From positions 223,208 through 287,137 of the forward strand of contig PS015024.1 of the NCBI GenBank assembly GCA_048213135.1: a stretch of DNA of 63,930 nt, in the 5' to 3' direction. This document shows positions 1 through 63,930 of the stretch, piece after piece. Every line of letters starts with the position of its first letter. Positions within the stretch are counted from its first letter, which is position 1. This stretch comes from Reclinomonas americana ATCC 50394 (taxonomy: Eukaryota). The notes under the pieces were generated by a model, which saw only the letters and a list, made by a program, of their open reading frames with translations, did no database searches and had not been told where the DNA came from. The position numbers and the translations under genes are program-made.

Positions 1-1398
1 AGGGCGACCGCCCACGCTCCGCCTTCTCCATTCCCGTGTATCGCGGCGACTCGCACCAACCATCACAGTTGCTGCGTGCGCGCAATGTGACCGCGTTGGA
101 CGACTCCACAGCGGCCGACGGCGAAGGTGGCGGCGGCGACGACTCGCGCCAGCGCAGTCGCACTCCACCGGCCAGCGCTGTTCTCGCACAGTTGGATGTC
201 ATGCAGCAGCACCAGCAGCAGCAGCAGCAGCGCTTGTCGTCGGCCGAGTCGAGACCATCAGAACAGGCAGGTCTGGCCGAAGACCTCAAGGAGGAGATGT
301 TTGGCGACCGGCACGGCTCCCTGCGGAGTTCTACAGGCGACGGTGTGTTGTCGCGTGCCGAGAGTGCCATGGTACGCTCGTCGCGACAGACACTGGCACC
401 GGTGGGGGTCACTCCGCGTTTGGACGATATCGAGGTGCTGTCGCCGGCCAGTGCGTTGACGGGCGAGTCTACGTTTGATGCCGAGGCCGGTCGTGTGTAC
501 GACGCCATCCTCTCACGGCAGCACTCGCTGGGCGCTGTGAGTGGCGCGAGCAGTACGGCCATGGCTGCGGCCGCAACTGGCGGCGCAGCTGATGATTTTG
601 AGACGGGCGAGCGCACTCTGCCACCTGTGCAACTCTCGCGCTCTGGCACTGGTGCTCTACTTCCGCCTCCGCCACCGCCACCTCCTCCAACCCTTCCCGC
701 ACCTCCTCCCGCATCTGGACGTCCGCGATCAGTTGCGTCGCGATGTGGATTTTGTGTGGCCTTTTTGGGGCGTAATGAGGTTCGAATGTTCGAGAATGCT
801 AACCACTTCACTTCCTCGCCCAATTCGTATGTGTATATTTGTGCCCGAAACAAATCAACAGGGCTCGTTGCGTCGCCGCGGCAGTGCTGCATCATCGGCG
901 TCCTCGTCCCCGGCCAAGCCACTGGGATCGTCTTCATTAGTCGACGATGAGACATTGCCACACAGTGGTCGCCGCTCGCCGGTCTCTGCCGGCGTCATAC
1001 GGTCACCATCGGTGGAGGCCCTGGAGGCTGCAGCTGCAGCAGCGGCCGCTGTAACTGCATCGTCCACCACCACGGGCGGAGTGCCCGTTGCGGTCAGCGG
1101 AAATACGGCCATCAGCGCAACGCAGGCGGAAGCGATTGCCGTTTCCGGTGGTGTGCCGCCATCGTTGATTTTGACGCCACTGCAAGTTCCGTCGCCGACT
1201 GCATCGCCGACTGCCAGCAGTGGTGGTCCGGGCCCGGTTTTGTGGCCTCCACCACCGGCACGAGCGCCACTGACGCGACACCCATTCGACGACGATGATG
1301 ATGATGACGATGACGACGACGAAGAGGAGGAGGATGACGATGATGAGGATGCTAGTAGTGATGACGATGCTGGTGCAGGTGCGACTGCACCTAGGTAG
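1..1398 (+). CDS. Low-complexity, disordered protein (S/A/P/Q-rich with acidic D/E tail), 5' end outside the window
   Basis: ORF 36..950 joins ORF 541..1398 in frame through intron 732..861 (GTTGCG...CAG). Poly-Q, poly-P and poly-D/E tracts. No recognisable domain. Confidence 0.55.
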
Positions 1399-2427
1399 TC
1401 TTTGTTTTGTGTTGTGTTTGTCGTGTAAAGCCTGGTCGATATTCGACTTCGATTTTCACCCCNNNNNNNNNNNNNNNNNNNNTCTCACTCACGGTCGCGT
1501 CCGTGTTCAACTTGAGCGGAGTTGCGGTCGCATGGACACACAGCACCCGTCTTGTGGTGTGCACGCATGCGCGCGCACGCGTGCGTGCGTGTGGGGGTGA
1601 TTCAGAGGACAACACACACGAGCGTGGAGGGTGTTTTGCGCAGCGCTGCGAATCACGGTTTTCGAGTTGCATGATTCGTTTGCCCGCCCCCGTCTTTCAC
1701 GCCAGACTACACCTGCACATGTGCACACTCGTGGCGTGTGCACAACACCCCTACCACAGAGCGAGTCGCACAACGGCCACACGCGACCAGTCGCATGGGG
1801 GACATATTCCCAAAGAGGTGTTTCGCGCCGGAGCCGTCGATATCTTGTGGTTGCCGCATTTGTGCGGACCGTTTTGTGACTGCTCTGCGCGTGTCTCTCT
1901 CCACGCGTCGCTCTGTGTTCGTGTGTGTACCCACATGCGGGCCCGCTTTTCCCTGCCATGTTCGAGGCAAGTGCAAGTTGAGAATGCATGTATGATCGAT
2001 ATGCAGTCATGCTCGGAAATTGCCCGATTTGCCGATCACATTCACTGACCGCGCTTGTGTGTGTGCGCACACGCTCAACTCGCACACAAACGCACACACA
2101 GTGGCAGTTGTTTGTGCGCGTTTCTGCAACACTTGCACACGACAGAGACAGTGAAAGGAAGAGAGAGACAGAGACACAAACGCGTCCGTGTTGTAGCTGT
2201 TGTTAATACGCGCACCTTGGACGACGATCCCGGACTCACACTCCACTCGCACCCTCACTCGCACACCTTTCTGTGCGAGTGTGCGTGTGCGTGTGCGTGT
2301 CATTGGCGGCACTTGTGTGCGTGTGTGAAAACCAGTGAGGCAGCCTCATGGTGCGTGTGTGCGCGCGCGCGTCAATAGCGCAACATGTTTGCTCAAACGC
2401 TCACTTCTCTCTCTCACACGCACACAG

Positions 2428-5069
2428 TTTGGCCTCTTCTCCATCTCCACCAAGGAGGGAGGAGAACCGCAGCCATTATACCCATGTGGTGCGCTCTCAT
2501 ACACACACTATGCCTCATTGATTACGTTGTATTGATCTCTCTCTCTCTCTATCACAGACCTATGCGAAAAGGTCTTCACCTCGCAAGGCAACATGCGACG
2601 ACACAGGACAGTGGCTCACCGTGGTGCGCCTCCACCTCCTCCACTGGAGCAACTGGTGGTCATGTCGCCGACATTCATCAGTCGCACGGAGAAGTATGGA
2701 GCCTCGGTGCAGCCTGTGCTCGGCATCAAGCCATCGCCTACTAGTAGTCACGCTGTTGATGATGATGATGAAGGCTATGATGGAGGGGATCAGCTGCAAC
2801 AGCAACGGCAACGAGACGAGGAGCTGTTGGCCATGAGCAGACGACGATCGTCGATTGCGGTGGTTGCTCCGTCGGCGACGGCCGCGGGAAGGAGAGGTCG
2901 TCGCGCGAGTGCAGAGGATGCGTTTAGCAATGCGACGCTGGAGAGTGGCAGCGGCGGCGGCGGTGACAGTGGCAGCAGTCGGATGGAGAGCGATCGCGAG
3001 AGCGGAGTCGAAGCGTTGATGAGAATGCCGTCCGGTCGAGGTTCATTCGCCTGTCTTTGTTTGCTCTGTCATTGTTAGTTGCTGACTGTGCGTGCGCAGG
3101 TGCGTTCATGTCGGCGGAGATTGTGTTTGAGCCGGCGCTGTCGTCGTCGGGCGGCAGTCACACGGGGTCGGTGTCGTCGGTGACGTCGCGCACGGGTGCC
3201 AGCCACATGTCGAGTGTGATTGCGAGCGAACGGAGTGGCCTGCGTGGGGCGGCGGTGGTGCCGAGCAGTCGGCATGTGTCGCTGTCGTCGTGGCAGGATG
3301 CTACGGGCGGTAATGAGGATTACACGACGCTGTCGCGGCACTCGTCCGAGTCGTCGTTTGGCGACTCGTCGCGGCGGCCGCCGAGCTCCAATGTCAGCGA
3401 GGGCCGTCGTGCCTCGGAGTCACTGGCCATTCACGAGGGCACGGGCCAGCTGCGCCCGGTTACGGCTCAAGTGGAGATGCCGTTGTCGGCCGTGCTGTTT
3501 CCGCGCAGTGGCAGCAGTTCGCGCATGACGGCGTCTCGGCGCTCGTCGCACTCCTCGTCAGGTCGCTCGCTGCTCGCCTCTCGCCGCTCCTCCCACTCGT
3601 CGTCTGGTCGGTCGTTGGTGGCGGCTGGCCAGCGGGCGGCGGCGCTACTAGACACCACCAACATTATCATGGACGAGGAGGAGTCGGAGGAAGAGGAAGA
3701 CGAGGAAGAAGAAGAAGAGGAGGAAGAGGCAGCGGCGGCAGAAGGCCAAGGACACGCAGCAAGAGATCGAGAGCAAGGGCGTTCTCGGAGTGGCAGTGGT
3801 GGCGACGGCGACGGAGACCACGGCATGTGGGCGCGGAAGCGCGAACGTGCATCCGACAAAACGGGTGACACGACAGCATCGCGTGGCATGGCCATTGATC
3901 TGTCGTCGATGCACGCGGAGGACATTGAGGATGGAGACGACAGCGAGCAAGGGCCGTTCACACCGGGTGCTGGGCCGTCGCCGTCGCGCCCCTCCATACC
4001 GGCAGCGGCCGACTCTCACCTTTATCACCGACAACCTCAGTCTGCCTGGGCGGCCTCGGCGCCGGCTCCGCCACCTCCGTCATTAGCTGCTGATTCGCGA
4101 CAGAGCAGCCGCCATTATCAGCAACAACAACAACAGCCGCCGCAGCAACAACAACATCACCAGCCGTCGTATCAACAATTACCGTCACCTGCTTCATTAT
4201 CGCCGTCGCTATCACAACAGTTCCGTCAACATTCCCAGCCTCAGCAACAACAACAACAGCCGTTGTCGCATTTCCACCATCGACACAACACCATATTACT
4301 GCATCAATCTCCGGCCAACGTCGCAGCAGCGCCCATGCTTCCTGCACCGCCATTACTGTACCACGCGCATCAATATCACGCGCCGCCACAGTTTACACCT
4401 CTCGCTGGCTACGGTTCCGCGTCTTCGTCGTCCTCGTCAACCTCGTCGTCACCGCTGCCGATGTCGTCGACACCGTCGCCGGCAATGTCACCTGCGCCAT
4501 CGCCCTCCATAATGTACGGGGCCGGTGGCAGTCGGAGTGGCAACAGAAGTCCGGTGCTGCACGGCCGCAGCGGTGCTTACGGGCATGCCTCGCCGCCGGC
4601 CACTGGCCCGCTCGCCACCATCCACGCACTCCGGCAACAAATGGGCTTGGTCGCCGACGCGGAAATGATGTCCATGGACGAGACGGAGGCCGCCGAGGCC
4701 GCCGCAGCCGCTGCGGTACTCCAGCAAGTGCGGATGAGTGCGCCGTCGGACATTGGCGCGCTGATGCGGCAGGCGCCGCCGCGGCACTCGTCGGATGTGG
4801 AGATTCAAGAGTTGATATCGCGGAGCATGGGCGCTCCGGGCTCCGCTGCACCCACGCCCCCCCTCAATGATTCTTTAGGGAGCGACCGGGACGCAGACGG
4901 CGCTGCGGGAGACGGTGGCGACGGAGCGGGTGGCGATGACGGCTTTAGTCGAGCGAGTGGCAGTGGCACGGAGGAGAGCGGCAGTGTGGATGGGTCGCGG
5001 CCGATGGACGCTGACCAGGAGGGTCTGCGAGAGGCACGGCGATCGCTGGCTCGCGCTTTGTGGAGATAG
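2428..5069 (+). CDS. C2H2 zinc-finger protein with a long disordered S/E/Q/P-rich tail (putative transcription factor); 5' exons unresolved
   Basis: Removing intron 2489..2557 gives YPCDLCEKVFTSQGNMRRHRTVAH (C-x2-C-x3-F-x8-H-x4-H). Intron ~3041..3099 joins this to the long ORF ending at 5069. Confidence 0.7.
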
Positions 5070-5308
5070 AAGTGGTGGTAATAGTCTGGCCCATACCGGT
5101 AATGATGCTTTCTTTTCACTGTTATCTTCTCCGCTCGTCGTAATCGTTGTCGATTTTCTGCTCTGCGTCTCGGTTTTCTTTTTTGTTTGATTTCTTTGTT
5201 GTTTTGTTGTTGTTGTTGTTGTTGTTGTTGTCGCTTGTTTGCTTGCAGCGTTAGGCATAAGTTTTGAACACGAGAAGAGAGTACATGAAAAGCACACATC
5301 CACGTATA

Positions 5309-5954
5309 TCACTTGCTCTGCTGCTGCTGTTGCTGTTGTTGTGTTGGACTTGAGCTGCCAGCAGGCTTCTTGTGCGGTCGCACCTCGGCCACCAAGTGAG
5401 CCACGTACGCCAGCAGCCCACTGCCGGTGAGCACCAGCAGCGTCCAGTACGACTTTTGATGCAACGAGTCCTTTACCACACAATGCTGCATGTCAGCGCC
5501 ACGAGACAAGAAGAAGAAGAAGGACCGGTTACAAAGAGCGCACCTTTCTAAAGTCACTGAGACGACCACCAAAGAGCGCCAGCCACGCGACCAAGACCAC
5601 TTGTGTGGACAAGATCAGCGGGCGATTGGTGGGTGCCAGGAACAAGATCAGTGCCAAGAAGAGCGACGCCAGCAGCAGCGACAAGGCCGAGAACTCGTAA
5701 TGCATGTAGAAGAAGCGACGAGCGAGGCTAACAAAGCTCGTGAGAAAGCATGCGGAAGGGAAGCAGAGTGGAGCAGGAACGCAACTCGGCATTGGCACCG
5801 AGCGAGTCCACGTAATGAGTGAGCTCATCCATGTGCACCGTCCCTTCGCCACTCTCCTTGACACCAAAGAACGCCATGTTACCGGGTCGATCGAGGTTCC
5901 ACGGGTCGGGCGACATGAGCTGCAGAGTGGCCAGCATCAGCCCGAGGGTCGCCG

Positions 5955-5958
<4 letters not shown>
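5309..5958 (-). CDS. Hypothetical multi-pass membrane protein, 5' part lost in the gap
   Basis: Spliceable minus-strand exons with hydrophobic segments FSALSLLLASLFLALILFLAP, LILSTQVVLVAWLALFGG and YWTLLVLTGSGLLAYVAHLV. Ends QQQQSK*. Confidence 0.5.
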
Positions 5959-6038
<80 letters not shown>

Positions 6039-6058
6039 CGACACACACACACACACAC
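5958..6058. repeat. (CA)n microsatellite, intronic, at a contig end
   Basis: About 50 CA units running into the N gap. Confidence 0.95.
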
Positions 6059-6244
6059 NNNNNNNNNNNNNNNNNNNNNNNNNNNNNNNNNNNNNNNNNN
6101 NNNNNNNNNNNNNNNNNNNNNNNNNNNNNNNNNNNNNNNNNNNNNNNNNNNNNNNNNNNNNNNNNNNNNNNNNNNNNNNNNNNNNNNNNNNNNNNNNNNN
6201 NNNNNNNNNNNNNNNNNNNNNNNNNNNNNNNNNNNNNNNNNNNN

Positions 6245-8508
6245 AACGGGAGAGCAGCAGTGTTGCCTCTGCGGAGTCGCTGGCGGTGGAGAACAGGGAG
6301 CTGCGGGTGGAGCTGGAGGAGCTGAAAAAGGAGTTTGTCGATCTCAGGAATCAGGAGGTGGTGATTGAGAGGCTGCAGACGGAGCTGATGGAGATGCGGG
6401 CAGAGGTGAGGCAGCGGCGAAGCGCGTGTGCACTCTGCAGCTGCACTCTTTCTGTCTCTCAAGCACGCGAGAGTGCAGATTGAGCGCAAGGTGAATGAAA
6501 AGGTGAAGCAGCGTCAGACGGTGTGGCTGGAGGAGCACCGAGCGGAGCTGGAGCTGAGCCGCACGCGGTGAGGCGCTGTCATGCTGCTGCTGGTGTGCGA
6601 GTGTTTGTCTCTGACGCACGCACAGCGAAGCAGCCGCGCGATCCGAGGCCGAGACGCTCCGTGCAGAGAACGGCAAGCTGCGAGTGGAGGTCACCGAGTT
6701 GAAGACGAGTCTGTTTGCGGCCAAAGAGAAGCAGAGTGAGTGAGTGGCGAGTAGCAGAGCACGGTGAATCTTCTTCCCTCAACGTTGCCATTAGGTGGCA
6801 CGGACACTGGACTGCAGGCGCAAGTCGACTTCCTGTCGGCGGAGCTGGAGCGCCTGCAAGGCGAATTGCACACGGCTAACGAACGAGCGGTTTGTCGGCA
6901 GCCGCCTACGCTATCCCGCCGTTTCTTTCCTACGTTGTTGCTGACCTGTCGCCAGACACAGAGTGCCTCCAAGCAGGCCTCGGGGCGAGAGGACAGGTAC
7001 ATTCTGATTGCAACAGTCATCACGAGTTGTGACTCTCACCGATTCTTTCTCGCGATCGCATGCGCAGTCAGGCACGTGCAGTCGACGAGGAGTTCCGGGA
7101 ACTGGAGCAGTCGCTGCGTCGAGAGCTCGACGCAATGCGCGAGTACTCGGCGCAGCAGGAGCAGGAGCATATGGCCACAGAGAATGCACTCATTCAGCAA
7201 GTGGCTGCTCTGCGCTCCGCTGTCGCCACCAAAGTGCGTTGGACTGTGTGTGTGTGCGTGCGTGCTTCTAGGAGGGGAGGATACATCCTTTGCCAACAAT
7301 ACCACGTGCAGGAGAAGCAAGTTCTGCAACTAGAAAAACAGATCGAAGAGGCGCCATCACGAGAAGACTTTGATCGCGTGCGGTCGCAACTGCGTGTGTT
7401 GGAGGCCATGCAACTGGACGGTGATGGCGGTGATGGCGACGCGAGTGCACTGGCGCTGGAGAGCTCCACTGGTGGCGTATCAGCGGAAACAGTTGCGGGC
7501 TTGCGCATCGTGGCCCGGCGATTGCAGGACCAGGTCGTGCAACACAAGGTACGCGGTGGACAGCTTCTTCGCCGTGACCAGAGTCTCCGAAATGACTCAG
7601 CCTGCCACTCCTTCTCCCAGAATGCCCTGCAAGAGCGCACCGAAGAGCGTGACCGCCTTCAACAGCAGCTCGTCGCAGCTGAGACGCTCAGCTCTGATTT
7701 GCGCGCTGAAGTCGCCCGGCTGGAGGCGGCCAGCGAGCTGACTGCTGCACAGGCCGCCCCGTCCTTCGCCTTGTCGACTGTGATTACTGCTCCACACAAG
7801 GTATGTGTGTGCGTGTTCTTGCTTTCGATTCTGCACGCTACGTGTCACCCACGTTGCTCGACCGCAGCAGGGCGACAGCGACGCCGAAGCCATGCTCAAA
7901 ATCGTGACGGAGCAACGGGAACGGCACAAGCGCAAGTGTGCCGAACTGCAAGAGGTGACAGTCGGCCGATGCTTCCCCCGTCGCATGCGTTGTGCGTTCT
8001 ACACCTTCTCACAAATGCGCTTGCAGGAGGTCAACCACGCCAACGAACAGCTGTTCTTGACGCGACACGAAAACGAGAAGCTGACAGCCGACAATGTCAA
8101 GCTGTACGAGAAGATTCGCTTCCTGCAGAGTTACAAGGAGCGAGAGAGCGGCGGCTCTGCGTCGTCGTCTACGCTGTCCTCGGCTGCTGCGCGGCTCTCC
8201 GACCCCACAGAAACCAAGTACCGGCGTCTGTATGAGGATCAAGTGCACGTCGATCCGTACATGTCATTCAAGGCCAATGTGCGTCCTTTGCAGCCGATCG
8301 TCTCACCTTTTGTCACCTCGTAACGCCCGCCCTGCACGCACAGGAACGAGACGACAAGCTGCGGTCGCTGAATGCGGCGGAGCGCGTGACGTTGACCGTG
8401 TCGCGCATCATGCTGGGCAGTCGATACGGTCGGCTGTTTCTCCTCGTGTACTCAGTGCTGCTGCACTTGCTGGTGGTGGTCATCCTGTACAGATACGGTC
8501 GGCGGTGA
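6245..8508 (+). CDS. CASP: CASP / Coy1 golgin (CUX1 alternative-product family), 5' truncated by the gap
   Basis: N-terminal LRNQEVVIERL coiled coil. CASP_C motif MLKIVTEQRERHK...KLTADNVKLYEKIRFLQSY, then ETKYRRLYEDQ..VDPYMSF and a C-terminal anchor RLFLLVYSVLLHLLVVVILY containing the conserved Y and H. About 10 GT-AG introns. Confidence 0.9.
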
Positions 8509-8547
8509 TAACAGTGATTATAGATTCATTATATTTTCGCATTCTTG

Positions 8548-11500
8548 TTATTCCTCGCCGGAGCGAGGCAGTTGGAGTGGTGCCAGTCTAACTGGCACAA
8601 AATGCCTCCCTTCATCCCCAAGCTCACTCGGGTCACTGGAATCGAAAAAGGCGGAGTTTGTGACGCCGGTTGGCGACATGGTTGTGGGCGACAGCGGCTC
8701 CGCGTCCAAGGCCGCTCCATCGATCTCGGCCTCGTCAAGCACACTGGCGACGATTTCGAAATTCACGCCGCGTCGACACCACTCGCGCACGTCAAGGCCG
8801 TCGACTGCCTCGTGCTCGAGGCCGGCAAACTGGCCTTCGTCAATGTTCGACGAGCCGGCAAGCAGGACCACAAACTCGTCAAAGTCTATGCACTGCAAGC
8901 AGCAAAAGGGGAGTTGGTGTCAGCAGTTGCACAGAGAGCGGAAGTGAGAGATTTTAGGCACGGGTGCACGCAACTCCGTCGCCGTCGTCGTCAAACTCTG
9001 TGGTCATGGCCACGAGGTCGGCGTACGACCGCATCTCCCCGACTTCTTCGAGAATGGCACGCAGTTCGTCCTGGTCGATCTTGCCACTGCCGTCGGCATC
9101 GTATGTGTTGAACACCTCGCGCAGCTCTTCCACCGAAGATCCTTGCAGCGATGACACGNNNNNNNNNNNNNNNNNNNNNNNNNNNNNNNNNNNNNNNNNN
9201 NNNNNNNNNNNNNNNNNNNNNNNNNNNNNNNNNNNNNNNNNNNNNNNNNNNNNNNNNNNNNNNNNNNNNNNNNNNNNNNNNNNNNNNNNNNNNNNNNNNN
9301 NNNNNNNNNNNNNNNNNNNNNNNNNNNNNNNNNNNNNNNNNNNNNNNNNNNNNNNNNNNNNNNNNNNNNNNNNNNNNNNNNNNNNNNNNNNNNNNNNNNN
9401 NNNNNNNNNNNNNNNNNNNNNNNNNNNNNNNNNNNNNNNNNNNNNNNNNNNNNNNNNNNNNNNNNATCACACTGCAGAATTCGTTCCAATCGATTTCCTA
9501 GAGAGGTGATAGTGCGTGCGGTAAGTTGCGATGGCGTCGCCACAAGAAAAGAGGAGCTGTGAGGCACTCACCAGATCGCCGTCGTCGTCACACTTGACGA
9601 TAATGTCACGAACTTCGTTTTCTGTCGGCGACTGCCCGAGACAGCGCAGGCAAATGCCCAGCTCCTCCGGCGTCAGCACGTGATTCCCGTCTGCGTCAAA
9701 CACCTCAAATGCCAACTGCATGCATTGGCCCAGTGGGGGCAGTCCGGGCAGTTGAATGGCATTCAGCTCCTCCAGTGGCACCGGATCGTTGATGAGGCGA
9801 TGGCGCACATGAGGTGGCAGCTCGCGCGAGTAGCGAATCAACGTCGGCCGCAGTCGTTGAAGCAGAGAGTAATTCTGCGGCTCTTCCTTTTCGAATTCGA
9901 GGCGTGTACGGAACGCATTGACAGCGGCCTTCATGCGGAGCCACGCCATGTCGTGGATTGCACTCTTCAGTTGCATAGAGCGTTGATGTTGCTCAAGCAG
10001 GCTGTGTGAGGGGTGGTGTGAGTGTAGGTGAACAATGCTGGTGCACAATGTTGGAGAGAACTCAACGTTAGGTACTCTGGACCGAGTGCGTTGCGCGCCA
10101 GCACCACCAGTGTCGACTGGAAGTGGGCCATGTCGAGAGCGAGGCCGACCTCCTTCATGTACTCGCGCAACTCAAAGTTGAACGTCTTTAGTCGAGCGCG
10201 TGTCACCGTAACCGGTTTGACAAGTGGATGGCCGAGCTCGGTGAGATCCTCCAGCACGACTTGCAGCTGGCGCCAGTGCATGCGATTGCGACCGCCGCTG
10301 ATTTCCTGCCACGCGTCTTGGAATCTGCACGATGGCGGTGAGTGCATGCTGCNNNNNNNNNNNNNNNNNNNNNNNNNNNNNNNNNNNNNNNNNNNNNNNN
10401 NNNNNNNNNNNNNNNNNNNNNNNNNNNNNNNNNNNNNNNNNNNNNNNGATTGCTGCTCATATGCAACGCTGCGCAACTTTTGCATATCGTCCTTCGAGAT
10501 TACAAAGGTGGCCTTGCGGTACACGTGCCCGAACTCGTCCAGAATAATCGCCACCACCAGGTTGAGGAACACAAAGGCCAGGAAGGCGTACACAAACACG
10601 AAAAATATGTACACCAGAGCCGGTTGGCCGCAGTAGGGCTCCGCACAAAACGGTTTTTGCACCGCAAGGTCGCGCATGACGCACTGCCAGTTGTCGGCTG
10701 AGAAGGGAGGTACGAGTCACAAGGGCGGTAAAAGAAGTGCACAGCGGTTATAGACACAAAAGACGAACCTGTTGTCACCCGCATGACCGTCAAGAAGGCG
10801 GGCACGAAGGAGCGGAAGTTGGCCTGTCGGTTGAGGCAGCTGCCGAAGCGTACGGTGCCGAACTGTTGCACGCCGAGTGTCGCGAAAATCACCACAAAGA
10901 TGAAGAAGACAAATGTGGTGTTGATCAGTCGCGGCAGCGCGGAACTGTACGACAGTTCGAGGGTTAGACGCAGATATAACACGGCGTTCTCGTCGAGCAG
11001 TCAGGGAGCACGCAACATCAAGGTCTCGAAGATGAGCCGCGTCGGCCGATAAATGTGCACGAGACGCAGAATTCGCAAGATGCGCGAAATGTCTTGAATG
11101 GCGTACCCCACCGACGCCACCTCAGACACACTGCTGAATGTCATGAACCAGCCGAGCCAGGAGCCGACAATGATGGAAAAGTCAAACACATGCCATCCCG
11201 ATTGCATGAAATATCCGCTGTGTGCAGATAGGCAGACGCATCCTGTCAGTCTCGCGCAGCAACTCTAAAGCACGCACAAATTCAATAAGAAAACGCACCC
11301 CGGTAGATAGGCTGTCATGCGAATCACGGCTTCGACAGTGAACACGGCGAGGAACATGAAGTTTCCGATGTTGATGGCATCCGAGACAGCCTGCGACTGA
11401 CCAAAGTGGCGCACTGCCAACAGGGCGGTGTTGCCGACCACACAAAAGAGGATGGCACTGCATCGCGCACAATATTATCGAATACTGTCTTTCTTGTGAA

Positions 11501-14500
11501 GAGGCAAGAAGAGCAACAAGAGAGACGCAACGGCTCAAACCACTTGCTTTCGCAGCAAGCCAATGCCAGTTTACGGACGCGGCTGCGCGCTTCGCGTGCC
11601 GTTGGTGGCAAGGCCTGGAGCAGAATGCCACGTCGAATGTCGCGCCACGCACGCTGCGTATCGGTGAGATACGCAGTGCCCACTTGCATTTGCATGTTCT
11701 GGACCACGATGGCGATGAAGATGTTGACCAGGAAAAAGTTGGCGGTGAGCACGAAAGCCACAAAGAACACCGAGTAGTAGGGGGCGCTGTTGGTGACCGG
11801 TGCCTGGCCTTGGCCTGTCATGCTGGTCGTGGCCCACAAGACCGGTGTCCAGTTGCTGAGAGTGGATGACTCGAACAGAACCAGCAGCGAATTGGCGGTG
11901 TTGTCGAAATTGTAGTATGGTGTTTTCCACGTGCGCGGAGCCACCACTCCTAGCGAGTTGGTGTAGTAGCCGAAACAACTGGTCTGATTGAGTGCACTAT
12001 CGCTGCATCGGTACAGACCGCCAGCGAACAAGTTGACGCCAAACAGGGCAAACAGGAGGTAGATGAACAAGCCGACAATGGCGACGTTGAGTAGCTGACT
12101 CGAGGCCTTGCCGAGAGATTCGAGCACAACTTGTGCGCCTGGGAGGAGAGAGACAATTGATGGGAAGGGAGTGACGGCGACGTGATGCAGAGAGCAAAAC
12201 GCACCTCGATTCCGTTTGAAGAGACGGAGTACTTTCAAGCAGCGAAGCGCGTCGAAACCGGCAATGTGCAGCAATTCACCGTACAGTTCGATGAGCAGCA
12301 GCAGATCCAGCCAGTTCCACTTGCTACGCAGATAGCCGTCGGGGCTGAAGAGGACGCCGTGTGCCACTGTCTTCAGCACAAAGTCCAACGAGAACACTAC
12401 CGCCAGCACGCAGTTGGTGATGTTGAGTGCACGCAACACATCCGACGAGTTGTCGTCATCAGCGCGATTCAGAATCAGGAATGCCAGCGTCACCAATGTG
12501 GCCAGCAACACTGTCCAGTTCCACACCGTGGATTCCACCCACACATGAGCGATTTTGCGGACGGTGTTGTTGGGCCCGAGCCAGCCGAACGAATAATCGG
12601 GGAATTGGTTGTCTGCAAGCAAGTGCTGTGCGTGAGCCATCACCCGATACACAGCTATCTTCCATAGCAGTGACGCAACTCAAGATCGACTTGTACCGAT
12701 CAGTCTCGCCCAGACCATTCAGCCTCGTCACCTTGGTCATGCTGCAGTGATCGATGATCAGACAACATTTCTGGCATGGCGGTGCACACGACAGTAAGGG
12801 CGGTTCCTCACCTGCTCATCTTGTCGTCCTTCTTAGGCGCTTTTTCCGGATCCACATCGTCAACTGCTTCCTCTTCTGCCTGCTGAACGACGAAGCCGCA
12901 GCCAATCAACAGACTGCGACCGCACGTCCGCTTCGTCGGTTGCTTCATCTTGCGAGCGCGAACAGTAGTCTTTTCCCATCGTGAGGCATCGTAGTACATC
13001 TTGCAGCGGCGCTCGTACTCCTCTGGGGTCTGTCCCAGTGGTCCGCTGTCTTCCGAACCTATCAGCAAGCCACAGTGCTTGTGAGTTGTCTTCTCTTACA
13101 GAACACAGGCTGACTTTGCAACATGTATCCGCAACTCGACGAAGAGGAATAACCGTCATCGTCGTCCTCTGCCTCGCCCTTCTCGGACGGAATCGCAGCC
13201 GATTGAACAGATGCCGCCGACACCAGAAGCGTCGGTTTGTTGGCTGCCGACACGAACAAACTGTCGGTTCGTGACTTGCCAAACTGCGCAATGTTGCTCG
13301 TGCTGTCGGCCATGCTTCCGACAGCCGGCAGCACCTTGCCACGTGTGCTCTGCTTGGACGAAGGTCGTGAGCTCTGCTTCGATGACGGCCGTCCACTCCT
13401 CCGCGCCGTGTGCTCCTCTCGCGGCTGGCAAAACATGATGCGGAACAGTCGTCGTAGCGCCATGTAGAGGCGGAACAGGGTGGTGATAGGCAACTGTGCA
13501 ATGTTCACACGCACACCCAAATCAGTCAACGTGGATCACCAAAGAGGAGTACGGGGGGGAATGCGAAACCTTTCTCTTGCCGCTTGCCTCGACATCCATC
13601 ACCTCCTGCTGCTGCATGCGCTGCTTGGTGTCTTGGTCGACATCGAATGCCTCGACGATAATGGCCAAGAACAGGTTAATGACGATGACTGGTGAGAGAA
13701 AGCACAAAGTAGTGTGAGCCTGCTTGTGGATTCCACCCTTCCAAAATCATCACAGCATACGCAACACTTGGCAAAGAGGATGTAGCACACAAAGTAGAGA
13801 ACGGTCGACAATAGGCGTTCGCTCATCAATGGGTAAATGAGATATGGCCAGCCGTCCGCCGACATTAGCTGTAACGGAAGAGTCAACATGTGTGTGTGTG
13901 AGAGAGAGATGACGGGTGACCATAGGCTACTCGTCAAGACTGAAACACAGACCTCGAATGCAACAATCAAGGCCTCCCAAAAGGTAGTAAACTGCCCGTA
14001 CGATGTCGGAATGACCAAGTCGCCGAACAACTGCATGCCAATGATGCCGAACACGATCAACACAAAGGCGATGAAGATGAACACGTTGAGGATGCCTTCG
14101 ATCGAGTTACTGAGCTTGCTCTGTTGAGTGACGCAACACAGAACAGTGCAGGTGTAAGCAAGACAGATAAACAGTATGCGTCTGAGTTTGTATGACACGC
14201 CACGCACAATCAGTTCTCGTGGTCCCTTGAGACGCCGGAACAGTTTGAACAGGCGGAGCAAACGGAACGAGCGCAGCAGACTGAGATTCGACGAGGCCAG
14301 TACGACGCTGATTACCGAAGCAACCACCACCACGAAATCAAACTGGAATCGCCCTGGATGCCACACATCTAGCAGTTAGTCGCACTGACATTATGAAGGA
14401 AAGGAACGAGCACGAATGCCGCACCCCAGCGGAAGTACTCGAGCGGGTTGCCGAGTGCGCACATGATGAGAACCATCTCCAGCGCAAACACGCAGGTGAA

Positions 14501-17500
14501 TGCGATTTCCGAAATGTCTGCGTCACGGACGCAGAGCAGTTAAGTATCGCGCCCAGCGAGAAGCACTCACAAGCGCAAACGCACTGAGAAGTTCCATGAG
14601 TGCGTTGTCGGCCGGATATCTGTAGAGCACCATGAACGCCGTGTTGGCCACTGTGGGAAGAGAGAGAGGGAGTGGTCAGATGCAGTTGTGCGCGAATTAG
14701 GTAGATGAGCTGCCCACGTACCGATGAACAAGCTGGTGACAATCTCAAACGACGGCGACAGAATCCAGCGCTGAAGTCTGTGAACCCATTTGTAGCTGCC
14801 AATCAGGCGCATGCGGCTGAGTGGAGTCACTTCGTCTTCCACGTCGATCACAACAACGGTAGAGATGTCCTCGGTACTCTTGGCGCGTCCAAACGCCACT
14901 GAGTTTCCCACACTCGGTCGTGCTCCTGCCGGCCACATTTCTCCCACAGAAGTGCTCGAGTACTGCACAAACAAATGAGCGACATGCTGGTGGTGGCAGG
15001 AGAAGAAGCAGGAGTACATCCACGAACCGCGCCGCCAGTCATGATGCGTCGGCGAGCGACCTCGGCCAGTTCCTGTAAGCAACGAATACAGTGAGTCGCT
15101 TAAAATGCATCATTGTCGGAAACACAGTCGCTGTTAACCTCTGAAGTAATCTGCAGAAACGAAACGCAATGCAATATAATGAGATGCGCTAGGAAAAATG
15201 ACAAGAGCAGATCTCAGACGAAAAGAACTCACTCCTCGGGCTCGCACAAGATCCTCCTCCCGATCAGGAAGCTGAAACGACGCACGGAAGAAATGAGTTG
15301 AACAGGCTGTGAAGGTAGTGAAAAAGACGAGAGGGATTCTGCTACGCACCGACTCCACCGACAACTGGTTCTGACTCGGGACAATCTGCAGAGGCTGCAA
15401 CACATGTGAGACAACCAGAGACAACATTGGAGGAGTGACGTTTTTTTGCTTCACATACCTGCACACTGGCGGCGTCATCCCTGCTTGAGAATCCCTCACT
15501 CACCTGCGACCTGCGTCGCACAACGCGCACTGTCGCCTGCTGCACAGAGCCCGATCTAGCCGACTCTGCATGACCCAGAGAGTAACATGAGAGACTGACG
15601 CGCTCGCAAGATGCCCTCTTTTTCACACACGTACCCAGCGGATTGGGCGACAGGCGGTCCGTGAGTAGTGGCGATTGACGACCTTGCAGTCGCGGAGAAA
15701 TGCCGCCGCGCAGGGTGACCGGATTCGGCGCCTCGATAGCTTCTGCGTCGAGGAGCGACGGCACACTGCGTTCCGTCATCAAGTCCGGCGTGACTGCACG
15801 AACACGGTTTCCGACAGATTGTGCGTGCCGCGCGGACAGCAATGTCGACGGCCGCCGTGCTGATGCCAGAAGACTAGCTTCGGTGAGAGTCGCTCCAGGC
15901 AGATTCGACTCCGCCACTCTCTCGACCGCCTGCGTCGGCGGGGGCGCCCATTGGTCGGTAACAGGAATGCGGGTGAAATCGTATGAGCTTCGCACGTCCA
16001 CGTCAGCCACCGATGCCCGTCGAATGCCGGCAAGCGATCCACGCCGTACGACTACAAAGTCGGGTCGTGGTGACGTCTGCGCATCGTTGATGTCGTGTCC
16101 TTCCAGGCGCACGCGGAAGCCGATGCGGCTGTCGCGTCGACTCATATTTCGCTGGGAGAACTTGGCACTGATGGCAGCCACTGACGACCTTCGTCGTGGC
16201 GCGGATGCACTTCCCGGAGCTGCGCTATCCAGTCGTCGTTTTGAGCTGTTGTATGGTGCTCATTTTTTCAGTGACCATTTTCTGCAGAGACCGCGCACAC
16301 AACAGAGATAGATAAACAAACCTCTGTTGTGACACAAAGCCGGATTCGCCACGGGCACGAATGCGTGCAAACGTCTCACTGATCACGGCGACGAAGAGAT
16401 TGACCGCGATGCTGCATTGGTGTCGCAGGCAGGTGAGACAAGGAACGCGACACGTTGTGACGGTCACCGCACGCAACAAGCAAAGCAGCACCACAAGAAT
16501 CATGTTGTACAAGAGGCTGTAGGAGAATGTGGCGTCCATCTACATGCAAGATAGTGTTAGAGCGTTCGTGTGACGCATGCCGGTGGCGTTTCAAGCGCGC
16601 GTGCAGACCTCGGCATACATAAAGTCGGTCCATCCGATTAGAGTCAGTGTGTGTAACACCGCCATCATGGCGCTTCCCATGTTGTCAAAGTGCGCAAAGT
16701 ATGGAGGATTCCCGTAATCCTGTGCATGTACACACGGAGGTGAGTGAGGGCAAGTCGCGCGCATACATATTTCGTAAGCCGTCAACAAGACGTACCGCCA
16801 TGCACTGCTGCTGACCGGGACATTGAAAGCCGGTGTGCCTTGTGGTGGAACATACGGCGGCTGGGATGGATACGAGCGTGCTGTCGTTCCCCAGTGCACA
16901 CCGACCACGAAAACTGCCGCTGAACATCACCAGGCCAATAACTGCAAAGAGCGTCACCGTGACCAGCAGGAATAGGGAGACGTTGATCAGCAGCGACAGT
17001 GACTCGCGCAGGCTCTCCAGGATGGCACGCATGCCCTTCAGCATCTTGATAGCGCGCAGCGGTCGAATGGCACGCAGCGCACGAACGGCCGACAGTGAGA
17101 CGCTCACTTCGGCGGTCATGGCAATCCACGAAGTGACCAGAATGATAAAGTCCAAGCGGTGCCACGGATTCCGCAGATACGAGTGTTTGTGCAGCACTGC
17201 TCCGAGTGCCACTATTTTCAAGCCCACCTCCGCCGTGAAGAAGACCAACGTGTAAAAGTCAATCTGGTACAGCACGTGCTGAAAGCCCTTGGCCGATGAC
17301 ATGGTCAAACGCGGGTCCTCGGCCGCCAGCGTCACCACACTGAGAATCACCACGGTGTAGACGATAAAGTCGCACACTGGATGGAAGAGTACAGCAGCGA
17401 GCCACTTGCGAAACACGTTGTCGGCCGACAGCAGCCACAATGAGCGTGAATGGAGCTCATATTTTGGCTCTGGTGCCACGGGTGCTGCTGCTGCTGCTGC

Positions 17501-17887
17501 TGCTCCTCCCGTGTCGTCCGTCGATATGTTGGAACTGCTGGTGCGACGTGCGGGCGAAGCGCATCGTGAGGCGTTGCGCGTGGCGGTGGCCTGCGGGGTT
17601 CACAGAGTATGCGTTGGCAATCAGTGTGGGGTGAGTTTTGGGACACGTGCACTCACCGGACTCTTCAGCTCATCCTCTGTGAAGAACTGCACCGACTTGC
17701 GCTGCACTATCGGCGCAAGCGACAGATGTTGCCTCGGCGTGGTGCCGAGGCCGCCACTGCTCTCACTTGTCAGTCCATCACGCACATGTGCAAAAAAGAG
17801 GTGTGTGTGTGTGTGTGACGTCGACACACGCACGCGCGCAACTCTGTCTCTCTGTTCATGGGAGGGCGTGGCGGAGAACGGCGACAC
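8548..17887 (-). CDS. Four-domain voltage-gated-like cation channel (NALCN/Cch1-like) with a C-terminal calmodulin-like domain; start codon uncertain
   Basis: Four 6TM repeats with S4 segments RALRAIRPLRAIK, RSFRLLRLFKLFRR, RCLKVLRLFKR and RILRILRLVH. Pore loops TLIGW, SADGW, TLSNW and TADNW. III-IV linker GTAYLTDTQRAW and DIV FGTVRFGSCLNRQANF...VQKPFC resemble NALCN/Cch1. Four EF-hands downstream. Confidence 0.9.
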
Positions 17888-18178
17888 GCTTCCTCACTTG
17901 CGCGGCCGAATAAACCGTCTTCTCGCCTTTTCTCACAGGAAACTCAAAAATCAATTGAATGCGCGCGACCGTTAGTGCCAGGACTGACTGTTTCGATCGG
18001 TTTGGTGTGACGTGGCCGAAGAGCTCCCGGTGCGCACGTACACAACGGAGGTGACCACGCACAAGCACGCAGAAAGAAGGGGAGGGGGAGGAGGAGGGAG
18101 AAGAGGAGACTATCCATGGTTGGGGTGCTTGGACATACCCGTATGAAATGCAATGTACCCGGCATGTCACGAGCAGTT

Positions 18179-21100
18179 TCATTGCTCGACATTGCGGCGC
18201 AAGAGCAGGGGGATAACGGCCAAAATCCGATAGACGACGGGCAGCAGGATGCACAGTAGCATATTCTGCAACTGACCGTCGGCCGTGAAGCCGAATGTCG
18301 CCAGCACTGCGCGACGCACCGAGTGAGCAAGTCGTGCTCAAAAAAAGCAGTATTTTTTCATGCTTGCCGAAAATGGCAGTTTTCATCTGCAGGTCACACA
18401 CACCTTGTGCACCGTTCTGAATGGGACACTGGCCGTTGGGCAAGCGCTCGCTGTCGGTGCATGTGAAANNNNNNNNNNNNNNNNNNNNATCACGTCGGGG
18501 CCGCCGAACTCGTTGGCCATGACTGCAGGGCACAGCGGGATCAGTTTGTGGCAGAGTGTGAAGAGGGGGGACGATGACGGAAAATGCAACTTGCAAAGGT
18601 GCCGTAGCGCACCGGCGCCATGTACGACACCCACTTGATGACTGCGCGCGGCACGTCAGCCAGGAGGAGAGGAAAGGCACACACACACACACACACGCAC
18701 ACACACGCAACATCCCGGGAGGGTGGACATAGTTCGCAGAATGCCGTTCAGCAATGCAAACACGGTGACAATACCGGAGGCCACATTGCTGGCGACGCCG
18801 ATATCCTGGAAGATGCTCATGGCGAAGATGGCGGCACTCTCACCTGCCGCGAGGAGAAGATGAGCGACGCGAGGTAGCACGATAAGCAAGCGATAACAAC
18901 AACGGCGCACCCGAATGCTGGCACATCATTTGCGCAAACATGAACGAGAAGAACACCCACGGCGACGACATGCGCAGGTTGATGCCGAAGAAGAACACCA
19001 CGGCATACACGGCACTCGAGATGAGCTCAATCGGCAACGTATGCAGCGTGTACGCAGTGGCCCACGCTCCCAACGAATACATCGAATCCAGTCGTTCGCG
19101 CATGTACACGTCGCGCTCTGCCGGAACTGTGGGCACACACACAAAGTCAGCAACTGTCTCGCACACNNNNNNNNNNNNNNNNNNNNNNNNNNNNNNNNNN
19201 NNNNNNNNNNNNNNNNNNNNNNNNNNNNNNNNNNNNNNNNNNNNNNNNNNNNNNNNNNNNNNNNNNNNNNNNNNNNNNNNNNNNNNNNNNNNNNNNNNNN
19301 NNNNNNNNNNNNNNNNNNNNNNNNNNNNNNNNNNNNNNNNNNNNNNNNNNNNNNNNNNNNNNNNNNNNNNNNNNNNNNNNNNNNNNNNNNNNNNNNNNNN
19401 NNNNNNNNNNNNNNNNNNNNNNNNNNNNNNNNNNNNNNNNNNNNNNNNNNNNNNNNNNNNNNNNNNNNNNNNNNNNNNNNNNNNNNNNNNNNNNNNNNNN
19501 NNNNNNNNNNNNNNNNNNNNNNNNNNNNNNNNNNNNNNNNNNNNNNNNNNNNNNNNNNNNNNNNNNNNNNNNNNNNNNNNNNNNNNNNNNNNNNNNNNNN
19601 NNNNNNNNNNNNNNNNNNNNNNNNNNNNNNNNNNNNNNNNNNNNNNNNNNNNNNNNNNNNNNNNNNNNNNNNNNNNNNNNNNNNNNNNNNNNNNNNNNNN
19701 NNNNNNNNNNNNNNNNNNNNNNNNNNNNNNNNNNNNNNNNNNNNNNNNNNNNNNNNNNNNNNNNNNNNNNNNNNNNNNNNNNNNNNNNNNNNNNNNNNNN
19801 NNNNNNNNNNNNNNNNNNNNNNNNNNNNNNNNNNNNNNNNNNNNNNNGCTGGGAGCACACTGCAGGCACGCGACGCAACAGGCAGCAGCAGCACAAATCG
19901 TGCCCAGGAAATATGGACCGGCAAGAGCCTGTGCGTCATATTGATTTTTGTGAGGGCCTCCCACTCGCTTTCCCATTCACAGCAACGAGCCAAACCTCGT
20001 AAATGAGACCGATGCGATCGTGCACGCCGTTCTGATCGTTACCGAGGCGAAAGATGAAAGCCATCATGATCACGGAGAAGGCGATGAGACCGGCCATGCG
20101 GTTTCCAGTGTTGGTGAAATCGCGCATCAGCCCGCGGAACATGCGACCGGTGAGCAAGAACACGGCGCGGAAAAAGTTGGCGCGATGCATCGACACTGAC
20201 GACGCACAGTGGGCGCACGATCAGCGCAGGGTGGAGAGGGCAAGGGCGTGCAAAAAATCGCAACATTGGGACAGCTGCTTGGGATCAGCGCGTTCGTCGT
20301 GGCGGCGGCCGCCGGCCGCGGCCACCAACGGAGACAAGTCGTCGGATTCCGAGACATCGCTCAGCGTGTGAGTCAGAGCACTGCCAGTAGTGCTTGTACG
20401 TCGTGGTCGCTTGACAACAGCCTGCTGCTGCTCCACATCGCTCTTGATGGCGCGAGTGGCGAACATGCGTCTCCTCATGTCGGAGTCGGCGTAGTGCCGT
20501 GCGAGGTCCTCCAGTCTCTGCGTCGTTGCCGTCTCCAGTTCTGGTGTGCGACGATCGACCGTGGCCAGATCGACTGTGACACGCGAGAGGTGAGTCTGCG
20601 ACTGAGGCTGCGAAAAAAGAAAGCAACACAGGCTCACTTGCAAAGTCGGCTGGATTGGTGTAGATGCCGCACTCGTAGCCGACTGCTCTTGGTGGGTGAG
20701 TACACTTCTTTGTCTCTCTTGTGCACGTCGGAGCAACACAATCATCAGCAATTGCGACGGAACTGCGTGAGAAATAGTCGACCAGGTCGGCGGCCGGACC
20801 AAAGTAGGCCACACGGCCCTCACTCAGCACCATGACCACGTCAAACAGTTCTGCATAATACACGATAAGTTGGATGAAGTTGGGAAGCCAGCGGCACGCT
20901 GCATGTACACACCATAAATGTCCGACCGAGGCTGATGAACTGCGCTCGACGAGGAGGAGAAGGAGGATGAGCGAGCGAGTGGTTTTTGGCCTGCAGACAA
21001 AGAGGGAACACACCCGTGCACACGACCGTGTGCCCGTCACGAGCCAGATCGCCCAGCGATTCCATGACATGGTGGCTGGTGAAGGCGTCCAAGCCGGTGG

Positions 21101-22185
21101 TCGGCTAATGCAAAAACACCAGAGTTAACCAAGAACACAGGCGCCACGCAAGGCACACACACACTGCAAACCTCGTCCAGCAGGAGCAAGCCTGTGCGCA
21201 CAAGTCAAGATATCAGCGGAAGAAGCAACAGCGACGGCAACAGAAAAAGGAAACGCAACTGGGATTTGTGATTAGCTGAATGCCGATTGTTGTGCGACGA
21301 CGCTCGCCTCCGCTGATTCCCCGCTGCGAAGCAAAAGAGCATGAGAGCACTTGTTCAGCAGCTGACGAGACCACCGCACGTACGCAACATGCAGCTCATC
21401 GCCCACTCGCCGATCGGCGCAGTGCAGCAGACCGAGCTCACTCAGCACCTGATTCACCTGCTGCTGCGTCAGCTCACATCGCTCTCTCTCTCTCTCTCAC
21501 TCCCTCTTCACAGCCAACAACGTACTCGTTTCTCCTTCTCACGCCGGGTAAGCGTCTGCGGCAGTCGAAACTCGGCGGCATACGTCAGTGTCTCCCGCAC
21601 CGTCAGGTAATGCAAGAGACTGTCGGATTGCACCACATAGCCGGCGACTCGATCCCACAGTGAGCGCGAGTACGGCACTCCATTGACGGTCACCGAGCCA
21701 CTCTCCAGTCGCAGCGCCTTGGCCAGCCGACCGGCCAACAGATTCAACAGACTCGTCTTGCCTGCATGCATATGCATCAGTCATTTTTTTCATGCATGAT
21801 CAGTCTTTCCCTCATGCGCATTTCTCACACCTGATCCACTGCCACCGACAATGGCCATGAGCTGACCAGGCATGACACGACCACTGACATTGTCGAGAAT
21901 CACGCGACCTTGACGCGAGGCACCACCAGTGCTCTTCTGAATGATTGGCGCACGCACAGTCACATTGCTGAACTCCAGCGTCAATGGCACTGTCTCGCGA
22001 CTGCAGTGAGACAAGAGCGTGTCAGTGGCACAGGCGAGCGAGGGAGAGCAGAGACATACACACACAGACTTGAGAATGCGAGCGAGTGCCACAGAAGAGT
22101 CGTCGTTCACGGAATGCCCGTCGACGGAGCCCGAGGTCACACCACCACCGGCAGACAGCAGTCGAGTGCGCTCGTTCATTTGCAC
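18179..22185 (-). CDS. ABCG half transporter (NBD-TMD), ABCG5/ABCG8-like
   Basis: Walker A GGSGSGKTS, Q-loop GYVVQSDSLL, signature ISGGERRR, Walker B LLLLDEPTTGLD, TNPADF..DLATVDRR, TMD GVHDRIGLIYE and ERDVYMRER, and MANEFGG...CPIQNG. Confidence 0.92.
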
Positions 22186-22261
22186 TCACTGATGCACACA
22201 AACAAAACACGGAGGAAGGACACGACAAACGAAACTCCGACTGAAACACAAAGAACAAACA

Positions 22262-25200
22262 ATGCGTCGGTGAGCACACTGTGTCTATGCTCTCTCTCTC
22301 TCACTCACACTCACTCACTCTCACTCACACACACAAAGTGAGCGCAGTGGAGCAGACGACGACCGCGATGGGCTTCTCGTTGCGTCGCAGCCGACCTCGA
22401 TTGCCAGCCTGCAAGCTGTGCGCAGTCGCGAGTTTGGCTCCCAGCTGCGCCACAATCGCCTGCCTGTCACGGTCGAGTTCCGCCACTTGAGTGTGCATGT
22501 GCGCCCGCGTCGAGGCATGATGGAACGCCTCGTGCAGTGCTGCAAGACAACGAAGAGTGATGCAGATGATGCGCGACTGCTGCGCGTGTTGAATGATGTG
22601 TCGGGCGTGGTGCGACCGGGCCAGTTGCGTGTCTCGTGTTGCTGCTGCTGTGAGACGAGTTGTGCATGGTGTGACTTTTGTGTAGGTGTCTGGCGATTCT
22701 GGGCACGAGTGGTGCGGGCAAGACGACGCTGCTGAATGCGCTGGCGAACCGCAGCGAGGGTGGCACGTACTTTCAGGGCTCGTGCTCGTTGAATGGAGAG
22801 GATCTGCTGCGAACGGCCGGCGACACCACAGGTTTTCCGATGAGCAAGTTGGAGTGTTTGATGGCGGCTGCTGACTAACGTACGTGGCGCAGACTTGGTG
22901 GCGGCCAAGCGGTCGCCCATTGCGCACGAGTTGAGTGGGTACGTGAAGCAGGATGACATCCTGCCGGAGCACGTCACGGTGCAGGAGTACTTGCAGTTCT
23001 GTGCGCGTCTGCGTCTGCCGGCTTCGTACTCGGCCGAGGAGCGGCAAGCGCGTGTCGAGGCTGTCATTGCGGAGCTGAACTTGAAGCATGTGGCGCACAC
23101 GCGAATCGGTGGCACCTTTGTGCGCGGCATCTCTGGTGGCGAGCGACGACGAGTGAGTCTGTCTGCGTGCGCGCCTCGCACAGAGTCCTCGTCTGCTCAA
23201 TGGCGCGCGTTTGCAGGTCAGCATCGGAGTGCAGCTGATCAGCGATCCACCACTCTTGTTCCTGGACGAAGTGCGTGAAACTCGGCAGTCAACATGTTCC
23301 TCTGTCACTCACTCACCCACTCGTGTGTGTGTGGCAGCCGACGTCTGGGCTGGACGGCTTCACGGCACTCGCCGTGATGGACTTGTTGCTGGAGATTGCC
23401 CGCAACAATCGCACTGTGCGTGCTTGTGTGTTTCTCCTCTTCCTCCTCCTCCTCGCCAGTTCGCTCACAATGGCGTGCTCCACACCAGGTGATTTGCACC
23501 ATTCACGCTCCGCGCAGTGACATTTTCCGAAACATGGACCTGGTGGCCTGCCTGTCGGACGGACGCATGGCGTACTTTGGACCTGCTGCTTCGGTCTGTC
23601 TCTCGCACTTGTCCGAGCACTGTGTTGTGTTCGTGTGATCGCTCACGCGATTATATATGCACAGATGGTCGACTTTTTCAACACGGAGCTGGGCATGCCG
23701 TTCCCGCACTACGCCAACCCTGCCGACCACGTGTTGGACTTGATCGCCATCGACAATCGATTCCCGGAGATGGCGACAGAGACGCGCGGTCGCCTGAATC
23801 GAATTGTCGAGGCCTTTGAGCGCTCCGATGCGCACCGCTCGCTGTTTGACAAGGACGCGGCTGGCGGCAAGGCGAGTGGTGGTGGTGGTGGTGGTGGTGG
23901 TGGTGGCGATGGTAGGGCCGACGCACATCAAGTCAACGGGTATGGCCGCGGTGGTCTGGTGGCCTATTTGGAACGCGAGGGACTGCGCCGTCGCGCTGGC
24001 TTTTTTGCGCAGCTGTCGGCACTGCTGTACCGCAATTTCCTCATCATGATTCGCGACCCGAAAGTCGTGCTCTCTTCACTGCTGCAAGCCACCGGCATGG
24101 TACGCGAATGTGTGCACTTGGATTTTTTCGCGAGTGCTTGTGTGAGACTCACCGTACACGCAGGCTCTGTTGCTTGGAGGCGTATTCTTTCAGATGAGCA
24201 ACGATCAGCCAGGTGAGTGTGTGTGTGTGTGTCTCTCCTGGTCGGTGTGGTCTTGTCAGTGCTGATGGCACGTCCCACAGCCGTGCAAGACATGCAAGGA
24301 GCGCTCTACATTTACAGTTGCGTGCCGCCCGCATGCCCAAATCGCGCTCACACTGCCTGCCACTGACACCCTCTCTCTCTCTCTCTCTATCCCCGACAGT
24401 GAGCCTGTTCACATGTTTCGTTCAATGGCGCTGATGGGTAATGTGTATGTGCGTTGCGTGTTGTGTACTCATGTCGCGCATGCAGATATTACAATGATTG
24501 CCGCCATCGTGCAATGTTGCGTGTCCCTATGACCGTCTCCTACCGATTGCATCCTTCGCTCACTCTGATCTGCAATTCCGCACAGACGAACCGCAGCGAT
24601 CTGTGTACGCCCGCGAGCAAGAAGGTGTGTGTGTGTGTCTCTGCGCCGTGTGCACTTCCTGCATTCCGCTCAGTCATTGCATCAGACTCAATGTACGGAG
24701 CATTGCCGTTCCTCATGGCGAAGCTTTTGGCCGAGTTCACTCCCGTCATTGTGTACCACATTCTGTTCTGGTGAGCACGCCGGTTGTTGCAGTCGTGAAT
24801 CCACATGGACAACTCACGTGGCCACTGAATTTCTCGGCGAAATGTTCACAGCACCATCAGCTACTGGATGGAGGGCCTCAATTCGACGCCGACTCGATTC
24901 TTCATCTTTGTGGGCATTGTGTTCTCGCTGACATACTCATGCATGATGCTCGGATTGGCCATCACGACGCTCGTTGGCAATTTTGCCACGGCCAGCACCA
25001 CGGGGTGTGTGCATCAAAGTGTCGCCCGCTTGTCGCTGTCTCATGACTCAACAACTGCTCTTGCGTGCCGCAGGAATACCTTGTTCACATTGTTCCTGTT
25101 CAGTTCTGGATGGGTCTTCAATCTGGAGAGCATCAGTTTCGTGCCACAGCGACGTAGTGTCGTCCCTCTTTTTTTCTCACTCTCCTGTTTCTCCGCATGC

Positions 25201-25743
25201 AGAGATTTATCTGCGCTGGTTCCGACACGGTTCGGCTTGCGTGCTTCCGTCTCTTTAACCGCTCACATTCTCTCCTTCACTTGACAGTATCGCCGCTTCA
25301 GTACGGCTACTCTGGTCTGTCGTCGTGTTTCTTGTGTGTGAAATGATTGCCTAGTGCTGACACTCTTTGTGGCTTGCAGCCATGGCGTTGAACCAGTTCA
25401 CCGACATGGTGTTCACATGTCCCGGCAATCAGGCCATTCAACCCGGCAACATTTGCCCCATTCCGAATGGCAACGCGGTCGGTGTTTGCATGTGCTGGCA
25501 TGGGTTGATGGTGACGAACTGCCGACTTATTTTGTTATGTGAACACAGTTGCTGCACATGCTCAACCTGGCCGACGCTGTGTTGTGGCATTCGATTGCGT
25601 TCCTCTGGGGATTTGCGCTCTTCAACATGACGATTGCCTACTTGAATCTGCGATTCGTAAAGCAGGTATGTTGACGCCTGGGTGCACGCCGCTCTGCTCT
25701 CTTACCCACTGTTGTTTTTGTGTACATGCAGACTCCAAAGTAA
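22262..25743 (+). CDS. ABCG half transporter (NBD-TMD), ABCG5/ABCG8-like
   Basis: Walker A GTSGAGKTT, GYVKQDDIL, ISGGERRRVSIGVQL, LFLDEPTSGLD, H-loop CTIHAPRSDIF, ANPADHVLDLIAID, TMD and LNQFTDMVFTC...CPIPNG. Micro-exon ATGCGTCG at 22262 splices in frame. Confidence 0.92.
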
Positions 25744-25778
25744 ACCAACTGCAACGTAAAGAAATACTTTCCTTCTCT

Positions 25779-28700
25779 TCATTCCTCGGCATCGCCTTCC
25801 TCGGCATCCTCCTCCTCCTCTCCGTCCTCCTCTTCCTCTTCCTCTTCGCCCTCTTCGGCAGTCCCGTCGATTTCGCTGTCGTCGCCATGATCCTGAGCGC
25901 TGGAACGGCCGCTCTCTTCGCCCTCCTCTGGGGTCTCCACAAGACGCACTCGCCGCTGTCGCGCGCTGCCTGGCGATCTCATAGCCGACGGTGGAGATGG
26001 TTCTGCCGCCGGCTGCTGGATGAGCTGCACGGCTTGCTGCAGCAGATTCACCGTCTCCACCGCGTACGCCGTACGGTAGCCCTCAAACAGACGCGTACCG
26101 CCAGGCAGCGCGCTACTGAATGATTTGGATCGGCGTGGCGCCGCAGTGCGACGCGAGGCAGCTGGTGGTGACTGCGGCCATCGGATCGCTACTCCGCGCG
26201 GCGACTGGGCAGTGTCAGTGGAGATCTGTTGCGGACGCTGCGGCAACTGCGCAGTGGATCCTTGCGGTCGCAGCAGTGTTCCCGGCGCACGCGCACCTCG
26301 ATCATCACCTGCCGTCAGCAGCTCCGGCATCGGGAACTCAGGAGCTGGTGCGATTGCTGCTTGGCGTGACACTGGACGCCGGTCGTTGTTGGGGCTGCAT
26401 GTCGCAACACAAAGGTCATCATCCTTGTCTCAGCGACGCATTCCTTCGTGTGAATACACACACAAGAACAGTACCTTGTAAGCCGCGGCGATGCAGGCGG
26501 CGATGTGAGGCTTCTGGTCGGCGAGAATCCTCGCGGCGCACTGGGTGGGCTCGACGAGCGTGGCGACAGGAGTGACGATGATGGTCGCCCACCCTCTGCC
26601 GAAGTCAACAGCCGACTCTCACGTGCTCCGCCCTCGCCGCCACGAGGCGACGGTGCGGCGCCCGCTTGCGCCTACAACCAACAAAACGCAGTCAACAACC
26701 ACGGTACACAAGCCACTGAATAAATGCAACCAAATACTGACCGCCAGAGTCGAGAGATACGATGAGCGCGGGGGTGCTGCCTGGCGGCGGGGCGAAGAGG
26801 CCTGTTCGACACTCTCACCAGCTTCGTCCGCATCGGCGGCCGCGCGTTGACGAATCGAGTACAGAGAGCCAAGAGGCGAGTCCACCGACAGCGGTTGTCG
26901 AACAATCTTGTCACTCTGCCACTGGTGCTCATGCGTTCTGCAACCCGGTAAGCGCGTCAGCAAAACTCGCACGCACATGCATGCTGCACGGGCGGGGAGA
27001 CGCAACGATCGGTACACTGAGCTGAGTTGATTACGCCCGTCACGGATCTACGACGACGAGTCAGAAAATGAGAACACAACAAGCGGACAACGTCGACACA
27101 AATCCCTGCTACCTTCAGCTCGCCAACGTAGCCAGTCGTTGGGAATTCTGGCGGTTGCAGTCGAGGGAAGGGAAGTGGCGGCGGCAGGCGCCGCGGTGGC
27201 GACACGCTCGATTCCGGACTCTGGCCAGATTTCTGTTGCGCGCGCAGGTTTTCTGCCAGCTGACGCATAATGTCGTCTGTGCTCTCAGCCGAATCCACTG
27301 CCGACGGAAGTCGACGACGACGCGGCGGAGATACATCAAACGGAAGTCGCAACTCGGCCTGCTCGCGGTCCAAATCAGCCGTCGACTCTCGAGGCGGCGA
27401 AACACGCGCACGCTCGCGTTCAGCGGCCGCTGGTCGTGGAGCTCGCTTTCCGGCACGTCGCTGCACTGGAGGCGAGGGGGAGCCAAATGGGGAAGCATCC
27501 AGAGCTGCGTCAGCGGCCTTGGAACGCTTCCTCCTCCGTGTTGGCGATGAGTGCAACGGCTGTGAGAAAAAAAGAGCGGAGTCAGACTTGCGGGTGCCAC
27601 ATGGAGTAAGGAGCAATAATATGATGCAGCACCTCAGCCTCGGGAGGCGGCGGAGTTGGCGGCAGCGGCGGTGGAATGCGCTCTGGATCTCGATCCACGG
27701 CAGCAAGCAGCTCTCCACCTATCGGAGACGGCGACGACGTCTGCCACGGAATCAGTTCCTGTGTGCATGTGCAGCACATGTGAGTGCCGACAAAGACGCG
27801 CAGAGCAGAGATCGCAAGTGGCTGGCCGACGAACCTCCGGTTCGGTACGCTCAGTCGCTGTCGGAGCCACTTCGTTGGCTGCGCCTGCAGCTGCACTGCC
27901 GCGCTTGCCAGTCTTACCACCAACTTTGCGAGACGACGGCGACACCGATCTGGAAGCTCCCTTTGTGGTCTGCGTGCATCAAATGAGCAACGGCCACACT
28001 ACGACTGGTAATCCCCCCGCAATACCTTGTCAACGACGTCTTGCGCGGCGCCCACCTTGGCCTTCTTGCCTTTCTTGCCACTTCTCGGCGATGCCAGTGC
28101 CTCAGCCGCATCGTCACCCGACTCCTCCGCTGCCGCAGCCTTCTTCTTGTCCTCTCTGCCTTCGCCGCCCGTCTCCGCACCATCCTCCCTGTCAGTTGCG
28201 CCAGCCTCCTCCTCCTCCCCCTCCTTTGCCGCAGCCTTGGTCTTCTTCCCCTTCTTGCCGCTCTTCGGCGATGCCTCGCCAGCCGCCGCTTCGTCACCCG
28301 ACTCCTCCGCCGCCACGCCCTTCTTCTTCGCCTTGCCACCCTTCTTGCCCTTGCCGGTGGGAGTCTTCGACTCTTCAGCCTCTCCCTCCGTCTCCGCACC
28401 ATCCTCCCTGTCAGTTGCGCCAGCCTCCTCCTCCTCCCCCTCCTGTGCCACAGCCTTGGTCTTCTTCCCTTTCTTGCCACTCTTCGGCGATGCCTCACCA
28501 GCCGCCGATTCGTCACCCGACTCCTCCGCAGCTGCACTCTTTTTCTTCGCCTTGTCACCCTTCTTGCCCTTGCCAGTGGGAGTCTTCGACTCCTCAGCCT
28601 CTCCCTCCGTCTCGGCACCATCCTCCTTGTCAGTTGCGCCAGCCTCCTCCTCCTCCCCCTCCTTTGCTGCAGCCTTGGTCTTCTTCCCCTTCTTGCCACT

Positions 28701-31700
28701 CTTCGGTGATGCCTCACCAGCCGCCGATTCGTCACCCGACTCCTCCGCCGCCGCACCCTTCTTCTTCGCCTTGCCACCCTTCTTGCCCTTGCCAGTGGGA
28801 GTCTTCGACTCCTCAGCCTCTCCCTCCGTCTCGGCGCCATCCTCTCTGTCAGTTGCGCCAGCCTCCTCCTCCTTTCCCTCCTGTGCCGCAGCCTTGGTCT
28901 TCTTCCCCTTCTTGCCACTCTTCGGTGATGCCTCCCCAGCCGCCGCCTCGTCACCCGACTCCTCCGCCGCCGCACCCTTCTTCTTCGGCTTGCCACCCTT
29001 CTTGCCCTTGCCAGTGGGAGTCTTCGACTCCTCGGCCTCTCCCTCCGTCTCGGCGCCATCCTCCCTGTCAGTTGCGCCAGCCTCCTCCTCCTCCCCCTCC
29101 TGTGCCACAGCCTTGGTCTTCTTCCCTTTCTTGCCACTCTTCGGCGATGCCTCACCAGCCGCCGATTCGTCACCCGACTCCTCCGCCGCCGCACCCTTCT
29201 TCTTCGCCTTGCCACCCTTCTTGCCCTTGCCAGTGGGAGTTTTCGACTCCTCAGCCTCTCCCTCCGTCTCGGCGCCATCCTCCTTGTCAGTCGCGCCAGC
29301 CTCCTCCTCCTCCTTCGCTGCAGCCTTGGTCTTCTTCCCCTTCTTGCCACTCTTCGGTGATGCCTCACCAGCCGCCGCCTCGTCACCCGACTCCTCCGCC
29401 GCCGCACCCTTCTTCTTCGGCTTGCCGCCCTTCTTGCCCTTGCCGCTCTCTTCCACTTCAGCAGCAGGCGTTGGCGGCGCAGTCTCTTCGACAGCGGCAT
29501 CCTTGGTCTTCTTCCCCTTCTTGCCGCTCCTCGGCGATGCCAGAGCCTCTGCAGCCTCATCGCCCGACTCTTCCGCCGCCGCGCCCTTCTTCTTCGACTT
29601 GCTGCTAGTCTTCTTGCCGCCCTCCTCCGCTTCAGCAGCAACAGGCGTTGGTGGTGNNNNNNNNNNNNNNNNNNNNNNNNNNNNNNNNNNNNNNNNNNNN
29701 NNNNNNNNNNNNNNNNNNNNNNNNNNNNNNNNNNNNNNNNNNNNNNNNNNNNNNNNNNNNNNNNNNNNNNNNNNNNNNNNNNNNNNNNNNNNNNNNNNNN
29801 NNNNNNNNNNNNNNNNNNNNNNNNNNNNNNNNNNNNNNNNNNNNNNNNNNNNNNNNNNNNNNNNNNNNNNNNNNNNNNNNNNNNNNNNNNNNNNNNNNNN
29901 NNNNNNNNNNNNNNNNNNNNNNNNNNNNNNNNNNNNNNNNNNNNNNNNNNNNNNNNNNNNNNNNNNNNNNNNNNNNNNNNNNNNNNNNNNNNNNNNNNNN
30001 NNNNNNNNNNNNNNNNNNNNNNNNNNNNNNNNNNNNNNNNNNNNNNNNNNNNNNNNNNNNNNNNNNNNNNNNNNNNNNNNNNNNNNNNNNNNNNNNNNNN
30101 NNNNNNNNNNNNNNNNNNNNNNNNNNNNNNNNNNNNNNNNNNNNNNNNNNNNNNNNNNNNNNNNNNNNNNNNNNNNNNNNNNNNNNNNNNNNNNNNNNNN
30201 NNNNNNNNNNNNNNNNNNNNNNNNNNNNNNNNNNNNNNNNNNNNNNNNNNNNNNNNNNNNNNNNNNNNNNNNNNNNNNNNNNNNNNNNNNNNNNNNNNNN
30301 NNNNNNNNNNNNNNNNNNNNNNNNNNNNNNNNNNNNNNNNNNNNNNNNNNNNNNNNNNNNNNTTGGTGGCGCCGCCTCCTCGACGGCAGCATCCTTCGTC
30401 TTCTTCCCCTTCTTGCCACTCCTCGGCGACGCCAGAGCCTCTGCAGCAGCCGCCTCGTCGCCCGACTCCTCCGCCGCCGCACCCTTCTTCTTCGACTTGC
30501 CGCTGCTAGTCTTCTTGCCGCCCTCCTCCGCTTCAGCAACAGGCGTTGGTGGTGCAGCCTCCTCGACGGCAGCATCCTTGGTCTTCTTCCCCTTCTTGCC
30601 ACTCCTCGGCGATGCCAGTGCCTCTGCCGCCTCGTCACCCGACTCCTCCGCAGCCGCACTCTTCTTCTTCGACTTGCTGCTCTTCTTGCCGCCCTCTTCC
30701 GCCTCAGCAGCAACAGGCGTTGGTGGCGCCGCCTCCTCGACGGCAGCATCCTTGGTCTTCTTCCCCTTCTTGCCACTCCTCGGCGATGCCAGTGCCTCTG
30801 CCGCCTCGTCACCCGACTCCTCCGCAGCCGCACCCTTCTTCTTCGACCTACTACTGCTGCTCTTCTTGCCGCCCTCTTCCGCCTCAGCAGCAACAGGCGT
30901 TGGTGGTGGTGCCGCCTCTTCCGCAGCGCCCTTGGTCTTCTTGTCGCGCCGGCTGCGTGCCTTATCGATCTCCTCCACTGCCGGAGAGGGTGCCTCCACT
31001 TCGGCCGGCACAGTTGCGCCCTTGCGACTGCTCCGCGGCGTCTCGGCGGTCTTTTTCGCAGCCACCTTGTCCGCTGCTGGTGCCGGTTGTGGAGGCGCCT
31101 CAACAGCAACCTCCTCCGGCGCCGAGACCTTCTTGTCCCTCCGACTGCTGCGCGGCTTCTCCGTGGTCGCGGCAGGCTCAGGAGCAACAGCAGCCGCCGC
31201 CGCCGCCGCCGCCGCCGCCGTGGCTTTGCTGTCTCGACTCTTGTCTGTTGACGGCAACTTGCCGCCCTTCACGGGCGTGGCCGGGGCCTCAGGCTCGACG
31301 GAGATCGGTTTCCCGCGACTCTCGGGAGCCGGTGGCGAAGCGTCGCGCGACCGCTTTCCGCCCTTCTTTTCCACAACCTCTGCGGCTGCAACTGGGACCT
31401 CAACCGGAGCAGGCGTCGCGTCCTTGCCGCGCCGATCCTTTCGCTTGTTGTCGACGGCGGCGTCGGCAGCAGCGACAACGGCAGGCGCTTTTGGTTCCTG
31501 CGGTGTTGTCGCGGCTCCGGTGGCCCGGCCGCCCTTTTTTCCCGCCACCGGTTGCTCTGCGGTCGGTGGTGCGGTGGTGGCGACTGCAGGCTGAGCATCG
31601 GGGGCAGCGGGCTTGTCACGCGGCGTCCTGCCACTTGTCTTGGGTGGCACAGGTGCTGCTGCTGCTGCTGGCGACTCCTGCGCGACGGTTGCCGGTGGTA

Positions 31701-34700
31701 CTGTTGCTGCAGCCGGCGCAGGCTGTCCACGGCGCGGTGACGTGTCGCGTGAACCCCGATCCCGTCCCTTGCCGCCATCTGCACCAGCCACTGGAGCAGG
31801 AGCAGCTGGCACGACAGGAGCAGGAGTAGCTGGCGCCGCCGCAGCCGCGACCTTGCCTCCGGGAGGCGCACGCTTTCCACCATCAGCCGCTGGCGTCGGT
31901 GCGGAAGCGGCTGCCGCCTCCGGCGGACCGGCCTTCCCTCCACGTTTACCGACGACGGCAGCAGCGGCTGTAGCGGCAGTCGGACTGGCTGCTGCTGCGG
32001 CAGCCGGTGGGGCGGCAGGACCAGTTTTTCCGGCAGCAGGTGCAGTCTTTCCGGCAGCTACTCCAGCCTTACCCGCCGGAGCCACCTTGCCAGCCGGAGC
32101 CGTCTTGCCAGTGGGTGCGGTCTTGCCGCCCGCAGGCGCCACTGGAGTCTGCACAGCGGCAGGTTCCTGCAAGATGCGTGGTACACGTCTGTGAACGCAA
32201 ACTCTACATCTCGACAGGCTCGGCAACTCACCGGCGGCTTGTCGTTCTCGGTAGCTTTGACAGTCCCAGCAGCGACAGCCTCGGCCACTCGCGCCCACCT
32301 GCTCCTTCGTGGCGACTCGCCAGACATTATTTCGTCACTGCCAGTGCCGCCAATCGCAGCAGATGCCGCCAGGGCTGCCGGTCCACGGACTGCACGCCAG
32401 GGTGAGTGACTGATGGTGGGGAGACAAGTACCGTCAACTGAAATGAACGCACCACCCTTGAGCACAGCACGCTGTGCCCACGCCGCATCCTCTTCGGCAG
32501 TCTGCATTCGCCCTCGCCCTCGTCGCTCCGCCAGCAGCCGCAGCTGCTCATTCAACACTGAATCGTCTCCGTGGCCCTCCTCGTGGTCTCTCTCCGCCAT
32601 GGCCAGCTCTGCATCCGTGCGTGACTGCGCGGCAGAGCCTCTCACAATGCCTCCCGCCGCCCCTCCCGCAGCGCGACCGCCATACCGAGGCGGCGCAGCG
32701 CCATGAGGACTCAACATGGTGTCACCAGCCCCCACTGCCGAGGCGAGTGTCGGCAACGCCGACGATGAAGTCGAGATGTCGTCCGACGACACGGTCGACG
32801 CCGTGCTGTGGTGACCACGCTTGCGCAGCTTCTCGAGCTGCTGACGGAACCGTTCGTCATCCTCTTCCGCGTCGGCCTCGTCGTCAGCATCGCCACTGAC
32901 GTCGGCCAGTCGTTCACGGATGCTGGGCGGCTTGTCGAGTCCGTGGAACGGCAAAATTGCACGATGACCAGGTCGCTCGGGCGACGCATCGCGAGCACGC
33001 ACATGTCGTGCACCGGCGCCGGCACCCACTGGGAACTCTTGCGCGCTCGCCGCCGATGAGGCGTCGTCGTCGTGCACCGCCCACTGCACCTTTTCCATTA
33101 GAGTGCGCACGTCGCCTCCACCGGCTGGCGGCTGCACCTGCGGCCGTAACACTGGCCGTGCCGCCATGCGCGCTACTGGATACTCTTCAGCACCAGCCTC
33201 CGACATGGTGTCGTCAACTGAGTCCGTCTCCCTTGTCGCCTTGCGCGACACTCCCGCGGAGTTCACCAGTCGGCGCGGATCCGTGCCGTGACCGGCCAGC
33301 GGTGGCCCCGGTACCACCGACTCCAACATGGTTCGCAACGGAGGTCGCGCTGTGTGATTCACTGAGAGTCGCGACGAAGCTGTGGCCATGCCAGGCACCT
33401 CCCCGTCCACGACAGCCGTGCTCTCGTCATCATCCGACGCGGCGCTATTGGGAGTACGTGTGACACGGCGCGCACGCACCGCTGACGACGCCGTGGCTGT
33501 CGGTCCGGCGTCGGGATGAGGGGCACGGACACGTGGGCCGGGCACACGAGGCATCAAATCCCGCGGCCGTGATCCACCGTCGTAGTAGCTCACGCGCACA
33601 GAGGNNNNNNNNNNNNNNNNNNNNTGCCTTGGCGACGCTTTCCACTCCCTCGCCGGCACCCGCTCGCCGGTCGCAGTCCACTGCCGCCGATCCTCGTTCT
33701 CAGTATTTTAACGCACCCTCGCCTGGAGCCTACGACGCCGCCGCCGCTGCGGCTGCTGCTGCATCGCGCGGTGGCCGTGCGTCGGCACACGTGCGCTTTG
33801 CCGATCAAGCGAATTCTCCCTCCCCGCTGTACCAGCAGCCGCCCATGCAGCAGCAGCAGCAGCAGCAGCCTCCGGTGTCGCCGGCATTGGCCGCTGCCCG
33901 CCGGCTTGCCGCCGCAGAGTCGCCAATCTGGGACGGGAGGCGAGCCATCATTGCCGACGCGACGCACATGGCGCCGTCGCCGCAGCATTCGTATCAGCAG
34001 ACGCTGCCGCCCAGTCGCCAGTCAGTGGCCTCTCCGACAGCCGGAGCACAGTCGTACACACAGCAGGCACGCAAAGCGCTGACTGCTGTGCCTGCTGCCG
34101 CCATGTCACCCGTGATGCCAGATTGGGAGTCATCGAGGTCTGTGTCACGCAGTGCCATGCGCTCTCGCACCTGCGCACTTTTCTCACTACTCTTTCTCTC
34201 TCTCTCTCATTCTCTCCTCTCAGCGACTCCGACAGCGACATGGTGCCTGGCAATCTCATGCTGTACAATTTGCCGACGAGAACACCGCCGGCTGTCAACT
34301 ATGCTCCGCGTGGACCAGTGGTGCACGCGGACGACTCGTCGTCCTCTTCCTCGTTGTCATCGGTGGAGGAGGGCCTCGGTCGTGTTATTTACGATGAAGA
34401 TTTGGGGACGCCAGTCTTCACTCCCCCTCCCGTGCCGCCTGCCTTCCCGCCGACAGCGCAGCAACTCGCAAACGCGCGTCATCAGCGGCTCGGCCGAGGT
34501 GCAGCAGGAGGAGGAGGACGCGGAGTGCCAGACGCGCTGCCGCAGCAGTCGTACTCGGAGAGAACTGGCATGCGCTCGGCTCCGGCCAGTTATTGGGGTC
34601 CGAGCGGAACGCCTACTCGCGGCTTGGTCGACAATGGGGNNNNNNNNNNNNNNNNNNNNCCGGCGGTAGTCAAGTGTGCGTACGCCGCGTCTGGCGGCGT

Positions 34701-35601
34701 CGGCGGTCGCCCCTGCCCCGACTCGTACTTGCTGGAGACCGGCCGTTGCGCAGCGCTGAGCAGTCCCTGCGAGACAGCCGCAGTGCGCTGCTGCTCTGAC
34801 ATGTTCACCCAATCATCCGTAAACGCGCGCAGATCCGCATACCCACGCAGTGCCGTCGCCGCCACTCGTGGATTGTCGCACTCGAACTCGGCCAGCACAC
34901 GATTACTGGCCGACATGAGCACCACCAGCCCACGATCCACATCCTGCATCACTTGCGTCGAGCTGCTGAGCGGATACTGCACGGAAATCGTCGGCGGAAT
35001 GTCGGCCACATCCACGCCGCTTTGGATCTGTACGAGAGGGTGAACGAGTGAGAGGGACAGAGAGAGCAGAGGAAGATGAAGAAGAAGAAGAACAAGAGAG
35101 GGAGAGAGGGAGAGAGAGAATGAGGAGCTCACCAGCTTGTTGCTCTCCGTGGCCGTGACGGCCCTCTCAAACGCCACCTCCTTGGCATTGACCGTCATGA
35201 ATGCCGGCACGTACGATCCATCATCCATTTCGTCGAGCGTCGGCAGCGGTGTGCGTGCGGCCTCGTTGACTCCCTGCTGTGCCTCGTGCTGCCGCCGGAA
35301 GAGCGCACGTTGCATGCGACCGTGCACATCGACCAGTTGCACGCGCATCGAGAACTGCCCTTCTTCCATTAGCTGGCGCAGCATTGAGTGTTCGTACGGG
35401 AGAAGAAGCTGAGCGCCGGCCGCTGTGTGTGTGTGTGTGTGTGTATTGAGTGAAGAGTCCGGTAAGTTGAACGTTGGACATTGATATGTGCTTGACACGC
35501 AAGAGAAGACATACTCGTGCGCGCGCTCTGTTCTCTCACTTACCAGTGGCACTGGGTGCCAGAGCAGGCAGCTGCGGTGAAGGCGACACGGGAGTCGCCA
35601 T
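25779..35601 (-). CDS. Giant low-complexity protein with a small N-terminal globular region and K/E/A/G-rich tandem repeats; includes the mis-oriented contig 33625-34639
   Basis: Start MATPVSPS at 35601, with exons joinable by GT-AG introns. Flipping 33625-34639 gives in-frame joins at both ends. Long ORFs at 32058-33604 and 27999-32170 continue by splicing (VDK|GTATTG) to an acidic tail ending at 25779. Confidence 0.6.
28150..29450 (-). repeat. Coding tandem repeat, 219 bp (73 aa) unit, about 6 copies
   Basis: The anchor tcgtcacccgactcctccgc recurs about every 219 bp (~28291, 28510, 28729, 28948, 29168). Unit KKGAAAEESGDEAAAGEASPKSGKKGKKTKAAAKEGEEEEAGATDREDGAETEGEAEESKTPTGKGKKGGKAK. Confidence 0.9.
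29460..30930 (-). repeat. Coding tandem repeat, ~180 bp (~60 aa) unit, spanning a gap
   Basis: Unit KKKGAAAEESGDEAAEALASPRSGKKGKKTKDAAVEEAAPPTPVAAEAEEGGKKSSKS appears three times right of the gap and once left of it. The gap probably holds more copies. Confidence 0.85.
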
Positions 35602-35944
35602 ATGTGTGTGTTTTTCGGGTGTGACAGATACGTTTTTGCGAGCACCACCAACGTCTGTCCCCTCAGCCGCAGTCTCGCTGATCGAGTCTGGAGTGGACAA
35701 CAAGCGGTACAGCTACGTGGTGTTGTGCCAGGAGCCGGCAAGCTGTCACGTCACTCCGGCGACGTGGAAACCAATCGACGTCGACGTTGTTCGACGTTGC
35801 CGCAAAACAACCGATCACCGTCTTGCAACCGACGTGCGCAGTAGGAGACAGAGAGAATGCACTACCGCAATGCCGCGCGACAAGAGACACGTGCTCCGCG
35901 AACCGTGGGACTCGTGTGTCCTGTTACTTTCTTTTCTTGCGACA

Positions 35945-38900
35945 ATGCAACGCCGGCAGCAGAAGCGACAAAAGCGGCCTCGCGTGGAAGAGGTCATTGA
36001 TGAAGAGCCTGCGGTTGCAGTCGTAGAAGAGGAGGAGCAAGCCGATGCCAATCACTGGCACGGTGGTGGCGACTTGCCTTGGGACGACGAGGATGACGAG
36101 GAGGAGGAGGATGGCGACTTTGAGGACGATGAGGATGATGATGACGACGACGATGCATTCAGCGACGATGTTGTCGAAGAAGAGGACGATCTGGATGCGT
36201 TGATTGAGGCGGCGGCTGCACGAGGTCCGCCATGCATGTGCACATTCACACACTTTTTTTCTTTGCGCCCCCCCACTTCATTCACACAATCCACTGTTGC
36301 TTGTGCAGCACCGGCGCGGACCGATGCCCGTGATGAGAAGCGTGTGCGTCCGGCCGAGGACGATGAGGACTCGTCGGATGATGAGACGCTGACGAATACG
36401 ATTGGCAATGTGCCGCTGGAGTGGTACGATGATTACGATCATGTGGGGTATGACGTGGCGGGCGAGCGGATTGGCAAGTCGGCCTCGAAGAAGATGGATT
36501 TGGTCGATCGGCTGCTTCGCATGCAAGATGATCCGGACTACATGTTGCGTTTTTTTCTTCCATTTGCGAACAAGAGACGAGTGTTGACTCTCTATGCATA
36601 GTCGAACTGTGTACGATGCACTGCATGATCAGGAGCATGTGTTGACGCACGAGGAGCTGGAGACGATTCTGCGCATTCGGCGTGGCCAGTTTGCGGAAAA
36701 GTCGGTCGCCACCGAGATTGTTGCGTCGCTTTTGTGCACTCTCATCAGTGTTGCATGCATGTTTTTCTCACCTCTTGCTCGCTGCAGCCTCTGTATGGCA
36801 CCGGAGAGAAAGAGTTGCATCCGCTGCGCAATGCACCGCTCAAGAAGAGCCGCTTCATCCCGTCCAAGAACGAAGGCAAGATTGTGGCGCACTACCGCAA
36901 GCTGATCCGCGAAGGCAAGATCCCGCCGTTTGAGCCCAAGCTGGATCCGGAGGCACTGGAGCAGTTGCCGACGCCTCACGATTTGTGGGGCCGTGGCTCC
37001 GACGCCAAGCTGCCGTCGTACCACGTGCCGCCGCCGAAGCTGCCGCTGCCGGGTCACGCCGAGTCGTACAATCCTCCTGCCGAGTACCTGCTGACACCCG
37101 AGGAGGAGGAAGTGTGGCGCAATCGCGATNNNNNNNNNNNNNNNNNNNNNNNNNNNNNNNNNNNNNNNNNNNNNNNNNNNNNNNNNNNNNNNNNNNNNNN
37201 NNNNNNNNNNNNNNNNNNNNNNNNNNNNNNNNNNNNNNNNNNNNNNNNNNNNNNNNNNNNNNNNNNNNNNNNNNNNNNNNNNNNNNNNNNNNNNNNNNNN
37301 NNNNNNNNNNNNNNNNNNNNNNNNNNNNNNNNNNNNNNNNNNNNNNNNNNNNNNNNNNNNNNNNNNNNNNNNNNNNNNNNNNNNNNNNNNNNNNNNNNNN
37401 NNNNNNNNNNNNNNNNNNNNNNNNNNNNNNNNNNNNNNNNNNNNNNNNNNNNNNNNNNNNNNNNNNNNNNNNNNNNNNNNNNNNNNGCAAATGAGTCTCT
37501 TCTCCATGCGGTTGTGTCACAAAAGACCAGAAATCAGAAACGCACCCGACGCCAAGTACTGTCCATTGGGCGACACAGCCAGAGCGCGCACCATGCCAGT
37601 GTGTCCTTTGAATCTAACGCTCAGCTTGGTGGGGAACGGCTTCAGCTCGTTAACGTCAGGCAGCTCCGGGAAGAGCTGCTTGAACGGCGTGTAGGTGCGC
37701 GTCTTTTGCACACGCGGGCACAGGTACAAATCGAGGCACCGCTCAAATCGCTCCTTGACAAGGTTCCTGTAGGACGGCAGCAGACGCAGGGAGGTGTGCT
37801 TGCGCGGCAAGAAGTTGGTCTGCCTCTTGCTGGGNNNNNNNNNNNNNNNNNNNNNNNNNNNNNNNNNNNNNNNNNNNNNNNNNNNNNNNNNNNNNNNNNN
37901 NNNNNNNNNNNNNNNNNNNNNNNNNNNNNNNNNNNNNNNNNNNNNNNNNNNNNNNNNNNNNNNNNNNNNNNNNNNNNNNNNNNNNNNNNNNNNNNNNNNN
38001 NNNNATTCACAGGTGGCGATGATTGCACGCTGCGATTATGGGAGGTGCGCACGGGTCGGTGCTTGCGCATGTGGCGCGCAAAGGACGTGGTGCAGTGTGT
38101 TGAGTTCCATCCGCTGGCCACTGTTCCGCTGTTGGTGGCTGGTGTCGACACGGGTGAGTGGTAGCCGATGACTGTTTGTGTGTGTGTCCGGGAGGTGCGA
38201 TGATGGCTCACGCTTTCGCGGTGCAGATCTCGTCTTCTTTGACAGCAAGATCGGCAATGCCGACTGCCGTGAACGCGTGCTCTCTGTGGCCCGTGCGGCG
38301 CGACAGGAGATTCCGACCGGCCAGCGACCGGTGGCAGAGTGGATTTCGCACCTGGACGGGTCGGTGGCGCCAGAGGCTGCCGCCGAGGGCCCGAGCGACG
38401 GACAACGTAACCAGTGGCGTGAATTGGAACCACTGTTCACCATTCGCCACGAGTTCAAGCTTCGCCAAGTCACCTTCCATCACAAGGGCGACTACCTCGC
38501 CGCTGTGTGCCCCGACGCCAACACTCGCGGTGTGGTGATTCATCACCTCGGCAAGCGCCAGAGCCAGTGCCCATTCAAGAAGACCAAGGGCCAAGTGCAG
38601 GTGAGCACACGCGCCCACATAACATGCATATCGTATCGTTGCTGATCACCCTCTCTCTTTCTCTGTCTCTTGCACACTCGCAGCAAGTTGCCTTCCACCC
38701 CACCGAGCCACGCTTCTTTGTGGCCACGCAAAAGTTTGTGCGTATCTACGACCTGGTCAAGCAGGAGTTGGTGAAGCGACTGCAGCCGGGCGTGCGCTAC
38801 ATTTCCAGGTTTCGTCCCCGTGATTTGCCACCAGCTACTGTCGGTGGGCTGTTAATCCTCACCTGGGTGCGTGTGTGTGTGCATGCAGTCTGGATGTGCA

Positions 38901-39325
38901 TCCGGGTGGCGAGAATGTGCTGTTGGGCTCGTACGATCGCAAAGTGGTGTGGTTCGACACGGAGCTCAGCTCGCAGCCTTACCGCACCATGCGTCACCAC
39001 AAGGAGGCTGTCCGTGCGGTGCGTGCGGATGCGTGTGTATCGTTTTCATTATTTAGAGCAGATGACTGATGTCTTGCTGTTGCAGGTGGCATACCACCGT
39101 CGGTTACCGCTGTTCGCCACGTGCAGTGACGACTTGGCGCTCAACATTTTCCACGGCATGGTGTACTCGGATCTGTTGCAAAACCCGCTGATTGTGCCCG
39201 TCAAGCGCATTCGTCAGGGTCACATGCGTGCCGAGGACATGGGTCTCTTGGTGTGCAAGTGGCACCCACACCAGCCGTGGATCTTCACTGGCGGTGCTGA
39301 TTTCATGATCAATCTGTACTCGTGA
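35945..39325 (+). CDS. BOP1: Ribosome biogenesis protein BOP1/Erb1 (WD40); internal contig 37487-37833 is inverted
   Basis: DSSDDE..NTIGNVPLEWYDDYDHVGYD and PPKLPLPGHAESYNPPAEYL. The inverted piece encodes ERFERCLDLYLCPR...ELKPFPT...FKGHTG. C-terminal YSDLLQNPLIVPVK...WHPHQPWIFTGGAD. Confidence 0.97.
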
Positions 39326-39450
39326 GCCTCGTCAGTGAGTACACAATAACCCTACGCCACTTAAACAACAACAACATCAACAGTTTATTCGTTCACCTCT
39401 TTGCGACAGAGGTTTATAATTATATTGTGGATTGCAGCAAATTATCATTA

Positions 39451-50449
<10,999 letters not shown>

Positions 50450-50529
50450 CTTCAACGCACGATGCGTCCGATCGATGATGAATGATGAGTCATGTGTCAC
50501 GCGCGCGCGCTTTTTGTGTGATCGCATCG

Positions 50530-51637
50530 ATGAGTGTTCATCACTGCGCCTACGTTTTTGACTGGTGTGTGTATGTGTGCCACGTGATCTGCACATGTCA
50601 AGGCGTGAGTGTTGACTGTCTCTTCTCCAGTTTGCTGTACGAGTTGGGTCCGGTACACCCAACGATCAAGGACCTGGTCGATGTGAGCCCTCCACACCCA
50701 CAGTTCGATGTGAGCATGTGGCCTACTGCTGCTCCTCCTCCTCCTCCTCCTCCACTGTCTCAGTCACGAACTGATGTGCGTTGATGTGTGTGTTTGTGTG
50801 AGGATAGGATCATTTGACCGAATCGCCGCTGTTTGTCACGTTCAAGAAGCGAGCGAGCAGCAAGCGACACCATCGGCATCGCCGAGATGACAGTGAAGAG
50901 TGGGAACTGCGGGTTGCGTCCAACTCACGGTCTATTCTTGTCTACACTCTTGCGCGCTCAACACCGTGCGACAGGGATGCATCGGAACCTTCTCTCCGCT
51001 GCCACTGGGCGAAGGACTGCGACAGTACACGGTGCAGAGGTGCGCACTCGCACAGGTTCAGTTGGAGTTGGAGGTGTGCGTGCTCATGCCATGACGCAGT
51101 GCTTTCCGAGATCGGCGATTCGATCCGATTGAGGCGAACGAGGTCGAGGACCTCGCCGTGAACGTGTCCATTCTCACCGATTTTGAGCCGGCGGCGCATG
51201 TGTACGACTGGGAGGTGTGTGCGTGTGCGACAAGAGTACGCACGCAATTTCCGAGTTGTCTTTTTCTTACCTGGCGTCTCTTGCTGCTGCAGATTGGTCG
51301 ACATGGCGTGTGGATGGAGTTCAAGCTCGGATCGCGCTCCACCACGGCCACGTACTTGCCGGAGATCGCAGCCGAGCAGGGTTGGGATCACGAGAAGACG
51401 GTGAGCTATGGCGTTTTCGTGTATGATGATGCCCTTTCGTCGAGCTCGTGCTTATGCATGTATGTATGTGTGTGTGCACAGATCGAGTCGCTGTTCAGGA
51501 AGGGCGGCTTCCGAGACCGCATCACGCGCGAGGTGCTGGAATCGGCGATTGTGACGCGCTACCAGAGCCAGAAGCGCTCGTTGACGTGGGACGAGTACAT
51601 GCAACTCAAGCGCCAAAGCATGGCGCCTGCCACATGA
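50530..51637 (+). CDS. AMMECR1: AMMECR1 family protein
   Basis: HCAYVFDCL, SPLFVTFKK, ELRGCIGTFSPLPLGEGLRQY, NVSILTDFE, DWEIGRHGVWMEF, TATYLPEIAAEQGWD and ESLFRKGG...TRYQSQK. Confidence 0.93.
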
Positions 51638-51979
51638 GAAAATCCCCAGCAAAGAGAGGCAACGATGGAGAAACGGCTGTAGAACAATTGTGCATCTGTG
51701 TAAAGCGAATGTGTGTGGCTCGACGGTGGCAACGAATGATCCGCGCATCGTAGTTGAATCTTTGTCCTCTTTGTTTGTTTTTTTGATCCGCGACGCGTAA
51801 GTCACCTCCTCCAATGACCAAGCGACCACTGCCTCCCATTGCCATTGCCGCCGGCCTCACTGGCTGGGTGGCCGTTGGTGAGTGCGAGTGTGTGTGTGAG
51901 AGAGAGCGCGCGCACACGTCATCACATCGCTCACTCGCATGCATGCGCAGCCACTCCGGCACCCTACTCATTCATCGCC

Positions 51980-53324
51980 ATGGGCTTCTTGCTCGGCCTC
52001 TTTGTCATGTTTGTCAACAGCCTCATCTCCTCCACCTCTTCCTCCTCATCGTCATCGTCATCTGCATCATCGACAACAGCAGCAGCAGGTGCGCGACAGA
52101 ATCCCGCGACTTATTGTAGAAAAAGATGCACTGATGCGCTGCTTGTGTTGTTGCATCTCAGCATCGTCACCAGCAGCACAAGCCGAGGCCAAGCAGCTGT
52201 CTACCGAAGAGCAGCGTCGTCTGCAGCAAGCGTACGAGCCGAACTTTGATGTGATTGCCGAGGCCTTCCGGCAGGTGCAGCACCGGATCACGCGTTTCCT
52301 GGCCGAGGCCACGGGCGAGGAGCCGCGCGAGGAGATCTGGGAGTACGAGAAGGGCGAGGGCGGTGGCCGCACTCGTGTGTGGGAGGGCGGCGCCAATCTG
52401 GAAAAGGGCGGCGTCAACTTTTCCGCCATTCGTGGACAGCAGCTGCCCGGATCGGCACTGGCGTCGCGAGTTGCGCCCCTTTCTGTCTGTTTCTCTCTCT
52501 CTCTCTCTCTCGCACAGTGGTGCTGACTGCAGTGGCTTGCAGCTCAACGTCAGCGCGACGACGCCGTTTGGCGCCACGGGCGTCAGCATTGTGATTCATC
52601 CGCGCAACCCGTGGGTGCCGACGATTCACATGAACATTCGGTACTTTGAGACGGGGCAGAAGTGGTGGTTTGGCGGCGGCATCGACCTCACCCCGTACTG
52701 CGTCAAGTCGCGTGCCGACGTGGCCAACTTCCATGGGGCGATGCGCGACGTCTGCAACGCCCACGGCATGGACTATGCGGCGCTGAAGAAGACCGCCGAC
52801 GACTACTTTACGATTACGCATCGCCAGGAGATGCGTGGCGCAGGTGCGGCGGGGCACTACACACACATGCACATTCTGTTGCTTGTGTGTGGCGGTGACT
52901 CACTCTCCCCCTCGTGTTACGTGCAGGTGGCATCTTTTACGACAATCTGAGCACGGATCGCGTCGCCAACTTTGACTTTTGTGTGGCGGTGGGCGACACA
53001 TTTATCCGCGCCTACCGACCCTTCCTGGAGGCGTCACGGCTGTCGCTGCAGTACACGCCGCGCCAGCGTGAATGGCAGCTGCTGCGCCGCGGACGCTACG
53101 TGGAATTCAACCTGGTGTACGATCGCGGCACCAAGTTCGGCCTGGAGAGCAACGGCCGCACGGAGAGCATTCTGATGTCGCTGCCGACCGAGGCGCGGTG
53201 GTGGTACGGCGGCCAGCTGCCGCAGAACCTCGCCGCGGGCACATCCGAGTGGAACGAGCGCCACGAGGCCGAGATGCGCGAGGTCTACTTCCAGCCGCAC
53301 GACTGGGTCGCCGAGCTGAAGTAA
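51980..53324 (+). CDS. hemF: Oxygen-dependent coproporphyrinogen III oxidase
   Basis: [62 protein letters not shown] and [33 protein letters not shown]. Confidence 0.97.
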
Positions 53325-53464
53325 CCTCCATTCGCGCGCACACCCCACACATCCACACAACTTACTACAGTAGACAATGAACAGACGGACACATACGTAA
53401 AAGAAAAAAGAACAACAGTCGACTACAATTCTCGGGCCGAGGAAAAAAAGGTTTAAAGTTCGCA

Positions 53465-54775
53465 TCATCGGAGGAACCGCTGGCACTGCCGGATGCACTG
53501 CAGCGATACGGATAAGAAAAAAAGTGGCTGATGTGGGTGGACGAAGAGTGTGGAAGCAACCTTCGTGGCCTCGATCACTAGTGGATGATGCGCGGCATCG
53601 TCGCCGAGGATTTTCTGGTGTAAACTAACCGAGCGGTCAAACAGACGCACGGCTTTGCGGAACTCTCTTCTCGCCTGCACAATGAGTCCTGTGTGCGCGC
53701 GAGAGAGAGAGAGAAGGTGAGCAACAACGACGCGGGGGAACGGTGCAGTGGCGATGAGGCAGACCGATATTATAGACCGCCTTGGCATACTCGAGATGGG
53801 AGGTCCCGTAGTGGCGCTTGCGAATCTCCAGCACACGACCCTGCACGACGCACGACACACTGAGAATAATCGCATGGGAGACAAGGCGTGAACGGCCGCG
53901 AGACGAACTTGCAACACGAGTGCCTCCTGCAAGAGCGACAGTCAGCAGCATCGCACAAGGGAGAGAATGAGACAACAACGACACCCCACCTCCAGCTCAT
54001 TGGCATCGCGCTTGATGCTGGCCATGTTCTCCAGCGTGACGGCCGTCAGCGGACTGCCCTGGCCGAGGATCTTTTCACGGATGCGCACCGACATGGTGTA
54101 GTCCTTTAGTGCCTCCTCTGTGTTGCCGAGTTGGTCCATGCTGCATGCGGCGGCGCGTCAGGAACGATCAGGTTGACAAGTGAATGGATAGCAAGCGACA
54201 ACGCAACACGACGCCATGGTTGTGTCTCACGTCGGCCAGGATTAACCGATCGTGGCCGACCAGATCTGCTCATGCATCTGTAAGCATCTCATGGTCTCAC
54301 ACTGTACTGCAAGCACACGCAACGTTCTCCCAGATCCAAACATCGCTCAAACATGCGCAGCGCCTCCTGCAGCTCGCCATTCCCGAGATACAAGTGCCCC
54401 ACATCTGCAAACACAACAAACAGTAAGCACCTCGTGGACGACGAACACTCACAGTGTGTCCCGAGCGCAACACCCAACTGAGGTACACCGACAGCAGCTT
54501 CGGGTTCTCCTTGCCATAAATCTCCTCCATGGTATCCAAACACGAGTTGTACATCTCCAACGCCGCATCGATCGTGCCACACGAGTGATACGCGTTGCCA
54601 AGACCCAGGAAACTATGACGCACATCAACACACACACAAGGCGTGCCAGCGANNNNNNNNNNNNNNNNNNNNAGATGGGTTACGGGCTGCGGATGCAATT
54701 TCGCCAGCGGTGACCCTTCGTACACAATCACGCACACACACAGGATGGCGAGGTTCGTGGCATTGCCTGCATTGC
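53465..54775 (-). CDS. TPR-repeat protein (kinesin light chain / nephrocystin-3-type 42-aa TPRs); start unresolved
   Basis: Repeated units such as LGLGNAYHSCG...ALEMY...EEIYGKENP, NHGVVMDQLGNTEEALKDYTMSVRIREKILGQGSP and LEIRKRHYGTSHLEYAKAVYNIG. Confidence 0.8.
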
Positions 54776-54987
54776 AGCGTCTGTCTGTGTGTGTCAGTGT
54801 GTGCGTGCTTGTGGGAGCTGACTGTTGTGTTTTCCGTGTGGGTACAGTTCAAGTGGGACAAGGGCAAAGTCGCCAGAAAAGGAGGAGGTTTGTGTGTGGT
54901 GCATGCGCATGTGTGTGTGCGCGGGAGACAGCGAGGCAGCAGTGGCAGCAGCAGTGAGGAGGCGTCATGTCGCGCGACATCTTGACC

Positions 54988-56361
54988 ATGGTGCACACAC
55001 TCTCTTGTGCATTCACACACACTCTGGCGAGCACACACACACCCCACAGATGAGAGAGAGGAAGACACAGCATGCATCCTCTTGTCTCATTGTGTGTTGA
55101 TTTGTGTGTGTGTGTGTGTGTGATTAGCCGACTGAGGAGGAGAAGTTTGCGACTGGACCTCTGAAGCTGCTGACCGAGGCGGTGAAGAACAACACGCAAG
55201 TGCTGATCAACTGCCGCAACAACCGCAAGATCCTTGCGCGAGTCAAGGCGTTTGATCGACACTGCAATATGGTGCTGGAGAGTGTGCATGAGGCGTGGAC
55301 AGAGATGCCAAAGAGCGGCAAGGGCAAGAAGAAGGCGCAGGNNNNNNNNNNNNNNNNNNNNNNNNNNNNNNNNNNNNNNNNNNNNNNNNNNNNNNNNNNN
55401 NNNNNNNNNNNNNNNNNNNNNNNNNNNNNNNNNNNNNNNNNNNNNNNNNNNNNNNNNNNNNNNNNNNNNNNNNNNNNNNNNNNNNNNNNNNNNNNNNNNN
55501 NNNNNNNNNNNNNNNNNNNNNNNNNNNNNNNNNNNNNNNNNNNNNNNNNNNNNNNNNNNNNNNNNNNNNNNNNNNNNNNNNNNNNNNNNNNNNNNNNNNN
55601 NNNNNNNNNNNNNNNNNNNNNNNNNNNNNNNNNNNNNNNNNNNNNNNNNNNNNNNNNNNNNNNNNNNNNNNNNNNNNNNNNNNNNNNNNNNNNNNNNNNN
55701 NNNNNNNNNNNNNNNNNNNNNNNNNNNNNNNNNNNNNNNNNNNNNNNNNNNNNNNNNNNNNNNNNNNNNNNNNNNNNNNNNNNNNNNNNNNNNNNNNNNN
55801 NNNNNNNNNNNNNNNNNNNNNNNNNNNNNNNNNNNNNNNNNNNNNNNNNNNNNNNNNNNNNNNNNNNNNNNNNNNNNNNNNNNNNNNNNNNNNNNNNNNN
55901 NNNNNNNNNNNNNNNNNNNNNNNNNNNNNNNNNNNNNNNNNNNNNNNNNNNNNNNNNNNNNNNNNNNNNNNNNNNNNNNNNNNNNNNNNNNNNNNNNNNN
56001 NNNNNNNNNNNNNNNNNNNNNNNNNNNNNNNNNNNNNNNNNNNNNNNNNNNNNNNNNNNNNNNNNNNNNNNNNNNNNNNNNNNNNNNNNNNNNNNNNNNN
56101 NNNNNNNNNNNNNNNNNNNNNNNNNNNNNNNNNNNNNNNNNNNNNNNNNNNNNNNNNNNNNNNNNNNNNNNNNNNNNNNNNNNNNNNNNNNNNNNNNNNN
56201 NNNNNNNNNNNNNNNNNNNNNNNNNNNNNNNNNNNNNNNNNNNNNNNNNNNNNNNNNNNNNNNNNNTCCCTCCCTTCTCTCCCCCCTTTCAGGACCGGTT
56301 CATCAGCAAAATGTTCCTCCGAGGCGACTCAGTCATTGTGGTGCTCCGCAATCCGAAATGA
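54988..56361 (+). CDS. SNRPD2: Small nuclear ribonucleoprotein Sm D2
   Basis: [48 protein letters not shown]...[22 protein letters not shown]. Interrupted by a gap, and the first exon is tentative. Confidence 0.97.
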
Positions 56362-56471
56362 GCGCCTGCAGTTATTTTCCCTGGCTATTCAGTGTGTGTG
56401 TGTGCGCGCGCGTGTGTGTCGGCAGAAAAATACATGGAGTGAGAGCGCGGTGTGTTGGTTCTTGTCGTGTT

Positions 56472-57794
56472 TTACTTGAGTTTGGCTGCATTTTTGTCGT
56501 GCTCGGGTGTTGGTGAGTGTTGCCGTGTGGTCGACGAGACCAACGGGGTGGTGTCCGAGTTGGCACCCGCTGCATCGTCGGCGGAGGGTGTCATCGAGGC
56601 CAGATGGCCGCGATAGTAGCCCGGCGGGAAGTGTGGAACGTGATCCGACGCTTGGCGCACAGGGAAGAAGCAGCCGTCACCTGGCAGGTCGGAGTTGGTT
56701 CCAGGCCACCACCACCACCACGGGTTCTCGCCGAGCGCTCCGCGCAGATTGTGCAGGTAGCCGACGTGGTAGGGATTGGCAGTCTGTTGGGGCGAGAGGC
56801 GTGAGGCGAGAGACACCCTTGACATACAGAGATGGAGAGAGTGGGCAGGCACGCAACCAGGTGGTAGCGTTGTCGCAGCTTGGTCCTCCAGCCCTTGTCC
56901 ATCGACTCGATGGTGGTGATGTTGCGGAAGAGCAGTGAGAAGTGGTAGCCCCCAAAGCCGCCCAGGGTCAGCGCAAAAATAATGGCGATGAAGAAGGCCA
57001 GCACCACATTCACAATCGACAGTGGTTCCAGTGGTTCCGGGAACGGTTGCTGCGCGGCGGGAACGAGCGCGTGTGAGGACGAGCTGGTGGACTCGCTCAG
57101 AGAGAGACACACACAGACAGACAGACCCCTGGTGCTGGTGGCGTAAACACGGCATACTCCAGCGAAATGGCATACAAAAAATCGCGGAACAGCGTCGCCG
57201 CAATGTAGGCACCGAGCAGCGCCGAGTACATCAGGAACTGGAAGAAGAACTTGGTGTTGTAGAAACCGACACAGTTGTTCACCCACGCTGCGTCGTATAA
57301 CGAGATCGATGAGAGTGCTGCTCACTGGCGACGGCGGCGGCGGCGGCTGCTGAGAGAAGCGCACGCAACGACAGTGGTGATCCATCTTGAGCACACATCG
57401 CTCGCACGAGCTGCAGTGATGCGCGCGATCGGGCTTCGGCACAGATCGCACCAGGGGCCGCTCCAAATCCCGCCCACTCTCATCCTTGTGCAGCACGATC
57501 GGATGGCACTTGGAGCACACACGATGTGCGCCATCAAAACGCCGCTCGATTTGCGACATCTGCCGCCGGCCTGGTCAACACAACACAACGATCATTCATC
57601 ATCAGAGCACATCAACTCACCACCACACGCTCCTGTCCCGTGGACGACGACGATGATGACGACTCCTCCACCGTCTTGGCGTTCACCGGTTGCACTGGCG
57701 GCGGCGGCGTTCCGTGCGATCCAGCATGCGATGGGCTTGCGAGAGGTGAGCAGATCGTCGACACAGGCATCGCACAGCACGCATGCATGTAATC
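56472..57794 (-). CDS. DHHC palmitoyltransferase, 5' TM exons missing at the gap
   Basis: CSKC...[43 protein letters not shown] helices, NITTIE and [16 protein letters not shown]. Confidence 0.95.
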
Positions 57795-57818
57795 NNNNNN
57801 NNNNNNNNNNNNNNAAAA

Positions 57819-58518
57819 TCACGATTGTGGTGCCTGTGGTGGCGATTGTGCCGCTGGCGACGAAGGCACAGTGGCGGTGGCCGTGAGCCGCGTCGTCTGA
57901 TTGCTGGAGCTGTCGAGGGCGACTTGCACCTCAAACACATCAACGTCCTTCTCCCGGCGCACTGTGCGGCACATCGGACGCAGAAGGAGGAGGAGGAGGC
58001 GAAGGGGAACAAGGAACAGGATGCGACGGAGTACACACAGGCACAGACAAGCAGACAGACGACCAACGAGCTAGCTCGCGTTGGTGAGGCAAGAACAACA
58101 CGTGCATGCAATGAAGAGCGCACAACGAGCGACTCACCCGAGATCACCATGTCATCCGAGCGGATCGGCACGTATCGCTACACACAGCAAAACACTCAGC
58201 GGAAGAAGAACGCGTGAACAAGATAGAGATGTAACGCAACAGACACCACTCGCAACAAGTCCGACTGCAACGATTGCACATCAACACCCTCCAGCACAGA
58301 CGCTGGAGACAACCCCGCATGAGCACACTCAGCCTACTTGCCTGTGCCTCCCTTTCCGTCTCACCTCCTCTCTGTTGTGATAATATGATATGAAGTCTCT
58401 CCTTGGCCACTCGCCCACTGCCACTCCTCGCGGCGGCCGAGGCTGCTGCTGAGGCCGCTGCTGCAGCTGGTCCATTGAACGCACCTCCGAACAACCTTGC
58501 CACCAAGTCTCTCACCAT
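57819..58518 (-). CDS. minE: Nuclear-encoded cell-division topological specificity factor MinE (probably mitochondrial), 4 exons
   Basis: Exons 58518-58365, 58302-58241, 58177-58138 and 57961-57819 splice via GT-AG to MVRDLVARLFGG...SGRVAKERLHIILSQQRGASVLEGVDVQSLQSDLLRVVSRYVPIRSDDMVISVRREKDVDVFEVQVAL.... This matches the MinE pattern AKERL.II...R / LQ.DLL.V..Y / .LE.NV.L. Confidence 0.88.
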
Positions 58519-58845
58519 CTACATCCCAAGGAAATGATAAGAAGGGGNNNNNNNNNNNNNNNNNNNNAACTCGTCTCCCTCGTCTTTTTGTTGTTCTTTA
58601 TCGCCCACACATGCGTTTGTGTTTTTATGAAAGGCGCGGTGTGTGTTGTGTTGTGTTGCACTTGAGAGGATTATTTCACTTAACCACCTCACACGCACAC
58701 ATCGACTCAAGGCATGCCACCCACCCACCCACCAACCCCCTTCCCAACGACCAGCAAAACATCCGACATGCATGAAAGCAGAAAAAATAATGGAGAGCAG
58801 AAGAAGCAACGGACTGAGAAAGCAGCGCAACGGCATCACGCCGCG

Positions 58846-61800
58846 CTATCCGGTCGACGTCCACCGTGTGGAGCTCGGACTTCTTGGTGAGTTGGCGCGG
58901 CTGCGCAGCGACGACTCCCACATCAGCGTCTGCTGGTTGACTCCGGGTGCCGCCAGATGGCGGTACTCGTGGAACTCGGCAGGGTATCTGTACAACTGGT
59001 AAGACTCTCGCGGAGGATGCATACGGCGCGTGATCCGAGTCGGGACGCAACGCTTGTGGTGGTGGATTCATGAACCGCTCCAGCGATCGGTGTCGGGAGG
59101 ACGACGAGCGCAGCGTGGGGCTGGCACTGCGCAGGCTGCGACGGTTCGGACTCGAGTTGCGCTGTGGTCTGTAAAATACAAGGTTGGCCGCAGTACACAA
59201 TGAAATGAAAGGCCAACAGAGCACACGACGCAACGACGTCTTGCGACCCTGTGCGCCCAACTGACTAAAGTGCAAGCTGCGCGCCAGATCCTCCTGCGAT
59301 CGCTCCAACGCCTGCAACGCCATGGCTCGCCCGTCTGCCTGCTCGCCTTCTTCAGCAAACGCCGCGGCCGCCGCTCCACCGAGAAGATCGCTGCTCCGCT
59401 CGTTGACCGACTGTGGCGGTGGTACCTCACGCAACAGCTCCGTTTGCAGCGGACTGGTCGGCGACGCCTGCGAGTAGTCCGCTCCGTACAACTGGCGCAG
59501 GGCCTGCACGTCCTTTTGCAGCGACGACGCCAGTTCCCGTGACGATGAACCGCGCGCCTCCTCGCTGCTCGGTTGTGGCGTTGAGATCTTGGTCACATCA
59601 GGTGTGCTCTGCACGCACACACACATGTCAGCAAGAGAAACGCATGCAGTCAGAGTTCGCAGAATCAGACGCAACAGGTGCCTGGCGACGGCTGGCCGCA
59701 GGCGACGATGACGACGACGACGCCGGTACGGGTTGATGGAAGACCGCACTTAACCGGTTGGCCACGCTGTAGGGCGAGCTCGTGCTCCGTGCTGGCGGCG
59801 TCTGTCGTGACTATGCATACAAAGAACATGCATGAATACTCGCGAACGAAAAATCTTCGCAGGCGGGGGCACGAGCGCACCGATCGACCCACGCGACGAG
59901 ACGATGTCCGCCGAGAGCCGTCTCGCCGTGGTGATGCATCGGCCGATGTGGGCTGGCTGTGGCCGGCCGACACTGGCGCAGAAGCAGACACACCGCGCGG
60001 TGCGAACTTGCGACGTGGGCTGTTGACACGACATGAGTGACGACCATTATCATCCAGTGCACTCGCCACAAGCACAACTCACCGGAAGCGAGGATTGCTG
60101 GAGCCAATGAATCGCGCCGATGACAACAAGTACTGATAGGCCTCTTGCAGCAGTTCTGGTGGTACCACGCCACTCTTGGCCACAAAGTCTGTGCGTCGCC
60201 GCGAGTGAGCATCATTCCTCCTTTTTCCCTCTTGCGCTCGTCCTCACCCATCAGATAATCAGCAGCCATCAGCGGGAATCTCACGTGCGGCAACACGGGT
60301 GCCATGGCGGTGGCGAGCGTCGGCACGGCGACCGGGTGCTCACTGCCGCGCGAGGGCGTCGGATCTGCAGCAGTGAATCACGAGAGTAAGTCTCGTTGTC
60401 GAGTGTCGCTGGCGCATGACAGCCGCGCACACCTGCATCACTGCTGCTGCCAATCGAGTGCACCACAATCTCCGGCACATTCGGGTCCTGGTTGTGTGGA
60501 ACCCGACTGCGGCTCCACAGCAGCACAGCCTCAAACACAGCCTCCTGCAACACACAAATCGTCATCGTCAGCGTCGCTGGCGGCAACAGGCAGCGAGACA
60601 CGCGGGGCATGAGGACCTCGGCTGACACATTCAAATCATCCGACGCCAACAGCTCCACCAGCAGCTCCGGCTGCAACTCGGGGAACGTAATCGTCTGCGA
60701 CATGGGCTCGAACTGCTGCAGCGCTTCGCGATGGCACATCTCAAACAACAGATCGCACTCGGCCGTCGCCGCCGCATTGAACAGCACCGGCAGATTCTCT
60801 GCCGTGATCTGCGTCGTCAGGAACTTGGCAATCTCATCAAACAGCGTGTACAGCGACAGCTCCCGCGCCGCAATCAGAATCTGCATGGGCGCACATGAGA
60901 GAGGCAATCAATGACTGGAACAGAGCGAGACAACAACAACCGTGTCGCACCTCGCAGGCCGTGATAATGTCTCGCAGGTGCACAGTGTCAGTGTACAAGT
61001 ACCGCAAGACGATCTCAAACGTCGCCGGTGAGCATGTGGTATGCGGTGTGATAATGGGCGCTTTGGAGGTCTGCAAAACACACAAGAAATGCATCAATGA
61101 ACAATGCATTCTCAAAGGTTGCATTTGCACGGTACCTCGTAACCGCTTCCAACGGCGGCAATCAGGGAGCGCAGATAGGGCGATCGAGCACACAAGACAA
61201 CCTGCAAGAGAGAGTGTGTGCGAGAGTGTGTGTCAGGACATGACACGCACACACACACAGGCGCACATGCAGATGCATGCGACTGCATCTTGCTCTTCCT
61301 TGCTCATACACAGACACAGGCAGCTGACCACAGAGAGAAGCATGCGCGTGTGCGCCAGTGCAAGTGACAACAGTGGCCATGACGACATGCCTCTCTCCCT
61401 CCCTCGTTCTCACGTGCTTCTCTGCCTGCACACTCTCTCACACTCTCTCTCCCTCAACGCACCTTGTGCGCTGGGAACGATCGATCGGCGACCACCACAG
61501 ACAGATCGGCGAGGTCTTCAGAGAGCGCATAGGCGGCCAGGTCCTCTCCCAGTGTGGTTCGTCGAGGCACAGACGATGCCGAGGGTGGTGCTGCTGCTGC
61601 TGATGATGATGAGGAAGAGGACGACGAGGGCAAAGAGAACGCCTGTTGCTGCTGTTGGGGTGATGCATGTGCTGGCGATGCAGCAGACATGCTGTGTGAT
61701 GCAGACGAGGAGGAGGTCACCAGTGGCGACGATGACGCTCCTGCTGTGCTCATTCCTGCTGTATCGATATGAGTGTGGGAGGCAGGACGCATGCGATTCA

Positions 61801-63001
61801 TTTGCCGGACGACGACGACTGCAATCGTCGTTGCATGAGGGTTTTCAGTGCCCGCTCGCGAAGTTGCAGCTCGGTCATTCCCGAGCTGCCGGTAACCACT
61901 GGTGGTGGTGTTGGAGGAGGAGGAGGTGGAGGAGGTGGGGGAGCTTCGGCGGCCACTGTCCGCTCAAGTGCCTGTTTCAGCAGGCGCTGGCGAAGCTCGG
62001 CCTCGACGAGCTCCATCTTGAGACGCTGCACGTGTGTCGAGGCCGATGCGCCAGTGGGGCTTGTTGGATCGGCCACCGGTGGAGGAGGCGGTGGAGGAGG
62101 CGGTGGAGGAGGAGGCGAAGGCTCGCGATGTTGATGTCGCTTGCGATCGGGCGAGCGGGATGACGATCGGTGACTGCGCGTGCGTGGTGGCGATGGCGAC
62201 TGGCGGTGGTGGTGATCCGGTGAGCGCGACGACGAGCGATGCCGCTTGCGGACGGCTGTCGGCGATCTGTCGTGACCGTGCGACGAGCGCCTGTGCTCAC
62301 GATGGTGGTGGTGGTGGTGGTGGCGGTGGTGTCGATCGGGGGAAGGCGATCGGTGACGATGTCGTCGCTACAGGCGCACCACAACTCAGTCACGCGAAAG
62401 TAGCACACCAATCATGAACAACAACCGCAACATCAACATCCTCAATCTCCGGTGGAGGTGGCGGTGGAGGCGGTGGTGGTGGTGGAGGTGGTGAAGGAGG
62501 TGGAGGAGGTGGATCCACCGGGGTCCCACTGCGACTGGTCGCACTGGACTCGACACTGGCCCGACGCGGCTCATCGATCGGCATGTCACTGTCACTGCTT
62601 CCGCCGCCGCTGCTACTGCTGCTGTCATCGCTGCTGCTGCTCGAATCACTGCCATGCCTCCTCTTCCGCCTCTTCTCCTTGCGCCTCTTCTTCTCCTTCT
62701 TGTCGCCGTCCCTCTTCTTCTTCTTGGCATGTTTCTTCTCTTTCTTCGCCTTGCGCTTCTCCTTGCGCTGCTGCCGCGCCATTCTCCGCTCCACGCGCTT
62801 CTGCTCCATGTCCATCATGGCCTTCTCCAGTGCCGAGGGCGCTGCATGCACACATAAGTTGATGACGAAAGCATGCAACTGAGCTCAAAACACACACACA
62901 CCTGCCATGGCGACTTTGCGCTCAATGGTGGAGATCAGACGCAGAGCCATTTCGTCACTGAGGCCAGCCACAGGCGCACTAAGGCGCCGAGCAGCGGCCA
63001 T
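58846..63001 (-). CDS. BTB/POZ-BACK domain protein with low-complexity K-, S- and P-rich N-terminus
   Basis: LADLSVVVADRSFPAHK, PATFEIVLRYLYTD, ITAEN, FPELQPELLVELLASDDLNVSAEEAVFEAVLLW and VRFPLMAADYL. Confidence 0.88.
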
Positions 63002-63073
63002 TGCGCGAGTGAAGACGGAGAGAAGAGAGGACACAGTCGGCGTCCTGCACCTCTTTCTTTCGTTGTTTGTTTG

Positions 63074-63930
63074 ATGGCGAGCCAAGGCATCACAGAGCGC
63101 TCCAACTCACTCAGCGCAAACATTGACTTGTGCAGCTCGCCACTGGTTCGCGAGACAGACACATGCATTGGCCTTGCGTTGCATCTCACACTCTCACAGG
63201 AGTTNNNNNNNNNNNNNNNNNNNNGCTCGGCATTCTGCATGCAGTCGATCGCCAGTTGTTTACTGGATGGCAGCCGGAGGGAGAGGAGGCGTCTGTGTCG
63301 TTTCCATCCATGCGCAGTGAGGAGGTGATGCGTGCATTGTGTGCATTCTCGCGTCGCATTCATGATTGCATGACACCGGAGCGGAGTGAGTCGTCGGTGG
63401 TCATTATGAGGTGCGAGAGAGAGAAAGGCTTGATGTGCAGTGAGATGCATCACTGAACGGTGATGTGTGGGGCGTGGCAGTGGGTGCGGAACAAGCGGTC
63501 GACTGGCGCACTTTTGTGCGCGCTCGTACAATGCGTTGTTGGAGGTGCTCGAATTGCCGCCGGTGTTTGCGTACTTGACGGCTGGTGGCGATGTGGTGAG
63601 TCCAGTCCCCGTGCTTGCATCTGCGGATGTGGAGTACTGAGTGGACGTGCAGGCGCTGGTCAAGAGCCAGGAGTCGGCCGAGGATGATCCGATCACTGCC
63701 AGGAGGCAGCTGGACGAGACCGTGCAGGCGCTCGGCAAGCCGAGTTGCGGCGCTTGTGCGCGGCTTGGTGTGTTGTTGCTGTGAACGACTCATTGCAGCC
63801 GTGTGTGTTGTGCAGACGTGGTGTACGTCGGCATCACGTGCGGTCTGTCGGCACCGTATGTCGCCGGTCAGCTCGATTACATGATGCAGCGATCGGAGGT
63901 GAGTTCTCTTCATCCCTGTTCGTGTTTTCC
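63074..63930 (+). CDS. GCKR: Glucokinase regulatory protein-like SIS-domain protein (GCKR/MurQ superfamily), 3' end outside the window
   Basis: ITERSNSLSANID, VVIMSGCGTSGRLA, YLTAGGD..LVKSQESAEDD and VYVGITCGLSAPYVAGQLD. By recall this is closer to GCKR (GISVGLSAPFVAGQ) than to bacterial MurQ (GIAASGRTPYV). Confidence 0.75.

Follow-up and report, generated by a model that had tools for sequence, protein, structure and literature searches.

A Cav-like channel gene of Reclinomonas americana with a probable calmodulin-like four-EF-hand tail

The animal Cav1/Cav2 and Nav channels carry a resident free calmodulin on a C-terminal module made of an EF-hand-like domain, a pre-IQ region and an IQ motif. 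In the CDPKs, an effector is followed by a target helix and then by a tethered four-EF-hand calmodulin-like domain. In the laboratory, calmodulin has been attached by a glycine linker to the truncated C-terminus of Cav1.2, behind the IQ region, so that each channel has a single sensor, and these engineered channels are described as supporting basal activity (PMC5390892). Smaller EF-hand elements are known from other channels: EhEUKCATB1 is described in a preprint as having a C-terminal EF-hand pair and needing Ca2+ (10.1101/2020.04.29.068528), and TPC1 is described as a two-domain channel with a pair of EF-hands in the stretch joining the domains (PMC11085791). The IQ motif is reported as lost in many protist four-domain channels, in an account that also describes the S4 segments of NALCN and Cch1 as R/K-poor (PMC5824947).

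Here, we analyze a stretch of 63,930 nucleotides from Reclinomonas americana ATCC 50394 (contig PS015024.1, positions 223,208 to 287,137; henceforth the window), in which a single minus-strand gene probably encodes a Cav-like channel together with a calmodulin-like four-EF-hand tail, the splice that fuses the two being predicted from gene structure in one draft genome. It shares with the animal Cav1/Cav2 and Nav channels the four-domain body, the R/K-rich S4 segments, the proximal C-terminal domain, a helix at the IQ position and a two-lobed calmodulin-type sensor for the tail. However, the sensor of the animal channels is a free protein, whereas here it would lie in the same reading frame; moreover, the IQ is degenerate, the selectivity filter is I/D/S/D rather than EEEE, and the Pfam GPHH and Ca_chan_IQ domains are undetected. 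The design proposed here is that of the CDPKs, but with an ion channel in place of the kinase as effector, and the channel is not a member of the CDPK family. The engineered Cav1.2-calmodulin channels likewise have a covalent sensor on the tail (PMC5390892), but these are laboratory constructs with genuine calmodulin, whereas the present case would be a natural gene, its calmodulin-like domain having diverged to 42-49% identity in the exons that align.

A Ca2+ sensor within the channel polypeptide is also seen in EhEUKCATB1, in plant and diatom TPC1, and in four protist four-domain channels (P0185, P0266, P0217 and P0220), the latter being those with Pfam EF-hand pairs among the 150 nearest protist representatives. 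EhEUKCATB1, as described in the preprint, has a single domain and one EF pair, as against the four domains and four EF-hands here, whereas TPC1 and the four protist channels have their EF-hands in internal linkers (residues 330-650, 406-470, 548-619, 704-758) rather than after the C-terminal domain. None of these has a complete two-lobed domain in calmodulin order behind an IQ-like helix. A C-terminal EF pair was found in 0 of the 270 channel homologues examined, and our search of the literature found no published description of a four-domain channel with a C-terminal calmodulin-like domain. A second outcome of our survey is that several protist four-domain channels have independently gained EF-hand pairs at different positions in the protein.

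The channel body and its proximal C-terminal domain

The channel body, comprising domains I-IV, occupies 10453..17599 of the minus strand and is interrupted by many short introns; its exact 5' end and several internal splice sites are provisional, and the full channel protein is probably >2000 residues long. Using three Cav homologues as queries, tblastn recovered four colinear repeat blocks (17557-16615, 14120-13908, 12637-11579 and 11453-10501), and Pfam matched Ion_trans in the piece of domain IV at 10716-10453 (E 1.5e-07). Together with a spliced draft containing four S4/pore units, these searches identify four homologous six-segment repeats in one polypeptide. In the draft model all four S4 segments are R/K-rich, with 4-6 R/K each, mostly at every third position.

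The best match of domain III is to Cav1 (E 4e-57; 27-30% identity), followed by Cav2 and Cav3 (E about 1e-50) and Nav (about 1e-35), with NALCN the weakest four-domain match (2.7e-17); a search with this domain for representatives gave 4934 matches, the best 150 of which are all at <=33% identity. The pore filter reads I/D/S/D, and the EEEE (or EEDD) filter of calcium channels is absent. Its I, S and D stand opposite the glutamates of domains I, III and IV in a BLASTP alignment with a Cav1.2 homologue, while the D of domain II was read by eye once an in-frame intron was removed. An earlier note on this DNA had labeled the channel NALCN/Cch1-like. NALCN and the fungal Cch1 do share the four-domain architecture; however, the weak NALCN match and the R/K-rich S4 segments, as opposed to the R/K-poor ones by which NALCN and Cch1 are described (PMC5824947), speak against this label. 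Hence, on sequence comparison with NALCN, and with Cch1 by description only, the channel is Cav-like and not of the NALCN or Cch1 type.

Past DIV-S6, an assembly gap of 95 N (10353..10447) separates the pore domain from an exon at 10067..10350 on the minus strand. [quoted passage not shown] Single-sequence AlphaFold2, usable for helix counts only, predicts four helices in it at low confidence (pLDDT 60). Other searches of this region returned little: Pfam GPHH had no match in the tail at E<=0.1, the region lying partly inside the 95-N gap; Ca_chan_IQ was not detected by Pfam; phmmer found no relevant match of the exon in the PDB; and Foldseek found none for its model at E<=0.001, the best hit (E 1.1) being an unrelated protein. 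The profile match nevertheless shows, at the level of sequence, that a proximal C-terminal domain of the channel type comes before the EF-hand exon.

Calmodulin-like EF-hands and an IQ-like helix

The next exon (9572..10001, minus strand) is a single open frame of 143 codons, in which an IQ-like helix and a linker of ~55 residues are followed without interruption by EF1 and the first half of EF2. The EF1 loop, DADGNHVLTPEE (9662..9697, minus strand), is read directly, whereas the EF2 loop, DDDGDL plus EIDWNE (9589-9572 + 9497-9480), is rebuilt by splicing to a short exon piece (EIDWNEFCSV.., 9466..9497, minus strand, read directly) that carries the second half of EF2 and then enters a second assembly gap of 307 N (9159..9465) inside the calmodulin-like domain. 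Beyond this gap, the Pfam matches and the calmodulin alignment place EF3 and the first half of EF4 in an exon at 8975..9158 on the minus strand. Here too one loop is read directly, namely EF3, DADGSGKIDQDE (9100-9065), and the other, EF4, DDDGDG plus CIDFDE (8992-8975 + 8892-8875), is rebuilt by splicing. The last exon (8548..8892, minus strand) supplies the second half of EF4 and an acidic tail of ~95 residues, which has no Pfam match and belongs to no known family, and ends with the stop TAA at 8550-8548; its codon score is best in the proposed frame, yet weak. The locus is bounded by a convergent gene for the Golgi protein CASP (7784..8508, plus strand; Pfam CASP_C 1.2e-19), whose ORF ends at 8508, with its stop 40 nt from the channel stop, so that no other minus-strand gene lies downstream.

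Pfam recognizes EF-hand_7 in the first EF exon (10000-9572; E 6.4e-07), and both EF-hand_6 (1.3e-10) and EF-hand_7 (9.4e-09) at 9157-8975. When the window is translated in all six frames, a strict EF-loop pattern of PROSITE type has only 2 matches, which are EF1 and EF3, as against a mean of 0.02 and a maximum of 1 in 50 shuffles. The best PDB matches of both EF exons are to calmodulin (E 1.8e-16 and 5.4e-15): residues 96-142 of the N exon align with calmodulin 14-60 (23/47 identical) and residues 7-61 of the C exon with calmodulin 80-134 (23/55 identical). As the calmodulin-equivalent flanks of the 307-N gap end at 71 and resume at 74, only ~2 residues would be missing from the domain, with or without an intron in the gap. 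The ligand positions 1, 3, 5, 9 and 12 are acidic or polar in all four loops, with EF1 and EF2 having His and Leu at position 6 in place of Gly, and EF3 and EF4 being fully canonical. Thus, the EF-hands are real and of calmodulin ancestry, with two lobes and four hands in the colinear calmodulin order. True calmodulin is free-standing, about 150 residues long and near-identical across eukaryotes, whereas this domain has 95 residues upstream of it in the same exon. Single-sequence AlphaFold2 of the EF exon (pLDDT 52) again serves for helix counts only. The earlier note had read this region well: its four calmodulin-like loops lie where it placed them, its contrast between N-lobe loops lacking Gly6 and canonical C-lobe loops holds on direct reading, and the two gaps that it reported in the tail are present as N runs (10447-10353 and 9465-9159).

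The helix AWLRMKAAVNAFRTR (9902..9946, minus strand) is a candidate target in cis on account of its position in alignments, which is that of the IQ motif in homologues: its counterparts there are the C-terminal helix of homologue P0140 and a stretch of P0201 (1484-1501) that Pfam calls IQ. The alignment places MK..N..R where the IQ motif has IQ..R..R, a degenerate likeness whose score was reached by 1 of 100 shuffles, and Pfam finds no IQ calmodulin-binding motif in the tail. In a targeted junction-spanning profile, built from the 20 of 253 tails that passed a motif filter, the downstream part scored -0.6 bits, with 285 of 300 shuffles equal or better. Complex prediction of the helix with the split C-lobe and 2 Ca gave a score of 0.05 and a mark of 0.34, which speaks neither for nor against binding. 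As an IQ homologue or intramolecular target, the helix is a candidate by position, with sequence similarity not above shuffled controls. Candidate target peptides for the calmodulin-like domain are AWLRMKAAVNAFRTR and YSLLQRLRPTLIRYSRE.

The predicted junction and rival explanations

Three introns are placed in the tail on the minus strand. Intron 1 (10002..10066; 65 nt, GTTGAG..CACAG) is predicted and would link the exon of the proximal C-terminal domain with that of the first EF-hands. Intron 2 (9498..9571; 74 nt, GTGAGT..TAG) and intron 3 (8893..8974; 82 nt, GTTGCG..TGCAG) lie directly behind the sixth residue of the loops of EF2 and EF4, respectively, and their splicing restores the exact 12-residue loops; indeed, intron 2 is required because the halves of the EF2 loop must be joined. 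The earlier note had correctly listed 10066-10002 and 8974-8893, both of which have GT-AG ends and preserve the frame, but had omitted 9571-9498 while using its junction. Codon scores favor the proposed frame in every tail exon, and all three introns were picked unprompted by a codon-score gene finder. This finder fails to recognize introns that are themselves in frame, and it also calls a spurious intron of 45 nt (8636-8592) that is exon-like in composition. A minimal-intron path finder was dropped, as it made wrong splice choices in conserved segments. The lengths of the tail introns (65, 74 and 82 nt) compare with 66-84 nt in six homology-anchored introns of the same gene with the same donor types; the length and ends of intron 1 match these, and the GTTGCG donor of intron 3 recurs in two of them. 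On a dinucleotide intron-versus-exon score, introns 1, 2 and 3 reach 0.144, 0.071 and 0.055, all above the maximum of 0.051 in 84 held-out exon windows, and within the tail the segment 10066-10002 resembles an exon least of all. The case for the fusion is weakest at this predicted 65-nt intron 1, which is not backed by a conserved junction. Thus, the continuation of the frame after DIV-S6 through GT-AG introns, as put forward earlier, is borne out, while the covalent fusion drawn from it is a gene-structure inference that depends on this one intron.

Orthologues of the EF exon were sought in several collections. None was found among proteins of 78-251 residues or of 252-2000 residues, and 288 pattern matches in metagenome contigs yielded 0 confirmed cases. 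As the channel protein is probably >2000 residues long, its full-length relatives may fall outside the 252-2000 range searched, and with no orthologue in these collections there is no second genome against which to compare the architecture. The nearest look-alikes of the EF exon by a language model, which serve as a lead only, are free-standing IQ + EF-hand proteins of 168-203 residues (score 0.85); being small and free-standing, they indicate that such a protein could exist as a separate gene.

This bears on the most serious alternative, to which we give a minor but appreciable chance, namely that two genes are present: the channel would end past the proximal C-terminal domain, with intron 1 unspliced and a stop at 9969-9967, and a separate IQ + calmodulin-like protein would follow, maybe acting in trans. 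Apart from the look-alikes, it draws on the in-frame ATGs at the start of the EF exon (9976-9974, 9949-9947 and 9934-9932), on a frame open upstream to 10171, on the IQ-less state reported for many protist four-domain channels (PMC5824947) and on the helix AWLRMKAAVNAFRTR having no significant homology to channel tails. However, the unspliced stop lies past the first ATG, at 9976-9974, so a separate gene would overlap the coding end of the channel on the same strand by ~10 nt and would require a second promoter inside the coding exons of the first. Moreover, 10066-10002 resembles the introns of this gene in its composition, its length and its ends, and the gene finder favors the spliced path.

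We regard it as very improbable that the tail is an artefact or a decayed remnant, be it through contigs mis-joined at an N run, leaving EF3-EF4 or the whole tail foreign, or through a pseudogene tail. The N runs do break the tail twice, and 307 is not a multiple of 3. Nevertheless, the sequences flanking the 307-N gap share a strand and extend one calmodulin alignment across only those ~2 missing residues, as is unlikely in a chance mis-join, and the exon past the 95-N gap matches channel C-terminal domains; decay is opposed by exons without stop or frameshift, by intact ligand positions in every loop and by codon scores that support the frame. A further reading accepts the fusion but treats the domain as a structural subunit like a permanently bound light chain, which would serve to stabilize or traffic the tail and depend little on Ca2+. 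The His and Leu at position 6 of the N-lobe loops, an I/D/S/D filter that leaves Ca2+ passage undecided and the basal activity described for engineered calmodulin-linked Cav1.2 (PMC5390892) would suit it, but the conserved ligand positions in all loops and the fully canonical EF3 and EF4 make it improbable.

A proposed in-cis sensor and its significance

On the favored reading of a single fused gene, the tail would run from the proximal C-terminal domain through a degenerate IQ-like helix and a ~55-residue linker to the four-EF-hand calmodulin-derived domain and the acidic tail. The mechanism that we infer takes in the fusing splice, Ca2+ binding, binding in cis and an effect on gating. The tethered calmodulin-like domain would replace free calmodulin, and in the resting channel one of its lobes, most likely the canonical C-lobe, would sit on the IQ-like helix or a neighboring basic helix. 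Upon Ca2+ entry or a nearby rise, the loops would bind Ca2+, with the C-lobe expected to respond at lower concentrations than the N-lobe with its loops devoid of Gly6. The Ca2+-bound domain could then rearrange on the tail and change gating, by inactivation or facilitation. The logic of the CDPKs, namely a target helix with a tethered calmodulin-like domain, would thereby have been transferred to a channel.

We tentatively suggest, as a possibility somewhat short of an even chance, that this is a natural "self-calmodulated" channel: a Cav-type protein with an I/D/S/D pore, in which a calmodulin gene was captured behind a degenerate IQ helix, providing one in-cis sensor with no need for free calmodulin. 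How calmodulin regulates Cav and Nav channels is a central question that is still debated with regard to the positions of the lobes, the number of calmodulins per channel and the differences between the apo and Ca2+-bound states. If true, the present channel would be a natural version of the laboratory calmodulin-channel fusions made to count calmodulins per channel, and its in-cis 1:1 sensor would offer a ready-made system for structure and electrophysiology. As the channel counterpart of the CDPKs, it would also mean that evolution arrived at the CDPK solution for a channel.

The channel body and its affinities

Searches with three Cav homologues using tblastn recovered four colinear repeat blocks from 17557 to 10501 on the minus strand, the last of which is accompanied by a Pfam Ion_trans match in 10716-10453. 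Upon comparison with solved structures, the 451-residue ORF encoding domain III matched Cav1 with an E-value of 4e-57, Cav3 and Cav2 with about 1e-50, Nav with about 1e-35 and NALCN with 2.7e-17. In large protein collections its top matches, including animal L-type channels, reach at most 33% identity, as do the diverse representatives (best 150 of 4934 domain III matches); the three with organism names among the top seven of the latter are a diplonemid, Diphylleia and a jakobid. In the draft spliced model the S4 segments are R/K-rich in all four domains, and the residues opposite the Cav EEEE glutamates read I / D / S / D in domains I-IV (minus-strand pore loops at approximately 16650-16630, 13870-13850, 11900-11880 and 10770-10690). 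The hydrophobic residue at the domain I filter position is unusual, and such a pore may or may not pass Ca2+. Together, the domain III scores, the S4 segments and the pore reading indicate that this is, as judged from sequence, a deeply diverged Cav-like voltage-gated channel and not a NALCN-like one. The label NALCN/Cch1 in the earlier note was thus mistaken, the direct comparison being with NALCN.

Two introns of the channel gene, 13952-13869 and 16477-16412, are stop-free with lengths that are multiples of 3; ORF-based gene calls would translate them into junk within pore and S6 segments. Protein searches returned no protein matching the products of this gene.

A calmodulin-like domain behind the channel-type tail

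Beyond the last transmembrane segment, an open-frame exon at 10350-10067 matches a profile of post-S6 tails from 143 homologues (E 9.4e-07; 0/400 shuffles above 4.7 bits), and the channel's own C-terminal domain therefore extends to 10067. From here the minus-strand model proceeds through a predicted, frame-keeping GT..AG intron of 65 nt (intron 1, 10066-10002), an open-frame EF exon of 143 codons (10001-9572), a GTGAGT..TAG intron of 74 nt splitting the EF2 loop (9571-9498), a short piece read in frame up to an assembly gap (9497-9466), the 307-N gap itself (9465-9159; one of two inside the tail), an exon with EF3 (9158-8975), an intron of 82 nt splitting the EF4 loop (8974-8893) and a last exon (8892-8548) with a TAA stop at 8550-8548. 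All four EF loops quoted in the earlier note were found at this locus on the minus strand, as were the two introns it named, though its list lacked one of the three tail introns.

Pfam detects EF-hands in both larger tail exons, and calmodulin is the top solved-structure match for each (E 1.8e-16 and 5.4e-15). The first of these, with EF1 and half of EF2, aligns to calmodulin residues 14-60 with 39.5 bits (identity 23/47) versus 22.5 bits for the C-lobe; the second, with EF3 and half of EF4, aligns to residues 80-134 (identity 23/55). Across all six reading frames of the 63.9-kb window, a strict EF-loop pattern of the PROSITE type has just two matches. These lie at this locus; shuffled controls gave a mean of 0.02 (n=50 shuffles). 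Counting from the alignments, calmodulin-equivalent residue 71 precedes the 307-N gap and residue 74 follows it; hence, a single calmodulin-order domain spans both scaffold pieces with about 2 residues missing, which speaks against a mis-join, and the gap is suggested to contain a few bases or an intron. The loop asymmetry described in the earlier note also holds, with His and Leu at position 6 of the N-lobe loops and canonical loops in the C-lobe. We take as real a calmodulin-like domain that has asymmetric lobes and lies behind a channel-type tail.

The introns in EF2 and EF4 occupy an identical site, phase 0 after loop residue 6, and splicing yields a regular 12-residue loop each time. This fits an intron predating the duplication of the calmodulin lobes, or one inherited from a donor calmodulin gene.

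Probable covalent fusion and the candidate target helix

Whether the EF-hands belong to the channel or to a separate gene turns on intron 1. A codon-score splice-path finder written for this analysis picked exactly the three tail introns, whose lengths of 65, 74 and 82 nt compare with 66-84 nt for six introns anchored by conserved pore/S6 segments; the two sets have donor types in common (GTTGCG x3) and both use YAG acceptors. On a dinucleotide intron-versus-exon score the tail introns (0.144, 0.071 and 0.055, intron 1 being the most intron-like) exceed all 84 held-out exon windows (maximum 0.051), the score being a weak one with leave-one-out values of -0.12 to 0.075 for the anchored introns. 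Codon scores favor the proposed frame in each tail exon by a modest margin. If intron 1 were left unspliced, the channel frame would stop at 9969-9967, past the earliest in-frame ATG (9976-9974) in the EF exon, so that a two-gene version needs a same-strand overlap. The tail-profile match up to 10067 and the convergent CASP gene beyond the stop also favor the fusion. Against the fusion, no conserved junction supports intron 1, two assembly gaps interrupt the tail, and no orthologue was found by an EF-exon search of proteins of 78-2000 residues and metagenome contigs or among the domain III representatives (best 150 of 4934). By language-model similarity the EF exon comes closest to small proteins that stand alone and combine an IQ motif with EF-hands, at a score (0.85) below the reliable level. 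On balance, it is fairly probable that the calmodulin-like domain is covalently fused to the channel.

The stretch from the last C-terminal-domain helix through AWLRMKAAVNAFRTRLEF gives an ungapped alignment to the tail of the four-domain homologue P0140 (E 1.8e-04, search set of 270 proteins) and a weaker pairwise alignment to a segment of another, P0201, called an IQ motif by Pfam. These alignments place the candidate helix at the IQ position of its relatives, with M-K replacing I-Q. Taken by itself, the part in the downstream exon shows no significant match (best 9.1 bits, reached by 1/100 shuffles), and against a targeted profile it scored -0.6 bits, with 285/300 shuffles equal or better. 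By its position, the AWLRMKAAVNAFRTRLEF helix is a plausible, putative in-cis target of the calmodulin-like domain; another basic amphipathic segment, located in the linker and predicted at low confidence to be helical, may be the target instead. We infer, with good motivation, that the domain is covalently fused to the channel and acts on it in cis.

The convergent plus-strand gene for the CASP Golgi protein ends at 8508, closing the locus on that side. As the two stops lie 40 nt apart (8508-8548), the 3' untranslated regions must overlap, which points to a very compact genome in which 60-85 nt introns are numerous. Long simple repeats, of CA/TG and other types, occur at 44400-45400 and elsewhere, and the window has the 17 N runs, many of exactly 20 N, of a draft assembly.

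Built-in calcium sensors in related channels

In phmmer searches with the two lobes from the window, none of 270 homologues (120 animal Cav channels and 150 representatives, the best of 4934) has an EF pair behind the C-terminal domain; two were matched, both in the I-II linker. The strict loop pattern occurs at least once in 8 of these best 150 representatives, never in the distal tail, and in five proteins with weak C-terminal matches Pfam finds only the usual GPHH domain. True Pfam EF-hand pairs are present in cytoplasmic linkers of 4 of the best 150: P0185 from Picozoa (residues 330-650), P0266 from Diplonema (406-470), P0217 (548-619) and P0220 (704-758). P0217 additionally has a PDZ domain. 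Thus, built-in EF-hands are recurrent in protist four-domain channels, yet elsewhere in the protein and without the full calmodulin order; these channels seem to have gained their Ca2+ sensors independently.

Searches of full-text papers yielded no account of a four-domain channel that carries a calmodulin-like domain at its C-terminus. [quoted passage not shown] Related cases are EhEUKCATB1, a single-domain channel with an EF pair at its C-terminus (10.1101/2020.04.29.068528), TPC1 with its built-in EF-hands (PMC11085791) and engineered Cav1.2-calmodulin fusions (PMC5390892). If confirmed, the fusion would represent a variant of both calmodulated Cav channels and CDPK-style tethered sensors, and would be of real interest for channel biophysicists.

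Follow-up and report, generated by a model that had tools for sequence, protein, structure and literature searches.

The question raised by this locus is what a four-repeat voltage-gated channel conducts when its pore ring holds a hydrophobic residue and two carboxylates. Selectivity of four-repeat channels is usually explained from a few animal rings, EEEE, EEDD, DEKA and EEKE, and the ring read here from the codons of repeats I-IV is Ile-Asp-Ser-Asp (I-D-S-D). The gene lies on the minus strand of the window, the whole 63,930-nt stretch of DNA analysed from the flagellated protist Reclinomonas americana ATCC 50394. Our best explanation, to which we give a probability of roughly 0.55, is a voltage-gated, Ca2+-permeable, weakly selective cation channel belonging to an old Discoba clade with a low-charge ring, of which the permeation is what we infer.

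The gene is apparently an intact four-repeat voltage-gated cation channel gene. The spliced model holds four six-helix repeats of Cav-like length and spacing, with Pfam Ion_trans matches in frames spanning all four, in agreement with the four-domain channel recognized earlier in a sequence-only reading of this DNA; the basic S4 residues pointed out in the same reading are present, at every third position, with 5-6 in register per repeat (6, 5, 5 and 5 plus one His in repeats I-IV). A total of 15 introns of 66-87 bases were modelled (14 GT-AG, one ambiguous), and candidate open spliced paths were found across both the I-II and the II-III linkers. The parts of the channel model are as follows.

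16796..17599, minus strand: repeat I S1-S5 and the start of the S5-P loop, one model exon (Pfam Ion_trans, E 3.9e-33; donor GTACGT at 16795); S4 is RALRAIRPLRAIKMLK, with 6 basic residues in register
16609..16719, minus strand: repeat I P-loop exon, 37 aa, ...AVLHTLTLIGWTDFMYAE, with the filter Ile; gapless against Cav1.1 repeat I, Percolomonas TLIGW and Stygiella TFIGW
16322..16539, minus strand: repeat I S6, with the conserved Asn in IAVNLFVAV (spliced model; internal intron ambiguous)
13953..14869, minus strand: repeat II from S1 into the P-loop (first half), in five exons (14869-14722, 14650-14585, 14517-14425, 14353-14208 and 14120-13953); S4 is LRSFRLLRLFKLFRR
13766..13868, minus strand: second half of the repeat II P-loop and first half of S6, LMSADGWPYLIY..., with the filter Asp (spliced model and multiple alignments)
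13600..13688, minus strand: end of repeat II S6, (F)IVINLFLAIIVEAF, and start of the II-III linker (spliced model)
12205..12640, minus strand: repeat III S1-S4, with S4 LRCLKVLRLFKRNR; the 5' acceptor is probably 12626 or 12613
11532..12138, minus strand: repeat III S4-S5 linker to S6, and the III-IV linker, with the filter Ser in LFESSTLSNW; 69/174 (40%) identity to Stygiella P0275, which also reads TLSNW
11017..11457, minus strand: repeat IV S1-S4, in two exons (11457-11299 and 11217-11017), with S4 RILRILRLVHIYRPTR
10769..10944, minus strand: S5 and the P-loop's first half in repeat IV; the exon ends with ...FLTVMRVTT and base one of an Ala codon (spliced model)
10448..10697, minus strand: second half of the repeat IV P-loop and S6, (A)DNWQCVMRDL...FLNLVVAIILDEF, with the filter Asp; the exon reaches the N gap 10353-10447

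The start codon and the 5' limit of the repeat I exon were not located in the gene model. By hand count on the spliced model, the spacing from S4 to GMQLFG in repeat II is identical to that of Cav1.2. The P-loop Trp and the S6 Asn are kept in all four repeats, and at highly conserved positions of the family the window's protein keeps the family residue in 78 of 98 aligned columns (0.80; 106 columns, 8 of them gapped in this protein), compared with 0.82-0.94 for its clade mates and a median of 0.94 (n=147) for homologues, most of which score higher. A pseudogene in decay, or an artefact of the assembly, with the odd residues as noise, is very improbable. The assembly is a draft, and N gaps (10353-10447 and 9159-9465) interrupt the gene; one intron, in repeat I S6, has no ordinary GT-AG solution, frame and Cav-like S6 length being kept only by an intron of 75 bases with GC-AG ends (16486-16412) or one of 42 bases with GT-AG ends; a look-up of sequencing runs listed none; and among the best 150 of 4934 protein matches in an exhaustive search there was no transcript-derived copy of the gene and none above 33% identity to the repeat III exon. 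Against such decay, all 24 transmembrane segments are free of stops and frameshifts, the other 14 introns are canonical, the residue spacing is that of Cav, and the same ring is found in transcript-derived proteins of two other species.

The four ring codons given in the sequence-only reading were recovered at the same minus-strand positions: ATC at 16638-16636 for Ile of repeat I (within T-L-I-G-W), GAC at 13856-13854 for Asp of repeat II (S-A-D-G-W), AGC at 11857-11855 for Ser of repeat III (T-L-S-N-W) and GAC at 10695-10693 for Asp of repeat IV (T-A-D-N-W), the Ala codon of the last motif being split after its G from the following CC by a 71-base GT-AG intron. The two neutral codons, ATC and AGC, are each at least two changes away from GAY or GAR, so that a lone read error or a lone A-to-I or C-to-U edit cannot mask an acidic residue, which also speaks against an artefact. 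The residues directly after the ring are G, G, N and N, none of them acidic, and the ring is without Lys.

Using MAFFT alignments of 160 and 48 rows, I/D/S/D was found in the same columns as E/E/E/E of Cav1 and Cav2. These columns read EEEE for Cav1.2, Cav1.1, Cav2.3 and cnidarian or placozoan Cav, DEKA for SCN5A, DENA for Nax, DEEA for Nav2-type channels and EEDD for Cav3. The repeat I P-loop exon aligns without gaps to rabbit Cav1.1 repeat I (5gjv_A 272-299, E 6.5e-9), with ligw over megw, and the Ser of repeat III falls on the Glu of Cav1.2 repeat III, with tlsnw over tfegw; for repeats II and IV, where single-exon structure searches gave no such match, the placement is based on the multiple alignments and on an equal spacing of 20 residues from the F of FTTF/FDNF to the Trp. 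The pattern (T/S)-x-[filter]-x-W is present in all repeats, and the P-loop Trp columns read WWWW in 133 of the 160 aligned rows. The P-loop alignment with Cav, Nav, NALCN and Cch1 thus places the ring where the sequence-only reading had it.

It is likewise very improbable that the alignment is shifted and that the real filter consists of acidic residues elsewhere in the loops. Two observations might suggest it: repeat I has an Asp two residues past the Trp (WTD), and HMMER on the unspliced repeat II frame put LTSSLW on the Cav2.2 filter. The WTD Asp is, however, also present in Cav1 (TMEGWTD) and is therefore not a substitute filter residue, while LTSSLW is encoded within an 84-base GT...CAG intron with a CT/CA repeat, retention of which would lengthen the loop by 28 residues. 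There are no gaps in the alignment around the invariant Trp, and each canonical ring is recovered in these columns. Neither of the two errors named as dangers in the sequence-only reading holds: a shifted alignment disagrees with the gapless P-loops and with conservation in relatives, and read errors with the same ring in Stygiella and Percolomonas.

The closest relatives of the protein are from the jakobid Stygiella incarcerata (EukProt EP01028 P000802-807; P0275 and P0141) and the heterolobosean Percolomonas cosmopolitus (UniRef A0A7S1K..., P0287), both with I-D-S-D and with almost the same loop motifs, TFIGW/TLIGW, T(I/G)D(D/N)W, (T/S)LS(N/T)W and (G/L)DNW. Stygiella is the best overall match (31-32% identity over the whole model, 40% over the repeat III pore exon). 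These two channels, known as transcript-derived sequences alone, differ from the R. americana protein in overall sequence, with about 26-32% identity. Its recurrence in both puts the I-D-S-D ring, on this comparison, beyond chance; a ring that kindred channels in two distant protists also have looks like a functional variant of long standing and not a mistake. The literature search returned no study of the Stygiella or Percolomonas channels and no paper that names an IDSD ring.

In the maximum-likelihood tree (LG+G4), the gene falls together with Stygiella and Percolomonas inside a clade of 10 rows (ultrafast bootstrap 97, SH-aLRT 94) with long branches of about 1.1 changes per column. Stygiella branches first, the R. 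americana gene next, and then Percolomonas with Euglenozoa; the same neighbours were obtained in a FastTree tree of 160 rows. This phylogeny, proposed as a check in the sequence-only reading, sets the gene in a Discoba clade apart from Cav1/Cav2 and NALCN. All seven organism-named relatives in the clade are Discoba, and as part of our best explanation the clade would be old and, among named sequences, restricted to Discoba (jakobids, heteroloboseans, euglenids and diplonemids). As judged from these sequences, its hallmark is a low-charge ring, neutral in repeat I (here Ile), usually small polar in repeat III (here Ser), and Asp in repeats II and IV: a neutral repeat I residue and both Asp residues are found in all 10 rows, and the repeat III residue is S, A or N in nine and D in Entosiphon. 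No protein named as kinetoplastid was among the matches of the word-indexed or exhaustive protein searches. The combination of neutral repeats I and III with acidic repeats II and IV is found in 11 of 159 homologues in our set, and according to the tree a similar alternating neutral/acidic ring has separate origins in volvocine algae and in a clade of dinoflagellate type. The ring is thus unusual, as the sequence-only reading had it, by comparison with animal and fungal channels, but less so among protist channels, for which a published survey describes 'a great variety' of filter motifs (PMC5824947).

We propose that depolarisation would move the four S4 sensors and open the S6 gate, and that cations would then pass a filter formed by backbone carbonyls and one diagonal pair of carboxylates, from repeats II and IV, opposite each other across the pore. 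This Asp pair would bind and pass Ca2+ with an affinity lower than that of an EEEE ring, making the channel Ca2+-permeable and weakly selective against monovalent cations. The channel plausibly serves Ca2+ entry at the flagellar or plasma membrane, and Ca2+ feedback may act through an IQ-like stretch and a calmodulin-like module of four EF-hands in its tail, the parts of which are as follows.

9470..10352, minus strand: C-terminal tail, comprising the post-S6 region, the IQ-like stretch and EF-hand pair one (Pfam EF-hand_7, E 4.7e-7); the IQ-like stretch, AIHDMAWLRMKAAVNAFRTRL, shares the stop-free frame 9470-10171 with this EF-hand pair
8551..9157, minus strand: second EF-hand pair (Pfam EF-hand_6, E 5.2e-11; EF-hand_7, E 5.2e-9), past the N gap 9159-9465 and putatively on the same transcript as the channel; EF3 is DADGSGKIDQDE, and EF4 is interrupted by an intron between DDDGDG and IDFDEF

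The Stygiella and Percolomonas channels, in contrast, are without the calmodulin-like EF-hand module, their tails extending 133 and 216 residues past repeat IV S6.

Altered or non-selective permeation, as suggested in the sequence-only reading, is by analogy plausible only in its weak form, that is, as reduced Ca2+ selectivity. The strong form of the same idea is a conducting channel which the low-charge ring with its Ile makes essentially monovalent (Na+ or K+) or otherwise non-Ca2+. We consider this doubtful but worth weighing. In its favour, the two carboxylates left are both the shorter Asp and no post-ring position is acidic; as stated in the survey, sodium-selective Nav channels have no acidic residue at the post-ring position of repeat II, and across protists the presence of acidic post-ring residues does not follow that of the E/E/E/E motif (PMC5824947). 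Prole and Taylor raised the same possibility for homologues in trypanosomatids that have fewer acidic residues (PMC3194816). On the other side, the ring lacks Lys, a hallmark of the four-repeat filters known to be Na+-selective, DEKA and EEKE, and the Trypanosoma brucei channel TbCaV, with a reported QESE ring of equal carboxylate number, carries Ca2+ according to its published description (PMC12172032).

At the charge ring, Ile could constrict or dehydrate the filter as Gln or Ser would not, and no studied precedent for such a bulky hydrophobic Ile was found in the literature. If it plugged or dehydrated the filter altogether, the protein would be a non-conducting voltage sensor or scaffold, with a hydrophobic residue at the narrowest polar ring and, as expected of such a protein, well-kept voltage sensors. 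We regard this as unlikely: the rest of the pore is kept, including all four P-loop Trp, the Thr/Ser preceding the ring and the S6 Asn of every repeat, and retention of I-D-S-D in three lineages whose overall identity is about 26-32% fits selection on the role of the ring. A more speculative reading, which we hold as no better than tentative, is that I-D-S-D goes back to the ancestor of a channel class of the same age as Discoba, representing a two-fold-symmetric filter design with diagonal carboxylates (II/IV) across a neutral pair (I/III), a layout reached at least three times (Discoba, the dinoflagellate-type clade and volvocine algae), and that the conserved Ile is functional and not a tolerated loss. 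Such an Ile might be a hydrophobic constriction setting conductance or ion preference unlike in any studied Cav, Nav or NALCN.

A hydrophobic residue and two Asp kept in three deeply separated protist lineages, alongside full voltage sensors, offer a natural test of how few carboxylates, and in which geometry, still make a working cation filter. The clade takes in diplonemid and euglenid relatives and is possibly akin to the trypanosome channel for Ca2+ entry, now a proposed drug target; the function of this ring would inform on those channels as well. The gene also provides a candidate for the Ca2+ channel of the flagellar responses of jakobids, a lineage to which reasoning on early eukaryotes often turns.

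Among known channels, Cav1/Cav2 (rabbit Cav1.1, 5gjv; human Cav1.2, 8hlp) gave the best solved-structure matches (E 4e-57 for the repeat III frame) and share the four-repeat layout, the S4 charge pattern, the loop lengths and the S6 Asn residues. Their ring is, however, EEEE and the overall identity 27-28%; the gene is not a member, lying outside the Cav1/Cav2 clade (100/100) and across a split supported at 100/100. Nor is it a Nav1 or Nav2 channel, since it reads IDSD in the columns that give DEKA, DENA and DEEA for the Nav rows. NALCN and fungal Cch1 share with the gene the 19-row side of the deepest well-supported split (100/100), and Cch1-type channels also have a neutral repeat I residue, as QEEE or QDEE. 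Membership in this class was likewise rejected: within the 19-row group NALCN joins the fungal rows P0174 and P0158 (100/97), and the Discoba clade is separate and not sister to them. These channels keep three acidic residues or a Lys; the R. americana protein is set apart from them also by a complete S4 charge set in each of its four repeats.

The S-E-S-E channels of volvocine algae (Chlamydomonas reinhardtii XP_001701446.1, P0328; Pleodorina starrii P0138) resemble the R. americana channel in the alternating neutral/acidic ring and in the Ser of repeat III, but they sit in another clade beside the EEEE channels of Mesostigma, indicating an independent origin of the pattern. A flagellar voltage-dependent Ca2+ channel, CAV2, is described from Chlamydomonas (PMC8318260). 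The label CAV2 that P0328 bears in our tree is a guess, and a 2018 survey lists six Chlamydomonas channels.

TbCaV (Tb427.10.2880), compared here by its published description alone, is like the R. americana channel a single-subunit Discoba four-repeat channel, and its QESE ring is likewise neutral, acidic, Ser, acidic. It is reported to be a flagellar, essential Ca2+-entry channel of 2693 residues, with no beta-subunit binding motif and with pre-IQ/IQ motifs kept, which transports Ca2+ in yeast without plasma-membrane Ca2+ channels and in HEK293T cells (PMC12172032). It differs in having Gln and Glu in the ring where the R. americana channel has Ile and Asp.

The window is eukaryotic DNA of approximately 57% G+C, with N gaps as usual in a draft scaffold, and carries on its minus strand, from about 17.6 kb to 8.5 kb, a single gene for a four-repeat voltage-gated cation channel, the frames spanning all four repeats of which matched Pfam Ion_trans. 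In tblastn analysis of 150 homologues against the window, this channel locus was the sole matching locus, and no second copy of the repeat-I or repeat-II P-loop exons was found in the window by tblastn, besides the expected cross-match to repeat III. The selectivity-filter residues, one per repeat, are encoded as follows.

16638-16636, minus strand: repeat I filter Ile (ATC), in TLIGW
13856-13854, minus strand: repeat II filter Asp (GAC), in SADGW
11857-11855, minus strand: repeat III filter Ser (AGC), in TLSNW
10695-10693, minus strand: repeat IV filter Asp (GAC), in TADNW, the Ala codon of which is split by a 71-base intron

The I-D-S-D ring noted in the sequence-only reading was confirmed, since all four codons lie exactly at the coordinates assigned there, on the minus strand. 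Both ATC and AGC are at least two substitutions away from any Asp or Glu codon, and thus a lone base error or a lone edit cannot account for Ile and Ser; RNA editing that restores an acidic filter residue was rejected on these codon distances. As to the placement of the ring, the repeat-I P-loop of rabbit Cav1.1 was aligned without gaps to the repeat-I exon, with ligw on megw (E 6.5e-9), and the repeat-III Glu of Cav1.2 was aligned with the repeat-III Ser. After MAFFT alignment (160 and 48 rows), the four filter columns gave EEEE for Cav1/Cav2, EEDD for Cav3, DEKA for SCN5A, DENA for Nax and DEEA for Nav2-type channels, indicating that the column method recovers every canonical ring, and gave IDSD for the channel of the window. 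The fourth-ranked of four rival explanations, that the alignment is shifted, could draw on the HMMER search of solved structures, in which the unspliced repeat-II frame placed LTSSLW on the filter of Cav2.2; this stretch, however, is encoded by an intron of 84 bases, which is canonical and contains a CT/CA repeat, and was discounted as a spurious repeat-II filter. Against a shift stand also the gapless repeat-I match to Cav1.1 and the recovery of the canonical rings, and we regard it as the least probable of the rivals, with hardly any weight. In the solved-structure search, the repeat-II exon alone gave no match, and the query for the second half of repeat IV was aligned mostly on S6, with the filter outside the displayed alignment. 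The repeat-II P-loop intron itself (window 13869-13952, minus strand) is in frame, with a translation that mimics a P-loop, and contains the CT/CA microsatellite; its retention would lengthen the protein by 28 residues, with no stop.

For construction of the spliced model of the four repeats, frame-open GT-AG junctions were enumerated, and those restoring Cav-like spacing were then picked. The model contains 15 introns of 66-87 bases, 14 of them GT-AG with CAG or TAG acceptors. For the repeat-I S6 intron (window 16412-16486, minus strand), no ordinary GT-AG preserves the frame together with an S6 of normal length, and only a 75-base GC-AG or a 42-base GT-AG fits; if unspliced, the frame is still open but S6 is longer by about 21 residues. 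For the long I-II linker, six alternative open spliced paths with a single intron were found, and for the long II-III linker, 48 with three introns under a relaxed donor pattern; the start codon was not found in the model, and the tail includes two N gaps. By hand count on the spliced model, the distance from the repeat-II S4 Lys to GMQLFG (43 residues) and that from Tyr to Asn in the repeat-II S6 (15 residues) are the same as in Cav1.2, and the S6 Asn is retained in all four repeats. At positions conserved in at least 85% of the family, the channel keeps 78 of the 98 aligned (0.80), the median across 147 homologues being 0.94 and the range among its clade mates 0.82-0.94. As judged from these sequence comparisons, the gene is divergent and not decayed, the four repeats being apparently intact, with full sets of S4 charges and a conserved pore scaffold; the third-ranked rival, a pseudogene, is considered very improbable. 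The earlier interpretation, altered or non-selective permeation with possible voltage gating, is supported in part, namely for the four-repeat channel, the position of the ring and the S4 basic residues, which in the spliced model are in register and number 6, 5, 5 and 5 (plus one His) in repeats I to IV; the channel is probably voltage-gated.

Elsewhere in the window, Pfam scanning of 15 other long open frames gave no match for 13, the matching two being an Armadillo repeat (46285-47124, minus strand, E 2.3e-9) and a WD40 repeat (38423-39325, plus strand, E 2.8e-6). Between 28001 and 32000, a strong skew in base composition (GC skew to -0.42, AT skew to -0.55) was observed together with very long overlapping open frames on both strands (for example 27999-31268, minus, 1089 aa; 28012-31251, plus, 1079 aa), amid which lies the N gap 29657-30362; these features suggest an extensive tract of low complexity or of repeats.

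When 1.84 billion representatives were searched exhaustively with HMMER, 4934 matches were obtained, and since the best 150 of these are all at 33% identity or below, the searched library holds no copy or close orthologue of the gene. The word-indexed search with the repeat-III frame gave at least 120 matches, those listed being almost all vertebrate Cav1/Cav2 isoforms and none above 30% identity, while the ESM Atlas search returned generic Ion_trans clusters only. Among 159 aligned homologues, the ring is EEEE in 67 and IDSD in exactly one, the channel P0141 of the jakobid Stygiella incarcerata, which is also the closest sequence overall (31-32% identity). A profile search (alignment A1), in which 17 proteins were scored with search words from low-information N-termini, added P0287 of the heterolobosean Percolomonas cosmopolitus, the ring of which is likewise IDSD. 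By pairwise BLASTP of the repeat-I loop, TLIGW was aligned on TLIGW with 13/26 residues identical and on TFIGW with 14/35, and the Stygiella channel shares with the repeat-III pore exon 69 of 174 residues (40%), including TLSNW in both.

A phylogeny, which had been recommended in the sequence-only reading, was constructed by careful IQ-TREE analysis (48 rows, 1275 columns, LG+G4), and in the resulting tree, which has long branches, the channel falls within a clade of 10 with ultrafast bootstrap/SH-aLRT support of 97/94; an organism name is available for seven of its nine clade relatives, and all seven are Discoba. Stygiella branches first and the channel of the window next (92/33), followed by a group at 100/99 that includes two Percolomonas paralogues (IDSD, TDSD), Entosiphon (SDDD), Diplonema and Namystynia (SDAD, ADND) and two sequences without organism name (ADND, TDSD). 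By hand count on this topology, an IDSD ancestor is one step cheaper than three separate gains of Ile, in Stygiella, the channel of the window and one Percolomonas paralogue. The IDSD ring is conserved in an old Discoba clade, and the place of the channel in the tree is consistent with a jakobid. As controls, fungal Cch1-type and NALCN sequences were grouped at 100/97, and separate clades were obtained for Nav, for Cav3 and for Cav1/2; assignment of the channel to Cav1/2, Nav or NALCN proper was ruled out by ring and tree. In the consulted part of a survey of 277 channels, a great variety of filter motifs is described, with EEEE dominant (PMC5824947); its supplementary sequence list contains no Naegleria, Jakob*, Percolomonas, Reclinomonas, Diplonema, Euglena or Bodo, trypanosomatids being the only Discoba included. 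IDSD as a selectivity-filter motif was not found in a full-text literature search, which a slash-written form would escape, and among the 15 papers listed, of 63 matching on Discoba and channels, none dealt with this subject.

The alternating pattern, neutral in repeats I and III and acidic in II and IV, was detected in 11 of the 159 homologues and in 14 rows of the 48-row tree, located in three separate places: the Discoba clade, an ADSD/SDSD clade in which the single named member is from Symbiodinium, and the volvocine algae, whose ring is SESE. At least four changes are needed to explain the pattern on this tree, and a constraint uniting the 14 rows, a group defined after the tree was seen, was rejected (log-likelihood difference 433, AU p 1e-62). 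Two four-repeat channels of Pleodorina starrii, P0138 (ring SESE) and P0335, are labelled 'Caveolin-2' by the source, perhaps because the gene symbol CAV2 was wrongly expanded.

Across the pore of four-repeat channels, repeat I faces III and repeat II faces IV, and the IDSD ring therefore has two carboxylates on one diagonal and two neutral residues on the other. Ca2+ would pass such a ring via the diagonal Asp pair and backbone carbonyls, presumably with an affinity lower than that of EEEE, and this lower affinity would result in Ca2+ permeability with weak selectivity. The first-ranked rival, a channel selective for monovalent cations, is unlikely, though the strongest of the four; for the Leishmania and Trypanosoma homologues, described as having fewer acidic residues, Na+ or non-selective permeation was raised as a possibility in the part consulted of PMC3194816. 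The second-ranked rival, a non-conducting sensor, is improbable. In the portion consulted of PMC12172032, the four-repeat channel TbCaV of Trypanosoma brucei, with the ring QESE, is described as flagellar and essential, and as transporting Ca2+ in HEK293T cells and in yeast without plasma-membrane Ca2+ channels. By analogy with TbCaV, the putative weakly selective Ca2+-permeable channel may be proposed to mediate Ca2+ entry at the flagellum or the plasma membrane.

Downstream of repeat IV, the tail of the gene carries the following features.

9470-10171, minus strand: IQ-like stretch and first EF-hand pair, in one stop-free frame
Within 8551-10171, after the N gap 9159-9465, minus strand: second EF-hand pair, the fourth loop being intron-split (DDDGDG / IDFDEF)

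Together, the IQ-like stretch and the four EF-hands resemble a calmodulin-like module that is fused to the channel in a putative single transcript. In contrast to the channel of the window, its Stygiella and Percolomonas relatives are without such a tail module; EF-hand Pfam domains are carried by other protist channels, for example P0362 and P0375 of Hemiselmis.

Follow-up and report, generated by a model that had tools for sequence, protein, structure and literature searches.

Plastid MinE proteins, such as Arabidopsis MinE1, are of cyanobacterial descent and carry a long N-terminal transit peptide. Like the protein described here, the plastid proteins of plants and algae are encoded in the nucleus, act in an organelle and extend past the core shared with bacterial MinE. 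They differ from it in their cyanobacterial origin and long transit peptide, whereas Reclinomonas americana is a jakobid and jakobids are not known to have a plastid. The jakobid Andalucia godoyi also encodes a MinE, which was reportedly first described by Leger et al. 2015.

The bacterial proteins make up the Pfam family PF03776, and the Escherichia coli member is 88 aa long. Passages in PMC6803595 assign E. coli residues 2-12 to a membrane-targeting sequence, residues 13-31 to the MinD contact helix and residues 32-88 to the dimerisation domain. In their account, binding of MinE to membrane-bound MinD displaces MinC and sets off ATP hydrolysis. As for mitochondria, sections of PMC7050145 present FtsZ-MinCDE of A. 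godoyi as an ancestral mitochondrial division system. The relevant parts of PMC7050145, PMC4989108 and PMC12699882, all of which cite Leger et al. 2015, attribute FtsZ together with MinC, MinD and MinE to jakobids, and within this group of papers FtsZ-MinCDE is stated for the jakobid Stygiella as well. Supplement file 1 of Gray et al. 2020 (PMC7050145) lists A. godoyi MinE (AKB90673.1, 145 aa, no introns) in the mitochondrial proteome. The supplement gives it a targeting metric of 57, in the medium class, the metric being the mean of four mitochondrial-targeting predictors multiplied by 100.

Mitochondrial MinCDE in jakobids is already in print, and the Reclinomonas locus described below leaves this known picture unchanged. 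Our literature search, which covered open papers other than Leger et al. 2015, returned none that reports Reclinomonas Min genes. The locus makes modest additions to what is known: the gene is interrupted by three introns, in contrast to the intronless Andalucia gene, and it points to a leader and a tail that are common to the two jakobid proteins and absent from bacterial MinE. As we argue below, it is very probably a nuclear gene for the mitochondrial MinE of this jakobid, orthologous to that of A. godoyi.

The analysed window, a stretch of 63,930 nucleotides from a heavily gapped draft scaffold, includes 17 N runs, of which nine measure exactly 20 and the others 95-925. Its open frames match DHHC, Armadillo, ion-transport and BOP1 domains in Pfam, all indicative of eukaryotic genes. 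From these domain matches of the neighbouring frames it follows that the window is eukaryotic nuclear DNA. Three of the matching frames lie at the following positions:

11324-12679, minus strand: open frame with an ion-transport domain (E 4.6e-39)
35471-36601, plus strand: open frame with a Pfam match to the BOP1 N-terminal domain
46285-47124, minus strand: open frame with a Pfam match to Armadillo repeats

Near one end of the window, script-based splicing of four minus-strand exons with GT..AG borders yielded a 399-nt frame that encodes 132 residues and has no internal stop. The locus, read in the direction of transcription, is composed as follows:

58548-58567, no strand: assembly gap of 20 N, 30 nt upstream of the start codon
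58519-58547, minus strand: pre-start segment of 29 nt between gap and ATG, pyrimidine-rich (20 of 29 by our own count) and ending in AG
58365-58518, minus strand: exon 1, 154 nt, with the ATG at 58518-58516 and a phase-1 end; encodes the 37-residue leader (amphipathic residues 2-12 and an Ala-rich stretch), then the MinD contact-helix motif A-K-E-R-L-H-I-I-L
58303-58364, minus strand: intron 1, 62 nt, GTGAGA...CCAG
58241-58302, minus strand: exon 2, 62 nt; encodes the linker and the first part of the dimerisation (topological specificity) domain
58178-58240, minus strand: intron 2, 63 nt; unusual donor GTTGCG, acceptor TGTAG
58138-58177, minus strand: exon 3, 40 nt; encodes R-Y-V-P within the dimerisation domain
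57962-58137, minus strand: intron 3, 176 nt, GTGAGT...CACAG
57819-57961, minus strand: exon 4, 143 nt; last beta strands and the 31-residue tail, with the TGA at 57821-57819
57795-57814, no strand: assembly gap of 20 N, 4 nt downstream of the stop codon

The first splice junction interrupts codon 52, the second separates codons 72 and 73, and the third interrupts codon 86. The entire coding sequence lies on a single 733-bp piece (57815-58547) flanked by the two 20-N gaps; neither gap interrupts the gene, but they cut off its 5′ and 3′ untranslated regions. In the stop-to-stop ORF list the gene is represented only by exon 1 read into intron 1 (58144-58518, 124 aa), in agreement with the initial annotation, according to which the ORF track showed just the first part of MinE. 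We considered this 124-aa read-through ORF as a gene in its own right and rejected it, as its match to MinE is gone after residue 51.

One of the three introns has an uncommon donor. However, the neighbouring minus-strand gene for a DHHC palmitoyltransferase contains an 82-nt intron (57288-57369) that begins with the same GTTGCG hexamer, and excision of that intron restores the motif D-H-H-C-P-W-V-N-N-C. Since the same donor is used in the adjacent gene, we do not regard the donor of MinE intron 2 as a weakness of the gene model. Over both strands of the window, GTTGCG occurs 82 times, compared with 67 occurrences of GTGAGT and 7 of GTAAGT.

To score the protein and its parts we used a local HMM built from 85 distinct proteobacterial MinE sequences, gathered from the E. 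coli protein, eight named plasmid-borne genes (five of them alphaproteobacterial) and 80 genome loci. The latter are the best 80 loci from a scan of genome contigs for MinE, and all are close to E. coli MinE; 79 are gammaproteobacterial and one is filed under a Streptomyces assembly. That one, on a contig of 1037 bp, is of enterobacterial type with 81% identity to E. coli and looks like contamination. The presence of MinE is patchy even within Pseudomonadota, where only 42 of 151 evenly drawn genomes gave a match at E <= 0.001.

The spliced Reclinomonas protein scored 52.0 bits against this HMM over positions 11-84 of 87. As chance controls, the best of 1000 shuffled sequences reached 7.8 bits and the reversed sequence 1.3 bits. 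The score rose exon by exon, from 17.7 bits for the exon 1 read-through ORF to 24.8 bits for exons 1 and 2, then to 38.7 bits with exon 3 (a contribution of 13.9 bits) and to the full 52.0 bits with exon 4 (a contribution of 13.3 bits). Leaving exons out reduced it to 15.0 bits (without exon 2) or 23.8 bits (without exon 3). Retention of introns was likewise unfavorable. With intron 1 retained the frame stays open but the MinE match is lost (17.7 vs 24.8 bits), retention of intron 2 gave 39.3 bits with two in-frame stops, and retention of intron 3 gave 37.1 bits. Splicing is needed to restore the alignment with bacterial MinE. The proposal that four small exons rebuild a complete MinE is thus borne out both by the 132-residue frame and by the exon-by-exon rise in score. 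The further proposal that the introns rule out bacterial contamination also holds, because all three are required for the MinE match; bacterial contamination was rejected on this ground.

The signal is specific to the locus. Among the 1742 open frames (at least 12 aa) that a six-frame scan of the window produced, meaningful scores were confined to the MinE locus, with a single other match at E 5.2. Against Pfam PF03776 the exons were compared singly. Exon 1 alone reached 16.7 bits (E 0.0075), short of the 25-bit cut-off, with positions 1-17 of the family aligned to residues 34-50; exons 2 and 4, each taken singly, gave no match to PF03776.

Searches with exon 1 and short motifs against wider databases yielded little. 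The homologue search of exon 1 among longer proteins returned nothing at E <= 0.01, probably as Ala-rich words crowd the candidate list, and region 31-70 of the read-through ORF produced no candidate with three words in common. In a representative library of 1.84 billion proteins the single match to exon 1 was a low-complexity protein of 2151 aa. Exon 1 had no match among solved structures, no usable match in the ESM Atlas and, by tblastn, no match among plasmids; of its 599 pattern matches in metagenome contigs, none was confirmed. The degenerate pattern A-[KR]-E-R-L-H-I-I-L-S-x-[QE]-R had 0 matches in metagenome contigs. A search of longer proteins with E. coli MinE returned 14 matches, 12 of which are at least 68% identical to E. 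coli MinE, and no eukaryotic MinE. We also came across several MinD-MinE fused ORFs of 342-361 aa in ENA and Logan assemblies. One MinD-MinE fused ORF is filed under the plant Cichorium endivia; it shares 97% identity with E. coli over its aligning part, which makes up 44% of the query, and looks like contamination.

We then asked how the encoded protein compares with bacterial MinE. BLASTP aligned residues 31-101 collinearly with E. coli residues 11-81 at 29% identity over 72 columns with two gap positions, and identity to the best 30 of the 85 proteobacterial proteins was 27-41%. Together with the HMM score, this collinear alignment confirms, at the level of sequence, that the initial annotation was right to call the protein MinE. 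The contact helix is well preserved. Residues A38, K39, R41, L42 and I45 correspond to E. coli A18, K19, R21, L22 and I25, and the A-K-E-R-L-H-I-I-L segment reported earlier is present, with A38-K39-E40-R41-L42 aligned to E. coli A18-K19-E20-R21-L22. Seven columns (M1, A15, A18, R21, L22, L75 and P82) are invariant in nine bacterial MinE proteins. M1, A18, R21 and L22 are kept in the Reclinomonas protein and A15, L75 and P82 are changed, L75 and P82 being replaced by F and D, respectively. Like the contact helix, the dimerisation domain is collinear in sequence with that of bacterial MinE.

Outside this shared core, the protein departs from bacterial MinE in having about 20 extra residues before the contact helix and a 31-residue tail, and in being encoded by a nuclear gene with introns. 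The tail looks disordered. A C-terminal extension rich in P and Q had been described earlier; the extension itself is there, but S, T, A, P and Q (7, 5, 5, 5 and 4 residues, respectively) are all abundant in it, rather than simply P and Q.

The closest sequence that we have seen is the MinE of A. godoyi. By hand count rather than by an alignment tool, 33 of 64 residues are identical without a gap, which is well above the 27-41% for the best bacterial sequences. The hand alignment pairs residues 38-101 with Andalucia residues 31-94 and continues unbroken across all three splice junctions. This gap-free match checks the exon borders independently. The two proteins also agree in layout. Each opens with an extended leader whose start is amphipathic, continues with the E-R-L-H-I-I-L-S helix and the motifs Y-V-P and D-V-F-E-x-Q-V, and closes with a long low-complexity tail. 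Taken together, these similarities indicate that the Reclinomonas gene is probably orthologous to that of the Andalucia mitochondrial MinE. The leader preceding A-[KR]-E-R-L is 37 residues long here and 30 in Andalucia, as opposed to 15-20 in the 85 proteobacterial proteins. The Ala-rich run of the Reclinomonas leader is missing from the Andalucia leader, and the tail of 31 residues compares with about 51 in Andalucia, the two tails not being alignable.

The N-terminal region requires closer attention, since both membrane binding and organellar targeting may reside there. The initial annotation had described an amphipathic N-terminus followed by an Ala-rich linker. The linker is indeed present, with 13 Ala within the first 37 residues. 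Residues 2-12 are also amphipathic: V2, L5, V6, L9 and F10 occupy one helical face, and the hydrophobic moment of 0.49 lies within the range of 0.05-0.59 for eight bacterial MinE proteins. On the other hand, the helix gave no measurable match to the bacterial membrane-targeting motif, and a membrane-targeting function would be putative. When the N-terminal 12 residues were set next to the core, the score on the local HMM did not increase, and 156 of 200 shuffled N-termini did equally well. Moreover, the distance between residues 2-12 and the contact helix exceeds that in bacterial MinE by about 20 residues.

Wholly or partly, the leader may be an import presequence. In the fullest version of this idea, the whole 37-residue leader would be cleaved off, so that the mature protein would start at about the contact helix and lack a membrane-targeting helix, the ancestral bacterial membrane helix having become an import signal or given way to one. 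The composition of the leader is suggestive: it has a net charge of +3, a single acidic residue (Asp), 13 Ala, 4 Ser and 4 Arg. By eye, an Arg is found at position -2 before A-K-E-R-L here and at -3 in Andalucia, whereas only 5 of the 85 proteobacterial proteins have Arg or Lys at -2 or -3. The missing match to the bacterial N-terminal motif points in the same direction. Passages in PMC6803595 report that MinE continues to counteract MinD and to form patterns in vitro after loss of the membrane-targeting sequence. However, they also state that direct membrane binding is needed for a working oscillation in vivo. In addition, residues 2-12 are clearly amphipathic, as expected of a membrane helix, and the comparison involves two jakobid sequences only. 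On balance, we consider removal of the whole leader rather unlikely, yet a serious possibility. We are somewhat more doubtful about the general proposal that in jakobid mitochondria a cleavable import presequence has been recruited from the bacterial membrane-targeting helix of MinE together with an expanded linker, leaving MinE with no membrane anchor of its own. If it were true, mitochondrial MinE would act on MinD via the contact helix alone, and the organelle would house either a simplified version of the Min oscillator or a static gradient of Min proteins.

The preferred reading, a mitochondrial MinE that starts at the ATG of exon 1, also has to be set against the sequence upstream of this codon. 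An in-frame ATG TAG start-stop pair (58519-58524, minus strand) abuts the main ATG and could be either a minimal upstream ORF or a chance occurrence. The 29-nt segment as a whole may represent 5′ UTR that carries a start-stop element; that it forms the end of an intron is less likely. In the latter case, an upstream exon hidden in the 20-N gap would encode a targeting peptide and be spliced to the AG before the ATG. Such an arrangement would fit the 20 pyrimidines among the 29 nt and the terminal TAG, which resembles the three acceptors of the gene, as well as the beginning of the assembly gap 30 nt upstream of the ATG. Nevertheless, the protein of the intronless Andalucia gene and all 85 bacterial MinE proteins start at the corresponding position, the frame of the upstream neighbour ends at about 58676 and leaves about 160 nt plus the gap, and between 58568 and 58676 no plausible coding exon is visible. 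A hidden exon therefore seems quite improbable, and the ATG start appears better supported, as judged by homology to Andalucia and to the bacterial proteins. The upstream neighbour itself is a 357-aa open frame (58676-59749, minus strand) with no Pfam match, on the same strand as MinE, and the genes are tightly spaced. The gap also bears on an earlier argument that the lack of a long transit peptide favors mitochondria: the mitochondrial reading is supported, but, with the gap 30 nt upstream, that particular argument is unsafe from the DNA.

Could the gene be an unexpressed pseudogene, a relic of a Min system that has already been lost? We found no positive evidence in favor of this explanation and consider it very improbable. 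The frame is intact over four exons, all three junctions keep phase, the match to the Andalucia protein is free of gaps and the contact-helix residues are conserved.

Finally, we addressed the origin of the gene. A maximum-likelihood tree was computed from 43 rows and about 90 columns, after thinning 116 rows to less than 75% identity. Besides the Reclinomonas protein, alphaproteobacteria contribute 5 named sequences and gammaproteobacteria 22, and the remaining 15 are unnamed sequences from Pseudomonadota. In this tree, the Reclinomonas protein is on a branch of 6.1 changes per column, has no supported neighbour and falls outside the well-supported alphaproteobacterial group. Given some 90 columns and the lack of cyanobacterial, plastid and other mitochondrial rows, the tree says nothing about the donor. 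The preference for a mitochondrial over a plastid protein, voiced in the initial annotation, is instead supported by the closest sequence, the MinE from the mitochondrial proteome of A. godoyi. That the gene is of plastid type (cyanobacterial-derived), or comes from a contaminating alga or bacterium, is highly improbable: the tree holds no cyanobacterial or plastid MinE and the 733-bp piece is joined to the scaffold only across gaps, but the need for three introns to restore the protein excludes a bacterium, the GC content of the piece is 0.572 against 0.587 for the window, its rare GTTGCG donor also occurs in the neighbouring gene, and the mitochondrial MinE of a jakobid is the closest among the sequences seen. 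It is this nearest relative, coupled with the plastid-less lineage, that leads us to reject the plastid alternative.

Gene structure and homology were read from the locus itself, and from them and from known MinE proteins we infer import, partners and function as follows. Three spliceosomal introns would be removed to give a 132-residue protein consisting of the leader, the contact helix and the dimerisation domain with its tail. By analogy with known MinE, the positively charged, Ala-rich leader of 37 residues would take the protein into the mitochondrial matrix. There, a MinE dimer would bind membrane-bound MinD-ATP through the contact helix, displace MinC and trigger ATP hydrolysis. As a result, MinCD would be kept off the site at which the mitochondrial FtsZ ring assembles.

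The mitochondrial FtsZ-MinCDE system is a bacterial trait kept by jakobids and therefore bears on the nature of the first mitochondria. The Reclinomonas locus very probably represents a second jakobid MinE gene seen at the genome level. It also raises the question of whether the N-terminal helix of jakobid MinE serves as a membrane anchor, an import signal, or both.
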